64,000 nucleotides of DNA, from positions 186,001-250,000 of the forward strand of contig NW_013547020.1 of NCBI RefSeq assembly GCF_000711695.1, given 5' to 3'. The stretch is from Tilletiaria anomala UBC 951. Its lineage: Eukaryota. The translations under genes were made by a program, and so were the position numbers. Positions 1 through 64,000 of the stretch are shown here, one piece after another. Position 1 is the first letter of the stretch, and every line of letters begins with the position of its first letter. The notes under the pieces are model-generated. The model ran no database searches. It was given only the letters and a program-made list of their open reading frames with translations, and was not told the origin of the DNA.

Positions 1-896
1 AACGGCAGTGCACAGCGTTTGCTGTACGCTTGAGCCGACGAGGAGCATCAGTGGCGAGCCATCGGGCTGCGTGCGTGCAATACCCTGTTTATGCAGGTCT
101 TCGTCCGGCAGCTCGACGGACGTGATGAGTACGTGCGGGACACGGTGTTGTACGTGCAACGTCTGCAGCACCGCCAGGAGCGTGTCCAAGCTGGTGATCT
201 TTTTGTCAGTGAGGATCCTGCCAATAGGAAGGGATATTCGTCAAATCAAGTGACCTTGTAGCATCGGAAAGCAGAAGCACTTACTCTGCTTCGAATTGGT
301 TCGGGGTGATAATGCTCGACAGCGGTAGCATGCTCTTATAGATCGGCAGCACATCAGGGTTGACGTACATACCACGGCCGATGTCCCCCATGACTGGGTC
401 CAAAACATAGATCAGAGATGGGTTGAGCTGCCGTAGTCGCTTGACTGCCCGTTGGACGGACAAGAGGGCGTTTGGCGACGGAATGTAGCCTGGGGGATAT
501 CCCTTCAGCTCAACGCAAGGATCAAGGCCGCAGACAACGAACAGAACAGTCTCACCTGTTAATACTCTGGCATACCGTAGTAATCCATTCTTATCTAGTC
601 CACCAACAAGATCGTCGATGTGCTTCTCGTCGAAGCGCATTCCGCCCCATCGCCCAAAGCCGGTATGATTCGAGAACTGCACAGTGTTGATTACATCGAC
701 CTCCCAGCCCAGCAGCTGCAGGGGAAACGTTGCGGATCGGTTACCTCCAATCCCAAAAGGCGAACATGTTCGCACAGGTATCAGCCTAGAGACCATTACA
801 GGAGGAAGAGCACGAGCAAGACTTACCAACATAGCCGCACACAACATGACTCTGGATGCTCAAAAGCCTCGTTGCCTCGGGCTGATTCGCAGCCAT
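1..896 (-). CDS. BUD16: Pyridoxal kinase (PdxK/Bud16 family), multi-exon, 3' end runs off window
   Basis: ATG at 896 gives MAANQPEATRLLSIQSHVVCGYVG, then after an intron NRSATFPLQLLGWEVDVINTVQFSNHTG, YVLDPVMGD and IITPNQFEAE, all typical PdxK motifs. Confidence 0.93.
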
Positions 897-1211
897 ACTT
901 TCGCGATCGCTTCGCTGTGACAAGGCAGAAATAACTTGCAGGGAAGGGACGGTAAATGGTTACCTTCGGAGCGAGCTTGGGTTCGCGGCGCGGTCCGGTC
1001 TGCGTCAAGTGCCCTTATTCCTTCGTATTCCGGCCTTCGTAAAGCCCATGTGACATGGAGTAGAGATAGCTGGCTAGTGAGAGATGAGACGTGGAAACAA
1101 AACTGAGTCATGTGGGCCACTCGGCCGAGAGAAGGCTCGACAATCATTACGTGAAGTGCACGCTGCACCCGCCACACGTGCTAGTAATATGCTTGTTTGA
1201 TTGGGCTATTT

Positions 1212-2961
1212 ATGCGGAGCAAGCTATCTGGCTTGCACCGCATGTCATCGACTGTATCCCCCTACTCGAGCCCTGCGTATTCCATCGAGCAGTCACCCAG
1301 CATGTCCAGCCGCGAGGAACCCGAACCTCTCGTCCTGAAGGAGCGCTTGCAGGCGACGTTCGAGCACCAAGTGTACGAGACACCCCCGGAACACCATGTA
1401 ACTGTGGCTACCCCCGAGTCTTCGTGGGTGCCGTCGATGCCGCACTGGGCACCAACGCCGGAGCACGGGAACCCTGCGCTGATCCGGACAGGCTTTCGAA
1501 ACCCTTGGGCGAGCGCGGTCAAGCCGAATGTCTGGCAGATTTGGGGTGGTCTGCAATGGGCTGATACGGTGGAAAATGAGCCTGTTAACGACCGTGACAA
1601 CACAAGACAGACAGAGGGTGCCGGCTTCCCTGATCCTGACTTGGAGATAGACGTACAGATCATCGAAGAGATCCAGTCCAGCCATGACAATTCTGCGGTA
1701 CGGGCCACCTGGCTAGGACATGCAGGCACGCTGCTCGAATTGCCAACCCCTGATGGCGACCCGGTCCGTGTGCTATTCGATCCCATCTTTTCTTCGAGGT
1801 TAGCGCGCACTCCATTGCATAAGCGAGACCTGCTCTTACATTCCTGGAACGTACAGATGCTCGCCGACGCAGTACTTTGGGCCGATGCGCATGTTTCCAT
1901 CACCAGTCACCGCTGCCGCTCTGCCGCCAATCGACTTTGTCTTAATCTCACATTCTCATTATGACCACTTAGACCTCACGACACTCGCACATATCTGGGA
2001 GCTAAACAAGGGTCACGTCCGCTTCCTTGCACCGCTGGGGAACAAGAACTGGTTTTTGCGCAGCTCCGGCATCGACGGTCTGACGGCGTCGGATGTGGAA
2101 GACTTTGATTGGTGGGACGAATGTCGTGTGTCCATTCCGTCGTCAGGGCAGGTGGGAGGGCCGGCAGAGCTTAGGATTATCTGCACGCCCGCTCAGCATG
2201 GATCAGGGAGAGTCGGTATAGATGCCAACACAACATTATGGAGCAGCTGGTACCTGAGCCTCTCGTCCGAAGTTGGCGTCTTTCGCGCCTTCTTTGCCGG
2301 TGACACTGGCTTTCAATTCCACGACCCATCACCACCATATTCAACTGCCCACAGCTCGCCACCTGCGGCAGCAGACGCTCGATCAGTCATCTACTCTGAT
2401 GCCCCACGCACCATCGCGAAACCGTCCACAAGCGCGCCAAATGCCACCCTCTATCCTTGCTGCCCCGCCTTTGCCGACATCTCTCGCAAACTCGGCGCAC
2501 CCCATCTTAGCTTGCTGCCCATATCCGTTGGCGCAACGCTGTCCTTTCTTAAATCTTACGATCCATTCCCATATGCCCTCCATGGCGGCTGGTCGCCTTT
2601 TCCGTCGGGGTTGGACGAGCGCCTCACCGCTGCGAACCACATGACGCCGAGGGATGCGGTCAGGGTATTCGATCTCATGCAGAAGCCGACCCAACCGGGT
2701 ACTAGCACAAGTGCGGCGCAGTCGGTCGCGCTAGCAATCCACTGGGGTACTTTTATCGCGGACGTGACCGAAGCTCAGCAGAGCTTGCGCAAGCTGCGCA
2801 AAGCATGCAAAGAGTGGGACATAGACTTTGCTCGCACATTGCCCGCGCAGCAGACAAAGGGAAATTCGACCGCAAAGCAGGACGATTCCAACACTGGGAA
2901 GCTGACATTTGTCGCGCTGAATGCTGGTCAGCATATCGAAATGCACTTGCGAATGGAATAG
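1212..2961 (+). CDS. N-acyl-phosphatidylethanolamine phospholipase D-like metallo-beta-lactamase (NAPE-PLD/Fmp30 family)
   Basis: GFRNPW, ATWLGHA, LFDPIFS, ISHSHYDHLD (HxHxDH), TPAQHGSGR, FFAGDTG and AIHWGTF motifs. One intron near 1799-1856. Start codon uncertain (1212 or 1242). Confidence 0.88.
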
Positions 2962-3081
2962 CAGTTTTTGGCCTCTGCGCATTTTGATGCTTGGTCTTTG
3001 CGGCTCTCGTCATGAGGAAGATGAAAATACCTTGAGTACCAAAGCCTGTGGACTTATGCCTGCGGTCTTATCTAACAAAGC

Positions 3082-3859
3082 TCAATTCCCCGCTTGCGCA
3101 TTGCCGTTGCGCTGGTCTTGCTGCCCCTTCTCCTGCGCCTTCATATCGTTCTCGCGCCCGATGATGCCAAGGCTGAGGATGCCTCCAGTCGCTCTGAGCT
3201 CGCCTTCGGTGCGCGCCTCTTTTGCCTCCTTCGCTTGCCGCGCCAGGTAGTGTTCCTGCAGCTGCTTTCCTCGTGCGATCTCTTTCCCGTGATGCAGGCA
3301 TTCCATGTAGTCATCCTTTTGGGCGACGCAGTCGGATGGCGAGTCGGCATTCGCATAGCATTTTTGGAACTCTTGCCAAAATGTGAAGCACCGCGAGCGG
3401 CCTAGAGTGCGGGCGGGAAAGGGTCGGGATTTAGCAATGTAGCAATCCCGAGCAAGTGAACGCTGCACTCACCTCCGTTGAAGCCAAACCCGGACTGACG
3501 TAGACAAATAATGGAGCATAAGTCATCAGAAGTCAGTATTGTGCGCTACCACGCATGTCTTCTAGGAGTCCCTCTTTTTGGAGATTCCCCAGAGGGCCCT
3601 GGGAGCCGCGCTGATGAAGAGCAGCTTTGGAAAGCCAAGGCAGCGCTACAGCCCCGGCAGCTATTGAGCCACATGGGCGTACCAGGTGAGCAGCTAATGA
3701 TGATATCATCGCAGCAGTCTCAGAGACCTCTGAGCATCGCTGGCTGGAGGCAGGGTTTCCATGTCCTCTTAGAATGTCGCTCTCGACACGCTCTTCGCGC
3801 GAACCTGGATCCCAAACGGGCTTGCCGTATGCGCGCGAGGAGAACCAACTCACCGCCAT
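3082..3859 (-). CDS. NDUFS5: Mitochondrial complex I accessory subunit NDUFS5-like (twin Cx9C)
   Basis: Three exons read MA|SGFGFNG|GRSRCFTFWQEFQKCYANADSPSDCVAQKDDYMECLHHGKE, with twin Cx9C pattern and GTGAGT donors at 3853 and near 3472. Confidence 0.85.
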
Positions 3860-4349
3860 GATGAAGTATGCGCTGAAATTGCCCAGTAAGTAACTGAAAG
3901 AGCTCGCGGCCTGGTCTGGATGGCCGTTAGATGCAGATGTCATGTAACATGCACGCTTATTCTGGAGAATATGGTGCAAAGTCGTGGTACTCCTTGCAAT
4001 GGACCTTGGTGATTGAAGGTCAAACGCCAACCGCAACACAGCGCGCAGCCGCGTGCGGGGGTTTACACAAATTCTAGTCCAGATCTCTCCTCAACATCAG
4101 CTTTGCCAACAAGATCCAGCTCGTCCTCATCAGTGAATGCAAGTCGAAATTATGCTCACACTTTCTACGGGGTATGCGCATTCATATGAGGACACGCAGA
4201 CCACCAACATGTCGGGCACAGCCCCGAATTTGCAAATCTCATTTTAGCATGTGATGTATGCAAACTCTGATGATACAAATGCGAAGCCAATGATACTGTT
4301 CATGCAGCGTCGATCACTCGCCCTGTGGTATAGAAAGCGCCAGGTGCCG

Positions 4350-4885
4350 CTATGTCGCTGACTTTGGTTTGAAGTCTGCAGACGCTGGGGAACCCTTTTG
4401 CGCCACTTCCACCACTAGCTCAGAGCCAGCAGATTCGGGTTTGGGCACTCGCATCTGCTCTGTTGCTGGATAGGACTGCTTCTCGCTCGTCTCCTTTTGT
4501 CCGGCCGAATCTTGGGGTTTTGAGCCTGGCGCTGGCTCATTGTAGTCTGCGTCCCAGCCGCAGCCACATCGACAGTTACAGCAGCGTACACCATCGGTAC
4601 CCCAATGGTCTTTCGGAAACACATTGCGCACAGGGCGTCGAGGGGAGTCGGGTAAGATCAGAACCAGCGATACAGATGCGAAATGAGATGCAGGAGGGGT
4701 GAAAAAGGGTCGTGAATAACGGGATGAGGAGGAAACGAAGGATCAACGAATACTGAATCAGCATAGTCTGCTGTGGTTGACACCTAGCAAGTGCCCGATC
4801 GACAGATGAACGCACTGGTTATGCAAAATGACATCCATATTGACTCGCACATGGCGGCACAACAAAGCGAGCTTTCGGATGCCAT
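4350..4885 (-). CDS. Small cysteine-rich hypothetical protein (~109 aa, predicted 2 exons)
   Basis: Exon 4885-4816 MASESSLCCAAMCESIWMSFCIT with a GTGCGT donor can be spliced in frame to 4609-4350 (N)HWGTDGVRCCNCRCGCGWD...KSAT. Splice model is tentative. Confidence 0.45.
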
Positions 4886-5309
4886 TGCGCCGATTGGAGG
4901 AGGAAGATGCACGGTTTGGCGAAGACGTCAATTTCGTGATGGCGAGTGCGGTTTGTCTGGATCAGGAAACGAGACTGGAAGAGCGAGTTGTGACCACCAC
5001 GTCCTTGGACTATTGAATTCATCAACTTCAATATGCTCGCTCACACCTCGAGCCCCCTAAGCTTTGGCATCACGGCGCCGGTTGAAATTACAGCACCATT
5101 CCACACTGCCTGTTGAATGGAGACTTTCGGGCCGCTTATGTAAGCATCCTCATGATATACATCTCAGTGCCACAATGCAGCAGTGTACGATGTAAAGGCG
5201 GCTTACAACATGTTGGGGTTTGCCTTCCAGCAGGCCCATAGCTCGACAGGAAGGGCCACGAATGCGAGCAGCTCGATCCGAGCAACTCCACACAGCACTT
5301 TGCCTCGTA

Positions 5310-5997
5310 ATGGAGTCTTGCAACACCGCGAATGGCCACGCTGCCCCTACCGCCGGCGAGTTGTCCTCGACTCTCGATCAGCTCTCCATCTTCGATCCAG
5401 ACCTCTTCCCAACCCTTCTTCCACGCATACACGAGCTTATGACACTTATCATCGAGGCTTCAAAGGACGTAAATAGTCTCGCACAGCCAGATACGGAGAC
5501 TTCTGGTGCCGCTCCAGCCCAAACATTACCTGGTCTGGCACTCGCGTCGGCTACTGCACCAGCCCCACCCGGGCAGCAAAGCACCTCATCCCTTCCGTCT
5601 TTCGTGCTTGGTGCGACGTCGGAGGAGGAGATGACCAATACCTGGGACGACTATGCGTTCCAGCAGACGGTCAAGCGCTCGGTGGCACGGCCTACAGAGC
5701 TACAAAAAAAGATCGTGCGCGAAGCACAGATACTGCGAGAGACCCTCAGCAATGCACGCCTCGCTGTTGAACAGCTATCCGGTGGTGGGTTAAGCCTGAA
5801 GAGGCAGAGGGAGGTCATAGAAATGCTTGAGAAGCAGGAAATACGCCAAAAGTAAGCGAAAAGACTTGGCCCGGGGACAATTCCCATGTTGCTGATGGTA
5901 GGCGATCGCTCTTTTCCCTTCTATGTGCAGAGAGCTAGAGGCGAGCTTTGTCGCCCGATCTGCATTTCCAACACCGAGTGACATGGATACTTCATAG
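5310..5997 (+). CDS. MED9: Mediator subunit Med9-like
   Basis: C-terminal helices LRETLSNARLAVEQLSGGGLSLKRQREVIEMLEKQE resemble fungal Med9. Intron 5852-5930 (GTAAGC..CAG), then ELEASFV...TS*. Confidence 0.6.
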
Positions 5998-6544
5998 AGG
6001 CCACTGTGACATCTTCACCCGCCTCACATGGAGGGCTCCTGGACAGCATGGGGTATACATTGATATTGCTGCACTATTGCGCGATTGCGTAAGCGCTCTA
6101 TTTACGGTTAACTGTCGTCGATGGGTACGCCACATCCCTCGCCCCGCACACCGTACACGGCTACGTAGTTAACGCACTGGCCAGCATGTCAGCAAGCTGG
6201 CGCCTTCCAACACTGCTAGGCAAGCCATTGCCCACGTTCCCTTGACCGACGCTGTCACGCCGAGAAAAGTGCGACAGGTGCGACAGTTTTTTTTCGCTGC
6301 CCCAGTCAGAGCGAGTGCGATCATTCTCGACGAGCGCGGCCGCCTGACGGCTAATGGGCACATCGCACGGCGTTTGGCTTCACTTACTGGCGCGTCAGTG
6401 CGAAAGAGATAGGAACGTGTGTTCGTACGTATAAGCACAATAATACAAAATGGGAATGGTCATTCATTTGGTTTCAACCAGATGGACGTGCATGAGGAAA
6501 AGCATAGACATGTTGTTGGATCAATTCGTGCAATCTTCGAACCT

Positions 6545-8155
6545 TTAAGCCTCCGTCGAGACGTCCGGAATCTTCATCTTACCGATCCGCGCCTTTGCCA
6601 ATGTATCGCTTGCCTGTCCGGAACGAATGAAAGAGAGCGCAATTATCATGCATGTGATAAGCATACAGGGGCGTAGGCGCAAGAAAACGGCCTGCACGGT
6701 CCGTTACGGCAGCACTGACCTGTTTCAGCATTGGCGCGTCGATCATGACCATGCTGTCGCCCTCCTTCATCCCTACGGCGCCCTTGTGGTCCTTGACGCT
6801 CTGCTCGTATGCGTGCTTTATCCGCGCGGCACGCAGCACATCCGCTTCGCTGGGCGAGAAGGCTCGCTGGATCTCTGCCACCTGCGCAGGATGGATGGCC
6901 TGCTTGCCGTCAAAGCCTAACTCTCGCCCGTCGCGGCACTCCTCGGCGAGATACGAGGCGTCCTTGTAATCGACGCAGACCATGTCCTTCCGTGCACAGA
7001 GATGCAGCGCGGTTCAGTCTGTCGATATATGATGGAAGGGTTTCGGTGCGATATGTGAAAACTCACAATGGCAGCCAACCCATAGGCTTTTGCGATTGTC
7101 GCCATGTGTGCGCGCGGGAAGAGTAGCTCTCGTCTGCTCTTTGTCCGGATGATGGACGTCGCAGCACAGTAGTCTTCGCTGGCGAAGAGCAGTGCAGAGA
7201 TGAACGCGAGGTGGCCTTTGCCCCAGCTCCTGACTTCCTCGATGATGTGCGGCATGTTGAGGAGCGACGCCGCAGATTCGACGGAGAGAATTAGCGAGAG
7301 CGGGGCATCGTAATCCTGTCGTAGGTGCTCTGCCTTGTCTAATACCATCTTAACATCGTCACTCGACTCAACCTTGGGCATGACGATTGCCTGCAGTTGT
7401 CGAGAAGGAAGAATGATATCTAGATCGTCGGAAGCAATAGAATGATCACCAGAAGGCGGATTGATGCGCACGGCTAGCTCCGGACCTGGTCGAGGAGCGG
7501 CCTATGCCATGAAGTTCGTAAATACCTTGTATCAGAGGTGATTTAGACGGTGCAAAGCAGACAGGCAGGTACTTACGTTCAGGCCATGCAGGACTGCTTC
7601 ACGAGCTGCGCCTTTTCGGTGCGCGGCAACGCTGTCTTCCAGATCAAAAATGATACAGTCAGAATCAGACTCCTGCGACTGCTCGACCGGCATAGGAGAC
7701 AGAAACGTGACAGAGGCAAATTATTTCTATGTCAGATCTTCGAATTGCTCCCGGAGTTTCACGAGCTTAGCACAACGCACTTTCTTGATCATCTTCTCAG
7801 AACTGCCCGGGACATAGAGCATGGCTCGTCTTGCTTCCACTGCTTCATCTTTCCATTCTCGTTCAGCACCCGTCGCATGCGCGTTTCCCGTTGAATCTGG
7901 TGGCGGCGTAGTCCGTCTGACATCTCGCGTATGGCGAGCAGAAAGGTGTAGGCTTCTGCTTGGACCTGCTGCTGCTACTGCCGTGGCTTGCGCTTGTGCC
8001 GCAGCGGGGATGGAGGCGAGGGGTAGTGTACGGCCAAATCGAGCGCCACATAGCAGGGCCTTGCAGCACGGTGCTGCTTGCTGCGTTCCTGAGCAAAGGT
8101 GAGTCGGGTTGGATCTCCCCGCGAAGCGGACGATGGTGGGACGCAAGGACTGCAT
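6545..8155 (-). CDS. Citrate lyase beta-like / HpcH-HpaI aldolase family (CitE/CLYBL), probably mitochondrial
   Basis: RRAMLYVPGSSEKMIKK, IIFDLEDSV, VRINP, IVMPKVES, LLFASEDY, GFDGKQAIHPAQV and MIDAPMLKQ motifs. Arg-rich N-terminus. Several introns. Confidence 0.9.
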
Positions 8156-8824
8156 CTCGGCAATGGTACCGTACCGATCACGGTGGGGCTCCGAGCGACG
8201 TATCCTCCTGCGCCCCCGTCTCCGCTGTTGAGCCTCCGCAACGCGGACTTGGATGCTTCTGGGGTGAGCAGCTGCACGAATCGCGGATGGCAGGCAATCC
8301 AGTTCAACGTCGTAGCCTGGGGAGGCCGCCTTTCTCTTGACGCGTAAGCACACCTTGTCGTCTACTAGCAGAGAGGGTGTTCCCGCTGGAGAGGCCAATC
8401 AATTCTGACATCACTGCGCCAACACAAAAAAGCTCTCCATGGGTGTGCTCCAGATGTGTGTGGGTCACGTGAACACATCTCCACCCGCCACGGGAGCAGT
8501 CTATAACGCAGCGTGTGCATATGCAAGCGCGTTGACACACCTTTTTTTTTCCAAGGAGCGGGCGGAACGGCGGAAAGGAGATTGAATAATGTGGGAACGG
8601 CGACCGGCAGAGTCTCTCTGTCACACGCAACAATCGAGCTCGCGTTTTCATCTGCATTCGAGCGAGGTGGACAGAGATGTGGGACGTTGCAAAGGCCTGA
8701 CGAGGTTCATTGCCAGGTGCGAGTTTTGCGACGACCCGCTCAACGAAGCGCAACCAGCGACAAGGCAGGAAAAATAGACTGATTCGCTTGGTTGAAACTG
8801 GGGCGGCGGAGAAGTTCGCCCAAG

Positions 8825-10518
8825 ATGACAAGCGCACCAGGCGGCATCAAGATCTTCTCCGGGTCGTCTCACCCGGAGCTCGCCAATATGATCGCAAAGA
8901 GGTACGTTCTCGAGCGTGAATGTCTGACACAAATTGCTTGTGTGCCAAGGCGGTGATGCATGACTACCGCTTCCGGTCGCTGACACTCTGACGGTCATAT
9001 CTTGCTCGTTCGTCCTATTGCATCGGCTCTCAGACTTGGCCTCCCATTGAGCAAGGCGACTGTCGCACGCAACGACTCTGGTGAATCGCTCATCCGCATC
9101 GCTGAGTCGGTCCGCGAGCACGATGTGTACATCATCAACACCTCTTGCTGCACACCGACCACAGCGCCGACGGTGACGGGCAAGTCGTTCATCTCGCCCA
9201 ACACCTCCCTCATGGAGTTGCTTATCATGATCCACGCTTGCAAGGTCGCATCGGCCAAGCGCGTCACCGCGGTCATCCCGCATTTCTTTTATGCGAGGCA
9301 GGATAAGAAGGACAAGAGCCGTGCGCCGATCAGCGCAAAGCTCGTAGCGAACATGATCGAAAAGGCTGGATGCGATCATGTCATTGTAAGCCTTCGGCAC
9401 CTCTGCTTTCTATAGAGCTTCAATCTGACCCTCCTCCCGAAATTTCTCTGCAGACCATGGACCTACACGCATCTCAAATACAGGGCTTCTTTGATGTACC
9501 CGTTGACAATGTGCGTTTGCATGCGATCATTTGCCTCTCTTCGAGATGCAAGCTGACGCGTCCGTTCCCATTTCAGCTCTACGCCGAGCCGGCAGCACTC
9601 CAATTCATCCGAGAGATGATCGACTTGGAAAAAGTCGTCATCGTCTCCCCTGACGCAGGCGGTGCGAAGAGGTGTGCATGCTTGTGTAGCTGATGTTGGC
9701 GTAAGCGACGAAGCTAGCTCGCTGACAGCATCCCATTTAAATACGCGCATTACAGAGCAACGTCCCTCGCGGACCGGCTGAACGTCGACTTTGCGCTGTT
9801 CCACAAAGAGCGCAAGAAGGCCAACGAGGTGTCGCGCATGGTGCTTGTCGGAGACGTCAAAGGCAAAGTCGCCGTCCTCGTCGACGACATGGCAGATACG
9901 TGCGGCACGCTTGAACTCGCCGCCCAACGGCTCGCCGAGTCTGGCGCCGAGCGTGTCTTTGCGATCGTTACACACGGCATTCTCTCTGGGCCTGCACTCG
10001 AGCGCATCAGAAGGTCTAGCTTGGAGAAGCTTGTCGTAACCAACACGCTGCCGCAGGCGCGCAATCGGGCCCAGTGCGACAAAATCGAAGAGATTGACAT
10101 TAGCCATGTCCTCGCCGAGACGATCCGCAGAAGTCACTACGGCGAAAGCGTCAGCGTGCTCTTCAACGAGGTGCCCTATGATACCACGCAACCCTACCGC
10201 CAGAGCCTCTCGCGGTCTGTCAGCTCGGAGAACGTCGGCAGCGGAAGTGGCGGCAGTGGAAACGGATACGGGCACGGGAACAGTGGCACGCACGGCCTCT
10301 CGACTAATCGGCAGTTCCCACGGAGCAGTTACACCACACCAGATCCACCCGAGCTTTCAAATTCCTCGGGCTTTCTGACCAACGCGACAAGCAGCGGCCG
10401 TAGCAGCACGGGCAACGCCAGTGGCCCGCTCTCCACTGCGGCGGCAACGCCGAAGTTGAGCCAGCACAGCACCCCGCCATTGCCGAGTCCACTGCGCAAC
10501 GAGACACGTGCCGAGTGA
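8825..10518 (+). CDS. PRS: Ribose-phosphate pyrophosphokinase (PRPP synthetase) with Ser/Gly/Thr-rich C-terminal tail
   Basis: [68 protein letters not shown] and [13 protein letters not shown] motifs. Confidence 0.96.
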
Positions 10519-10651
10519 TGAGCGTGACTGCTTACGCTTGGCATCGCATCGCGTACATGGGGCCTGGATAGAAACCTTCTGTATTTGTACAAAGTCACTA
10601 CCACCATCATCATCATTAACATCGTTCTGAGGGACAAAAAATCATACTATG

Positions 10652-11958
10652 CTATGTCAGCTTTATAAGCACAAACACCCAGATCCAGCTGACAAGCACG
10701 GTGAGCAGGCATCCGAGCGTCATCCATCCCATGCCTCGCGCCGTCTTGCTGTACTCGCCCAATCTGCCGCGCGCGCGCGTCATCAGGCCCAGGTTCTGTG
10801 CTAGCTGCTCGCCGGCGGTCTCTACGAGCTTGCGGTCGCGCTCGAGCGCATCGGCGAACGCGAAACTGTTCTTCTTGAGGATAGAGGCCATGCGCAGCAG
10901 CTCGCCCGATAGCGACTCTTGCACGGCCCGGCTAGACTGCAGCAGCGTCGACGTCGCCGGATCTGAAGAGTCGCCTCGCTCGGTGCGCGGCGGCGGATAT
11001 ATGTCCTTCTCGGCTCCGGCGGGGGCCACCGGCACCGCGCCGTACTCGGCAGCGACTGCGTCTTCGCTAAGCTTCTCGGCCGCATCGGCCTCTCGTGTTG
11101 CGCCTCTTCGCTGGCGCAGTGAGTCATGCGTAGCGGTGGTGGCGGCCGTCGCGCTCGAGCTGGCGCCAGCCGATGTCGAGCTTCCATCAGCGGTCGCCGT
11201 CGGCGCTAGGGATACGGCGGTGTCGATGGCTGAAGCATCAGGCCCTGCTAGCACACGCGTACGTCGACGTGGACGAGGAAGAAATTGCACGCCGCTGCTC
11301 CCTGCGAACAAGGAAATACGGGAGGTGCTGCGGCACGACTCTTCCCCCTCGGACGAATCGTCGGACAGGCCTCCAAGCCCGGCCGCCAAGGATGCGTAAA
11401 TGGATGTGCTTGTTGGGGGAGCTGTGGATGATCGTGCAAGTGTGTCTACCGCCGCCAAGGATGAATAAGACCTATGGCCATTGGAGCCACTACCTGTTGT
11501 GGCGGGAAAGCCTGCTCGCAGGGCCTTGGCGAAGAGTAGGAGGCGCAGTACAGTACATCTGGTTAGCAGCAGCTAGACTGTAAGCCCATAAGACAGAGTC
11601 ACCCCTCACCCTTGACAGAGTTTGCACCTGATGGTACAGTTCTCCCAGCCGAGCTCGAAGGCGAGCAGCTTCATCACTGCACAGCGGTAAGAAATCAGCG
11701 TGGAACTTTGCTGGTGCAAAGCGGAACGAAAGCGACTCACGCATCCTCCCGGGTGGTGCGGTGATCGATACCCTGCAGCGTCTTCTGTGCTTTTTCTAAC
11801 TGGCCTTGTAACGCAATCAGCCTCCAGCGGTCCATCCTGTCGTCGCCTCGCTCTGAGGCAGTTGTAGAGGAAGAGACCAACGGCGACGTGTTCGCGAGGT
11901 GCCATTCTGCACGGCCGACGAGACGCCGAGTCTTGGCGAACGTTTGCGTGCTTGTCAT
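10652..11958 (-). CDS. USE1: ER SNARE Use1-like (C-terminal SNARE coil and TM anchor)
   Basis: VQESLSGELLRMASILKKNSFAFADALERDRKLVE followed by a C-terminal hydrophobic TM ending LIKLT*. Upstream exons inferred at 11958-11741 and ~11680-11610 from GTGAGT/GTGAGG donors. Confidence 0.78.
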
Positions 11959-13040
11959 TTTAAAATGCCTCGGTTTCGTAAGGAGCTGAGGACGCTAGCT
12001 TTCCTTGAGGTCTTCTGACCTACTAATGCCAGTCCTCGTGCGTTTCATCATGTGCGTAGGACGTGCGCCACGTCGACGCCTCCAGTCTCGTCTGGACGAC
12101 GAACAAGGGCGATGATGCGGAGACGTGGCCGATGGTGTAAGAAGTTAGGGTTATTCACCAGGAGAATAGACGCCAACACGAAGTGGTGGCCATTTTGAGT
12201 GGCCCCATATGTGCTCGTGCCTGGTTTGCAGCAGGGGCAGGAGCACTCGCAAAAGTGACGCCTTTCTGAACTCGTGGTTTGAGTGCTCTAGTGCCACTCG
12301 GGCGTAGCTCCTTCCCCCTAACCTCCCAAAAGCAGGCTCCTTTCGGCGGCTGCCATGTGAGCGAGAGAAAGTGCATGTGTTGGGACCTGTCAGCTCTCAC
12401 GGAAGCGGGGATAATGGCTAGATCCCTACAAGGCTGAGGAGCATACGGGTGTGCACATACAGCATAGCGTATCGTGAGTGATAGATAAGAGGGGCGAGGA
12501 CGCTGGTGGATGGTCTGCCGATGAGGCCATGCCTCAATAGCGCTGAATCCATGGTCACGTGACCCTTTCTGTGCTACACACCAACCGCGCATTGGAGGGA
12601 GCGAGCCACATGGTTATCCCCAGCCATCTCAATCGTGGCGCTTCGATACGCAAGGCCCAGCAAAAACGGAGACGAGAGCTACTACCATCTACGGCCGCTC
12701 ACCACAAGTTGGATTGCCTCGCCGTTTATCCACCTCCAACGCCGGCGACAACGCATCGACGAGGAGCAGTCGCACGCATACATACAGAGACCATCCATCC
12801 AATACTTCCAACCATTGCAACGCTTTCGCGCTGCCCGAGCTACCGTCTAAGACTAACCTCGTCTGGCCGCAGTCGCCTGCTTGCTTCGCTGCTCTCCGAA
12901 GCAAGAGTAGCGCGCCATACTCAGTAGAAGTCTCGGCAGAAGTGGCAGCGCGAGTAAAACGGCGAAGACATAACTTCGACGACCTCTGACGGCGACGCCC
13001 AGAGACGAAGACAAAGGCCAAGACGAGGACAATCCCGAAT

Positions 13041-13650
13041 ATGAACACCCGACCGCACAAGCAGAGCATGTCCGAGCTCAAGCTTAGGCGGCTCACCGAG
13101 CACAACATGCGGCTCAAAGAGGACCTGGATCGGCCGCGAGTAAAAGTCTCAGAAGCGAGCGCATCGTGAGTGGGCTGCGCCAATGTGCAGCGTTCTTTTC
13201 TTTCGGTCTCTATGCTTCTTAAGATTCGGTGATCCGAACGACTCGGTATGGCGGCAAGGATGCGCTACGCGGCCTGGGTTTGCTGGTCAGATGCTCCATG
13301 CTCCGTTGCAATGTTGGGCTTGGCGGAGAGGGTGAGCCTCCTCTGTAAATGACTGCCGATTGCAGAGGAGGCTAAGTGCTTCCCTTTTCTCTCGCAACTC
13401 GATAGCCTTCGAAGGCGGTCAGATTGTCACTACAGCGATATTTTCTCTGCTTTTTTACTTGCTTTTACCTTGAGCTCATTCACTGACTCCATGACTCTCG
13501 TCCTCTGCCATTCCCTGCCCCTATCACAGCCTGATTCGCTATTGCAAGACAACAAAGGACTACCTTGTCCCATCCGTCTGGGGCCCCGTCGACAAGCGGG
13601 AAGACCCGTATGCTCCGCATGGCGGCGGATGCGAGTGTGCTATCATGTGA
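13041..13650 (+). CDS. STE18: Heterotrimeric G-protein gamma subunit
   Basis: Not in the ORF track. [42 protein letters not shown], then intron 13166-13529, then [39 protein letters not shown] with a CaaX box. Confidence 0.93.
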
Positions 13651-14194
13651 TGCGAAGATGGACATCTTTTAGCCATCGCAGTGATCGGCACAGACGCATT
13701 CGCTTTTGTGGCGGGTGGCGATGCTCGAGCATACATGCTTTCAAAGGGAAGAAGCAGTCTGATATTCTCAGGACGGGCATTCGACCCATCTAGGCGACCT
13801 TCGCATGTTGCCGGTTGCGGATACAGGGTACATGGCCCCGATGCTGTATGCTCGTCCTAATCACTCGATCGCCACCATCAAGACGCCCCCTGGGAACCAC
13901 CTAGTGGCGTTGCCGCGCACTCGCAAGGCAAGGTCCGATATACCGCCTCTCCGTCCCACCGATGACCTGCATCGCAATATCGGATAATGACTCCGTCTCT
14001 CACTCTGTCTTTTCTGTTTCTGTTCCTCGCAACACACAGCATGTCATTATTAGCCATCTCTTTCACTGCAATACCAGACTGATTGACTAACCGCCGAGAA
14101 TGGGTTGCATGCGATTCGGTCGGCTTTGATATTGCTGTCTCATTACAAACAGAGTCACCCAGCAAGCGATATATCTCCGAGCAGCAGAGCATCG

Positions 14195-15358
14195 TCAATC
14201 GCTCCGCTGCCACGCGCCGCTCTTGCCGCCACTCTTGGCGATGACCTTCAGGTCTTCGATGTACATCTCGCGTCCCGCGACCGCCTTGGCCATGTCCCAG
14301 ATCGTGAGGCACGCAACGCTGACGCCCGTCAGCGCTTCCATCTCGACACCTGTCTGGCCCGTCGTGCTCGCCGTGCATTCAACGACGAGGTAACCGCCCT
14401 CGGGCTCGAGCTCCTCGTCGTCGTCAAAGGTGATGTGCACCGCGACCTTCGTCAACGCCAGCGGGTGGCACAGGGGGATCAGGTCCGACGTCCGCTTGGC
14501 GCCCATGATTCCGGCAAGCTGCGCCGTTTGTACGACAGGGCCCTTTGTAGAAGCTGGCACTGGAACAGCCGAGGATGCGTCAGATTGCTCGCTCGCCCGC
14601 AAAGCGTTCATGGCGGCGCGCGGAAGCCATACACGACCACGTGCGGTAGCAGTTCGCTTCGTGCTGGTCTTGCTGCTGATGTCGACCATGCGCACTTGAC
14701 CGCTGGCCTCATCAACGTGCGTGAAGCCTGACGCTGCGGCAAAGTCCCTCGAGGTTGAATGACTAGGCTGTGGAATGCTGCCGCGCATGGGTGGCGCGGG
14801 CTGAGCAGATGCTGTAGCATCATTTTGCGACTGCTGCTCTGCTAGCATCTGAGCGACAGCTGCTTCTAGCATTATGCGCTCAGCTTTAGCTGTGGCTGAT
14901 GATGCCATTGCATTTTGCTTACGAACTATCTGGTTGCTTTCTGCCAAGCGTGTACCGTCTGCGGTTGGTTGCGCATGGCTTGAGCTTGCGCTATCGGCGA
15001 AGGCGTCTAGATTGGCCCATGGGTTGTCTTCATCATCGCTGGCGTTGTGCCCCATGTATTCAGACCAGGTCTGCACTCGTGGCTGCTCCGTGAGCGAACC
15101 AGTGGAGGCGCGACCCCAGGTCATCTTGCTGGCAGACGCTGCGTCAGCTGCAGCGTCGAGGCGATTCCAAGGTCCTTCATCATCGGACTTCGAGGAGTAG
15201 AAACGCTGCCGTCCCAAAGTAGTGGAAAGCCTAAGCCCAAGTCGTGGTGACGCAGATCTGGCCCGGACGGCGAGAGCAAGGTTTGTCCGGTGACTCGGAA
15301 AGCTGTTGATTCTGGAAGCCCTGGAACGTTGACCGCCGCGCCCCTCAGCGAAAGCTAG
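14195..15358 (-). CDS. moaC: Cyclic pyranopterin monophosphate synthase MoaC (MOCS1B/Cnx3), in frame directly after the MoaA stop
   Basis: FTHVDEASGQVRMVDISSK, AGIMGAKRTSDLIPLCHPL, TGVEMEALTGVSVACLTIWDMAKAV and KSGGKSG motifs. The frame is open from 15358, immediately after the MoaA TGA. Confidence 0.93.
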   Translation of the reverse strand, partial: LAFAEGRGGQRSRASRINSFPSHRTNLALAVRARSASPRLGLRLSTTLGRQRFYSSKSDDEGPWNRLDAAADAASASKMTWGRASTGSLTEQPRVQTWSEYMGHNASDDEDNPWANLDAFADSASSSHAQPTADGTRLAESNQIVRKQNAMASSATAKAERIMLEAAVAQMLAEQQSQNDATASAQPAPPMRGSIPQPSHSTSRDFAAASGFTHVDEASGQVRMVDISSKTSTKRTATARGRVWLPRAAMNALRASEQSDASSAVPVPASTKGPVVQTAQLAGIMGAKRTSDLIPLCHPLALTKVAVHITFDDDEELEPEGGYLVVECTASTTGQTGVEMEALTGVSVACLTIWDMAKAVAGREMYIEDLKVIAKSGGKSGAWQRSD

Positions 15359-15361
15359 TCA
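15355..15361 (-). promoter_or_regulatory. Stop-codon readthrough motif TGA-CTAG between MoaA and MoaC
   Basis: Minus strand reads ...ATC GGC GGG TGA CTA GCT..., and the downstream frame is open into MoaC. Confidence 0.7.
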
Positions 15362-16993
15362 CCCGCCGATATGTATCATTGGTCGATTCTTCTGTTGCGC
15401 AAGCTCAGCAGGCCCTGACATACCGGCGTGCTTTGCGTGCTTCCTCCCTACTGCCGCCCCGATGACCTTGAGCAATTCTTCATCCGTCGCTTGTCCATTG
15501 GGCCCGGTCCCGCGCATGATGTCGCGTAGAGATACTTCAGCATTCCCAAAGAGACAGACCTATAGAACACAAGACAATGTCAGGAGAAGTACAGGGCGAT
15601 TTGATGGCTTCTGGTGCAAAGCTCACTTTCATGTTCCCATCAGCGGTGATGCGCAGTCGATTGCACGAGTTGCAAAAGTGGTCCGTCATGCTGAAGGCCG
15701 GTAAACACTTCAGTGACCTGGTCATGACTCAAGGAGGACGATTTCAACCTCACCTAGTAATGAACCCGACCCTTCCCTTGTAACCAGGTACGCGCCACCC
15801 TTTGCTGGTATCGTTTGCCTCGTCTTCTAAGCGTTCAAAGTCGCCGTACATTTCGCGAATGACAGCTAGTAAGTCCTGATAAGGCACCAGCTTGGACGTC
15901 TGCCATCTGTTTCCGTCGAATGGCATATACTCGATGAAGCGAACGACAACGTTGTGGTCGCGCGTGTAATCAATGAAGCTTTTGATCTCCTCCTTGCTAT
16001 CGTTGACACCTTTAAGCATGACGACGTTGATCTTGATACACTGCATACCCGCGCCAGCGCTCACCAGCTTCTGTGCAACATCGAGCGTTTTGAGCACCGC
16101 GTCGAGCCCGCCGCCGGGCCTGCGCGTCAGCAGCTCGAATTTGAACGGGTCAAAGGTGTCGAGAGAGAGGTTCAGATGCGAAAGCCCTTGGTCGACCAAG
16201 CGTGGTAGCCTTCGCGCGAGAGCCAGACCGTTCGAAGTCATTCCTATTGAGCGCAATCCCATCGATCGAAGCTCATTCAAAGATCCTATGTTCCAAATCA
16301 AAGTAAATCAGCTTATCTAAAGCTCAAGCAGTGATGCTCTGGAATGCGAAAACGCACCGATGATATCCTCGAGATCCCGCCTAATAGTCGGTTCGCCGCC
16401 AGTGAGTCTGATCTTCTCCACGCCATTTTTGACAAAGAGTGTCGCAAGTCTCTGCACCTCTTGCGCAGTCAGCAGTTCCGGGCTCGGTGTCAATGTTGCG
16501 CCATCTTCGGGCATGCAATAAATGCAGCGCAGATTGCAGCGTTCGGTTAGCGAGATGCGCAGGTAGGTGTGCTGCCGCGCGTGCCGGTCCCGCAGAAGTA
16601 GCGATGCGGTCTGAGAGGAAGTGTGTTTTGCGTCGATGGCTGAGATCTATATAGGCCGAAATATTACGGCGCGTGTGTCAGCGGATATAGGCTGAAAGCA
16701 TGCTATCAGCTCGGCCGAATGCTACCAATCCTGCTCACTCTTTCTCGCGACGCGTCTCGAGCTGATTTCCCTGCCGGGAGCTGAGAAGTCAGCGTTGCAT
16801 CCCTCGCAGCAATGGCCGTTCTTGTGTCTGTGGCGAGCCAGCGTCCTGGTGGCCCGCATTGATAACTGTTGGATTCTGCGAGTCTGCCGTATTTGGCGGA
16901 GCGACTGGCGACATAGGCACCAACGCCAAAGCCACTGTTGTTCCCGGTGCGACAAGCCAGGGTTGCAGCAGCCCTGTTTGTGCAAGCCATCAT
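15359..16993 (-). CDS. moaA: GTP 3',8-cyclase MoaA (MOCS1A/Cnx2), radical SAM, multi-exon
   Basis: [23 protein letters not shown] (CxxxCxxC), [39 protein letters not shown] and C-terminal [10 protein letters not shown]-terminus is presequence-like. Confidence 0.95.
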
Positions 16994-19745
16994 GCCACAC
17001 TGTCTGGCAGATTGAGTGGATTGAGGGTCGACTAGGATGACAGGCACGTTGAATACATGCAGTGGCATGGGATTGATAAACTGTGCGTTGATGAGAATGC
17101 GACTGGTTGCTGCGGTGTTGAACTTCATACCATATGACATTGTCCCTTCGTACCTTGACAAGGGCTTCAAGCCCTGTTCCGCTCCACTGTCCCAGGTACG
17201 ACGCATCAACCTTTGTACAGGCTGCTTCACTTGGCCTTCGTCAATGCCTGTATTGCACTCAATGGACCCCCATCCTCCCACCGTCTCCACCATCTCCACC
17301 ATCTTCTCTGGGGGAGATCTGTGCATAGGATCACAGTATATGGACACTTGGTTGACGAGGTCTAATACCGATATTGGCCAGTAAGCTATTCATTGACGTA
17401 CATGGGTATTAGTACCACTTCTGTGCCTGGTTTAACAAATTGGTTCTAGCCATTTAGCGAAACAAAGGTTCAACAGCCTGAACCCTTTCAGACATATCTG
17501 AGCATCACTTATATCAACACCTTTGACGACTTTGAGTCTTTGTTCAGCGGTAGAGTATATGCTTGTCCAAAGATACGTGTTGAGAATCAGTATCATTCAT
17601 ACACATTTCAGGCTTGTCTTTCCATTAAGGGTTCCAGGTCGTGCCACGGTGAGTGATCATCCTGAGTCGATCCTCCTCGATCCTAACAGTCTTGGTGTCA
17701 GTTGGTCTGTCGTGTCATGTGTTGCTGAAGAGCTGAATGTCAGGGGCACGCCGGGTTTGTGCGCCAACCATGGCGTATGATGTCGCCTGCCGACGTCAGT
17801 CGTCACCAGGAGCGGCAGTCGAATCATTCGGCCGTAGGGGGAAGCGCAGCAAACACAAATCGGGCTCAGCTTCCACCAAACAGCACCTTTATTTGGCATG
17901 CACAATACATTGTGTTTGGGTGTAATACCCTGCTCGCATTGCATAAATAGTAGACACACGCACCTGATCGCATTCTCTCAATGTATCTAGCACAAAGAAT
18001 TTACTGCATTCTTTGTTCATAAAGTGAATCGCACCTGATACCTCTGCTTCCGGCTTTCTATTCTCTGGAGGTCTCGACCTACCTACCCAAAAGTCAGCCA
18101 CGGTGACATATGAATCCACCAAGCCGATCTTCGCGTCATATCCCTGATCTCCTATGTATTCTGTGGTGCCATCTCCTAGAAGAAATTGGAATGTTTCTAT
18201 GATGGAAATGCTGAGGGTTCTGACCCACGGTGCCGTCGAGTCTCGCTGACATAAGTGCATCGTGCTGAAGTAGCTGTCCCCAGGAGTTTAGGAAATCACC
18301 GCCAAGCCATGCTTTGCGATGGCACAAGTACCGAGCTCTGCGACCGTAAGAAGCGATGGTTGGTCGAAGGTTTGACGAACGATAGGATAGTTGTTCGACG
18401 AACAATGCCTGCAGCTTTTGCGCCAACTTGCGCAAGTCATTCGCCTAGTCAATTTCCTCAAGCCCTCCCGTATGGACAGACTCGGGTGCGCAAGCAGGTG
18501 CGAGTTTAGGCTATTCACTGGATCGTTTTCAAAGTTGTGCAGCTTTCCGCATGCCCAATGAGAACTGGTCGTTCCCTCTCTGCGAGCGGGTTGGGGTTGA
18601 AACTCGTCGAGACTTTGGAGGGGACTGGCTGGAACCGTGCGCGCGCTTGTTCATGCTCTTGCTGCTGCTTCACCAAATTGATTAGCCTTGTTTTCCTGTT
18701 CATCAGCGTCTTCTAACTGTCGATGGTAGTCGTTTGATCGGCACCTTGCTGCCACATAAAGTTGATCAGCCCGACCTCGACAGAGGACGATTGTGCGGCT
18801 TTCTCGTTGCCATGCTCCTGCTGGATTTCTTCTAGCGTATCCGAAATTCCCCAGCATTGTGGCAGGCACAGGGTCTTCAGGTAGTACCTTGAGAGATCCA
18901 CACTGCGTCATTATTGTAGCCTGTTCTTTGTTTTTATTACGGCGCGGTAGACGCTCAGCTCGCTTCTCGAGGAAAAGGAAGCGTGCTCTTTGTCGATCTG
19001 TTGTTGCACTTTTGTGCCTTGTACATTTTCTTTTGAATCTAATTGAAGCCACTGGAGAGCAGCATGGTGGCACATGGTTGCTCGTCCAGCCCTGTCTATA
19101 ATGATACGGTCCTTACTCTTGTTCCGACATACGAAGAGGTAGGCAATCAAAGAGCACCCTGAAAGTTTATATTCATTGAAGAGTATGTAAGATTTGGTGC
19201 CTCGAATGATGCCTGAGATCGAGCCGAGGATCCTGAGTGTTGTCCCCACATTGTACAATGTGGAAGAAACAAACTTATATACCGTACAGCTGAACTCTGG
19301 ATGGACAGCGGTGAAAAGACGTGAAGCAACACTGGTGCAAAGTTGGTGCTTCGTACTTAAACACGTGGAACGGTAAGGGTTCGAAGCCCCCTGTTAAGGT
19401 ACGAAGCAACACCACCTTAGAGTACCGAAATCATACAATATGCGGGGTTGTGTCTGCTTTGATCGTGTGATCCATCTCTCGAAGATTGCGCCGGCAGAAC
19501 CCTCAAGTCTCAACATCACTCAGCGTCGCTATCTCGATTCTCATGGGCTCTTTCTGATCGTCCTTGCTTATGTGTCTTTTTTCCGACTTTTAACAATCCT
19601 AGATCGCACTGACACGATGGAATGCAGAGCAAAAATGACCTTGTCGGATCGAATCAACCCTGAGATACAAACGAACACCAATTCAGGTCCTGCAGAATCT
19701 CTCCGGGATAATAAGAAAGTTCAAACAATGAGCCCATCCTACTTT

Positions 19746-21751
19746 CTACTTCTTGCCGGGTGCTTTGAACCTCCTCAGCGCCCTCTGCCTCGCCTCAGTA
19801 TGCTCAACGATCGGCTTGGGGTATCCCAACTTATCAAACTCAGCCTTCGACATGCGGTCATAGGGCGCGTGGATTGCGTTCCCCTTGACATTCTTCAGCT
19901 CGGGCACCCAGTGCCGGATGTACGATCCATCCGGGTCGGACTTCTCGGACTGGCTGAGCGGGTTGAAGATGCGGAAGTACGGCTGCGGGTCGGTGCCGGT
20001 TGAGGCAGACCATTGCCAGCCACCCTAATGTCCAAGCAGCGAGCAGCGAAGGACCGATGCGGTCAGCACGTGGGCGCAACGATGAGCGGCAGATCTGAAG
20101 GAGCGGCGTGGGAACTCACATTGTTGCTGGCAAAGTCGCCGTCGATCAAGTTCTGCATGAACCACCTTTCGCCCTCCCTCCAATCGATCATGAGATGTTT
20201 AGTAAGAAACATGGCGGTGATCATCCTCCCGCGGTTATGCATGTATCCCTGCTTCTTGCACTGGCGCATGGCCGCATCGACGATCGGGTAGCCAGTCTTG
20301 CCCTGCTTCCACCTCTCCAAGTTTTCCCCTTCCGCGCTCTCCCAGATGACGTCCTCATACTTCAGCAGATATGCGCGGCCCATGCAGACACGTGGCCACG
20401 CGGAGAGGACGTGCGCGTAGAAGTCGCGGAAGGATATCTCCGTGTTCCACATGGCCGGGCCCGAGTCGCGGCCGACGTGCAGGCGGTTCTTTGTGATAGC
20501 CTTCGTCTGGCGCAGACACTCGCGCGCCGAGACGATGCCAGCGGCGAGGTAGGGCGAGATGTGCGATGTCCCGTTCTCGTTCATTAGATTGCGCCCAGTG
20601 CTGTAGCGAGACAGACGCGTCTCCTCTCCCTTCTTCGCGTCGGCTTCCTTGACCATGGTCCTCGGTTCGCCCGTCGCAGGCTCCTCGAACATGGATATGC
20701 CGCCTTTGCTGTAGAAGAAGTTCTGCAGCACCTTCTGTGCGGCCTCCTCTCCCGCCGGCCAGAGCTTGGCCATATACTTTTGGTCATCGGCATCGCACTC
20801 AAAGCCGCTGACGTGGTCCGGTACTTTGCTGTCGAAGAGCTTCTGCAACTTACTGTCGCTCGTGATAGCCTTTTTGTCGTTAGGTTCCGGGTCAGGATGC
20901 GCCTCGAGCATGTCCTTATGTTTCTCAATGTACGCCGTCCACGCACGATTCCAAGGCGAAAAAACACTGTATGGTCTTCCATCTTTGGTGATGACCTTTC
21001 CGGGGGGGACGACATAGGCATCGTCCACAAAGGCTGCATGTATGGTGTTCTTTGATTTCTCCGCTTTGCGGACAAGCGCTGCATCGCGCCACAACTCGTC
21101 CACCTCATATTCGATGTTGCCGCAGATGTTTGTCGCCCCCCACTCGTCTGCAAGCTGAAGCACCCTGTCCACCAGCGTCTTACGGTCCTTGTGCTCTACG
21201 ACGACAAATGGGATGTTGAAGCGCTCTTTGAAGTCCTTTTGTAGGATGCGCAAATTGCGCAGGATGAAATCCACGCGCCTCGGACTACGGTCGTGCGCCG
21301 CGTAGTCGGACGGCGAGAGCACGTGCAGAGCAATGATGTGCGCCTTGTTCTTCTGCGCGATCGACGACGCGAGGCTCAGCGCGTGATTGTCGGCGATACG
21401 GAGATCCTTGTTGCGCTGCCAGTAGATCACATTTCTGCCATTGGTCCACGTTGGCTCTAGCGTCCTAATCGAAGAGAGGGCTTTGCGAAGGTCCTCCAGT
21501 GGGGTGACGTTCTTAGGCAGCCGGGGGTTGAGCTCGTTGGCCCTGGGATGGCCCTTGCCGTATGCGGGAGCGCTCGATGTCGACTTCTTCGCGTCTCCAT
21601 CCTCTTTTTTGCTTCGCTTGCGAGCCGGATAACTAGCCTCCTCTTCATCGCTGCTGTGGTCGACGTCTGACTTGGACTTGCTCTCGGTCTTATTTTCCTT
21701 CATCGCGGTCGGTGTGGCGCGCTTTGATCCAGCTAATGCTTTCGCTGCCAT
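19746..21751 (-). CDS. PHR1: DNA photolyase (class I CPD photolyase/cryptochrome family)
   Basis: YWQRNKDLRIADNHAL, TSHISPYLAAG, WKQGKTGYPIVDAAMR, YMHNRGRM and LIDGDFASNN, then after an intron GGWQWSASTGTDPQPYFRIFNP. Confidence 0.95.
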
Positions 21752-22781
21752 GGTGACATTGGTAACTCGAGATGGGAAGAACGATCTAGGGGGTGGTGGA
21801 GGGGGCAATTGAGTCAGGGCTAAGGGCTGCAGTAGCAGAGACGATTGCGAGATGAACAGGGGGGAAAGTCGCTGTCGATCCGGCAAGGCACACCTACGCA
21901 AGAATACGTTCCAAGCGAATGCTGCCTGATATAGCATACACTGGTGCTCTTGCCCTTAGTATGTGCCGCTGGACGTGTAGGTGTCGATGGGTTGGGAAAG
22001 GGAGGAACATGCAACAGCATCGGTGACGCGATGGATTTCCACAGAAGCACGCTTCGCACGCCAAAAAGGTGTGAATGGTACACTGTGAGACGCGATTGGC
22101 ATTCGCCAGCCAGTGCTCATCCGAAGAAAGCCGTTATTGCGTTGTTGGGTCTACACAGCATGCCACACTCGCTCGCTCTCCTGCTGTGCTGCTGCGTCCA
22201 CAGGGCGGCACATCCAGGCGCACGCACATTCTGGCAGCTCCTCCTATTGAGCACTGTACCCTGCTTCGTTCGTCTTACAGTGCGGCGCTCGCAGCTTGCG
22301 ACTTGCCAGCTTCGAGTTCCCTCCCACCTATCGTGTCTTGGGTCAGCATCTGCTGCACCGAAATGACGCATGGTTGCACCGAATAACGAACTGGAGCGCG
22401 GAAAACAGCCAAGACTTTTGACCTATAGTATCAATTTGACAACACGCTGGCTGACACAAGCTCCGCTATCTCCCCCATAATGGAAAGACGTCGCAAAGGG
22501 GTCGAGGTGCAGGATGGACTTTTGATGCCAGCAGTTGAGCCATACCGGTCACAGAATGGGCTTATAACGATGAGCCTTTTGCTCATCCGCTTGTCTGCCA
22601 GCAAGAAGCTCTACGGATTCCGACGCTGCATGCGTAACAAAAACAAACTTGCCCCCTTCGTTCGTCGACTTCAGGCACTATGCAACCAGGGTGAGGATCG
22701 CCTCCGAGTCGGTTCATCATCGTATCAAGGCTTTCTTCCGTGTGTCACAAGAACTCATGAAACTTAGCTGCAACAGGCGCA

Positions 22782-24044
22782 ATGGCGGTCTACGTCCTAG
22801 ACAAGTACAACCTCGCCTTCACTTTCCTTATCTCGCTCGGCTGGCAGGCGCTCGGCTTCGCCATCGCCTTCGGCCTGCAGATCGACACCATCACCGATTT
22901 CTGGTCCGCAGTCAATTTCTTTGCGCTCGCGCTCATAACGCTTTGTCTTGGTGGCCAGTATGATGGTCGCAACATCGCTGCGAGCACGCTCGTCATGATC
23001 TGGGCCGTCCGTTTGGGCGCATGGCAGCTGTTCAGGATGCTAAAAAGTGAGTGCCTGTTTCACTTCTCTGCCGGAACAATCTTTCTGATTCCAGGTGCTT
23101 GGTCCTGCAAAGTGGGCGGAGACAAGCGGTTCGACGAGATGCGTAGCAAGCCTCTGAGCCTTGCCGGCTTCTGGAGCCTCCAGCTGCTCTGGGTCTGGGT
23201 CGTCTCGTTGCCCGCCATCCTGCTCAACTCGCCCGCGACGAACATCCCTTCGCGCGGCGGCATTCACCTCTCGTTTGGCACGGACAAGGACATCGCCGGC
23301 GTCATCCTTTGCGGCCTCGGTGTACTGATCGAGGCCACAGCCGACTTGCAAAAATACCGTTTCAAGTGTGTCACCAAGGCGCTCAAGGGCGCCATCATCG
23401 ACCTGGGCTTGTGGGGCTGGTCGCGTCGTCCGAACTACTTTGGCGAAATCCTTTTCTGGTGGGGGATGTACATTCTCTGCCTAAGCCCAGCCATCGACCA
23501 GCGCGACAGCACGACCAGTGCGAGCATCTCGCATGGCGGGCGCGCGGCGCTCATAGCATCTGTCTTCTCTCCGCTTTTCACCATGGTGCTCCTCCTTTTC
23601 ATATCTGGCGTGCCACTTGCAGAAAAGCCGACACAGGAAAAGTATTTCCTCATGTCGCATGGACCTGACAGCGACGACGGGCACAACGACCTCGAGCCTT
23701 TCGGCAAGTGGCAGAGGGAATGCGACCCGTGGGCACGCATGCGCGCACACCGAGAACGGACTAGCCTTCTCCTACCCCTACCCCCGGCGCTCTACTGGCC
23801 GCTACCGCGATTCGTCAAGACGTGGGTGTTGCTAGATGTGAGTACGAGCAACGAATCCACGTTGCCTCGCAGTCATGGAGAGAAGAAGAAACAAGGAGAG
23901 CAAAAATGGCTGATGCACCTCCGCCTCCGGCTCTCACTTTTGCGCCACGCGTAGCTACCAATGTACCGTTTCGATGAGGCCAAGGATGGGACGAAAGCAA
24001 TCCAAGCTGCGGAGCGTAAGAAACGTGCCGAGAACAACGCCTGA
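22782..24044 (+). CDS. DUF1295 / steroid 5-alpha-reductase-like membrane protein
   Basis: Multiple TM segments, WAVRLG, DKRFDEMR, EATADLQKYRFK and GLWGWSRRPNYFGEILFWWG. Last exon LPMYRFDE...NNA* follows an intron starting near 23839. Confidence 0.88.
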
Positions 24045-24209
24045 ACGCCTCGGGTTGGAATTCTTTACCTTTGGCTGCATGTGCCATCAAGCGTCCACTT
24101 GTTCTGTAGAATAGCTCATTCTTCCTGCATCATGTATTTTACACTCCCCCACGCACGCTTCTACGTGCCCTCTGGGCGTACCATGAAGGCGATCAGCATA
24201 ATGGATATT

Positions 24210-27086
24210 TTAAACGCCAAATTCAATTCGGTGCTCTGTCCACCATCGCAGTCCTTCCTCACGCGTGCTGGCGTCCAACTGTGCCAGAACATCGAATATG
24301 TGCCCGCACAGCGCAAGCACTTTCGCCCGGCCCTTGCTTAGCGATTCGTTCTTTCTGTGTTTGCCTCTCCCCTTTCTACCTAGCGTCGCCACTGCTCCTG
24401 AAACTCTTGCTACCGAAGCTGTCGATGCATCTTTGCCTTCACTTTCTTGCTGTTGCGGCTGTACCGGTGTTGCATCAAGCTGTGCAGCTGCACGGATGAA
24501 CGTTTGCACGCGTGAAAGCGCAGAGCGCAGAAGCGTCAAGTTGATGCTGCTGAGTTGCGAGATATAAGTCATCTCTAGCGCTTGCAGCGCTTCGTCCGGC
24601 GATGGATTCTCAGCTGGCCCAGCAGCTTCCAGCTTTCGCGATGTCGCAGTGGCATCAAAATCTTGCGAAGGTGTTGATACTGGCTCTCCACTGTCTTCAC
24701 CGTTCACTAGCAGCCGTTGTCGGTCAATCGCGTCATCAAGCTGCATCAGCGCCCACCAAGCAACTGCATCGTCTGTGTCCGAAGCAGTGTTGACAATGGT
24801 GGAGAAGGCGTGATCCAGCTGCACACTTGTGAGCAGAGACGGATAGCTGCGCAACAGAATATCGACGTAATATGGTACCAGGCTCATACAGACGCGCTTT
24901 TGGCTGCTGAAGATTGCGAGCACGACAGAGTGCGCAGATTCGAATGTCGTGCGGAACCGTGGATCATCCAGGTATCTGAATATCGAACCCATTCAAAGAC
25001 AAATCAGGACACACGATCGCAAGGAAGCCCGACTGGAAGTAAGACTCACGGTCTACAAGTTGGTAGCAGTCTCGCCTCAATGATTTCGTCGGGTAGCGAG
25101 GCTGTGAGCTGCTCAGCGACATCAAGGTAGTACGTTATTGCGCTTCTTTTAGCATCATTCATCTCCAGCTTTTTGCCCAGCGAATCGGTTGGCTCGATCA
25201 ATTCCATGAGCGCCACGCATGCTTCGGCATCACGGCCGATGATGTCCAGGCTCGAATAGAAGATGTGTGTGTATGCGGTGAATCCATTGGAACCAAATGC
25301 GCTCACGATCCAGTAGAGATGGCCGTAGGTCTGGAGAATAGATTGAACGATGGACAAGAACTGTGGCGGTAGGTTCGAAGAAGCGACCGCTGGCCAACGA
25401 CCTGTGAGCCCAGATTTGTGAGGTGGGCGGGCTGCGATGGGTACCGTGGGCGAGGGACACATGTCAATCACTGCCTCCATCAGGGAGTCGAATGGCATGG
25501 TCAGACAAAAGATATACGACTTGAAGGTATTCCACAGTTGCTTTGTCGTCTCGCGAGAGTCCATGTCTAATATCGACATGAAAATCGTCAGTGGCGCACT
25601 ATTACAGCGTCACAACAATCGACACGTACTAATCTGATCATTGTCGGTACCAGCTAGCTCACTGCCAAGCCATAGCATACCTATATGCTCGCTCAAGACT
25701 CTTACGCGGGTGAAGAAGGGTTCCAAGTTCGCCGGCGTTGAATCTGCAGGGCGAATCAAGGCCAGAGCGGAGAGGTCTGCTAGCGATAACTGCAGAGTTG
25801 CTTGCGACAGTCCTACGGCGACGAGTTGCGAGATTGGGCCTAACCAGGGGTACAGCTTGTCTCCTGCAAGCGCTTTGACTCTTCGGGCTGTCTCTGAGTC
25901 GCTCTATTATGCAACAGGATCAAATTTCAGTGCCCGCAACCCGTGGCTATTTCGAAATGGTAACTTACGGCAATGTTCAACTTATCATCTTCGCCTGACC
26001 GCGTAACATCTTCTGCGATTCTCTGCAGCACATCGTGGTGCTCGAATATGCCCAGCATAGCGTCTGAGGCAACGTACAAAAGCGACTTGAAATGAACAAC
26101 AGCTGTGTCATAACGTAATGTTCCATCCTCGAGCATTGAATACTGCTTGTCTCACCTGTACCGGCAAAGTCTCCAGCTTTCGCTGCGGGACGTACTGCAC
26201 AACTTGAGCAGCTAGTGTCAAGGATACTCCCCAACGTTTCCTTCGATCTGCAAATACAAGTATCAGCACGATCCTGGAAGGACTTGCTCAAAAGTGATGC
26301 TGCCCACGCACTTGTGAAATGGCTGGGGTCAGAATCCATTTGCGCCTGCTCGTGTTTCCTGAACTCCTGCTCCCAAGCATCCCTAGGGTTCGACTGCTGC
26401 CTGCTCGTTGCTGTGGTCTGCGGCAGGTATATCTGACCCACTAACTCAAGACATTCGGAGAAGCTGACAATCCACTCATCCTCCACTTTTCGCAAGCAGC
26501 TCCTCAAGCTGAGAGCAGATTGAGCTTGGCCACTGGTCTTTTGCTCTTCTTTTACTGCATGTAAGCCAAGCAGGAGACCTGACAGAATGGCGAGCCTGGG
26601 GATGGGTTGGCCTTGGAGCGCTTGCATTTCAGTGGGAGCAGGGTCCGGTAGCGAAGCGGAGATGTCATAGCGGCACGCGAGGATGATGCTCGTAACCCAA
26701 TTGTACAGCTTGCGCTTTGTCCCCCAGCCGACGGATCCGAGTCGGCTCTTGAGAAGGAGTTCTACTCGGCGTGTAGTTGCTTGAGCGACTGCTCGCGAGA
26801 GATTTGTAGCACGGGAGAGAAGGGCTGCGACGCTTGCCTCATCGACACCCGACGATAACGACGCTTCGCGGCCATGCGCCGCCCAGAAGGAGCCGGAAGT
26901 TGCCACTACCGATGCGAAGGTGCTTGCATACTCGTCCTGCAGGCCTGAAAGATAGTAAGCGATCGAGCCGTATAACGTATTGTCATCCAGCAGAGACAGA
27001 TGCGTGCTAGAGGCGGGCGGGGCCTTGAGGAGGGAGGTAAACGTCCCCAACCGCTCATCTGGTTCGATGAACGTGTCACTTTGCAT
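24210..27086 (-). CDS. PEX8: Peroxin Pex8-like helical-repeat protein, multi-exon
   Basis: Segments WNTFKSYIFCLTM, LYWIVSAFGSNGFTAY, YYLDVAEQL and FESAHSVVLAIF...LVPYYVDILL resemble fungal Pex8. Confidence 0.75.
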
Positions 27087-27939
27087 TGCATCCTCCACAA
27101 CAGGATCTTCAAGGGTGATAAGTTTCTACCACGACAGAGATTCTTGCCTGCAATGAGCTGCAGCTGAAAGCTAGCTGTAAAAAGAATAGAGAATGTAGGT
27201 AGAAGGGACGTTCAGCGAAGAGAGTCAGAGACATTGACAGAAACGGCTCGGCTTTTGTCACAGTCTTTTGGACCGGTGACTGGTTCCAACTTTCTCAGCG
27301 CCGGATGTCCTTCTGCAGCACAACTCTCTTCCATTCACATCACGATGGTTAGGAAATGTTGTTGGCGAGTCCCAAGCCTAGAGAAAAGGGACTGATTCTA
27401 GCAAGCCATTACAACTCCTCCGGCCCTTCTGCGCTATGAAAATGTGTTGAGACATAGCGAGCGCGCATCCGTTCATGGCGTGGGAGACGGGACGAGAAGA
27501 TCACCAGAGCACACAGAGCCAAGATTGGAAATCCGAACCCCAGTTTCATTGCATGTGAACAAAAGACAGGGAAACAACAACCAAAGGAAAGAGCTGTATT
27601 TGACTATATAGGAAGCGAAAGACGAAGTTGAAGAAGGCTAAAAGAATGTATGTAGGTTGGAGAACCAACGGCGGTATCGGATGCTTGAAAACTAGTAGGC
27701 AGGCAGGCGCCAAGGCCGCGCGCGCTCGAGCATCAAGAGTCGCAGTAGTCAAGGAAGCCTACCGAAGTCGGTCTTTGCTTGTCGAATGCATTGTCGGCGT
27801 TCTTGTTTCTTGTAGTGCAGGTTACGAGTGAGGAATGTGGAGAAAAGAAGATGCAATGAGGATCCTCATCTTCTTTGCGCTAGAGAACTTGCAAGGACGT
27901 TTGCAGTGTCCAAGAAAAGCTTGCAGAAATGCGCAAACT

Positions 27940-30900
27940 TTACTCGTCATCGATCTCCACGCGAGGGGCAAAGCTGTAAACATCGGGCTCGCCGTCCTTG
28001 TCAGACTTCTCGTGGACGATGGTGAGGCGCTGCAAGTTGGTGAAAAAGTCCTCGAGGATTGGGTTCTTGACAGAGCGCTGGCGGCGGCCGAGCCTGTCGA
28101 GCGCTTCAATCTGGTTGAGGATGTAGTAGACAAGTGCGATGATGATCGTGACCTGCATCATTGGAAAGAAAAAATCAGCAAAACGACCCTTGTCGCCACT
28201 GAAGTCAAAACTCACACCAATAGAGTAAGCCCAAACACGGACGACTGTGACAATGTCTGTCCATTTGTTGTTAAGGATTGCAGGAGAGTTGGCCGGGATA
28301 TCGCCCGCGAACCAGCCGAAGAGGCAGAACAAGGTAGCGAGAATGTCGACAACAAGAATGGCGCCGACCAGCTGCCAGGACGGGAGCGTAATGTCGCTCT
28401 CTCCACCGCCGAGACGAGTGACGAAAATAAGCCAGTTCTCAGTGAGCGAGACTTCGAGGAAGAGGATCTCTTGGATGTTACCGAAGTTCTCGACGACACC
28501 GCCGTTTGGGAGGAAGAGAGTACCGCGGATGATCCAGGTACCGGCAGCAAGCAGGGCACCGAGAATAACCGATATGATCCAGATCTTGGGCAGCTGCCAC
28601 TCCACTGGTGCTTTGGCATGGGGGGCGTTGTCGTAGGCGATGGCAATGGTGGCCAAGTCAGCGAAGAGCGCAATGAAGACAATAAGGTCGGCACGGATCG
28701 TCTCGTCCAGAATGATGATGGTAAGAACGAGGTAAATCTCAAGGTGCAAGCACAGAGAAATACGGTACTGAATGTAAGCCTTCATACGGTGGAAAATCTG
28801 GCGAGCGACTTTGATCGAGGTGATGATGGTCGAGAGACCCTCGTCAAGGAAGACAACATCGGCAGCAGCGCGGGCAGCGTCAGAGGCACCCTCCACCGCG
28901 ATACCGCAGTCGGCCTTCTTCAAGGAGGGGGCGTCGTTGACACCGTCACCAGTCATGGCGGTCAAGTGACCGCGGTTCTGAAGCATCTCTACAACCTGGT
29001 ACTTGTGTTCGGGGAAAACTTCGGCAAATCCATCGGCAGCCTCAACAAAGTCGTGAATGGCAGAGCCGGCCATGCCGCCAGAGCCAATAAGGCGTTGCGA
29101 GTCGTAAACCTTGGTACCGAGAGCAAGCATCTTGCACGTCTCCTTAGCAATAGCAACGGCGTCACCGGTAAGCATCTTGACTGAGATACCAAGGTTCTGG
29201 GCCTCGGCGATGGTGGCGGCAGTGTCCGAGCGAGGAGGGTCAAACATGGGGAGAAGACCGAGAAGCTTCCATTGGCCACCAGAGTTGATAGCGACACCAA
29301 GTGAACGGAAACCACGAGAAGCGAAATCACCAGCAACCTTGCGATACTGAGCAGCGGTCTCAGCGTCGGGCTGGCAAAGCTTGAGAATAGCGTTGGGTGC
29401 ACCCTTGGCTGCCGTGTAGCGCTTACCGTCCTTCTCGACCTCAGCGGTGATACGCTTGGAAACAGGGTCAAAGGGAATGAACTTGTGAGTGAGCCAGCCA
29501 GATGCGAGCTCATCCTGAGCACCGGGGTAATCCTTGAGGGTAGAGATGGTGACCTTGTCGATCGGGTCAAGCGAACGAACATTGTGTGATGACGCGAGGG
29601 CGGCCACAGCCATCATGAAGTTGACATCAACACCCTCAGAAGTGTACGGCTCGTGGATCGAAAGCTTGTTGGCAGTGAGAGTACCAGTCTTGTCAGAACA
29701 GAGGACATCGACACCGGCGAGAGATTCGATGGCAGTAAGCTTCTGGACGATAGCCTGGCGCTTGGCGAGGTATGCAGCGCCTACGGCCATGGTGGTGGTG
29801 GTGACGCAAGGAAGACCGACGGGAACACCGACAACGAGGAAGATCAGGGTGTAGATAAGCAAGTTGCTTTCTTTGGGAGTGGCAATGCCAGTGTTGCGGA
29901 AAAAGCCGGAGATCCAAAACGCGAGAACAAAGACCATGACCAGGACGAGCAGTGCCGTGCCGATCGACCCCATGACCTTCTGGAAGTGACCCTCCGTCTC
30001 GCCTCCAAGGACAAGAGCAGCGGTGCGACCGACGAAGGACTGTTTGGCAATGTCTGTGCATAGAATGTAGGCCTTACCGCGCTTGCAACCGGTGGTGTAG
30101 AAGACAGTGTCGCCAATGTGCTTATCAACGGCAAGAGATTCACCAGTAATGGCCGACTGGTCGCAGGCGATGATCGCCGGACCTTTGTCGACACCCTCGT
30201 CGTCATCGTCGTCACGCTTGGTGGCACGGGCCTTCTCAAGAATAGCATAAGCTTGAGAGCCATCTTTGTCATCGTATTCAGCGAGAAGACGGCCATCGCA
30301 GGGAATTGTCTGACCGTCTTCAACGATAACAATGTCACCAGGGACGAGTTCACGCGCCTCGACCTCCCGTTCTTGACCGTCACGAACGACCGTTGCCCGA
30401 AGTGCGATACCAGCCTTGAGCTGGGCGACAATGTCACCAGCTTGCTTTTCTTGATACCAACCGACGAAAGCGTTCAAGAGCAAAATGGCGACAATAACAC
30501 CAAAGTCGACCCATTCTTGAAGACCGGCGGCGAGGGCGGCTGCCAACTCCATGACTGCAAACAATCGTTTATTGGATGTCGAAGGTCAGAAACTGACATT
30601 AAAAAATCCAGTAAGCCGACAAGTTTCTCACCGTAAAGAATTGGACCCTTGAAGAATCCGAGGAATTTGAGAAAGAGATTCTCAGACGGAGACTCAAGCT
30701 CATTGAAACCGAACTGAAGTCGTCGCTTGTCCACGTCGCTCGCGCTGACACCTTTCTGCATCGAGGTTTCAAGCCTTTTGATTGGAAATAAAGTAGTAAT
30801 ACGGAAATCAGTAATTGAGCGTGGTCATAACAAGCGAGGTGACTGCATGTGCTCGTTATACACTCACCATGATGCAGGAACCTTGGCTGCGACCGTCTCT

Positions 30901-31091
30901 TCTTCGCCGTTCTTGTTCACTCGAACCTCCCGCGTCTTCCATGGGGTTAGGAAGCTCCTTTTCTTGACGATCATAGTGCCGTCATCGTTCTCGTCATCGC
31001 CGCCATGTGCCTTCTGTGCTCGAATGAAGTCCAGAAGGGCTGCGTACTCTTCGTTGACCCCGTGGGGGTAGTTACCCTTCTCTGCCGACAT
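27940..31091 (-). CDS. PMA1: Plasma-membrane H+-ATPase (P3A-type)
   Basis: DQSAITGES, VGVPVGLP, CSDKTGTLT, KGAP, MLTGDA, TGDGVNDAPSLKKAD and LTENWLIF motifs. Introns near 30867-30775, 30631-30558 and an in-frame one near 28215-28153. The C-terminal end could be extended by splicing. Confidence 0.97.
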
Positions 31092-34000
31092 GTTTGTCTA
31101 CTGCTGTGACCGATCTGCTGTGCTGTTACTTTTGTGTGCTCCAGGAGGCAGATGGGTTAGTTTTGATGGGACCGCGGAAAGGGACTGTAAGATCACCTCA
31201 AGCCCGATATGGGAGAAAGAGGCTACTGAAAGGGCGGATGGATGGGACCTTTGCTCGAGCAATCGAAGACAAAGGTGCGACAATCCGCTAGGCAGCCGAC
31301 CTGGTTGTTGACTAAACCCGACGGAAGCCAAAGGAGGGGAGGAAGTGAAGGGGAAGGTGGGAGAGAATGGAAGGGAGGATGAAGAAGGTAGAAAAGGAAA
31401 AAGAAGAGGCGAAGAGGAGGGACGGCGATGCTGTTGTTCAGATAGGGGATGTTTAAAGGAAGAATAGAAGCAACCCCGAACCGAACAGAGAGTATAGAGC
31501 GGAAGGTATCGGGGACCGGACAGGACAAGACGCTGAGCCGCCAGAGGGGGATCCCACCGCAGAGAGCATCCGTTTGGAATGGAGACGAGCGGTGAGAAGG
31601 AAACCGTTTCCAACACACAGACCCAGACACTGACACAGTGCATGCGGCGGAGCAACATCGTGCCGGCAAGCTGGATGATCAGCCTCCCCCATCGATACGC
31701 GTCTCTCTCCTTGTGCGTGCCTGTTGGGATGCGGCAGTTCACCGAACGTTGGCCGCGCTTGTACTGCCTGCAGGTATGTCATCCGCCAGCGAAAAGAAAG
31801 ATATCTGTATGTGGGTCTAGGGGGCGGTTCACGCTGCACGAGCCAGGAAAGGACTCTCCACCTACCGGACGAGCTCTCCCGTCTAATAATGTGACAGGAA
31901 CCGGCAACGCATAATTCGGTCGAAGAACGAACTTGGAAGCGACGTATGGCCAGGTACCGATAAGAGAGAGCCGAGAGCGGCAACGCCCAAGATTTACGCA
32001 GCGAGGTGCAAAAAGAAAGAAATGAGTGGGCCGTTCCAGTGGGATTCTTCCTTCCATGCCCGACCACCCCGACAAATACCTGCCAAGCGCCAAAAGAAAG
32101 GAGCGCAAGCCGCCGGTCGCAGAGGCACGCTGTGGTGCTTGTCGTCAGCTTGTGGTGCTGTGTTTTCTCGGAGAAAACATGCTCCACCACAGCATCCACT
32201 GGCCAAGCACGTAACGGCAAAAAAAGAAAGACGTATAAAGAAATCAAGCAAAAACACACGGTGGGCCGCAGTTCCCTGAACCCGCTGCGCACCGCATCTC
32301 ATTGCCGCAGTTCGCAAATTGGGTCGCTTCATGTCCCCTATCATCAGCGTAATTTACCTCCACCGCCAAGCTGTCCCTCCATTCTTCATCATCCCTGTCA
32401 GCCCGTTACCAGTCTTCCTGGATCCTAGCGTGCCCGCAGCAAGGCGTCGATAAATTACTTTTGTGAGCTGCAGAGGGGCGAGCGAAGTTCGCTGAGCACT
32501 CTATGCGCTACACACCACGAATGCGATACTGCTGTCTCACCATTTGCCAAGACGCGCTTCAACGGACTGGAGGCATGTAGTCTACAACGGCCATGTCGTT
32601 GAGCTCGACACGCTAGCGCACAGGTTTCCCTTCGTTCACCCAGTGCTCATCCGTTTACATGTAGTCCCCACATCCATCCCCGGCTCTTTTTCCAGGTCCC
32701 CACTTCCTCTGCACCACCCGAACTGTAAAAGAACAATTTTGCTCGGCACCTCCGTCTCTCCTGCATTTTATAACATCGATCTACGTGTCAAGGATGAACG
32801 TGCATACGGCATTCCCGACATCCGCCAAGCTGCTTAACTCTTACTCGCGCTTATGCAACTTCTGAAGACGCAATGCCAAAGTTCGAATGCCCAGCTAACC
32901 TTTGTTGCAATTACGCTGAGAGCTGTCGCTATGTGAGGACCTTGGCGAGATTGGACTTCGCGCAAATCACAAGCTGTTCTCTATGAGACCACAGATTCGA
33001 TAGGGGCGCGAGGTGAACTTCACATGAACAGGAAGAATCGCTTATTTTGGAAACATCCGAGCTGGCATGCAGTTCCAGATTCTTGTGTACAAGGAGCTTG
33101 ATTATATATATCTTTCTGCCCATGCATGCCAGTTCAGCAGGGTAGATGACAAACTTGGCATTCTCTATGCACGGTTCGAAGTAGTATGAATCGAAAATCA
33201 TGTATATGAGGATGAATGATGTGCGGCGGCCCCCGCGAGCTTCGGTTTCAATGTGTAATGTACGAATGGATGTGCGAACTATTGGCACTCGATAGAGGTT
33301 GGCTTTCCCCTTAGGTACATGCTTGCACTCGAAGCTCTTCGCAGACTCCGTGAATTCTTCAAGACCCTTCCTGAACACTTCGATTCGCAAATTCCGAAAG
33401 CACATGTGTGCCTAAGTTGTGACGTACCCTGTGGAGCTCGAGGCGACAACAACACGAACGGCTTTTTAGAGGCGCTCATTGAGGGAATGCACACAATAGA
33501 GCTTGTACATACATGTGCACAATGTAAGTATCATCGCGATATCTAACAGCATCAACTGTCGGCCAGCCAGTCAGCTTCGGTCGAGTGTCGACTCCCAAAA
33601 GCGTCTCGACGTTCGAGCTCGGCCTGTATTCGATTCCACCAGTTGTATTTGAGTACCCACTCTGGCAGGCCATCCAGGACTCAAGCACTGCTCCAGGAGA
33701 GCATGTTTCCGCGAATAAGCCGGGGGCCGACGACTGGAGCCCTTAGCGCCCCTGCCTCAGATGATACTCTTGCGCCAAAGGAGATGGCTCTGATCATAGG
33801 CGCTCCATCACTTACAGGATGAATCGAACTTCGAAGTTGCCGGCACCGGGAGTGGCCAAAAGGGAAACCCCACGACGACCCTCATCACATGTTTGGCACA
33901 CAACTTGTGCTGTGATTAATCACAAGACCTGCCCGCATTACCACTAGCCGCATATCCGCACGAAGAGGCACAAGCAAAACAGATCAAAACACCCAGCCAT

Positions 34001-35139
34001 TCGGCGTGCACCGGCAGCCGGCGCTTCCCGGCCCGACGGGTTCGTTTTACATAGTTAGATCCACCCCAGACTCTTCTCAACACGAAAAAATCTTTCAAAG
34101 GCGCATCCAACACTCCCAACACGTACGTAAAGGCTGTTCCCTCGTCCGAGAATGGCGGAATTGAAGAGATAACAATGGAGAAAAGGAGATGCTGACGTGC
34201 CGAAAAATCAAAACGATCATCAACACATGTGCTCCGCTCTCCTCTGATGACCTTGATATTTGATGATTCTCGCTCAGCCTCCCGTGGGCCTCGGCCCGCT
34301 CAAAGCCCTGCAAACCCGCCCCGAAAATTGATCGTGCGGCTTTTATGTACATAATATGCTGTCATTCTTGACGCATGACGCGAATTGTGATGACCAATTG
34401 ATGCTTGACAGTGATTGAGACCAAAATTTGTCTCAAACGACTGCAGCGATCTAACTTAGAGACATGGAATGCTTGCAACTGGTAGCAATGATGTTGATGC
34501 AAATCAGTATAACGACCGATGACCAGCAGGCTGCAGGGCGCAAGCAACGAGCAGCTCCGACCTGCACCGACCTGCACCGACGGCAATCGCATCAACCTCA
34601 ACCGGCAACGCAGAGACCGTAAGTATGTACCGGGCTGTGTCAGGTCTATGGGGTGAGCAGCGAGAAGTCGCGAGCTTGATATGTGGCTTGATGCTCAAAA
34701 CTCGCAACGTGATATTTGATATCTTGGAGCGATTCCGAGAAGCGATGGCAGGACGTGCGCAAGTGCAAGAAAGCAGTTCACATATGATGTATACATTGTT
34801 GAAAACAAACAAGCGTCGCAGCAGTATTCAGCTATTCAGCGTTCAGCGTTTAGCAAGGGATGTACTCATGTGAACTTGTGTGAGAAGCTCATGTGGACTA
34901 CGGAGGCCTATGACCTGGTGAAATGGCCGCAAAAGCGGCAAACGGCAGGATCATGAGATGGTCATTGGGCAGTAGGCATTGGGCTGCCCGCACAATCTGA
35001 GGCGCCGATTCGGTGTATGAAGCATTGAGATGGAAGCTGGAGCAGGTTGGAGGATCCTGGAGGCCCAAAGCGTGAAACTTGGGAAAAAATGTCAAGCGCG
35101 AGTTTGTAAATAAATACATACAGTTGCCGGAGACGTAAA

Positions 35140-36181
35140 TTAGTCGAAGTGGCTCATGAAGGCCTTGAGCGGCGTGCTGGTGCCTCCAGCTTGGTCGATC
35201 TTCTCCAGCTCATTCTGAGTCAGCTCGTCTTCAGCGTTTTTGCCAATGGTGAACGCGTCGAGGTATACTTTGCCCTGCCTTCCTTACTGTTCGTGGCGAT
35301 TACGAAGCCCTAGGATCGCTGCGCGACCCACTTGAGCAGCACTCTACCTTCGCAGCTCCCGGACCTCACTTTAGCAATCTCGGTCAGGATGGGGACCCAT
35401 GCATCGCTCGCGGGTTTGTCCTTGCGCGTGAGGGGAACCAGCTATCCGGTAGCAACGACCTTGATCTTTTTACATTCATCAACTTGATGGCATGCTGCAT
35501 GCGCTTGTCCTTCCAGAGTAGCGGGTGTTATCCGGTCCGGAGCATGAGAAGAGGGACATCATCGTGAGTATAAAAGTTGACAAAGGCAGGTGCGCTCGGC
35601 ACTTGAATTCAATCTGGTTGATTTCAATCGGACCCTTTGACTTCGAGTCCAGCACTTGTTGAATGTCCGAGTTCAACCCAATTCGAAACCCCTATGGCCA
35701 TCCTATTCCAACACCACAAAGATGGTGAGACATGAAATAGCCCTGCAGGAATTTTGAGGTCGGAAGATGTACTTTACGATTCCCTCATCCTTGAGCTTCT
35801 CCATCTCCTTCCGCACCTCGACGTCACTTGGTTGTCCGTCGTTGCCTCTTGGCGGCGTATGCAGGATGCAAGAGTCGAGCAGTAGGACGTTGGACTTGGC
35901 AAGCTCGTCCTTGGCCGCCTGGGCGATTCCGCTGTTCATGCCTCCCAGGACTTTGGTGAAGACCCAAAGCTTGTCTTTGAATTCGCTTTAAACGATCGCT
36001 GGGCCGCCGTGCTCGCTGTTTGCATGACCTCTGCATAGTTCAGAAGCTTGAATCCGGCGTCGATCGCCATCGCGAGAGATTGTTGCGAGTCTTCCTTAAA
36101 CAGGGCCGTATCGCTTCTGACGCCGATGATAGGCACCGGCTTGGGGTTCGATGCAAAGCGAATGATGGGGATGGTAGCCAT
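35140..36181 (-). pseudogene. Aldo-keto reductase pseudogene
   Basis: AKR segments (AIDAGFKLLNYAEV, LWVFTKV, ILHTP, EMEKLKDEGIVKYI, GVSNW, INQIEF, VLLKW, LTQNELEKID) lie in different frames separated by frameshifts and in-frame stops. The catalytic DTAxxY motif is degenerate. Confidence 0.8.
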
Positions 36182-36560
36182 TGTGAGAGATTTTTCCCCT
36201 TGAGTGATATGGTCTAGCTAGCGGGAGGGTGAGATGAATAGCTCGATGTCTTTCGGGCACAAGATTTGTGGCGACTGTGCGGCAATTGAAATATAGATTG
36301 CACGACCACGATGTTGCGACGAGATCAGAAGCGTGACAGTCGAAGTTCATCATTCTCCGACCGCGTGACCCTTGAAGCCTTCTTACTATCCATTATTCAC
36401 GATGAAGTATGAGGTCCAACACAGCAAATTACTCGGTTGTTAGGAGATATTCCCAACACCAAAAAGACAAGGTCTATGCGTGGTACATAGTGGTAGTTAG
36501 GGTCGGCAATCGGCTGCGAAGTGGGGCCATGCGCGTGCATAAGTACTCCGATGCCTTTTG

Positions 36561-38158
36561 TTACGAGTTGCACAATGTAATTTGCAACAATTCGACCCGC
36601 CCATCGCGCTGGGTATCATGCGCACTTGGAAAGCATCCGTAATGGACCATATCCGCATGCTGTGGCATGTTGTGGGGCGCAAATCCTTCGAGAAGGCGGG
36701 CGGGAAAGACAAGCGTCGGCGCTGTGTTAAGGGGGATGGGTGTGGGTTTGAGATTTGCGTTTTCTGGTTAGGCGCGTGGGTTCGATGTTAGTGACCTCGC
36801 TCTCTATGGCCATTCAATTCAAAGCGTATCGATACCCACGGAGGGCTTTCAAGAAGGCTTCGTATGTTTCAGCGTTCCTTACGGTGCTTGAAATTAGAAC
36901 CGTCGGAAGTCGGCAGTTGTCTCGCTCCGCACTGCCGGCCACTATCGCCGCGCAGATAGCCGCTGCGAGTGCGGGAAAAAGGGTGGGGTCGAAGACGACA
37001 TCGGCAGCCAATATGATTGTCGGACAGAAGTCTTGCAATAATTTTGCACTTTCGTTATTTCCATGCGATTCATCTGGATGCAGCAAATCCAGCCAGTTTA
37101 GAGGGCGGACCTGCATGCGCGACTCGGGAATTCCATCTGGCATCGCAGCGAAATGATCAGAGAGCAGGCTGGCACGGCTCATGCAAGGCTGTGCCACTTA
37201 CTGCTATGCCTTGTCTCGTTGAGCCGTGCGAGCACGTTACTCGCGCAGTCAGTGGCCAAGACTCGACCCTCTCCATGTGTCGGTAACAAATGGGAGCACA
37301 GTGTGGCAAGGAAGCCAGCGCCGGCTCCAAGCTCAAGAACCCTTGTGTCCTGCGAGAAGATACATTGTCTGTTCGCAAGCAGATGGCTGCCAAGGCGTAG
37401 ACTTTCGATGTGGTCGTACCGTACGATTAAGTCAAAGGAGGCTCTGAGTTGCATATTTGAATTTTTGATGGGCGGCGCTCTCACCTTGCCTCCCACGTCT
37501 GCAATCCCGTGGTCCCTTCTGAGATGAAAGAGCCTTCCTCCCTCAAGATGATAGGTTGAAAGCCTGATAGAACACCACGTCCACCCTCTTGTTCAGTGGC
37601 TGATGTATTTTGTGCAATTTTCAAAGAAGAGGAAAACAGGTAGCAAGTATGCGAGGACTCTGGGGCTCCATGACTGCAATACCCAGCAGATAGTAGCACT
37701 TTTTGAGTTTACCAATATCATGTGATGCCGGCGGACCTGTGAACTGACCGGTTGAAATCTGTCGCCATTAATAAAGCATATCGCTCCAGCAAAGACTCGT
37801 CTACTTCCTATTGAGAGGTAAGAATCAGTCAGTAAGGCCGGGGATTTACGCAGTCGTACACGTTTCTGCGACACACAGAATCCTCTGCGCTGACGCGCCC
37901 TTGCGACTGGGCTTCGTTGACGGCAGTCTGGAGCTTTTCGAGGAGGATCTTCAAGAAGGATTTTTCGTAAGCCTTGGAAGCACCTGGAAGCGCTCTGTTT
38001 CCAAAGAGATCGTCATCGAGATAGGCCTGTGCTTCGAAGAGCAAGTTACGGTTCGGCCACAAGAACTTGGACGAGCGAAGAGGCAGCCGTTGCGCGTATT
38101 GCAGAATGATGAGTTGCCGAGCTAGCCTCACATGTTCGGTTCTGTCTGCGTGATCCAT
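36561..38158 (-). CDS. EFM3: Protein-lysine N-methyltransferase Efm3/EEF2KMT (FAM86) family, multi-exon
   Basis: YEKSFLKILLEKL, ISEGTTGLQTWEA|SLRL, RVLELGAGAGFLA, ILAADVVFDP and STVRNAETY motifs. Confidence 0.85.
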
Positions 38159-38543
38159 GCCTCATGCATCATGGCTGACCGAACAGCTGCACTTGATCAC
38201 GTCTCGAAATCCTAGCAGATTGTCATGCGAGCACGCAGGAACTCGTTCGTGATTCGCTTGTTCGTAGCTACCAAATGACATCAAGGTGTTGAGCTTGAAA
38301 CTGTTACTTGAGTAATGAGACCAAACGAAGAAGTGCCGCATTCCATACATCTGAGTGTCGAAACACGCCACGTGACCGCGCTCAAAATTCTTTTCCATCT
38401 CACGACCGTAGAACTGCAGGGTTGTCCATTTTTATAGTATGGTGCTCAATGCAGGCGTTGACAATCTGTTTAGCTGATTCTCCCTCAAGGCCAACCTTTG
38501 AGAATAGAAAAGATCGCAAGCAGGGCATGCAAGTGCAGCCGAA

Positions 38544-39274
38544 ATGTCTGGAGTCAACGCGCCATGGCTGGCACCAATTTATCTGCCCGGCCAAGAGCCG
38601 TTGCCGGAAGGCTACACAGAAGAAGACCGCGCGAATCTCGCACAGGTGCAAATGTGGCAGCGGTATGCTTCTGGCGCAATGGAGTCATGTCCAGTCAAGT
38701 GCACCCTGTCCGGAGCGGCAGGATTCGGTTTGGGAGCTTTCTTCACCCTTTTCAGCGCAGCTCTCTCAGCGGATGATCCGACTCGACGAACCACTGCATA
38801 TCTTCAGGCGCAAGCGGCCGGGATACCAGAACCAAAGTTGAGCACCGCCCTTCAGACGAAGGAATTTTTCAAGGACACGGGGAAGAATATGTGGCGGAGT
38901 GGTAAGGGCTTCGGAAAAGTCGGCGCTCTGTATTCGGGGATAGAGTGCTGTGTTGAAGGGGTGAGGACGAAAGCGACCCTTTGATGCCCTCTTCTCAATC
39001 GTTAACAACGCGTACCCGTGGCACTCGCAGTACCGAGCGAAAAACGACATTTATAATTCCCTGATCTCTGGCTGTTTCGCTGGATCAATTCTGGCTAGGA
39101 GCAGCGGCCCAAAGGCTATGATCGGAGGAGGTATCGCGTTTGCAGCATTCAGCGGCGCTATCGACCTATAGTGAGTCTGTGAGATGAGTCGCATGGTCCT
39201 ATTTTTCTTCATTGACTAAGATTGTGTGTTTTCACTTGGATAGCTTCCGCAAAGAGCCAGCGGACGACCCTTAG
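38544..39274 (+). CDS. TIM22: Mitochondrial inner-membrane translocase Tim22
   Basis: [52 protein letters not shown] and [13 protein letters not shown] motifs. Two introns. Confidence 0.95.
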
Positions 39275-39400
39275 GAACCCGAAGGGTGCATAGACATCTC
39301 ACCACTCAGCACCGACACGACCCCAACACCTGTACACTAAGCACCTGTATTTTTACACAATATCGGCGGCTATGCTACAAATGAGAAAAATCATCACATT

Positions 39401-42364
39401 TCACCAGGGACCGCCCGGATGTCCTCCCTGATAGAGATGATCCAAGAGTCCCCGGACTCCGGCTTGCTGACTCACGTCTGAGGTCGAGACCGTAGGGGGC
39501 CCAAGGCCATCACCCTCGTGTGTGATTGAAGGTACGGCTGCATCCTCAAAATCGCCGTCCAAGCTTGCTTCACTTTCAGTAACAGCCTGCAGCGGTCGCG
39601 ATTGAGTCGACTGCCCATGCTGCCGGGCGCCTCGCTGGCCTGCCTTCGTTGCACTTGCCGCAAGAATCGATACATTCGGCTGTTTGGCGAGGCTGATCGA
39701 GCGCATGAACGCATCGTCGTAAAACTGGGAGCGAGCCGCCAGCACCGAATTGACGGGCGTAAAGGGTAGGCCCGGTTCACGACGTGGACTCATCGAGAGA
39801 TCTCGGCCGCGCGAGTGGACACCAACTTGCTGCGACGCAAGGTCAACCATTCGTGACAGGTACAATGTCGCGGAAGGGTCTTGCGGTTGCCAGTCAGGAT
39901 GCGTCGCCTTGAAGTTGAGGAAAGACTGCTCCATTTTCCCTTCCCTCGATGCCATGCGCTGGTCCGCAGCTGCCGTAGGTGCGCCGAAGTGCGCATTTCC
40001 GTGTCGGTCGAAGTTGAATACGGCAAAAGAGCAGACGTAGCCAAGCCCATCAACATGGACTGTGAACTCGCGAAAGAAGTCGATAATCGCTGGCGCGCTC
40101 TTGGGAAGGGACCGCCAGAGGATAAATGGCGTCAGGATGACCGAGAGCAGCTCCCGAAAGAAAATGGACAGCTTAAGTGGGTAGAGGGTGCCGAATTCCG
40201 CGTGCACCTCGGCGGAATGCAACCTTCCCTGCCAATGCGATGGTTGGTAGTGCGTTTCGTCAATGACTTCCCTCAATGTGCTCTCCGGGTCGAACACGAG
40301 GTGCTCGCCTGGGATCATGCCTCTCGCGACGGCCGTAATCGCACCAAAGATCCCAACATAAAAGAGGACATTGCGTTGCGGAGTGATGTCAAAGTGCAGA
40401 AAGAGATCGGGATCGATAAGGGAAGCAAAAAGCAGGACAGCAGTAAAAGAACCGGCGATGAAAGCGACAAAACGCGCGAGAATCGCAGTTCTCTCTTTAG
40501 GGAACTGGTTGATGTACCGCTGAGCATGCGGATATGAGCGATAGCATCGTCGCTTGAATAAATGCGGCAACTCATTGAACTCTCGCAATTTCCATCGGGC
40601 GAATTCAGTGTACTGTCGCGACCCGAGGCTGGATGGGTCCTTGTGGTATTCCTGACATAGGAAAGAAAGCGTATCAACGAATTTTCCAAACGCTTTCAGG
40701 ATGACAACTCACTTCGAAATAACGCAAGAAGGAATAGACCAGCAGGTACATGACGATGAAAGGCGCAAAGATGCCATTCAACACCGCCATGAAGTAGAAT
40801 CGCCGTCGCAGACTGCCCAGATACGAAGGGGAGGATTGTTTAGATGTGGCGCCGTAAATTCATGGCATGATGTGGATGCTCACCCTGCAATGAGCTCCTT
40901 GCGGTACTTGTCGCTCACGAATTGCTTGCGAACCTGCCCTCGCTCGTCGAACAAAAAGTCAAGAAGACAAAACTGCAGATTCCACTGTAAGCTCTTTGTG
41001 AGTACTGGCTGCTCATCGAGGATGCCGAGCCGGAAAAGCAAGGGTATCGACACTGGCATGTTAATGTCCAAGACTTCCTTGTTGAACAGTGCGATGAGAT
41101 AGTTCTCCTGCCGCATGATGCGATTGGCTACATCATGTGCGTCCATGCTGTGAGCCCGGCGTTGACCCTGGCTCGAACCTGCTGCCTCGAATGTCTCAGC
41201 CTCTGGAGGCTCCAGCGACGAGATGGGATTTGATGCTCGCAAAGTTGACATGCGGTTCACGACCTCATTCCATGAGATGCTGGCGACGTCGGTGTCCGGA
41301 ACGTCTAGCAAGTGCGTGTAGAAGCGCTGCATGGCCCAAAGACGTGGCAGACCAATCGCAAAGCGGGCCACCTGCCAAGTGAACAGAGCGCCGAAGATCA
41401 AGTACGCAAGCTTGGTGAATGGCGAGAAGCGGCTGAAGCATTGCGGCACGACTACTTGTGAGAGCTGGCCGTCATGGGCGATGTGACTGTAGTCGACGCA
41501 GGAGAAGAGGAATGTCGAGAAGCCAAGGACAAAGGCGACCGTCACCAGGTTCAAAGCTTTGCCCAAAGCGATGCATATCGCGCCTTTGCCAATGTAGTAT
41601 GTGTACGCCTCCTGCAAGAAAGCATCGAGGTCTTCGATGTTGGCCCATTGCCAGAGAGCCCGTTCACGCGGTGACAGGGAGGACACAGCCACTTGAGACC
41701 TCGGATGGATCGGTGCTGTGATTTCGCCGACGGCCTGATGCTCAGCAGAAGTCTCGTCTGCATCAAACAAGGGTTGAGAGGCGCCGACCGAAGTAGGTAG
41801 AGCTACGCTGAGGGAAGACTGGCTCAGGCCCATGTGCTCCCTCTCGCGTTCAATGCGCCGGGCGACCTTGCGACCGAGGCCTAGAGCTCGCGAAAACATG
41901 CCCGAGTCAGCTGCATCTCTTGCCCTGTCCTTGCCTTTCCTTCTGCGGCCATTAGGCTGAGCATGTGACGATACGGACCCCGGGTAGTCGTGGTGATGAC
42001 CTTCTTCCAGAGTTCCAGAAACATGATCGGAGTGACGTGAGAGCTGCATGAGTCCCACGCAGACATCATCTTCACCATCTCCGTCGTCTTCCTCTTCGTC
42101 CTCGTATGTGGACCTTACGGCTGAGGAGCCCAGTGTATGGGCTGCAGCCGCTGATGCACCGGCCGTGCGACGATTGTTTATGGATGACGCTACATCCTCT
42201 TCGAACGGCGAGTCGATCACTGCAGGCTCACGCTCCACTGCGATGAGGCGGGTCAGCTTTGCCGGCGACCTTGGCGGTGCAACCACTTCTACAGATGCTG
42301 CAGAGGCGTGCAGCTCGCTTGGGTTGCCAAATGGTGATGGGTGTGCGTCTGCCATTGTCATCAT
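39401..42364 (-). CDS. ATG9: Autophagy lipid scramblase Atg9
   Basis: ALWQWANIEDLDAFLQEAYTYY, DAHDVANRIMRQENYLIALFNK, REFNELPHLF and IIDFFREFTVHVDGLGYVCSFAVF motifs. Confidence 0.96.
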
Positions 42365-43932
42365 ACACGAAAGCGACGCGTCACAACTGCTGCATCAATG
42401 TAAAAGAATGGGACCATTCAACCTGATAGGCGAAGTGCGACGTGGTCTGCATAATTGGGACACGGTCGAGAGAGCGTGCATGCACGTGTGACACGATCGT
42501 GTCTGCTAAGCCTTCATGATCTAATCCGAAACCCATACTCATTGAAAGCCTTCCTTTGATGGCTTCGAGGTACTTTGCTTTGCACTGAGAGCAAGATCAG
42601 CTACGACGAGGGTGGTCTTTCGCACACCACGCAAGCACGCCACGTAAATATAAGCCACAATAAAATGAATAGACATCTGCTTCCCCTTGAGTGCCCCTCG
42701 GTTTACATTGCAACCTGGCTCCATCCGTCATCACTCCATCCACATTTATAGGCGTCAATCACAAGATGATCTATGCTGGTCGTATGAAAACAAATTTGCG
42801 AAGGTTAGGATGGGCTGGTCTTATGATTGGCGTCGAAGTGGTGGAGCAGTGATTCTGACGCTGACAGCTGTTGGTGACCGTTCATCGTGCGCGCGCTTTG
42901 CCCAACGGCTCCTGTCCATGAAGCCACCATCTCTCCATAGTACGCGCCCTTCACCGCGTCCACTACAGCCCCAGCGGCTCGCATTCTGCGTGTTCGTCTT
43001 GTACTTTCATGCATAATCAGAATGTCGGCTCTGCGTCACAGAGCATGCTCTCTCAGTGAAAGACGGATGCTGCCGCTTGCAATCCACGCGACCACACCAT
43101 TCAGAGGCCGTCACCCCCGCTCCAGCTCCACAAACGCCGCGCGGACATATTCATGCCTCGTAACGAACGCTGCAGCGTTCACCGTCCTTTGTTCTTCTCT
43201 CCGATCAGCTGACCTAGGTACGTACTGAGTACTGACACGCCTGAGACCAATTGCGGCCGTTGGGATGATCCGCATGTCCTCATCTTCCAGTGTTCGTCAA
43301 ATGAAAAGCTCCGCCTGAAACGAGACCCCAACGGCTACGGCCCCGGCGAGCACCCAAGGGCCAAGGACAACTTGTACGAATCTAAGTGACCGTCCTTGCG
43401 TGCATGTACGACTCACGCGCTCCTGACGATAGGTGCCACACATCTGCATCCTCTAGTGCAGAGTGCAGACCTCTCAACCGGCGATGGCGTCGTTTCTGCA
43501 ATATTCGCGGTGTGCCGTTGTAGGCGGGCTATAGGGGCTGACCGCAGGAACATCTCAGCCTGTCGCTCAAGGATATCGAACATTGAGAGCTCGCATCGGT
43601 CTGACAGGGGGGCTGCTCTCAGACAGATGTGAGCTCTCAATGAGATCTTTTCGGTCTTTCACTATCATCGGCTTCTCGGTATAAGTATCCCACCGCGTTG
43701 CCCTTCTCACCATCTCCCTTTCCATTCCCATCCAACACCTCCCTTTCCCTCGTCCTCTGGCTCTCTCCCCCTGCTTCGCTTTCCCGTTTTCTCGAGCCAT
43801 TTACCAGGGTCTTCCTCTATCACAACTAGCCCTCCATCCTTCTCTTAGTGACACTCCTTTCATTATCTCGGAACGACATTTCTCACACGAACACACGATC
43901 ACCACCTCCGCCCTATATACGCTTGCGCCAAA

Positions 43933-46402
43933 ATGAAGGTTTCCACCGCTTTTGTTGCTCTTGCCGTCGGTGCCGCCTCGCCGCTCTTTGTCTCCGCAAG
44001 CCCCGTGCCCGCCGGTGACCAAAGCCCTTCCCTCGCAGGCAGCCCTGTCGGGTTTGGTTCCGTTCCAGACACTGGCGTCTTTCCTTCCACTGGGGGCGTC
44101 CACCCTGACGACCTGGTCGACCAGGCGGAAGCTCACAAGCCATCTGTCAATGCTCCTACGGCTTCCAAAGCTTCTAAGGCTGCTCGTGGCCTCCTCTCTG
44201 TTAACGGCTCAAGCAGCGGCAAGAACCCCAATGCCGGTCTTGGACTCCTAGGACTTGGCTCAGCGTCCAATGTCGTCTCCGGCGCTGGCATCTCGGAGGG
44301 TACCGTCGGTGGCGCCGAGAAGAACCTCGGTGGTCTCATCAACCTGTCGCACGTAAATGGCGTAGCGTGAGTCCTTTCTTCGGCCGCAACTTTCACCATT
44401 AAACGTTGACAACTTCATTTCCTTTTGTAGCTCCGGCAAAGTCCCCACCAGCAAAGCGCCATCTTTGCTCGATGTCGATGGCCCTAAAAACGGCCAAGAT
44501 GCCCACACTCTCCAGGCTACGCTCAACCTCTGCAGCCTCCTGGGTATCAACTGCCCTACCCATGTCCCTATCCGCGTCAAGGGAACGTCAGGCGGCAAGC
44601 ACCACGGCGACAACAAGAAGTACTCGGGCTCAGGCAAGAAGTCTGGGGGCTCGGGCAAACATTCCGCCGGCTCGGGCAAACATTCCACCGGCTCGGGAAA
44701 GAAGTCCAGCGGCGGCAAGAAGACCAACAACAAGTCTGCCTCCGGCAAGACGCAGATTAACAATCACGTTGGGCAGCACGGTGGCAGCGCCGTTGCCGGC
44801 AATGGTGGCACTGCCAATGGCGGCAAGGCTGACTGTTCAGTGAGCGGGGGCCTCATCGGTCTTTCGGCTCTTAACTTCAACAGCTGCAACGGCGGCCTTG
44901 GCGGCTCGGCCCTCGGCGGTAACGCTATTGGCGGTGCTGGCGGCGAGACAATCAGCAAGCTTCTTGGTCGTGATGCCACCGATGTCCTCTCGAACGTCGT
45001 CAACTCTCAGCACATTCCCGTCAACGCCCGTGCCATCCCCGCTGGAATTCCTGCTGGAGTTCCTGCTGGAGTTGCTTCCGGTGTTCCTGCCAGTATCCCC
45101 GCTGGAGTCCCCGCTACCGGCGTCCCGTCTACGTCTGCTCCTCAGCAGGCTCACACCCAAGCACCTCTCAGTGAACGCGCCAACGAGTTTGATGCCGCTA
45201 TCGACACGTCCGCTATCAATGCGCCTGCTCTCAACTCCCGCAGTCTTGCTCTTGGTGGCTCCGCCATCTCTGGTAACGGCGGGTCCGCCAAAGGTGGTGC
45301 CTCCGACTCGAGCATCAGCAACGCCCTGATCGGCATCGACGCCCTGAACTTTGGCTCCAACAATGGCGGCGCTGGAGGCCTTGCCAACGCTGGTAAGGCG
45401 ATCGGTGGCAAAGGCGGCAAGAAAATCACTATCCATCACAACAGCCGTGACGTCGCTGCCGACGCTGCTGCCGATGCCGCTCAAGTCGAGCAGATCGTCA
45501 ACACGCGTGACTTCCAGCTCGATGATAATGCCGACGGTCTTTCGAGTTCCTACGATGCCCGCGCGGTCAACATCCAGACCAACGCCGAAGGCACCGAGTA
45601 CCACTTCGACGCCCGCGATGACAACTTTGAAGTCAACGTCGATGTCCCCCAACAAAGCTCTCAGCGCCGCGCCCTTCCCGTAGATCCCGCTGCTGGTGCC
45701 TCGCCGGTTCTCGCTCAGTTCAACAATGCTGCCAAGCCTTACGTCCAGGTTGGTCACCGCGATCTGACCTTGGGCGCCGAGTTTGGCGACTCCTCGAGCG
45801 CACCTACTGCCAGGGACATCGCCTACTCGGTTGCCAAGTCTGGCGACGGCTACGCTGCCTCTGAAACTGACGGTACGCGCGACACGTCTGCTACCATTGC
45901 TCGTCGCCACGACACTACTGTGCACGAAGCTGTCACCGGCACCGATGTCGACATCAACAACGTTGAGAAGCGCACCTGGCAGAACCAGCAGGACAACCAC
46001 GGCAAGGCCAGCCACGGCCGTGTGACCATCGCAAACGGTGGAAATGGCGGCAACGCCAAGTCTGGCAATGGTGGTCAGGCCAATGGAAATGCGTCCAACA
46101 AAGGCCACACCGGCTCCGGCGCTGGCAGGGGCAAACAGGCTTACCACAGTAACACCCACGGGCGCTTCCAGACGATCACGACCGACAACGGCCTCATCAC
46201 AATCAACATGGAAGATCTGGAGGCGTTCCTTGGCGAGCAGTTGCTTGGCTACCTCGCCACGCACTCGCAGAAGTCTGGCAAGCATTACTTTGTCGCGAGC
46301 AACCTCCGCCAGAGCAACCAGAACAGCGGCAACGGCGGCAGTGCCAACTCCGGGCCAGCGCGCGGGGGCGATGGCGGCAACGTAAACATCAGCGAACACT
46401 GA
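43933..46402 (+). CDS. Secreted Gly/Ser/Asn-rich repetitive protein (~801 aa), possible multi-peptide precursor or surface protein
   Basis: Signal peptide MKVSTAFVALAVGAASPLFVSA. Intron 44367-44430 (GTGAGT..TAG) joins the two ORFs in frame. Strong C-ending codon bias and repeated GxAxxGNGGxAxGG units. Confidence 0.85.
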
Positions 46403-46824
46403 GACTACAGCTACTGTCTCATTCGGGCTCCCATTGCATAACACTGACCAGCGTTAACGCTCACCAAGATGGTTTAATGACGCCATGATCCTTCACGCCT
46501 TCCGCCTCGCTACAATGGCCTTTTCGCACTTCTCTTTCCCCTTTGGTTCCAACTCCATGACATGATGACCTAACCCTTGCGACCGCGGACCGACTCTTCT
46601 GTTCCTGCGGAGAGGGATGTTTGTTTCTTTTGGCCTTTGCCAGCACAGCTTTTATTCTTTGTTCCGATTGTAATGTCTTGCACACTACCTCTTCCATATC
46701 GCACGTTTCCCATTCTGCATTTCTTGGTATCTAAACAAAAATGAGCTTCTATAAATGTGATTCCATCATCGTGATCTACCTCTCCATCCACCAAAGCACC
46801 TGCACCTGAGCCGGCGCGGAAATA

Positions 46825-49699
46825 TCAAGCGTCCTCGGTGGGCTCGTCATCGGCTTCGGCGCTGGAGGGGGCTGCGCCGCGCGACCCCCACGGTCGCTCT
46901 GCTGTCGGCGTAAGCTCGGCGGAGCCAGGGGCTCGTTGCGTCTGCGAGGGCGTGTAGCTCGTTTCAGTTGAGACGGACGGCGCGGTGGTTGCGGCAAAGG
47001 AGCGTGCCATCGAGGAGCCTCTTGACGTCTCCGACCCGCCAAGCGTCATGGTCCTTCCTGCTGTGCTCGTCGCTTTGTCATCGTCATCAACGTCGACGCT
47101 GTGCTTGGCGATGGACGCGCCGGTGGGGCGTGCCTCCATCTCCTCTTCGTCGTCATCCAACGTGCTCGCCGCGTCTCCGGTGCTGCTGGCGCTGACCGTA
47201 TCCTCCTCTGTTTCCTCATCCAAGCGGCTCAGGATACGCCGGCGCGAAGGCGCCGTGGACATGACGTCCAGGAAGGGGTCTCCGGAAGGGGCAGAAACCG
47301 CAGCCGGACTTGCATCGTCGCCGCCTTCTCCGGGGCTCGTCCCTGCGCCGCTACTGTTGCCACCGCGAACGGCAATGGGTGACGACGGCCCGCTGCTGCT
47401 TGGAGCCAGAGAATCAAGATCGAGAGCAGTGATTTCCGTCATGCGCCGACCAGCAAGTGTATCTCGGCGCATGCGCGTTCTCTCCGCCTCGGCGCGCTCC
47501 TCCTCGTCTCTACTTCGGAAGGCAGAGGCCGCTGTTGCTGCCGCTGCTGCCATTGCTGCACGCGGGTCTGCACTGGTCGTCCTGCCAGTGCGTTGCTGCT
47601 CTGTTTGGGCGGTGACTATGCTGGTGCTGGAAGCGGCACGACGGCGAAGACTGGTGCCTGGCCCCGTTTCATCCTCCGTCGTCGCCCGGTAGCCCGCCGG
47701 AGCATTGGCCCAGGCGGCGTGGGGCTCTGCGTCGGAGTCGCCGCCGTTCTCGTTATCGGTGCCCATGAGACCTTCCCAGCGCCTTGCGGCTCTGTCCTCG
47801 GTCTCGGTGAGCTCTCCATCTTCGTCAGCTTCCTCGCCTCCGTCTTCTTCCGTATACGTTTCCTCGGTCGCCCTGCCCTCTGCTGCGCGCCGACCTGTGG
47901 CCGGCGCGGGCCGGCGGCGGCGGATGCCCTCGACCCAGCTCTCCTCAACGTGCAGCGATGGACGAAGGCCGCTGTGCAGCGACGGCGATGTGTAGATCGT
48001 CGCGACGGCCCAGAGGAAGAGACCGGCGAGCAGCTCGAAGCTGAAAAAGAGGGAGGTGAAGAGGAGGAAGGAGAGGATCGGGTGGTGGTACATGATGTAC
48101 CTGTTCGCACGGGAAATTTCAGGCGTTAGCGAGTTAGGGCTGAACAAAACACACGACGAGGGTGAATGGACGCGCATACACTGACCGAATACCCGTGAGG
48201 TGCACGTCGAAGCGCAAGGTAACACTATGCGTCTGCAGCTCGCCTCTGGACTTGGCGCCGTTGAGGCCGGCCCACATCTCCCCTGACCTGCCACCGTGTA
48301 GTCCCAGCGCGGTGCCGGCACCAGCACCGGCGACGCCGCTCGCGGCGTACCAGAAGCGATCCGCATCGGCCCGGCCGACGCTAACGATGCCGCTCTTGAC
48401 TTGCGCCGAGCCGGGCTTGGCCCAGGAGACGCCGGTTTCGTGCTGCTGCTGGTTCCTAGATCGCTTCTCGTGCTCTGGCTCGAGGAAAGCGAGCATCGGC
48501 TTGGAAGCATGCATAACTTTCCGGCGCAGGAGCGGGATGCTGATCATCTGCGTCGGGATGCTCCACGACAATGACGCGGGCCCGGCGGAGAGGAACGCAG
48601 GCAGAAGGCTGGCGGGCGACGCATCGTCATCGTCGTTGTCGAAGCCCCCACTCGTGCCACCGACTAACGAGGAAGCGAGGGAGCCTGTCGGAAGGCTGCG
48701 CGAGAAGAGCAGCGAGAGTGACGAGAGTGCGCGCACGGGCAGAGGCTCCTGCAGCAGGATCGCCTGAGGAAAACACGCGTGAAAAGTCAGGCTCGGTTTG
48801 ATGGTATGTAATACAATGGAGTTACTCACCGGCCGACTTGCTTTCCACACGGTCTCGTTCTTCTCATTGCGCAGGTCGAGCGCAGCCATAAAGTTGCCCA
48901 GGTCGATATTGGCAGCGGTGAGGGGTACCTGCAGCTCGAGCGTGACGTCGTACTCCTGGTCATCGGCAAAGAAGTGCGCCTTCGAGTTGAGTATGTCTTC
49001 TGCTGCTTCCGAGTGGAAAGAGTGGCGCGATTGCGCCGGCTCAAAGTTGAGGTACGCGTACGGCGGACGCGACTCGCTGCGGTTGTGCGGTTAAAGCTTA
49101 TCGTCAGCACGCGATGCAAACGTGATCTGCGCGCGATCCGAGAAACGCTGTACTCACCCATACTGCAGCCAGACCGTCTTTCTGAGGCCGACTTGGGGCA
49201 GCCAGACCCTGACGAAGCCAATGTACGCGATTATGGCGAACGCGAGCGCGGTCCAGAGGAGGGTGATGAGGACTCCGAGGCGCAGAGCAATGCGGTGCGT
49301 GCGCGGTGAGCGGACGACGTCGAGCACCAGGCTGACGACCGCGAGCAGCGGATCGTAGATGCACGTCTGGTAGATGGCCCGCGGCCATTGGGTTATGGGC
49401 GGGAGAGCGTCGAGGAAGAGGATGAGCTGCGAGAGGAAAGATTCTGTGGCGTCCGCCCTCCCGCCGCCGCTGCGCTTGGTGCCTGCGGCGAGGCTGTTCC
49501 GCGCTTGGCGCTGTTGCTGCTGCAGGAAGGAGGAGGAGCGTTGTGCGGCCATAGTGTACACATCAGGGTGGGGCTGCTGCTCCCGCTGTGATTGCCCTTG
49601 CGGCCGCGATGGCTGCTGCTCCTGCTCTGCTGCTGCACGTGGACTGCCGCTGGCTGCCCCGGCGACGGCCGAGTAGCCGGGCGGCGAGTTGGTTGCCAT
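46825..49699 (-). CDS. SEI1: Seipin (lipid-droplet assembly factor) with long acidic disordered C-terminus
   Basis: TM1 followed by VWLQYG, PPYAYLNF, QEYDVTLELQVPLTAANIDLGNFM and ELQTHSVTLRFDVHLTGIR|YIMYHHPILSF, then TM2. Confidence 0.88.
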
Positions 49700-50499
49700 G
49701 GCGACGACGATGGTGGGGCAGAGACCTGTTCGGAGGCACCAGAGAGGGTTGCTCAGCGGTGCAGCAAGCCTTTCTTACCTTCGCACCCAGCTGAATGACG
49801 GTTGTAGGCGAGAGTATCTACAGCTTGCACACCCAAAGCATCGACCCTGACCTTGTTCTTCTGGCTGGCTACCTGGCGCTGCGCCAATGATGATAACGAT
49901 GTTGTGTGAAAGGTCCTTGGGGGAAGGGTGGAAGCAGCAACCCTACTTCACAGCGGTCTCTCATACTCTCGTATGAACACACCTTGCTGTCCTGTCACCA
50001 CAAAGGACAATCTCCCTAATTCGCTGTGCCACGCTGGAGGCAAAGCCACCTCCAAAAGTCCATGGTGGTCCAAGCGCGCGTGTGTGCCCCACAGGGCACA
50101 CACTTGCAGTTACAGGCTACAGACTTACGAGGCGGCTGCAGTTCCGCCCCAGGTTCCGCCCCGTCACCCATAGGCACACATCAACTTCCGCGCGCTGGGC
50201 CGGTGCCACGACCCGAGCTCAATGCAGTTTACTATAGACAGAGCTGAAAGACCAACAAACACACACAGGCAATGTGCTGGAATGACCGCCCCCCCCCAAC
50301 GCCTTCCACGCAGTCACGCCGCTCCATCCATATGCTGGCGGGGTGTTAAGGACCTTCTGATTGTTCTTTCCCCTTCGATACCCCTTCAGTACTCCCCTTG
50401 GGTCCCTCGGATTCGCACTTCACACTTTGCATCCCATATTGCTACGGAACGACCTTCGCAACAGCAACAGCAAGTTGACTCTTCATCCGCCAGCCTACC

Positions 50500-52376
50500 A
50501 TGAAGTCGGCCCCCTTCGCAGCAGCATCCGCCGCGGCGGCAACCACCCTACTGCTCGCATCGCCGGCGCTTGTCCACGCTGACACCAGCGGCGCAGGCTC
50601 CAAGCCAAGCTTCGAGGTGAGTGCACGCTGGCGTCACTCACTTGATTTCCTACTTCCATCGCATGCCATGCTCGGACGCGTCTGACACTTCTGCCGTTTC
50701 TGATCCTCACGCACAGCCAACAAACGTTAAAGCACCTTTCCTCGAGCAGTTCACCGAGAACTGGAGCTCGCGCTGGTCCCCCTCCGCGGCCACAAAGGAG
50801 CAGTCGGGCGGCGAGACGTTCGCCTACAATGGCCGTTGGTCCGTCGAGGAGCCAGCCGTCTTCCCCGGTCTGGCCGGCGACGCGGGTCTTGTCGCCAAAT
50901 CGAAAGCATCGCAGCACGCCATCTCAGCCCAATTCGACCAGCCGGTCGATATGGCCGAGGCTGGCGCACAGGGAAAGCCGCTCGTCGTGCAGTACGAGGT
51001 TAAACTGCAGAAGGGTCTCAGCTGTGGTGGCGCCTATCTCAAGCTGCTCACCGAAAGCCCCGAAGGCATCCAAGCAAAAGAGTTCAGCGACAAGACGCCC
51101 TACACGATTATGTTTGGCCCAGACAAGGTATGTCGTCTTTCGTTTCACCACTCGGAGGTTTCGCGCTGACTGGGTTCTCCCTTGCCCTACCTAGTGCGGC
51201 ACGACCAATAAGGTCCACTTCATTTTCCGGCATAAGAACCCGGTCACGGGCGAGGTAGAAGAGAAGCATCTGACCAACGCTCCGTACCCAAAGATCTCCA
51301 AGACGACTGCGCTGTACACGCTCGTCGTGCGTCCGGACAACACGTTTAACATCCTCATCAATGGCGACAGCAAGCGGAACGGCACGCTGCTCGATGACTT
51401 TGCGCCGCCGGTCAACCCACCCAAGGAGATCGACGACCCGGAAGACAAGAAGCCCTCCACCTGGGTCGACGACGCGCGCATCCCCGACCCGAAGGCAGAG
51501 AAGCCCGCGGACTGGGACGAGAACGCGCCGCTTGAGATCCCGGACGAGACAGCTGTCAAGCCGGAAGGATGGCTGAACGACGAGCCGCTGCTCGTCGCGG
51601 ACCCAGAGGCGGCCAAGCCGGAGGAGTGGGACGAGGAGGAGGACGGCATCTGGACCCCGCCGAACGTGCCGAATCCCAAGTGTGAGGAAGCGCCCGGTTG
51701 TGGCGAGTGGGTACGCCCGGTGGTCCGCAACCCGGAGTACAAGGGTAAGTGGAGCGCGCCGTACATCGACAACCCGGACTACAAGGGCCCCTGGGCGCCG
51801 CGCAAGATCGACAACCCAGCGTACTTTGAGGACCTGGAGCCGTACAAATTCAGCAAGATCGGTGGCATCGGCTTTGAGATCTGGACGATGGATGAGGACA
51901 TCCTGTTCGACAACATCTACATCGGTCACTCCGAGGCCGAAGCGAAGAAGTTCGCCGACGAGACGTTTGGCGCCAAGTCCCCGATCGAGCAGAACATTGA
52001 GAAGAAGGAGGAGGACGCCGCGGCGAAGAAGGCAGCTGCCAGCGGCGTTAGCGGCGGCAGCTTCGTCGACAACGCCAGGCAGAAGCTCAACGAGTTCATC
52101 GAGGCCGCGCGCGTCGACCCCGTCGCGGCCATCAAGGAGCAGCCTGCCGTTGCGGGTGGCGTTGGCGCGGCTGTGGCTGGCCTCGTTACACTCCTCGGCA
52201 TCGTCGGCAGTCTGCTGGGCGGCGGCAGCAGCAGTTCCGGCGCCAAAAAGGCCGCGCAGAGCGCAAAGGCCAAGGGCAAGGAGGCGGCCGCCAAGGCCAA
52301 GAGTTCGGCTGTGAAGGCAAAGGACGAGGTCAAAAAGCGCACTGCGGCTGTCACTGATGACGCCGACGAAGAGTAG
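50500..52376 (+). CDS. CNE1: Calnexin (ER lectin chaperone)
   Basis: Signal peptide, [35 protein letters not shown]-domain repeats [22 protein letters not shown] and a C-terminal TM. Confidence 0.97.
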
Positions 52377-52642
52377 AGCGAGCGAGCCTGCCTGTGCATG
52401 ATTCTTTTCGCTCATGTCAGCCATTATATAGCTCATGAAAAGGCACGCTTCTCATATGCACGCTTTCGGCAGAAATAGGAAACCGATGGGGAGGAGTTAC
52501 AAACGGGGCACTTGCGCTTCCCTGTCCACTCATCGCATGTGGTCGCTACATGCAACGTAGTCACGATTGGTGCAATACATACGATACTCTAGTACAGTAC
52601 ACCTGCCCCTCTCCTGTGGCCCGGTTACCGTTTCGCGTTCAA

Positions 52643-53448
52643 TCACCGCTTGGTTTGCGTCGCAGCCTCTGGTAGAAGGAAATAGAGGGGGAGAGGAGCA
52701 CGTGCCGAGCGGCGAGTCAGCGTCAGGCACGGATCCAGCAAGGGGGTGGAGGGTCGCTACTCTTGAAGGCAAAAAAGAAGAGAAAGGCAGGGGGAGGCAG
52801 AAGGCGAGCGACCGAAGCCCAAACTCACCTCTTCGCGTCGCGTCTTCTAGCAGCTGTGTGTCGACCGCTGCAGCGGGGATGTGCACATAGCGCACCACGG
52901 AGCCGCGGATGAATGCTGACTTGACAGCTGCCTGCACGGCGCTCGATTGAGTGAATTATCAGTGACGGAGTTTGAGGAGAAAATGTAAGTTGAGAGGGTC
53001 AGCGGGTCTTGCTCTCCACTCTGATTCGTGCCGCGTCCAATTTGCTAACAAAGGCGACTGACCATGTGCGGATGTGACGCCTCGTCCAGCACCTTGATAT
53101 TGTCCAGCTTGAAATTGAGGAATCTGCATCGGTGACAGTGTCATGACCGGCCCGAACGGAGAATGGTTTAGTCAGTCCGAAGATGGATCTTGGCGTCTTT
53201 GCATGCACCGACGCACTGATCGACGCTCTTCAGTGTCCCTTGAATGGACAAGTCATTTTTTAGCTCAACCGTCACGTTTTGATCCGTCAGTGTCTTAAAT
53301 GCAGAGAAGATCAACTGCAGCAGTCAGGTGAAAGGAGCCGAACACGATACCCAGACGTTCAGGCCGACAATATAGATGGACGGGAAGAGACGTGAGCATC
53401 AGCGTTGACGGCGATTCGCTTCGCCTATCTGGAACTGGTACTTACCAT
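52643..53448 (-). CDS. LSM2: U6 snRNA-associated Sm-like protein Lsm2 (5 exons, ATG-only first exon)
   Basis: M|LIFSAFKTLTDQNVTVELKNDLSIQGTLKSVDQ|FLNFKLDNIKVLDEASHPHM|AAVKSAFIRGSVVRYVHIPAAAVDTQLLEDATRR|EAATQTKR*. Confidence 0.95.
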
Positions 53449-53909
53449 CTTCGCTGATCGCGCGTGACCGAGGACGACGTAATTTTTTTCGTCTGCTTGT
53501 CCTGATGACGGGTCGTCAATGCTATGAGGAAATAAAAGAGTTGCTCGACTGGGGAAGGCAAGATTCTTGAAGGTATTCGATCAGTGAGCCTATGTAATGA
53601 ATGCCTATGTATATATAAATAGGATGGCGCTCGTCAGAAAGACTCGGCTGGTGGGGAGAGTCGTGCCGTGCTGCGCGGCGCATCAGGCCCCCATAACTCT
53701 TCCAACATCCGCTGTTGCAACACATCAACAGCGACCTCACCATGAAAGGCATTTGGAAGACATCCCACGGTCGACAGGTGCTAATTGCAAATTGTGCTCA
53801 AGGTGTAGGCTCAACAGAACTCACAGTGATAGCGAGCTTAAGGCCATTGTGCTAGGAGCTGTGACAGAGCGACCGGGAATGGCAGCCATCGGCCCATGAT
53901 GGTGTAGCC

Positions 53910-54748
53910 ATGTCCACTCTGTACCATCATCATCACCACAGCCACAAGCATGCGACGCATGTGCCGGTCGCCCCTGTGCTCGAGCCGCCACCCCTCTTCG
54001 CGGTGGTAGCGAAGCACATCTACCGCTTCTCATTTATCGAACTGGATGCGGCATCTTACCCGTTTCTGCGCTCGTTGCAGCTCAAGAAGGTCATCTTGCT
54101 CAGCGCAGAGAGGCCATCAAAGACCCTGACGACGTTCGTCGAGCAGGAAGGCATTAACCTTACGCACTATGGCTTGACATCGGAGCGGGATGACCACGAA
54201 AACGACAGCAATGGAGCAAACACGCAGCAAAGTGGCGGTGAAGCTAGCCTCGATCCACTAGACGGCTTCTTTGGGTCTGCGTCTGCTATCTCGAAGAGCA
54301 TCATTTCGGAGCACACCATCAAGAATGCGTTGCAGAACCTGCTCGACGTGCGGAATCATCCAATTGCTATCTGTGATACGTGAGCGTACTAGTGGCGGTG
54401 GCTGTTTTCCGCTGAGCACATAGAATTGACGATGTGACCTATCGCAGGTCTGGGATGCACGAGACTGGAGTCTTGGTGGGGTGCATGAGAAAGATGCAAA
54501 GCTGGAATTTCGCCAGCATCCTCGTTGAAGTGCGTTTCGTATTGATCTGTCCCCTCTTCAGACTTTCAGCTGACCCGACCTGCTTCCGATATCTGCCGAA
54601 GTATCGTTCCTTTGCTGGGAGCAAGAGCCGAGCACCCAACGAACGGTTCATCGAAATGTTCAATATAAGCACGCCTGACCTTCCCCCAGAGCGCCATCGA
54701 CCGTCGTGGCTTCAGCATGCCAAGACAGATCGTGCGAATGGCAGATAA
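53910..54748 (+). CDS. Siw14/Oca-family (PFA-DSP) phosphatase-like protein, probably catalytically inactive
   Basis: PPPLFAVVAKHIYR, FLRSLQLKKVILLS, LLDVRNHPIAICDT|SGMHETGVLVGCMRKMQSWNFASILVE|YRSFAG and NERFIEMF motifs. Confidence 0.85.
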
Positions 54749-54809
54749 TTGGGTTCATTGTCGACATTGTAGCATACAACAGGTTCGAGAGAGAGAGAAC
54801 TGCATTCCC

Positions 54810-55120
54810 TCAGTTTTCAATATTTTGCGCAGCATTCGTCTGATACCCACCAGTGCCGAGCAACGGAGGCATATCGGCGTCGACGGCGCCAAATGTTCTG
54901 CTGGGCTAAGAGCCGAGCTTAAACTCGAGCGCGCTACCTTGAAGGAAAACTCGGTTTGCCGAATCCAGTTCCTCGTGATCGGCTGGTTGTTGAGCGTGGT
55001 CGATACGATGTACTTGTCGGTCTTTGCGCCGCCGAAGCAAACGCAGTACGAACTCGACTGTATTCAACACAAGGGATACGGGGTATCTAGTACGGGTACA
55101 GACGAGTATATGTACTACGA
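54810..55120 (-). pseudogene. Relic of a GH92 alpha-1,2-mannosidase C-terminus
   Basis: KYIVSTTLNNQPITRNWIRQTEF, then a 1-nt frameshift, then FLQGSALEFKLGS*PSRTFGAVDADMPPLLGTGG, which resembles the conserved GH92 C-terminal segment. Confidence 0.65.
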
Positions 55121-55471
55121 GACGATCGATTGTCAATGTCAGTCTCATTCTTGGTCCATTTCTCGCTCATTTCAGTAAGGTATGAGTATGCCATTCGTGA
55201 GATCGTGAGAGCTGAGAGGGTATATGCCCAAAGTCAGCAACTCCAGCATGCCACAGGCTTCAGCGTCAGATCTCAGCACATCAGCGTTCCGCATGCAGCC
55301 AAATGCCCCAAGTTGGCCGACGGCCCAAGCGTACTTTCATCATCGTAATATCAAGCCAAACACAGAGACGAAGGCGAGGAGACGGTGATCTGGACGGCGG
55401 GGAGCACGGCGGGTCGGGTCGATGCGTATTTGCATGTACTGCGCGTGCATTCAAACACGCATTCATGCTAT

Positions 55472-58177
55472 CTATCGCTTCTTTCTGCCTTTCTTCTTGC
55501 CTTGCGCAGCACCAACACCCACCTCCCACTCCTCCTCGTCCACTTTGCCCGCAGCCGCGTGCCCTGTCTCGCGGATGTGGTTGAACAGCTTGGACCTCGA
55601 TTGGAAGTGCGACGCGCAGACATTGCAGACCTGGAAAAAAGAACGATGAAGAGTCAAAAGTTGGTTGAGAGGGCCACGTGAATAATAGATGGCGACCGTA
55701 GCGGATTGTGGAATTCACCTCTCCTGCCTTCCCTTTGCTTTTGTTATCCTTGTTTCGTCGTCGGGCCCTTTTGCCTTGTTCGCCATCAATATGGCCATCT
55801 GTGTCTGTGACTGCAGTTAAAGTGGCAGCGGCATTGTCATTCTTGCAATCTTGCACCTTGTCCGCGGTCTCTTTCGCCTTGAGCAGTAGCACTTTCTCTT
55901 CGAGCCTGAACAGATGACTGTCCTTGACGTCAGGCGCCAGGTTACGCACCGCTTTGGCGAGGTTGAGCAGGTACTCGTCATTCCGCCCCGATGGTCCCTC
56001 GCACGTAAATATCCTCAATGCCAGGTCATCCAGGCTGCTGGGCCCCACAAATGCCGGGTTGTCTGGCAGACCAACGTAGACAAGTACGTCGTCCAGCACC
56101 TTCTCAATCTCGCTTGCCCACACCGTCACGCGCTGCTCAGTGTAGCCGTTTTTCTCCCGCCAGTCGAGGTACGCTTTCACCTCGCTCGCATGCGCCGGAT
56201 CGATCGTGTACGAGTAGCCCCACACAATGTCCCCCTCCGGTGCATCGTCCGCCTCCTCAAATTGATGCCAGTCGGCAGCCGAGATGAGCGTGACGACTCG
56301 CCCAGGGCGCTCAGGCGTACCGCGATGGTCGATTGAGTGCTGTGCAAACCGTCGCGCATACCCTTTAATGTAACCGGGCGTCCGGCCAATCACGTGCGGA
56401 GGCGGCTTAAAGATCAGAGAGCCGTAGCCGAATACGTCGAATGATCCTGGCGGGCGTTCCTTTGGTGCTGCCAAAAAGGCGTCCGGTTGTGCAGTCTCCT
56501 TGACTCCGATGTGGCTGGTATCAAGCGCGCTGATGAGAGGCTCCTTGATGTCAAATGCGTCGCTTCCGTCTTCACCATCTAGATCTTCCGCCTCGTGGAG
56601 AGCCAGGCCCGCTTGCTGCTGCGCCTTGCGTTGCTTCATCTGCTTCTTCTTCGCTTTCTTGCTGTTAGGACCCGGGGACGCACTTGGCATGGCAAAGCCG
56701 GCGGACACATCTTCGCCTGCTAGCGGCACAGCGTCTCCAGCAAGATTTAGTTCGTCCTCTTCCTGCTGCATCTCACGCCTCAGCCTCTGAACTTCTTGCT
56801 TGTGCTTCTTGCTTCGCTCGTGGTTCTGCCAGGCTGCTTCTGATTGGAAGAACTTGTCGCAAGCGACGCACGTCCATTGCGACGACTCGGGCTCATCTAC
56901 GCTTTCATCTTCATCGCCTTCCTCCTCTCCGCCCTCGTCATGGTCGTCTTCATTGCCATCAGCAGAATCACTCACGTAAGACACGTCCGAGTCCTCAAAG
57001 TCAGAATATATAACCTCCTCGACTTTTTCCCAATCCTGCGTCTGTTCTCGATATCTCTCAGCCGCAGCCTCTCTCTCGCGCATCCGTGTATTTGCTTCCT
57101 CGCGGCTTTGCTGTATCTTCTTAACATGTTCTTCGCCCCCGGGCGCTTGCTTCTTTTGCCAAGCCTTGAAGCGTGGATCTCGCTTCCGAATGAATGCGAC
57201 AAGCGACTGCGGCCAAAGGTGGTGAAAATGTCAGGGCGTGGCGGCGCTGCCAGAGTAGCAAAACTAACACTCACCCTGACGGTGTCATTGTAATCTTTCC
57301 TGGCCATGTCTCGGGCGCGTTTGTTTTCCTTCTCCATGAGCCTTTTGACACGACGATCCGGTGCCTCATTTGTGCGGTATTTATCAAGCCATCCAAAACT
57401 CTTCCGACTCGAGAACCCGGCCCATGCGGTATAGAAGTTCTTCGCTGGAGTTTGGTTGCCTGCCGCTTCCTCTCCCTTTACTAGGGCATACGGATTGTGA
57501 GAGTAGCCAAAGGTGGGGTATTCAAAAGGCGGACCATTGTCTTCTCCTGGATACGCCGTGGCTATTTGCTCTTCATCCGCTATTCTTTTGAACAGCCTCC
57601 GGTACGTTCCAAAGAATCCGCTGTCATCAGAGGACGGCACAGTCATGTTCTTACCCGTAGCAAGTGTGGGATCAAAAAAGCGCCCCAAATGTTTGATGGT
57701 GAGGCCAGGTGCCGATGCCCTCGGGGCCGCTTGAGCCGCTTTGCCCGTCCGCAGGTCTTCAAAAGCGGCATCTGAGATGTTCTCGTCATCATCTTAAAGT
57801 AAGAAAGAGCGGAAGGCAAGATTTGCTTCAGAATACATCAATAGGACGGCAGGACTGAAATGATGAGTCTCACCATCTTCAAACACATCATCCTTGTGAT
57901 TGTCATACCACGCTCGTTCTTGAGGATCGCTGAGCACTTCGTACGCCGCTTGAATCAAGTGAAATCTTCTATTCGATTCTTCTTCTTGTCCAGGATTCTT
58001 ATCCGGGTGGTGCTGCAAGGCCAGCTTGCGGTAAGCCTTCCGTATCGTCGCTTCATCGGCGTCTTGATCAATGCTCAGCAGTGCGTAATAGTCCTTGGCG
58101 CTGGGCCCGCCATCCCAGGCGGCCTCGTCGCCTGAAGCTCGCTTTGAGCCGCCTTGCGACGACTGTCCCGCCCCCAT
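55472..58177 (-). CDS. JJJ1: Jjj1/DNAJC21-type J-protein (J domain plus two C2H2 fingers) with an inserted ChaC gamma-glutamylcyclotransferase domain
   Basis: J domain with HPD (LALQHHPDKN), KRLMEKENKRARD, ZnF CVACDKFFQSEAAWQNHERSKKH, ChaC VFGYGSLIFK...DHRGTPERPGRVVTL...YLDWREKNGY...GPSGRNDEYL, and last exon ZnF CNVCASHFQSRSKLFNHIRETGH. Confidence 0.9.
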
Positions 58178-58561
58178 CTGCAGATACCCTTGTGGGCAGA
58201 AGGTACATTATCCGCGCACCGCGACACCGCACGCCTAGCAACGAACCTCGGATGATCTCAACTCTCAAGCCAACCCGAACCGAAGGTCGTTTCCTGAAGA
58301 AGTGATAGTGTGGCACGCTAAAAGAAATAATGTGATTTTATGTTCCTCATCTATCGTGCGAGAAAATCTGAAACATCTTGTCCTTGCGTCTCATTGTCAA
58401 CTCACCAAGGTGAGAGGCGTGAAGAGTGGCGCGTCTGCACATGATACCCCAGCATATGACGATCTGGACGGCTCGAAGCAGTCCAGAATGCAAGAATGTG
58501 AATTATGCTACAGCGCCGTTACGGAGAACACAGAATCAGTCAAAAGGGAAAGAGCTTGTGG

Positions 58562-61500
58562 TCACGTTTGGAGCCCTTCCTTGCGAGCGTCTTTGTTGAT
58601 GAACTTAAACAGCTTGCGACCTGCCTCGATACCTAAAAGCTCTTGCAGCTCCTCCTGGGTGAGGTCGCACAGCTCGGCAATATCCCGCACCTGGTTCATG
58701 ATGTATCGGTAATTTCGGGTGTTGATGCCTGGCATGGCACGCAGAAGGTCTTGAGGCGTGAGGTTGAACGAGTGCTCGTTGGTTGTATTGAAACTTACGA
58801 CGGACGAGCCTGCAACAATTTCGGTCGATCCTTGCGGGCCATGATCATCTTCCAAGCCGATACCGGCAACTTTGGCGACATCGGGCTCCTCAAAATTTTG
58901 CTTGATGTCTTCAAAGATGTCGGCCGTGGCGTAAGGGGAAGAAGACCAGACGATGCGGAGACGGGGAAAAGTGGTGGTGAGAAGTACGAGCTTTGACTGT
59001 ATGTCAAGCTCTGAGCGATTTGCGCTCTCCTTGAATGTGCGCGCTTTTCCCTGTGCATCATTGACAGATCGTAGCGAAAAGCTCTTATCTTGGTCGAATT
59101 CGATGAGCAGCATGGGGTGCTTGTAATGAATGGACATGAGCTCGCACTGTGTGTATCTACTCATAGCGAGACCGTCAGTTTATACAGGGCAAGGCGATGA
59201 CCAGCGAGAAGCGCCACTCACAGTCTGCCAGAGCTGAAACTCTGTGCCAAGTCCGTCAGACTCTTCCTCTCCACACAAATATCTGGCGTCAAAATGTAAT
59301 CCCCGACTTGAAGAGTGCAGGGAACTACATCGATACCTGCTGCATGTAGCATGGAAGGTAGACTTGAACGAAACTCTCGCATGTCGACGATGATACGCGG
59401 TCGCTCGGATGTCGCGGTGCGCTGACCACCAGCAATGCGCGAGTTGATTGTGCGCAGCAATCGGTCATCGGCACTTTGTTCCGCGGGTCGACCATCAGCG
59501 CGCAGAGGCAGCACCATGGACTTACAGCACAATGTTAGAGTAAGTGCCAGGATTCAGTGACAGGTCAACCGTCGATGCGAACGCACCGATTTCTCCCTGA
59601 TCAGCTTCTCGAAAGACTCCTTTTCCCTTCGAATGCTGCTGAGATACCGTTGCTCCTCGAAAGACTCGGCATACATCATGAAATAGAGTCTGACGCCGAA
59701 GCCAGGGTTGCTGCGGCGATAGACCTGCGGGGTATGCCAAAATGACCCATTAGCGGCTGCTCGCTGTGAGGCTTTCTTAAGACTCACTTCGATCCTTCGA
59801 ATAAAGGCAGGCTGCGTATCATACATGACGATGAAACGAGGCTTGAGCTCTTGCAGGACCTTGTCATCCTCGTCATCGCGGTACGTTCTGACGACCACCA
59901 GGTTTTGCATGCTGAGTAAGCCAAAGAAAATGTCGAAGTTAAGTTCGCTAAGCGTTTCGGTGGACACACTGAGGTCGTTGACGCCGCTTCCCTCCTCTTC
60001 CTGTCCGGCGTCATCTGGATTATCGAGGTCAGCGTTCGCTTGTTTGACCGCTCGTCGCATGCTGAGCGAAGGGGCGAGTGGAGGGCCAGATCGATTCGCC
60101 TCAGCTCAACGTTACACTTAGGCTTGCCGGTCCGCTCTTGTACTCACAAAGCAGCAATGTCGCTAGCCTCCTCATACATGGCCTCTCCGCTGTTCGCTGC
60201 CGCCTGCTTGCGCCCGCCTGAAGCAGAGGCCGTGGCAGACCCGCCTCTCATCCTGCGCCTCTTGCCCGGCGGCGGCTGGCCACGGAATGCCTGCTTGCGC
60301 TTGAGCGCTTCGCTCAGGTGCTCACTGGAGCTGGCCCTGCCCTCCGCGCCCAAAGTTGAAGCTGATGTAGAGGTCGAAGTGTCCGCCTGACCATTCCAAT
60401 CATTCAGAGCATTGCCGGTGCCGCTGGCCCCATTGTTCTTTGACCATAAGCCCTTGCCGTGCATGCCTCCGAGTGCTCGCTTCCACATGAAATAGTGGCG
60501 CAGCATGCGGCGCATCATGCGCTGACCTGGCCGTTGGTCCGATTCGCCCTCCTCTCCCTTCCCGCCATTGATTTGTATCCCCCTGCCTTCCTGCATTGTT
60601 GCTAGCAGTTCGCGGACCTGAGAGCACGTTCGTGCGGAAGAAGTCATGACGAGGATTGTGTTGTTCGTCCAAGCGTCTAGACGCATTGCACGGTCGGTTC
60701 GTGAGTTGAGATCCTACTTGGAAGTTAATACGAAATTAGACTCACCCTGCAAATGCTCCTGCGCTTGGATCTCTTCTTCAATCTCGCGCATCACGTCCCG
60801 CAGGAGCTTCCACTTCGGGAGTTCCTCCAGCACAAGGTCAATGCCATCTGGCAGCCACGAGTATGTTCTGCTGGCCCTAGCGAGAGCTGCAGCGCTGTTC
60901 AAGCCATCGCTATTCCCCGTTATTTTGTCGCTAAACGCCTCGCTCTGTAGTAATGCTTCATCTTCATCATCATCGATTACATCGGGTGCTACTGCTGCCA
61001 TGTTTTCTTTCCCTTGAGCAGGGCCTGGTTTGGCGATTTCGCCAATATAGACACGGCGCCTAGCCTCGGAGAAGATAGTATTCGCAGCGTCCATCAGGAG
61101 CCACGGACTTTGATTCTGTCGCACCGTACCAGTGGCTGAGGCTGGGCTCGTGTTGGCCGCGAGGATCGTTTCAAGAAAGGAGTAGAAGGTAACGGCATCA
61201 TATTGGATCAGATAGCTGAAAGAAGCGCCACCGGTACACGATGTCAGCGCATGCACGGGAAAGGTCAAGCGTGGGTAGCAACTGACGTGAGAAGTTGCCG
61301 TAAAGTACTCAGATCAGAGACAAGTTGCTTTGTCTTGGGGCTGACTCGGTGCCAGACAGGATCAAGTTGTCGGCGCACAACGGCATCAAAGACATGAAAG
61401 ATCGCATTCTCGACCGTGTACTCGACCGTATCCACCTGTGGGTGTCCAAGCACTTAGTCTCCGGACACGGGACTGGACAGATGAAATCACTCACACCTAC

Positions 61501-62412
61501 GCTCGTTCGTTTCAACTCGCAGATCGTCGCTTCAAGACACTCAATGATCGAAGTCTGAATATTCAACATACTCCGACTGAGCTCCTGATGGAGTTCCACA
61601 ACATCTGCTCTCTGAGCACCGAGACTTTTCTGTACGATCTTGTGAAATCTGAATCAGGTTGCCCGCGAGTAGGGTGTTCAGCATGTAAGAGACTGCTGCA
61701 TCCACGTACTATTCAGGTCTCACCTTGGCCAGATATCCACTTGACGGATCTGCAGCTGACCCATGACCGTCTGGAGTGGCGTGAACCCATGAGCAAAATG
61801 TTCGGGATTGTCCGAAAATGCTTTCAAGAAGCCATCTTCGTTTTTCTCCCTAAAGATACGAACGATAAACGCCTCGACACTCGTCGGAGTAACATTTTCC
61901 GCATGGAGCACGACCATTCCGGTGATAAGTTCGGTAGGTATGCGTTTGAGAAGCATGTCGACTACGAGGATCCTTGAAGTAACGGAAAGCAGGCCGCCGG
62001 CCATATAGAGCTCCTGGCGTTTCTGCGCGGTCATCTCATGCGTAATAACTCGCAGCCCTGGTCGGCGGACGCCAAGCGTAGTCAGCTCTTCACCGATTCC
62101 TTCCTCCTCCTCCGAGGTGGCGTTAATCACGACGATCAGATTGGTTGGGGCATCATAGATCTTCAGAATGGTGGAGATGATGCGGCGCATGCCGAGGCCT
62201 TTTGCAAGGATGACGAGCGAATTTCCGTCATCTTCTTCCTCATCGTCTTCTTCATTCTCGACTCTTCGATCACCATTTGCCGCACCGCCTTCCCCTTGTG
62301 CGAAGTCGGCGGAGTCTTTAGGGATGAGAGAGGCAATGATGGCACGATGAAAGGGTAGGAGGAAGGGCCCGCTGAGGTGGCGGACGACCTCTCCTCTCTC
62401 TGCGGAAGCCAT
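58562..62412 (-). CDS. RAD1: Structure-specific endonuclease Rad1/XPF (ERCC4), multi-exon
   Basis: LVILAKGLGM, LSVTSRILVVDML, GFLKAFSDNPE, LEELPKWKLL, IIVDMREFRSSLP, VGDYILTPDICVERKS and a C-terminal HhH (LRAMPGI). Confidence 0.96.
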
Positions 62413-62941
62413 TGCGACTACCTTCCATCGCTTGCACGGCTGCACCTGACGCTCGCACGCCTCGCCTCTCACCAGCGACTCAGGTTCAATTCGAACTCGT
62501 ACGGTCAACCTTCGATGGCCATGATGAAGTAGTCGCACAAGATGAGCGATTGCGAAGCCATCTCGGCCGATAGAAAGACACCCACTATCTGGAGAGATCG
62601 TTTGCGAGGCGTCGCGCCATGCTGGAAGTGTAAGTGATAGCGCATAATGCGCGAATCGCAGTCACGTGGTCCAGTGTTTGTTTTCGAGTAGAGACTGCGA
62701 CTGCGCTTCTATCAATCAATTCCAGGTTGACCAGCAACATGCGCCTGCACCGTGCAGATCCATATAATTAGAGAAATGCCTTGTGCGTCAAAGAGCGCGG
62801 AGGAGTCGAAGCTGCCACGCACATAGGCTCAGCGAATCCCATCCTAACCCAAAGCTCATGCATCCCGACTAGGAGAATCGTTGCAGTATTGGGGGCAGTA
62901 CAGCGAGAGCTGCTCCTCCTGCCGACGGCTTCCCCTCCGCC

Positions 62942-64000
62942 ATGCCGCACCAGATCCTGGCTCCTCTCCCTACCAACATTCCTCGGCGACCACATCGGCA
63001 GCTGGGCGTCGAAGCAGCGGTCGCTTTGAAAGGATCCAAAACAGGGAAGATGAAGGGCACTGGCGCAAGCTTGATCGGTAAACGTAAGGCGTCTGCGGCA
63101 GCGGCGGCCGCAGATATAGATCCTGCGGAGGAAGGGGCGCCTCCCAGGGAAGGCGGAGGAACTTGCGATTCTTCGGCATCCACCCAGTTTTCGTCAGCGG
63201 CCGTTCCGGATGCGGTGCTTGCCATGGCATCTTCTCAAGTTGTCATGGACACATCGACCCGTGCAAAAGTAGGGATCAAGCGAAAGAAGAGTGGGAAAGG
63301 CAGTGCCGGCTTTACTCAGACTTACAACTCCAACATGACAGCTGATGCTTCCGCTGCAAACCGTAATGATGCAGCTCTTTATAAACGAACCAGTTTCAAG
63401 GATATTTCCACCTCGGCGACGAACGCAAGTACAAGAGCCAGCAGCGGCAAACGTCTGATCATCACCCGCAAGCGCCTTTCGTTGGACGGCAGTCCAATGA
63501 GTCGCTCAGCACTCGGGCACGGCTTTGGCCATCTCAATCCTGACACCGAGCAGGCGCACTGCAAAAGCCGTGGAGAAGACTCTAGCCGACGCACGTCGCG
63601 TTCGTCACAGCATTCACTGATGCAACTCCCAAAGCAGAAAGTGAATGTCCAAGACACCGAGCCTACATCTGAAGGCCACACAAGCGATGAAGTTGTCGAG
63701 GCGGTGGAAGAAAATGCTGAAGATCGTGGTGAGCAGCCTGTGCGGCAATGTTGTTTGTCTGGTGGCTGCGCTGATGTTTCTTCTCTGGTTGCAGACACCC
63801 GTCTCCTCAATTCGGCGCCGTCCTGGGAGCTTAATAGACTCAGGAAAAGCGATCTCGTTCGACTACTTGTCCGTCTCGGAACCTGGGGAAGTACGAGCCC
63901 AGAGAATGCAAGCACATACAAGAAGCAAGAATTAATCGATGCCGTCGTCATGGCGCGCGATACCACATCCGCTAGGACTTCGCCAGCTGGCAGCGAATCA
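62942..64000 (+). CDS. 5' part of a large low-complexity protein, open to the window end, with a SAP/HeH-like helical motif
   Basis: Frame is open from ATG 62942 (MPHQILAPLPTN...) to 64000 and is absent from the ORF track because it has no stop. Contains LNRLRKSDLVRL...KKQELIDAVVMAR. Confidence 0.65.
   Translation, partial: MPHQILAPLPTNIPRRPHRQLGVEAAVALKGSKTGKMKGTGASLIGKRKASAAAAAADIDPAEEGAPPREGGGTCDSSASTQFSSAAVPDAVLAMASSQVVMDTSTRAKVGIKRKKSGKGSAGFTQTYNSNMTADASAANRNDAALYKRTSFKDISTSATNASTRASSGKRLIITRKRLSLDGSPMSRSALGHGFGHLNPDTEQAHCKSRGEDSSRRTSRSSQHSLMQLPKQKVNVQDTEPTSEGHTSDEVVEAVEENAEDRGEQPVRQCCLSGGCADVSSLVADTRLLNSAPSWELNRLRKSDLVRLLVRLGTWGSTSPENASTYKKQELIDAVVMARDTTSARTSPAGSES

What the first reader, a model, noticed from the sequence alone, without database searches (positions are those of the whole stretch)
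14195..16993. MoaA-(TGA CTAG)-MoaC: molybdenum-cofactor genes in one reading frame, separated by a single leaky-context stop
Seen in sequence: MoaA ends ...NRPMIHIGG at TGA 15361-15359 and the next bases are CTAG. Translating codon by codon, the same frame stays open from 15358 to the MoaC stop at 14195. There is no intergenic space, and the first in-frame ATG (15124) lies ~78 codons downstream. Established knowledge: MoaA needs a free C-terminal Gly-Gly. UGA-CUA(G) is the best-characterised programmed readthrough context, used in mammals and in Ustilago maydis for C-terminally extended isoforms. Animal MOCS1 is bicistronic and makes its A-B fusion by splicing around the stop. Inference: ribosomal readthrough could make active MoaA (terminated) plus a minority MoaA-MoaC polyprotein that is the source of MoaC. 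That would be a recoding solution to the MOCS1 bicistron that also sets A:B stoichiometry.
Basis: partly seen in the sequence, partly recalled or inferred. Interest (0 to 1): 0.9.

Follow-up and report, generated by a model that had tools for sequence, protein, structure and literature searches.

The report
Leaky stop joins two Moco enzymes
In this smut-related fungus the first two molybdenum-cofactor enzymes lie in one reading frame, split by one stop codon in a known leaky context, and ribosomes likely read through it to make the second enzyme, a job done by splicing in humans and Neurospora; an unrelated animal lineage shows the same signature, which would make it a repeated, apparently unreported solution.

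Summary
Observation confirmed: MoaA ends GG-TGA-CTAG and the frame stays open into MoaC. The last MoaA exon is identical to a Tilletiaria anomala protein. This is a MOCS1/nit-7-type gene; its known members make the A-B fusion by splicing.

Readthrough is my best reading (0.55), untested. RNA contigs show spliced mRNA that keeps the stop. The bases after the stop are not intron-like, and the usual donor in the Gly codons is degraded. New here: four divergent animal loci form one clade, lack that donor, keep TGA-C (CTAG twice, CTTG, CAATCA) and keep an open frame, reaching MoaC in 3 of 4.

Main rival (0.3): rare splicing. An in-frame 69-nt GTATGT..CTAG intron exists whose acceptor is the CTAG itself, and contigs drop rare isoforms. 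No DNA from fungal close relatives was available, so conservation of CTAG there is untested. Smut proteins hint at an intron. The scan earlier noted a splice-type locus in another fungus. My paper searches found no report of readthrough here.

The parts
16739..16993 (-). MoaA exon 1; start uncertain (ATG 16993/16990; the annotated protein P0124 starts at 17140)
   Evidence: X1 contig covers from 16883
16647..16738 (-). intron 1, 92 nt, GTGAGC..TAG
   Evidence: joint in X1
16358..16646 (-). MoaA exon 2 with the radical-SAM CxxxCxxC motif
16286..16357 (-). intron 2, 72 nt, GTGCGT..TAG
   Evidence: joint in X1
15754..16285 (-). MoaA exon 3
15691..15753 (-). intron 3, 63 nt, GTGAGG..CAG
   Evidence: joint in X1
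15627..15690 (-). MoaA exon 4 with CxxC of the second cluster
15560..15626 (-). intron 4, 67 nt, GTGAGC..TAG
   Evidence: joint in X1
15362..15559 (-). last MoaA coding stretch, ending in the Gly-Gly codons (15367-15362)
   Evidence: 100% identical over 66 aa to P0124, Tilletiaria anomala
15359..15361 (-). MoaA stop codon TGA; candidate readthrough site
15355..15358 (-). CTAG: readthrough context; also a possible phase-1 splice acceptor
15355..15423 (-). candidate 69-nt in-frame intron A (GTATGT..TAG); no joint seen
15357..15362 (-). weak donor-like site GTGACT at the position of the usual stop-skipping donor; phase-2 acceptors at 15321, 15312, 15303, 15258, 15231
15197..15343 (-). linker stretch resembling a mitochondrial presequence: 49 aa, 11 R/K, 0 D/E, ending RFY before SS
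   Evidence: similar RxF/Y-H/Y-SS stretches in relatives; function inferred
15122..15124 (-). first in-frame ATG after the stop; lies downstream of the presequence-like stretch
14225..14689 (-). MoaC domain (PF01967, E 4e-45)
14195..14197 (-). MoaC stop codon TGA

Best explanation
The gene yields a spliced mRNA that keeps MoaA, a TGA-CTAG stop and an in-frame linker plus MoaC; most ribosomes would stop and release active MoaA with its Gly-Gly end, while a minority likely read through and make a MoaA-linker-MoaC precursor that is predicted to be cut in mitochondria to free MoaC. Shown: the anatomy, the four introns, and the stop-keeping mRNA. From the literature: the leaky motif in U. maydis, the need for a free Gly-Gly, and the need for an A-B precursor that is cleaved. 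Inferred: readthrough at this site, its level, import, cleavage near RFY-SS, and that readthrough replaced the ancestral stop-skipping intron here and, independently, in an animal clade.
For: (1) UGA plus CU(A) is sufficient for readthrough in U. maydis, and G at +4 is common (PMC4207609 passages). TGACTAG follows 3 of 2150 window TGAs. (2) One X1 contig carries all four splice joints and runs 61 nt past candidate donor A to 15362; another (15391-15302) carries the stop and CTAG unspliced. (3) The usual route starts in the Gly codons: 81 of 96 annotated fusions read IG-x or IGG-x, and 31 of 35 eukaryote-like loci with MoaC downstream have GT there. Here that site is GTGACT, without the +5 G that 4 of 4 confirmed introns have, and its only CTRA-like branch site lies about 17 nt after the donor. 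(4) The first 50 nt after the stop are 22% T and 62% GC. The 31 closed-frame loci average 36% T, with 30 of 31 at 28% or more; the gene's own introns are 26-36% T. (5) L003, L095, L102 and L113 form one clade (99/96; within animals). Third codon positions are 38-54% identical, yet all four read GG(A/G)-GGA-TGA-C with no GT in the Gly codons and an open frame; 3 of 4 reach MoaC in frame within the DNA held. Only 2 of 31 closed-frame loci have +4 C. (6) In Neurospora, B alone from the internal Met neither complements nor enters mitochondria, so a fusion precursor is needed (PMC7232280).
Against: No ribosome, reporter or peptide data. A good donor (GTATGT) 69 nt upstream is in phase with the CTAG, so CTAG and the open frame are also explained as an acceptor and exon; only 5 of 52 compared loci write that Gly as GGT. 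Contigs drop rare isoforms, and only one run was available. None of the 117 loci was recognisable as Ustilaginomycotina. U. trichophora fusions are annotated IGG-PAKRS, and P0235 has a pyrimidine-rich, intron-like stretch before the linker, so smuts probably splice. No Moco gene is among 66 U. maydis TGA-CT genes (it would be missing if annotated as a fusion). The four animal loci are one event, not four, so the Fisher values (0.006, 0.002) overstate the case; they look like transcripts, so exon skipping is not excluded there. No RNA structure follows the stop (z +1.37), and a codon model was inconclusive.
Confidence: 0.55

Rival explanations
1. Rare alternative splicing removes the stop, as in Neurospora nit-7 and human MOCS1. 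Either intron A (15423-15355, 69 nt, with CTAG as acceptor) or the weak GTGACT donor to a phase-2 acceptor (42, 51 or 60 nt) gives the fusion; CTAG would then be a splice site, and any readthrough incidental.
For: This is the published mechanism in fungi and animals. Intron A has a consensus donor, is 69 nt (the gene's introns are 63-92 nt) and is in frame. Two annotated fusions break at HAG (P0069, P0238). 31 of 35 compared loci have the Gly-codon donor. An earlier scan note read another fungal locus this way.
Against: Intron A has no CTRA branch site near its end (ATGAT at -22, GTGAC at -5) and is 20% T, though it is under coding constraint. The B candidates are 60-65% GC with a degraded donor. 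An acceptor sitting exactly at +1 to +4 and spelling the best-known leaky motif would be a coincidence. Spliced mRNA that keeps both donors is present, whereas human fusions are 59% of transcripts.
Confidence: 0.3
2. MoaC is made separately from ATG 15124, by an internal promoter, re-initiation or leaky scanning.
For: A 309-aa ORF exists. The downstream contig has a higher mean depth, 137 against 109; this is a poor measure and may be 3-prime bias.
Against: This start omits the presequence-like stretch. The equivalent Neurospora NIT-7B stays outside mitochondria and does not complement. It does not explain CTAG.
Confidence: 0.08
3. A share of transcripts has the first base of the stop changed (RNA editing or a second allele), which opens the frame.
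For: An X1 contig of depth 38.7, beside 77.1 for the reference path, differs by one letter; from the contig ends the place is 15361.
Against: Further variants fall at 15340, 15332 and 15326 in low-depth combinations, at both T and C, each after G. CGGCGGGT and GCGGCGGT, the contexts of 15361 and 15332, are top Illumina error motifs with 23-27% forward error (PMC3622629 tables). The letters were not shown.
Confidence: 0.04

Closest known systems
Neurospora crassa nit-7 (NIT-7A / NIT-7AB)
   Same: One fungal locus with MoaA ending Gly-Gly, a linker and MoaC; terminated A plus an A-B precursor cleaved in mitochondria (PMC7232280; passages and Results section read).
   Different: There the stop lies in a 237-nt intron that is spliced out. 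Here the frame is open after the stop, the Gly-codon donor is degraded, the context is TGA-CTAG, and no junction was seen in the one run.
Human MOCS1 (types I-III)
   Same: Type I mRNA keeps the stop between A and B; the linker carries an internal mitochondrial signal and cleavage site (bioRxiv 10.1101/429183, passages).
   Different: The fusion comes from an alternative donor or exon 9 skipping (59% of transcripts), and type I is stated to give A only.
UGA CU(A/G) readthrough in Ustilago maydis (tpi1, art1, rpe1) and mammals (MDH1, LDHB)
   Same: Same short context, and the same fungal subphylum for the U. maydis cases (PMC4207609; passages and supplement table S1).
   Different: Those cases add a short peroxisomal tag. 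Here 387 codons holding a whole second enzyme would be added.
Unnamed animal clade L003, L095, L102, L113 (found here)
   Same: GG-TGA-C context, open frame into MoaC, no usable Gly-codon donor.
   Different: An animal lineage grouping loosely with crustacean rows (support 82); genomic exon structure unknown; equally untested.

Membership tests
MOCS1/nit-7 bicistronic MoaA-MoaC gene | MoaA radical-SAM domain ending in Gly-Gly-stop | tested here: met
MOCS1/nit-7 bicistronic MoaA-MoaC gene | MoaC downstream on the same strand behind a linker | tested here: met
MOCS1/nit-7 bicistronic MoaA-MoaC gene | mature mRNA that keeps the MoaA stop | tested here: met
   (overlapping contigs of one run; a single transcript is not shown)
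MOCS1/nit-7 bicistronic MoaA-MoaC gene | stop-skipping splice form giving A-B | tested here: inconclusive
   no joint in X1 contigs, which drop rare forms; candidate introns exist
MOCS1/nit-7 bicistronic MoaA-MoaC gene | mitochondrial import and cleavage that frees B | not testable with these tools
   linker composition fits
Programmed UGA-CUA(G) readthrough | UGA followed by CU(A)(G) | tested here: met
Programmed UGA-CUA(G) readthrough | open in-frame extension with a function | tested here: met
Programmed UGA-CUA(G) readthrough | context conserved in close orthologues | tested here: inconclusive
   none of 117 loci recognisable as Ustilaginomycotina; no fungal hit; conserved in an unrelated animal clade
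Programmed UGA-CUA(G) readthrough | readthrough measured by reporter, footprints or peptide | not testable with these tools
   no such data

The most novel reading that the evidence does not exclude
Stop-codon readthrough has replaced alternative splicing as the way to make the MoaA-MoaC precursor at least twice, in this fungus and in an animal clade that lost the splice donor. A leaky stop would then be the only source of an essential second enzyme and would set the A:B ratio.
Probability: 0.45. Interest if true: 0.78.

Novelty: new variant of a known kind. Interest (0 to 1): 0.62.

Why it matters
Known cellular UGA-CUA readthrough mostly appends short tags. Here it would deliver a whole enzyme that the pathway needs, while termination supplies the free Gly-Gly of the first enzyme. 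It would add a translational route to the splice routes known for MOCS1, show convergent switching between splicing and recoding at one gene, and predict that Moco supply depends on termination fidelity. It also flags an annotation trap: the annotated T. anomala protein is MoaA only, and smut fusions are joined at different places in different genomes.

Tried and rejected
No whole genome is held. The run search listed 1 run, not on record as RNA; its four GT-AG joints show it holds spliced RNA. No joint across the stop was listed in either lay, and contigs are unbroken at 15423, 15355 and the later acceptors. Contigs show presence, not absence; intron-keeping forms of the four real introns also left no trace in the depth table, so rare forms are lost. 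No cover at 16884-17243 is no evidence on the start. The contig branches at the stop first looked like a splice or an edit; I read them as context-specific sequencing errors.

Fungal DNA was not obtained from genome contigs (2 unrelated bacterial hits) or viral contigs (2 hits, MoaA ends with TAA). The short loci could not be extended. L001 (TGA CTAC, open 132 codons) was set aside: no MoaC follows and it falls outside the eukaryote rows. Of 97 groups, 53 showed no MoaC in the DNA held and 9 were dropped as prokaryote-like before the count of 35: 6 by the tree, 3 (L041, L054, L061) by my judgement. L095 is outside the 35. Unsupervised donor enrichment was weak. The codon model, RNA fold, Atlas and representative search added nothing decisive. 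Gray and Nicholls 2000 and Mayr 2020 JBC were not held and are known only through citing papers.

Full report
Observation. On the minus strand MoaA ends NRPMIHIGG at TGA 15361-15359, followed by CTAG, and the frame is open for 387 codons to TGA 14197-14195; the first in-frame ATG, 15124, follows 78 open codons. The last MoaA exon is 100% identical over 66 aa to P0124, a 495-aa Tilletiaria anomala protein annotated as MoaA only. The downstream frame holds MoaC at residues 224-378. Run X1 shows four GT-AG joints upstream, so the gene is transcribed and spliced. TGACTAG follows 3 of 2150 TGA trimers in the window, while 78 open codons alone have a chance of about 0.10.

What is known. In Neurospora the stop lies in an intron: retention gives NIT-7A, splicing gives NIT-7AB, both are needed, B alone from its own Met neither complements nor enters mitochondria, and AB is cleaved after import (PMC7232280; passages and the Results section). 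In humans, type II and III splice forms are 4% and 55% of transcripts, the double glycine is essential, and the linker carries an import signal and cleavage site (bioRxiv 10.1101/429183; passages). Type II lacks 15 nt and is in frame, so I infer that human type I mRNA also has A and B in one frame. In U. maydis, UGA plus CU is sufficient for readthrough, and A at +3 and G at +4 are favoured in mammals (PMC4207609; passages). Its table S1 lists 66 genes ending TGA CT, 4 with CTA, none annotated as a Moco gene (supplement file 4, part 1 of 2; term search).

Splice options here. Candidate A runs from GTATGT at 15423, inside HAG-M, to the CTAG: 69 nt, in frame. Its donor is good, but it has no CTRA branch site near the end and is 20% T. 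Candidate B starts at GTGACT 15362 and could use phase-2 acceptors 42, 51, 60, 105 or 132 nt away; it lacks the +5 G found in 4 of 4 confirmed introns, is 60-65% GC, and its only CTGA site lies about 17 nt after the donor. The Gly-codon donor is the usual route: of 96 annotated fusions with the NRPM motif, 28 read IGG-x, 53 IG-x and 15 I-x. These annotations are mostly predictions, and those of smuts disagree with each other.

RNA evidence. One X1 contig (depth 109) carries all four joints and continues through 15423 to 15362; another (15391-15302, depth 77) carries the stop and CTAG; a third (depth 137) runs from 15325 to 14095. So fully spliced mRNA that keeps both candidate donors exists. 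No joint across the stop was listed, but Logan contigs are simplified graphs (PMC12424806; passages) and cannot exclude a rare form. The breaks near the stop are substitution variants, placed from contig ends at 15361, 15340, 15332 and 15326. Two of the contexts, CGGCGGGT and GCGGCGGT, are among the strongest Illumina error motifs (PMC3622629; tables 4 and 5 in passages), so I treat them as artefacts; the letters were not shown.

Comparison. Of these, 44 showed MoaC downstream, and 35 remained after dropping 9 prokaryote-like groups. 31 of 35 have GT in the Gly codons, and 31 of 35 have a closed frame, with a T-rich stretch after the stop (mean 36% T; the window has 22%). Four are open in frame: L013, an agaric-like locus with a donor, and L003, L102 and L113, which have no donor and read TGA-CTAG, TGA-CTAG and TGA-CAATCA. 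L095 reads TGA-CTTG, has no donor and is open for all 100 codons held. That CAATCA fits a viral CARYYA readthrough motif is recalled, not from a call. These four loci form one clade (99/96; 96, inside the animal rows), with third positions only 38-54% identical. L003 holds complete MoaA and MoaC domains in one frame. This is one evolutionary event, the loci look like transcripts, and exon skipping is not excluded. Still, loss of the donor together with a kept leaky context is what a switch to readthrough predicts, and the window shows the same combination in a fungus.

Limits. P0235, close to the smut proteins, has a Leu-Thr then pyrimidine-rich stretch just before the linker, which suggests an ordinary intron there (inferred from protein letters). 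The pattern forced TGA, so stop identity could not be compared. No RNA structure follows the stop, and a codon model did not separate exon from intron.

Mechanism. Most likely, termination gives active MoaA and a minority readthrough gives the precursor. Residues 6-54 after the stop (11 R/K, no D/E, ending RFY-SS) resemble a mitochondrial presequence (family knowledge, not a predictor run) and would allow cleavage that frees MoaC. ATG 15124 lies behind this stretch, which argues against separate initiation. Odds: readthrough 0.55, rare splicing 0.30, separate initiation 0.08, edited or allelic stop 0.04. Readthrough and rare splicing could both operate.

Novelty. Searches for MOCS1 with readthrough and bicistronic or stop codon readthrough returned only the FlyBase annotation paper, where the MOCS1 hits lie in a reference title (PMC4528330; passages). 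Searches for readthrough with MoaA, MoaC and fungi or with molybdenum cofactor and copepod returned none. One search listed 20 of 34 papers, seen as listings and abstract starts; only the FlyBase paper contained read-through. Subscription journals are largely missing, and Gray and Nicholls 2000 and Probst 2014 were not read. One earlier scan note describes a splice-type locus in another fungus. Verdict: a known gene type with a likely new way of making its second enzyme; interest 0.62.

Noticed in passing
L003, L095, L102, L113: One animal clade with donor-less GG-TGA-C contexts and open frames toward MoaC; candidate conserved MOCS1 readthrough that deserves its own study. The lineage is not named.
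   Followed up: partly
L003:about 1340-1520 (minus strand): The linker after the stop holds about three near-identical 13-residue repeats (KGISAPFKGP.AD-like), all in frame.
   Followed up: no
window 15326-15361: Cluster of substitution variants in X1 contigs, one at the first base of the stop in about a third of the summed depth; contexts match known Illumina error motifs.
   Followed up: partly
window 16884-17243: MoaA has no Met between 16990 and the first cysteine motif, and the annotated start (17140) lies outside the covered stretch; the true start and N-terminal targeting signal are unresolved.
   Followed up: no
window 15040-15180 and P0004-P0048: Ustilaginomycotina-like MoaC linkers share a repeated acidic motif (DD.PW..LD), with no Pfam match in the window protein.
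   Followed up: no
L120, L121: A contig of the viral collection carries two MoaA C-terminal copies about 2.6 kb apart, both ending in TAA, one truncated at its start.
   Followed up: no
L071: Eukaryote-like locus with MoaC downstream, a closed frame (TGA TGA) and no GT in the Gly codons; its fusion route is unexplained.
   Followed up: no
window 13530-14063 and 17320-17800: Separate X1 contigs flank the gene on both sides (depth 407 and 71); nearest Pfam hits among the ORFs scanned are a PRPP synthetase piece (9838-10515) and a photolyase (20066-21937), so no Moco or nitrate cluster was seen.
   Followed up: partly

What the first reader, a model, noticed from the sequence alone, without database searches (positions are those of the whole stretch)
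55472..58177. ChaC glutathione-degrading enzyme nested inside the ribosome-biogenesis J-protein Jjj1
Seen in sequence: within one uninterrupted exon (~57205-55720), the Jjj1 coiled coil and first C2H2 finger run in frame into an apparently complete ChaC domain (~56441-55880). The domain has GYGSL, DHRGT and the RE motif carrying the catalytic Glu. The second Jjj1 finger follows after a canonical GTGAAT..CAG intron. ChaC is therefore inserted between two Jjj1 parts and cannot be a mis-merged neighbouring gene. Established knowledge: yeast Jjj1 / human DNAJC21 (60S maturation) and Gcg1/ChaC (glutathione gamma-glutamylcyclotransferase) are separate genes. Inference: the chimera could couple glutathione turnover to Hsp70 or pre-60S maturation. 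The intronless ChaC suggests retroposition or insertion.
Basis: partly seen in the sequence, partly recalled or inferred. Interest (0 to 1): 0.78.

Follow-up and report, generated by a model that had tools for sequence, protein, structure and literature searches.

The report
Glutathione enzyme inside a ribosome chaperone
In this fungus, and in smut fungi and Malassezia yeasts from seven orders, an intact copy of the glutathione-cutting enzyme ChaC is encoded in the middle of the ribosome-assembly chaperone Jjj1 as one spliced reading frame; the enzyme likely rides along with the chaperone as a tolerated passenger, and whether the two jobs are linked is untested.

Summary
Confirmed. Four exons (58177-55472, minus strand) give an 822-residue protein: J domain, zuotin-homology domain, zinc finger 1, a complete ChaC domain, zinc finger 2. 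An assembled contig skips all three introns and keeps ChaC. The protein is identical to a Tilletiaria anomala record. It is not a one-off: 71 sequence clusters carry the fusion, with named members in seven orders of Ustilaginomycotina, including Ustilago maydis UMAG_10300; the catalytic glutamate is kept in 71 of 71. Named Jjj1 relatives from mushrooms, rusts, Phaffia and also Exobasidiales are unfused. The domain is the lineage's own fungal ChaC, not a foreign gene. Retroposition is unsupported: an intron-free stretch of this size is expected about half the time here. ChaC sits in the charged linker that, in yeast Jjj1, binds ribosomes and Rei1 but is dispensable for growth (PMC2854368). Best reading: an old, tolerated, hard-to-undo insertion giving a two-function protein; selected coupling is possible but has no direct support. 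Already in databases; my paper searches found no description.

The parts
57874..58177 (-). Exon 1: start codon and J domain (residues 29-92, 58093-57902) with HPD motif (58009-58001)
   Evidence: PF00226 E 2.3e-25; coordinates; splice joint
57793..57873 (-). Intron 1, 81 nt, GT..AG
   Evidence: skipped in contig of run X1
57275..57792 (-). Exon 2: most of the zuotin-homology domain (ZHD; Pfam match residues 217-288, 57448-57165, ending in exon 3)
   Evidence: PF21884 E 2.3e-13
57207..57274 (-). Intron 2, 68 nt, GT..AG
55719..57206 (-). Exon 3, 496 codons: end of ZHD, long helix, acidic stretch, zinc finger 1, charged linker, ChaC, second basic stretch
56802..56876 (-). Zinc finger 1 (C2H2, residues 385-409)
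   Evidence: PF12171 E 6.4e-11
56613..56654 (-). First basic helix of the Jjj1 charged linker, upstream of the insert
   Evidence: sequence; helix 457-478 in model; similar stretch in unfused Exobasidiales Jjj1
55884..56444 (-). ChaC (glutathione-specific gamma-glutamylcyclotransferase) domain, residues 529-715; catalytic Glu625 in the RE motif at 56159-56154
   Evidence: PF04752 E 1e-53; human ChaC2 6k95 E 1.6e-42, yeast Gcg1 5hwi E 5.9e-34; Foldseek 6ky1 E 1.1e-14
55725..55769 (-). Second basic stretch of the Jjj1 linker, downstream of the insert
   Evidence: sequence; present before zinc finger 2 in unfused relatives
55631..55718 (-). Intron 3, 88 nt, GTGAAT..CCAG, directly before zinc finger 2; likely an old Jjj1 intron
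   Evidence: read-through gene calls at this point in fused and unfused relatives
55472..55630 (-). Exon 4: zinc finger 2 (residues 771-794, 55630-55559), basic tail and stop codon

Best explanation
This gene encodes one 822-residue chain in which the fungus's own ChaC domain, with all catalytic residues present, is inserted between the two zinc fingers of Jjj1; it likely works as two independent modules on flexible linkers, the J and ZHD domains driving Hsp70 in 60S maturation and ChaC likely cutting glutathione while carried along as a passenger. Shown: the reading frame, the splicing, the conservation of both halves, the fungal origin of the insert and its range across seven orders. Inferred: the insertion happened once, early in Ustilaginomycotina, as a DNA-level rearrangement into the charged linker, a region that in yeast is dispensable for growth, so it was tolerated. 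Inferred: it persisted mainly because a nested domain cannot be freed by a simple split; ChaC must first be copied elsewhere (seen in some Malassezia) and then deleted cleanly from Jjj1 (possibly what happened in Exobasidiales). Predicted consequence: ChaC shares Jjj1's promoter, amount and location, including pre-60S particles and ribosomes, without either domain needing the other.
For: Splicing and frame. Single intronless 738-codon frame in 2 independent metagenome loci, L001 and L002. 71 fused clusters among 322 proteins; Glu625, Arg624, DHRG, Gly534/Gly536/Ser537, Tyr629, Tyr651, Tyr686 each in 71 of 71; these match human ChaC2 Gly7, Ser8, His39, Arg40, Glu83, Tyr87, Tyr109, Tyr144 (alignment; PMC7022552 passages). 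HPD in 61 of 61 fused proteins that include the J domain, of 68 aligned. Mean pairwise identity: ChaC 70%, J 72%, ZHD 63%, linkers 38% and 25%. Model pTM 0.40 with pLDDT under 50 at 431-455, 477-518, 731-767. Ustilaginomycotina ChaC domains form one clade (100/99) beside Agaricomycotina ChaC. Yeast Jjj1 lacking the charged C-terminal domain or zinc finger 2 restores growth and polysome profiles (PMC2854368 passages). Of 14 columns that mark fused ChaC against Agaricomycotina-type ChaC, 10 are shared by at least 5 of 7 free Exobasidiales-type ChaCs, so there is no clear fusion-specific surface. Tilletia-type proteins P0046-P0050 end without zinc finger 2, showing the region's tolerance.
Against: No activity, location or protein-level data exist here. 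The fusion is kept across seven orders, and M. equina, M. caprae and M. sympodialis keep an intact fused ChaC although a free copy is annotated a few genes away, which selected coupling would also predict. A low pTM from an 18-sequence alignment does not exclude contacts between domains. Whether Exobasidiales lost the fusion or never had it is unresolved (AU tests p 0.459 and 0.292), so the proposed loss route is not shown. Two positions tied to ChaC2 function vary: Tyr535 is Phe in 13 of 71 and Glu616 (ChaC2 Glu74) is Glu in only 45 of 71. The yeast result on dispensability need not hold in these fungi.
Confidence: 0.6

Rival explanations
1. Selected coupling: tethering ChaC to Jjj1 is useful in itself, for example by tying glutathione breakdown (cysteine, glycine, glutamate release, or local redox near the zinc fingers) to ribosome production or by placing the enzyme on ribosomes.
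For: Long retention in seven orders; fused ChaC stays intact beside free copies in three Malassezia species; the insert lies in the region that binds ribosomes and Rei1 in yeast (PMC2854368). Earlier scan notes report ChaC fused to an RNA-binding-type PUA domain in protists (AI notes, not tested here).
Against: Exobasidiales, Agaricomycotina, Pucciniomycotina and Aspergillus Jjj1 hits are unfused; no fusion-specific conserved patch beyond Arg574 and Val650; linkers are poorly conserved, with 95-242 residues between finger 1 and ChaC; identity between free and fused Malassezia copies (93% and 89%) can be recent duplication or gene conversion; glutathione is a small diffusible substrate (established knowledge), so tethering need not matter.
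Confidence: 0.27
2. Two products from one locus: an internal promoter, a minor splice form or proteolysis yields free ChaC or ChaC-less Jjj1, so the full fusion is only one form.
For: Both linkers are predicted disordered and could be cut; 40 of 71 fused proteins have a Met within 60 residues upstream of ChaC (no control run).
Against: The only contig over the gene carries all exons with ChaC and shows no alternative joint or loose end within the gene; 31 of 71 lack such a Met; no conserved cleavage motif is visible in the linkers (1 and 0 invariant columns).
Confidence: 0.1
3. Assembly or annotation artefact, or a retroposed or horizontally acquired ChaC inserted recently.
For: The ChaC segment has no intron and a higher GC3 (0.71 against 0.56-0.63 in the rest; no control).
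Against: Spliced contig; 71 fused clusters; independent single-frame loci; ChaC groups with basidiomycete ChaC; absence of an intron is expected about half the time.
Confidence: 0.03

Closest known systems
Yeast Jjj1 / human DNAJC21 (J-domain co-chaperone of late 60S maturation)
   Same: J domain with HPD, ZHD, two C2H2 fingers around a charged region, in the same order (PMC2854368 and PMC6710477 passages).
   Different: A 187-residue ChaC domain splits the charged region; unfused relatives have a plain linker of median 148 residues between the fingers (63 of 74 measured).
Yeast Gcg1 (PDB 5HWI, 5HWK) and human ChaC2 (6K95, 6KY0, 6KY1)
   Same: Same fold and active-site residues (PMC7022552 passages).
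   Different: These are free enzymes of about 180-240 residues; here the domain is internal to a chaperone.
Ustilago maydis UMAG_10300 (932 aa), Malassezia sympodialis SHO75692.1 (766 aa) and other Ustilaginomycotina records
   Same: Same nested architecture, already in NCBI and UniRef, named either after ChaC or after JJJ1.
   Different: Linker lengths differ; no paper on UMAG_10300 was found.
Exobasidiales Jjj1 (Meira PWN35393.1, Exobasidium UZJ51710.1) and free ChaC (Acaromyces PWN88576.1)
   Same: Closest unfused relatives of both halves, inside the Ustilaginomycotina clades.
   Different: Separate proteins; Jjj1 keeps both fingers and has no ChaC.

Membership tests
Jjj1/DNAJC21 | N-terminal J domain with HPD | tested here: met
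   PF00226 E 2.3e-25; HPD at 57-59
Jjj1/DNAJC21 | Zuotin homology domain | tested here: met
   PF21884 E 2.3e-13; Foldseek hit to RAC/Zuo1 7z3n E 2.2e-05
Jjj1/DNAJC21 | Two C2H2 zinc fingers flanking a charged region | tested here: met
   Finger 1 passes Pfam; finger 2 scores under Pfam cut-offs but aligns with finger 2 of unfused relatives
Jjj1/DNAJC21 | Groups with basidiomycete Jjj1 orthologues | tested here: met
   Ustilaginomycotina clade 100/99 in tree of J+ZHD+finger 1, 31 rows
Jjj1/DNAJC21 | Binds pre-60S/Rei1, stimulates Ssa, releases Arx1 | not testable with these tools
   needs experiment
ChaC (PF04752) | Full-length domain match and GGCT-type fold | tested here: met
   Profile 3-173 of 176, 182 bits against cut-off 21; Foldseek 6ky1 E 1.1e-14
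ChaC (PF04752) | YGSL motif, catalytic Glu and active-site Tyr/His/Arg | tested here: met
   Y535 G536 S537 L538, H568, R569, E616, E625, Y629, Y651, Y686 all present in this protein (residues named in PMC7022552)
ChaC (PF04752) | Cleaves glutathione to 5-oxoproline and Cys-Gly | not testable with these tools
   needs an assay
Retrocopy | Loss of ancestral introns beyond chance | tested here: inconclusive
   Probability of no intron in 561 nt is 0.44-0.50 at the local density; intron positions of outgroup ChaC genes were not available

The most novel reading that the evidence does not exclude
Smut fungi and Malassezia have wired glutathione degradation directly to ribosome production: their main ChaC is carried on pre-60S particles and ribosomes by Jjj1, and this tether is needed, making it the first enzyme-bearing ribosome-assembly co-chaperone and a natural pointer to a link between ChaC and ribosomes that is hidden in organisms where the genes are separate.
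Probability: 0.2. Interest if true: 0.8.

Novelty: new variant of a known kind. Interest (0 to 1): 0.48.

Why it matters
Both halves are well known and medically relevant (DNAJC21 in Shwachman-Diamond-like marrow failure, ChaC in glutathione control), but no link between them turned up in my searches. A lineage that has carried them as one chain across seven orders offers a clean test of whether the link is functional, and a tractable model already has the gene (U. maydis UMAG_10300). The nested insertion is also a rare genomic change that splits Ustilaginomycotina into fused orders and unfused Exobasidiales, which bears on the unsettled branching order of the subphylum (PMC7451774). Practically, knock-outs or annotations of this gene in these fungi touch two functions at once.

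Tried and rejected
No whole genome is held for this window, so a free ChaC in this genome could not be searched directly; the top 120 of 5,160 short ChaC hits hold no named free ChaC from Tilletiaria, Tilletia, Ustilaginales or Microstromatales, which is suggestive only. No RNA holder was listed as such; the one run is guessed to be RNA. A complex prediction of ChaC against J+ZHD was not available, so contact between the domains is untested. Retroposition: rejected as unsupported. Horizontal origin: rejected. Direction of change in Exobasidiales: two AU tests inconclusive; an earlier Jjj1 tree with Aspergillus outgroups left the base unresolved. Free ChaC plus zinc finger 2 proteins (P0052, P0550, P0553) first looked like proof of fission, but they join the N-terminus of the free copy to the C-terminus of the fused copy and come from short metagenome contigs, so they may be assembly chimeras; not used as evidence. 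The JGI name 'DnaJ family' on the 224-aa free ChaC P0583 is taken as a transferred label. Metagenome scan gave only 3 of 80 loci with Jjj1 parts, all Malassezia-type; no intron-rich fused locus was obtained. Paper searches without a description of the fusion: (listings); in four listed papers opened for passages, 'chac' was an author name or absent. Kijpornyongpan et al. 2018 is not held. Supplements were not searched; U. maydis data tables may list UMAG_10300. Scan look-ups by sequence and place found nothing.

Full report
On the minus strand, exons 58177-57874, 57792-57275, 57206-55719 and 55630-55472 translate to an 822-residue protein identical to database protein P0001, which its source names as a ChaC-domain-containing protein of Tilletiaria anomala UBC 951. 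Pfam finds a J domain (29-92), a zuotin homology domain (217-288), zinc finger 1 (384-410) and ChaC (532-713, profile 3-173 of 176, E 1e-53); zinc finger 2 (771-794) scores under the Pfam cut-offs but aligns with the second finger of unfused Jjj1 proteins. Finger 1 and ChaC lie in one exon. One contig of run X1 skips the three introns and runs through exon 3 without differences. The tool only guesses that X1 is RNA, and contigs drop rare forms.

The fusion is old and widespread. Among 322 proteins returned by three searches (each lists its best 120), 71 clusters hold both ChaC and Jjj1 parts; three further named cluster members were examined and then dropped from the counts. In 55 of the 71 a second finger follows ChaC; of the other 16, five look like gene calls that read into the last intron, five are Tilletia-type proteins ending without the finger, and six are partial or gapped models (this sorting is my reading of the C-termini). 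Named fused proteins come from Tilletiaria, Tilletia, Sympodiomycopsis, Jaminaea, Microstroma, Parajaminaea, Malassezia, Ustilago, Sporisorium, Moesziomyces, Testicularia, Thecaphora and Violaceomyces, that is Georgefischeriales, Tilletiales, Microstromatales, Malasseziales, Ustilaginales, Urocystidales and Violaceomycetales (four of these placements checked; Tilletiales, Malasseziales and Ustilaginales recalled). U. maydis has it as UMAG_10300. In two metagenome loci the whole fusion is one intronless frame of 738 codons.

Its limits are sharp. Of the best 150 representatives in a full HMMER search, 7 carry both parts, 141 only Jjj1 and 2 only ChaC. Of 10 ChaC-only or Jjj1-only representatives looked up, 8 had names, all unfused Jjj1: Cronartium, Phenoliferia, Microbotryum, a Microbotryomycetes species, Phaffia, Cantharellus, Fistulina, Obba. 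Inside Ustilaginomycotina, Exobasidiales are the exception: Meira and Exobasidium Jjj1 have both fingers and no ChaC, and Acaromyces has a free ChaC.

Origin. In a tree of 87 chosen ChaC domains out of 243, all Ustilaginomycotina domains, fused or free, form one clade (100/99) beside Agaricomycotina ChaC: the insert is the lineage's own gene. The five free Malassezia-type copies nest among fused Malassezia domains; M. equina and M. sympodialis pairs are 93% and 89% identical over 233 and 247 residues, including part of the linker, and the records lie 6, 7 and 11 numbers from the fused genes, so they are local duplicates of the fused gene. Whether Exobasidiales lost the fusion or branched before it is not resolved: the free trees place them among fused rows, but AU tests do not reject a fused-only clade (p 0.459 for ChaC, 35 rows; p 0.292 for Jjj1, 31 rows). 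PMC7451774 (passages) reports that the order-level branching of the subphylum is unsettled and that a phylogenomic tree had Exobasidiomycetes monophyletic, which would favour loss. The insert lies inside coding sequence, between two basic stretches that unfused relatives also have; the intron before finger 2 appears in read-through gene calls of fused and unfused relatives alike, so it likely predates the fusion. Retroposition has no support: 25 joints in 20 kb give a 0.44-0.50 chance of no intron in 561 nt.

Both halves look functional. Aligned to human ChaC2, Glu625 matches Glu83, and Gly536, Ser537, His568, Arg569, Tyr629, Tyr651 and Tyr686 match residues that PMC7022552 (passages and introduction) lists as conserved in the active site; each is present in 71 of 71 fused domains. 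Two positions vary: Tyr535 is Phe in 13 of 71 and Glu616 (ChaC2 Glu74) is Glu in 45 of 71. HPD is intact in all 61 of 68 aligned fusions that include the J domain. ChaC is as conserved as the J domain (70% and 72% mean identity) while the linkers are not (38%, 25%). The AlphaFold model has pTM 0.40 with low-confidence linkers on both sides of ChaC; Foldseek matches it to ChaC2, Gcg1, J domains and Zuo1.

How it likely works. PMC2854368 (passages) shows that in yeast the J domain and ZHD are required, while the charged C-terminal region between the fingers mediates stable ribosome association and Rei1 binding yet is dispensable for growth. ChaC sits exactly there. I infer a tolerated insertion that makes a two-function chain, with ChaC sharing Jjj1's expression and location, and that persists because a nested domain is hard to remove (confidence 0.6). 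For selected coupling (0.27): long retention, and intact fused ChaC beside free copies in Malassezia. Against it: most fungi and the Exobasidiales keep the genes apart, linkers vary freely, and 10 of 14 columns typical of fused ChaC are shared by free Exobasidiales-type ChaC, two more lie at the trimmed edge, leaving Arg574 and Val650. Whether this genome has another ChaC could not be tested directly.

Novelty. The architecture is in NCBI, UniRef and an ESM Atlas cluster of 338 members, named after one half or the other. Seven paper searches (listings, with four papers opened for passages) found no description; subscription journals and supplements were not covered. Verdict: a real, conserved, apparently unstudied new variant of two known families, with function of the linkage open.

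Noticed in passing
P0051, P0055, P0053 against P0013, P0015, P0549: M. equina, M. caprae and M. sympodialis carry a second, free ChaC a few genes from the fused gene; in M. equina the ChaC core is identical in both copies, suggesting gene conversion or a very recent duplication.
   Followed up: partly
P0052, P0550, P0553: 309-310 aa proteins join the start of the free Malassezia ChaC to the end of the fused gene; assembly chimeras across the repeat, or real recombination between the two copies.
   Followed up: partly
P0051, P0055: The annotated free ChaC of M. equina and M. caprae is joined to an alpha/beta-hydrolase-like region (weak Pfam hits); probably a merged gene model, not checked.
   Followed up: no
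P0046-P0050: Tilletia-type fusions end without the second zinc finger.
   Followed up: partly
P0021, P0035, P0043, P0044: Microstromatales-type ChaC domains read GFGSL instead of GYGSL (13 of 71 fused domains have Phe).
   Followed up: no
window 53865-55178 (+) and 55472 (-): The convergent neighbour is a tyrosine-phosphatase-family gene (PF03162); one contig spans both genes, consistent with overlapping 3' ends.
   Followed up: no
window 58562-60713 (-): Upstream neighbour on the same strand has an ERCC4 domain (PF02732), Rad1/XPF-like, ending about 385 nt before the Jjj1 start.
   Followed up: no
window 56444-55884: GC3 of the ChaC segment is 0.71 against 0.56-0.63 in the rest of the gene; no control was run.
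   Followed up: no
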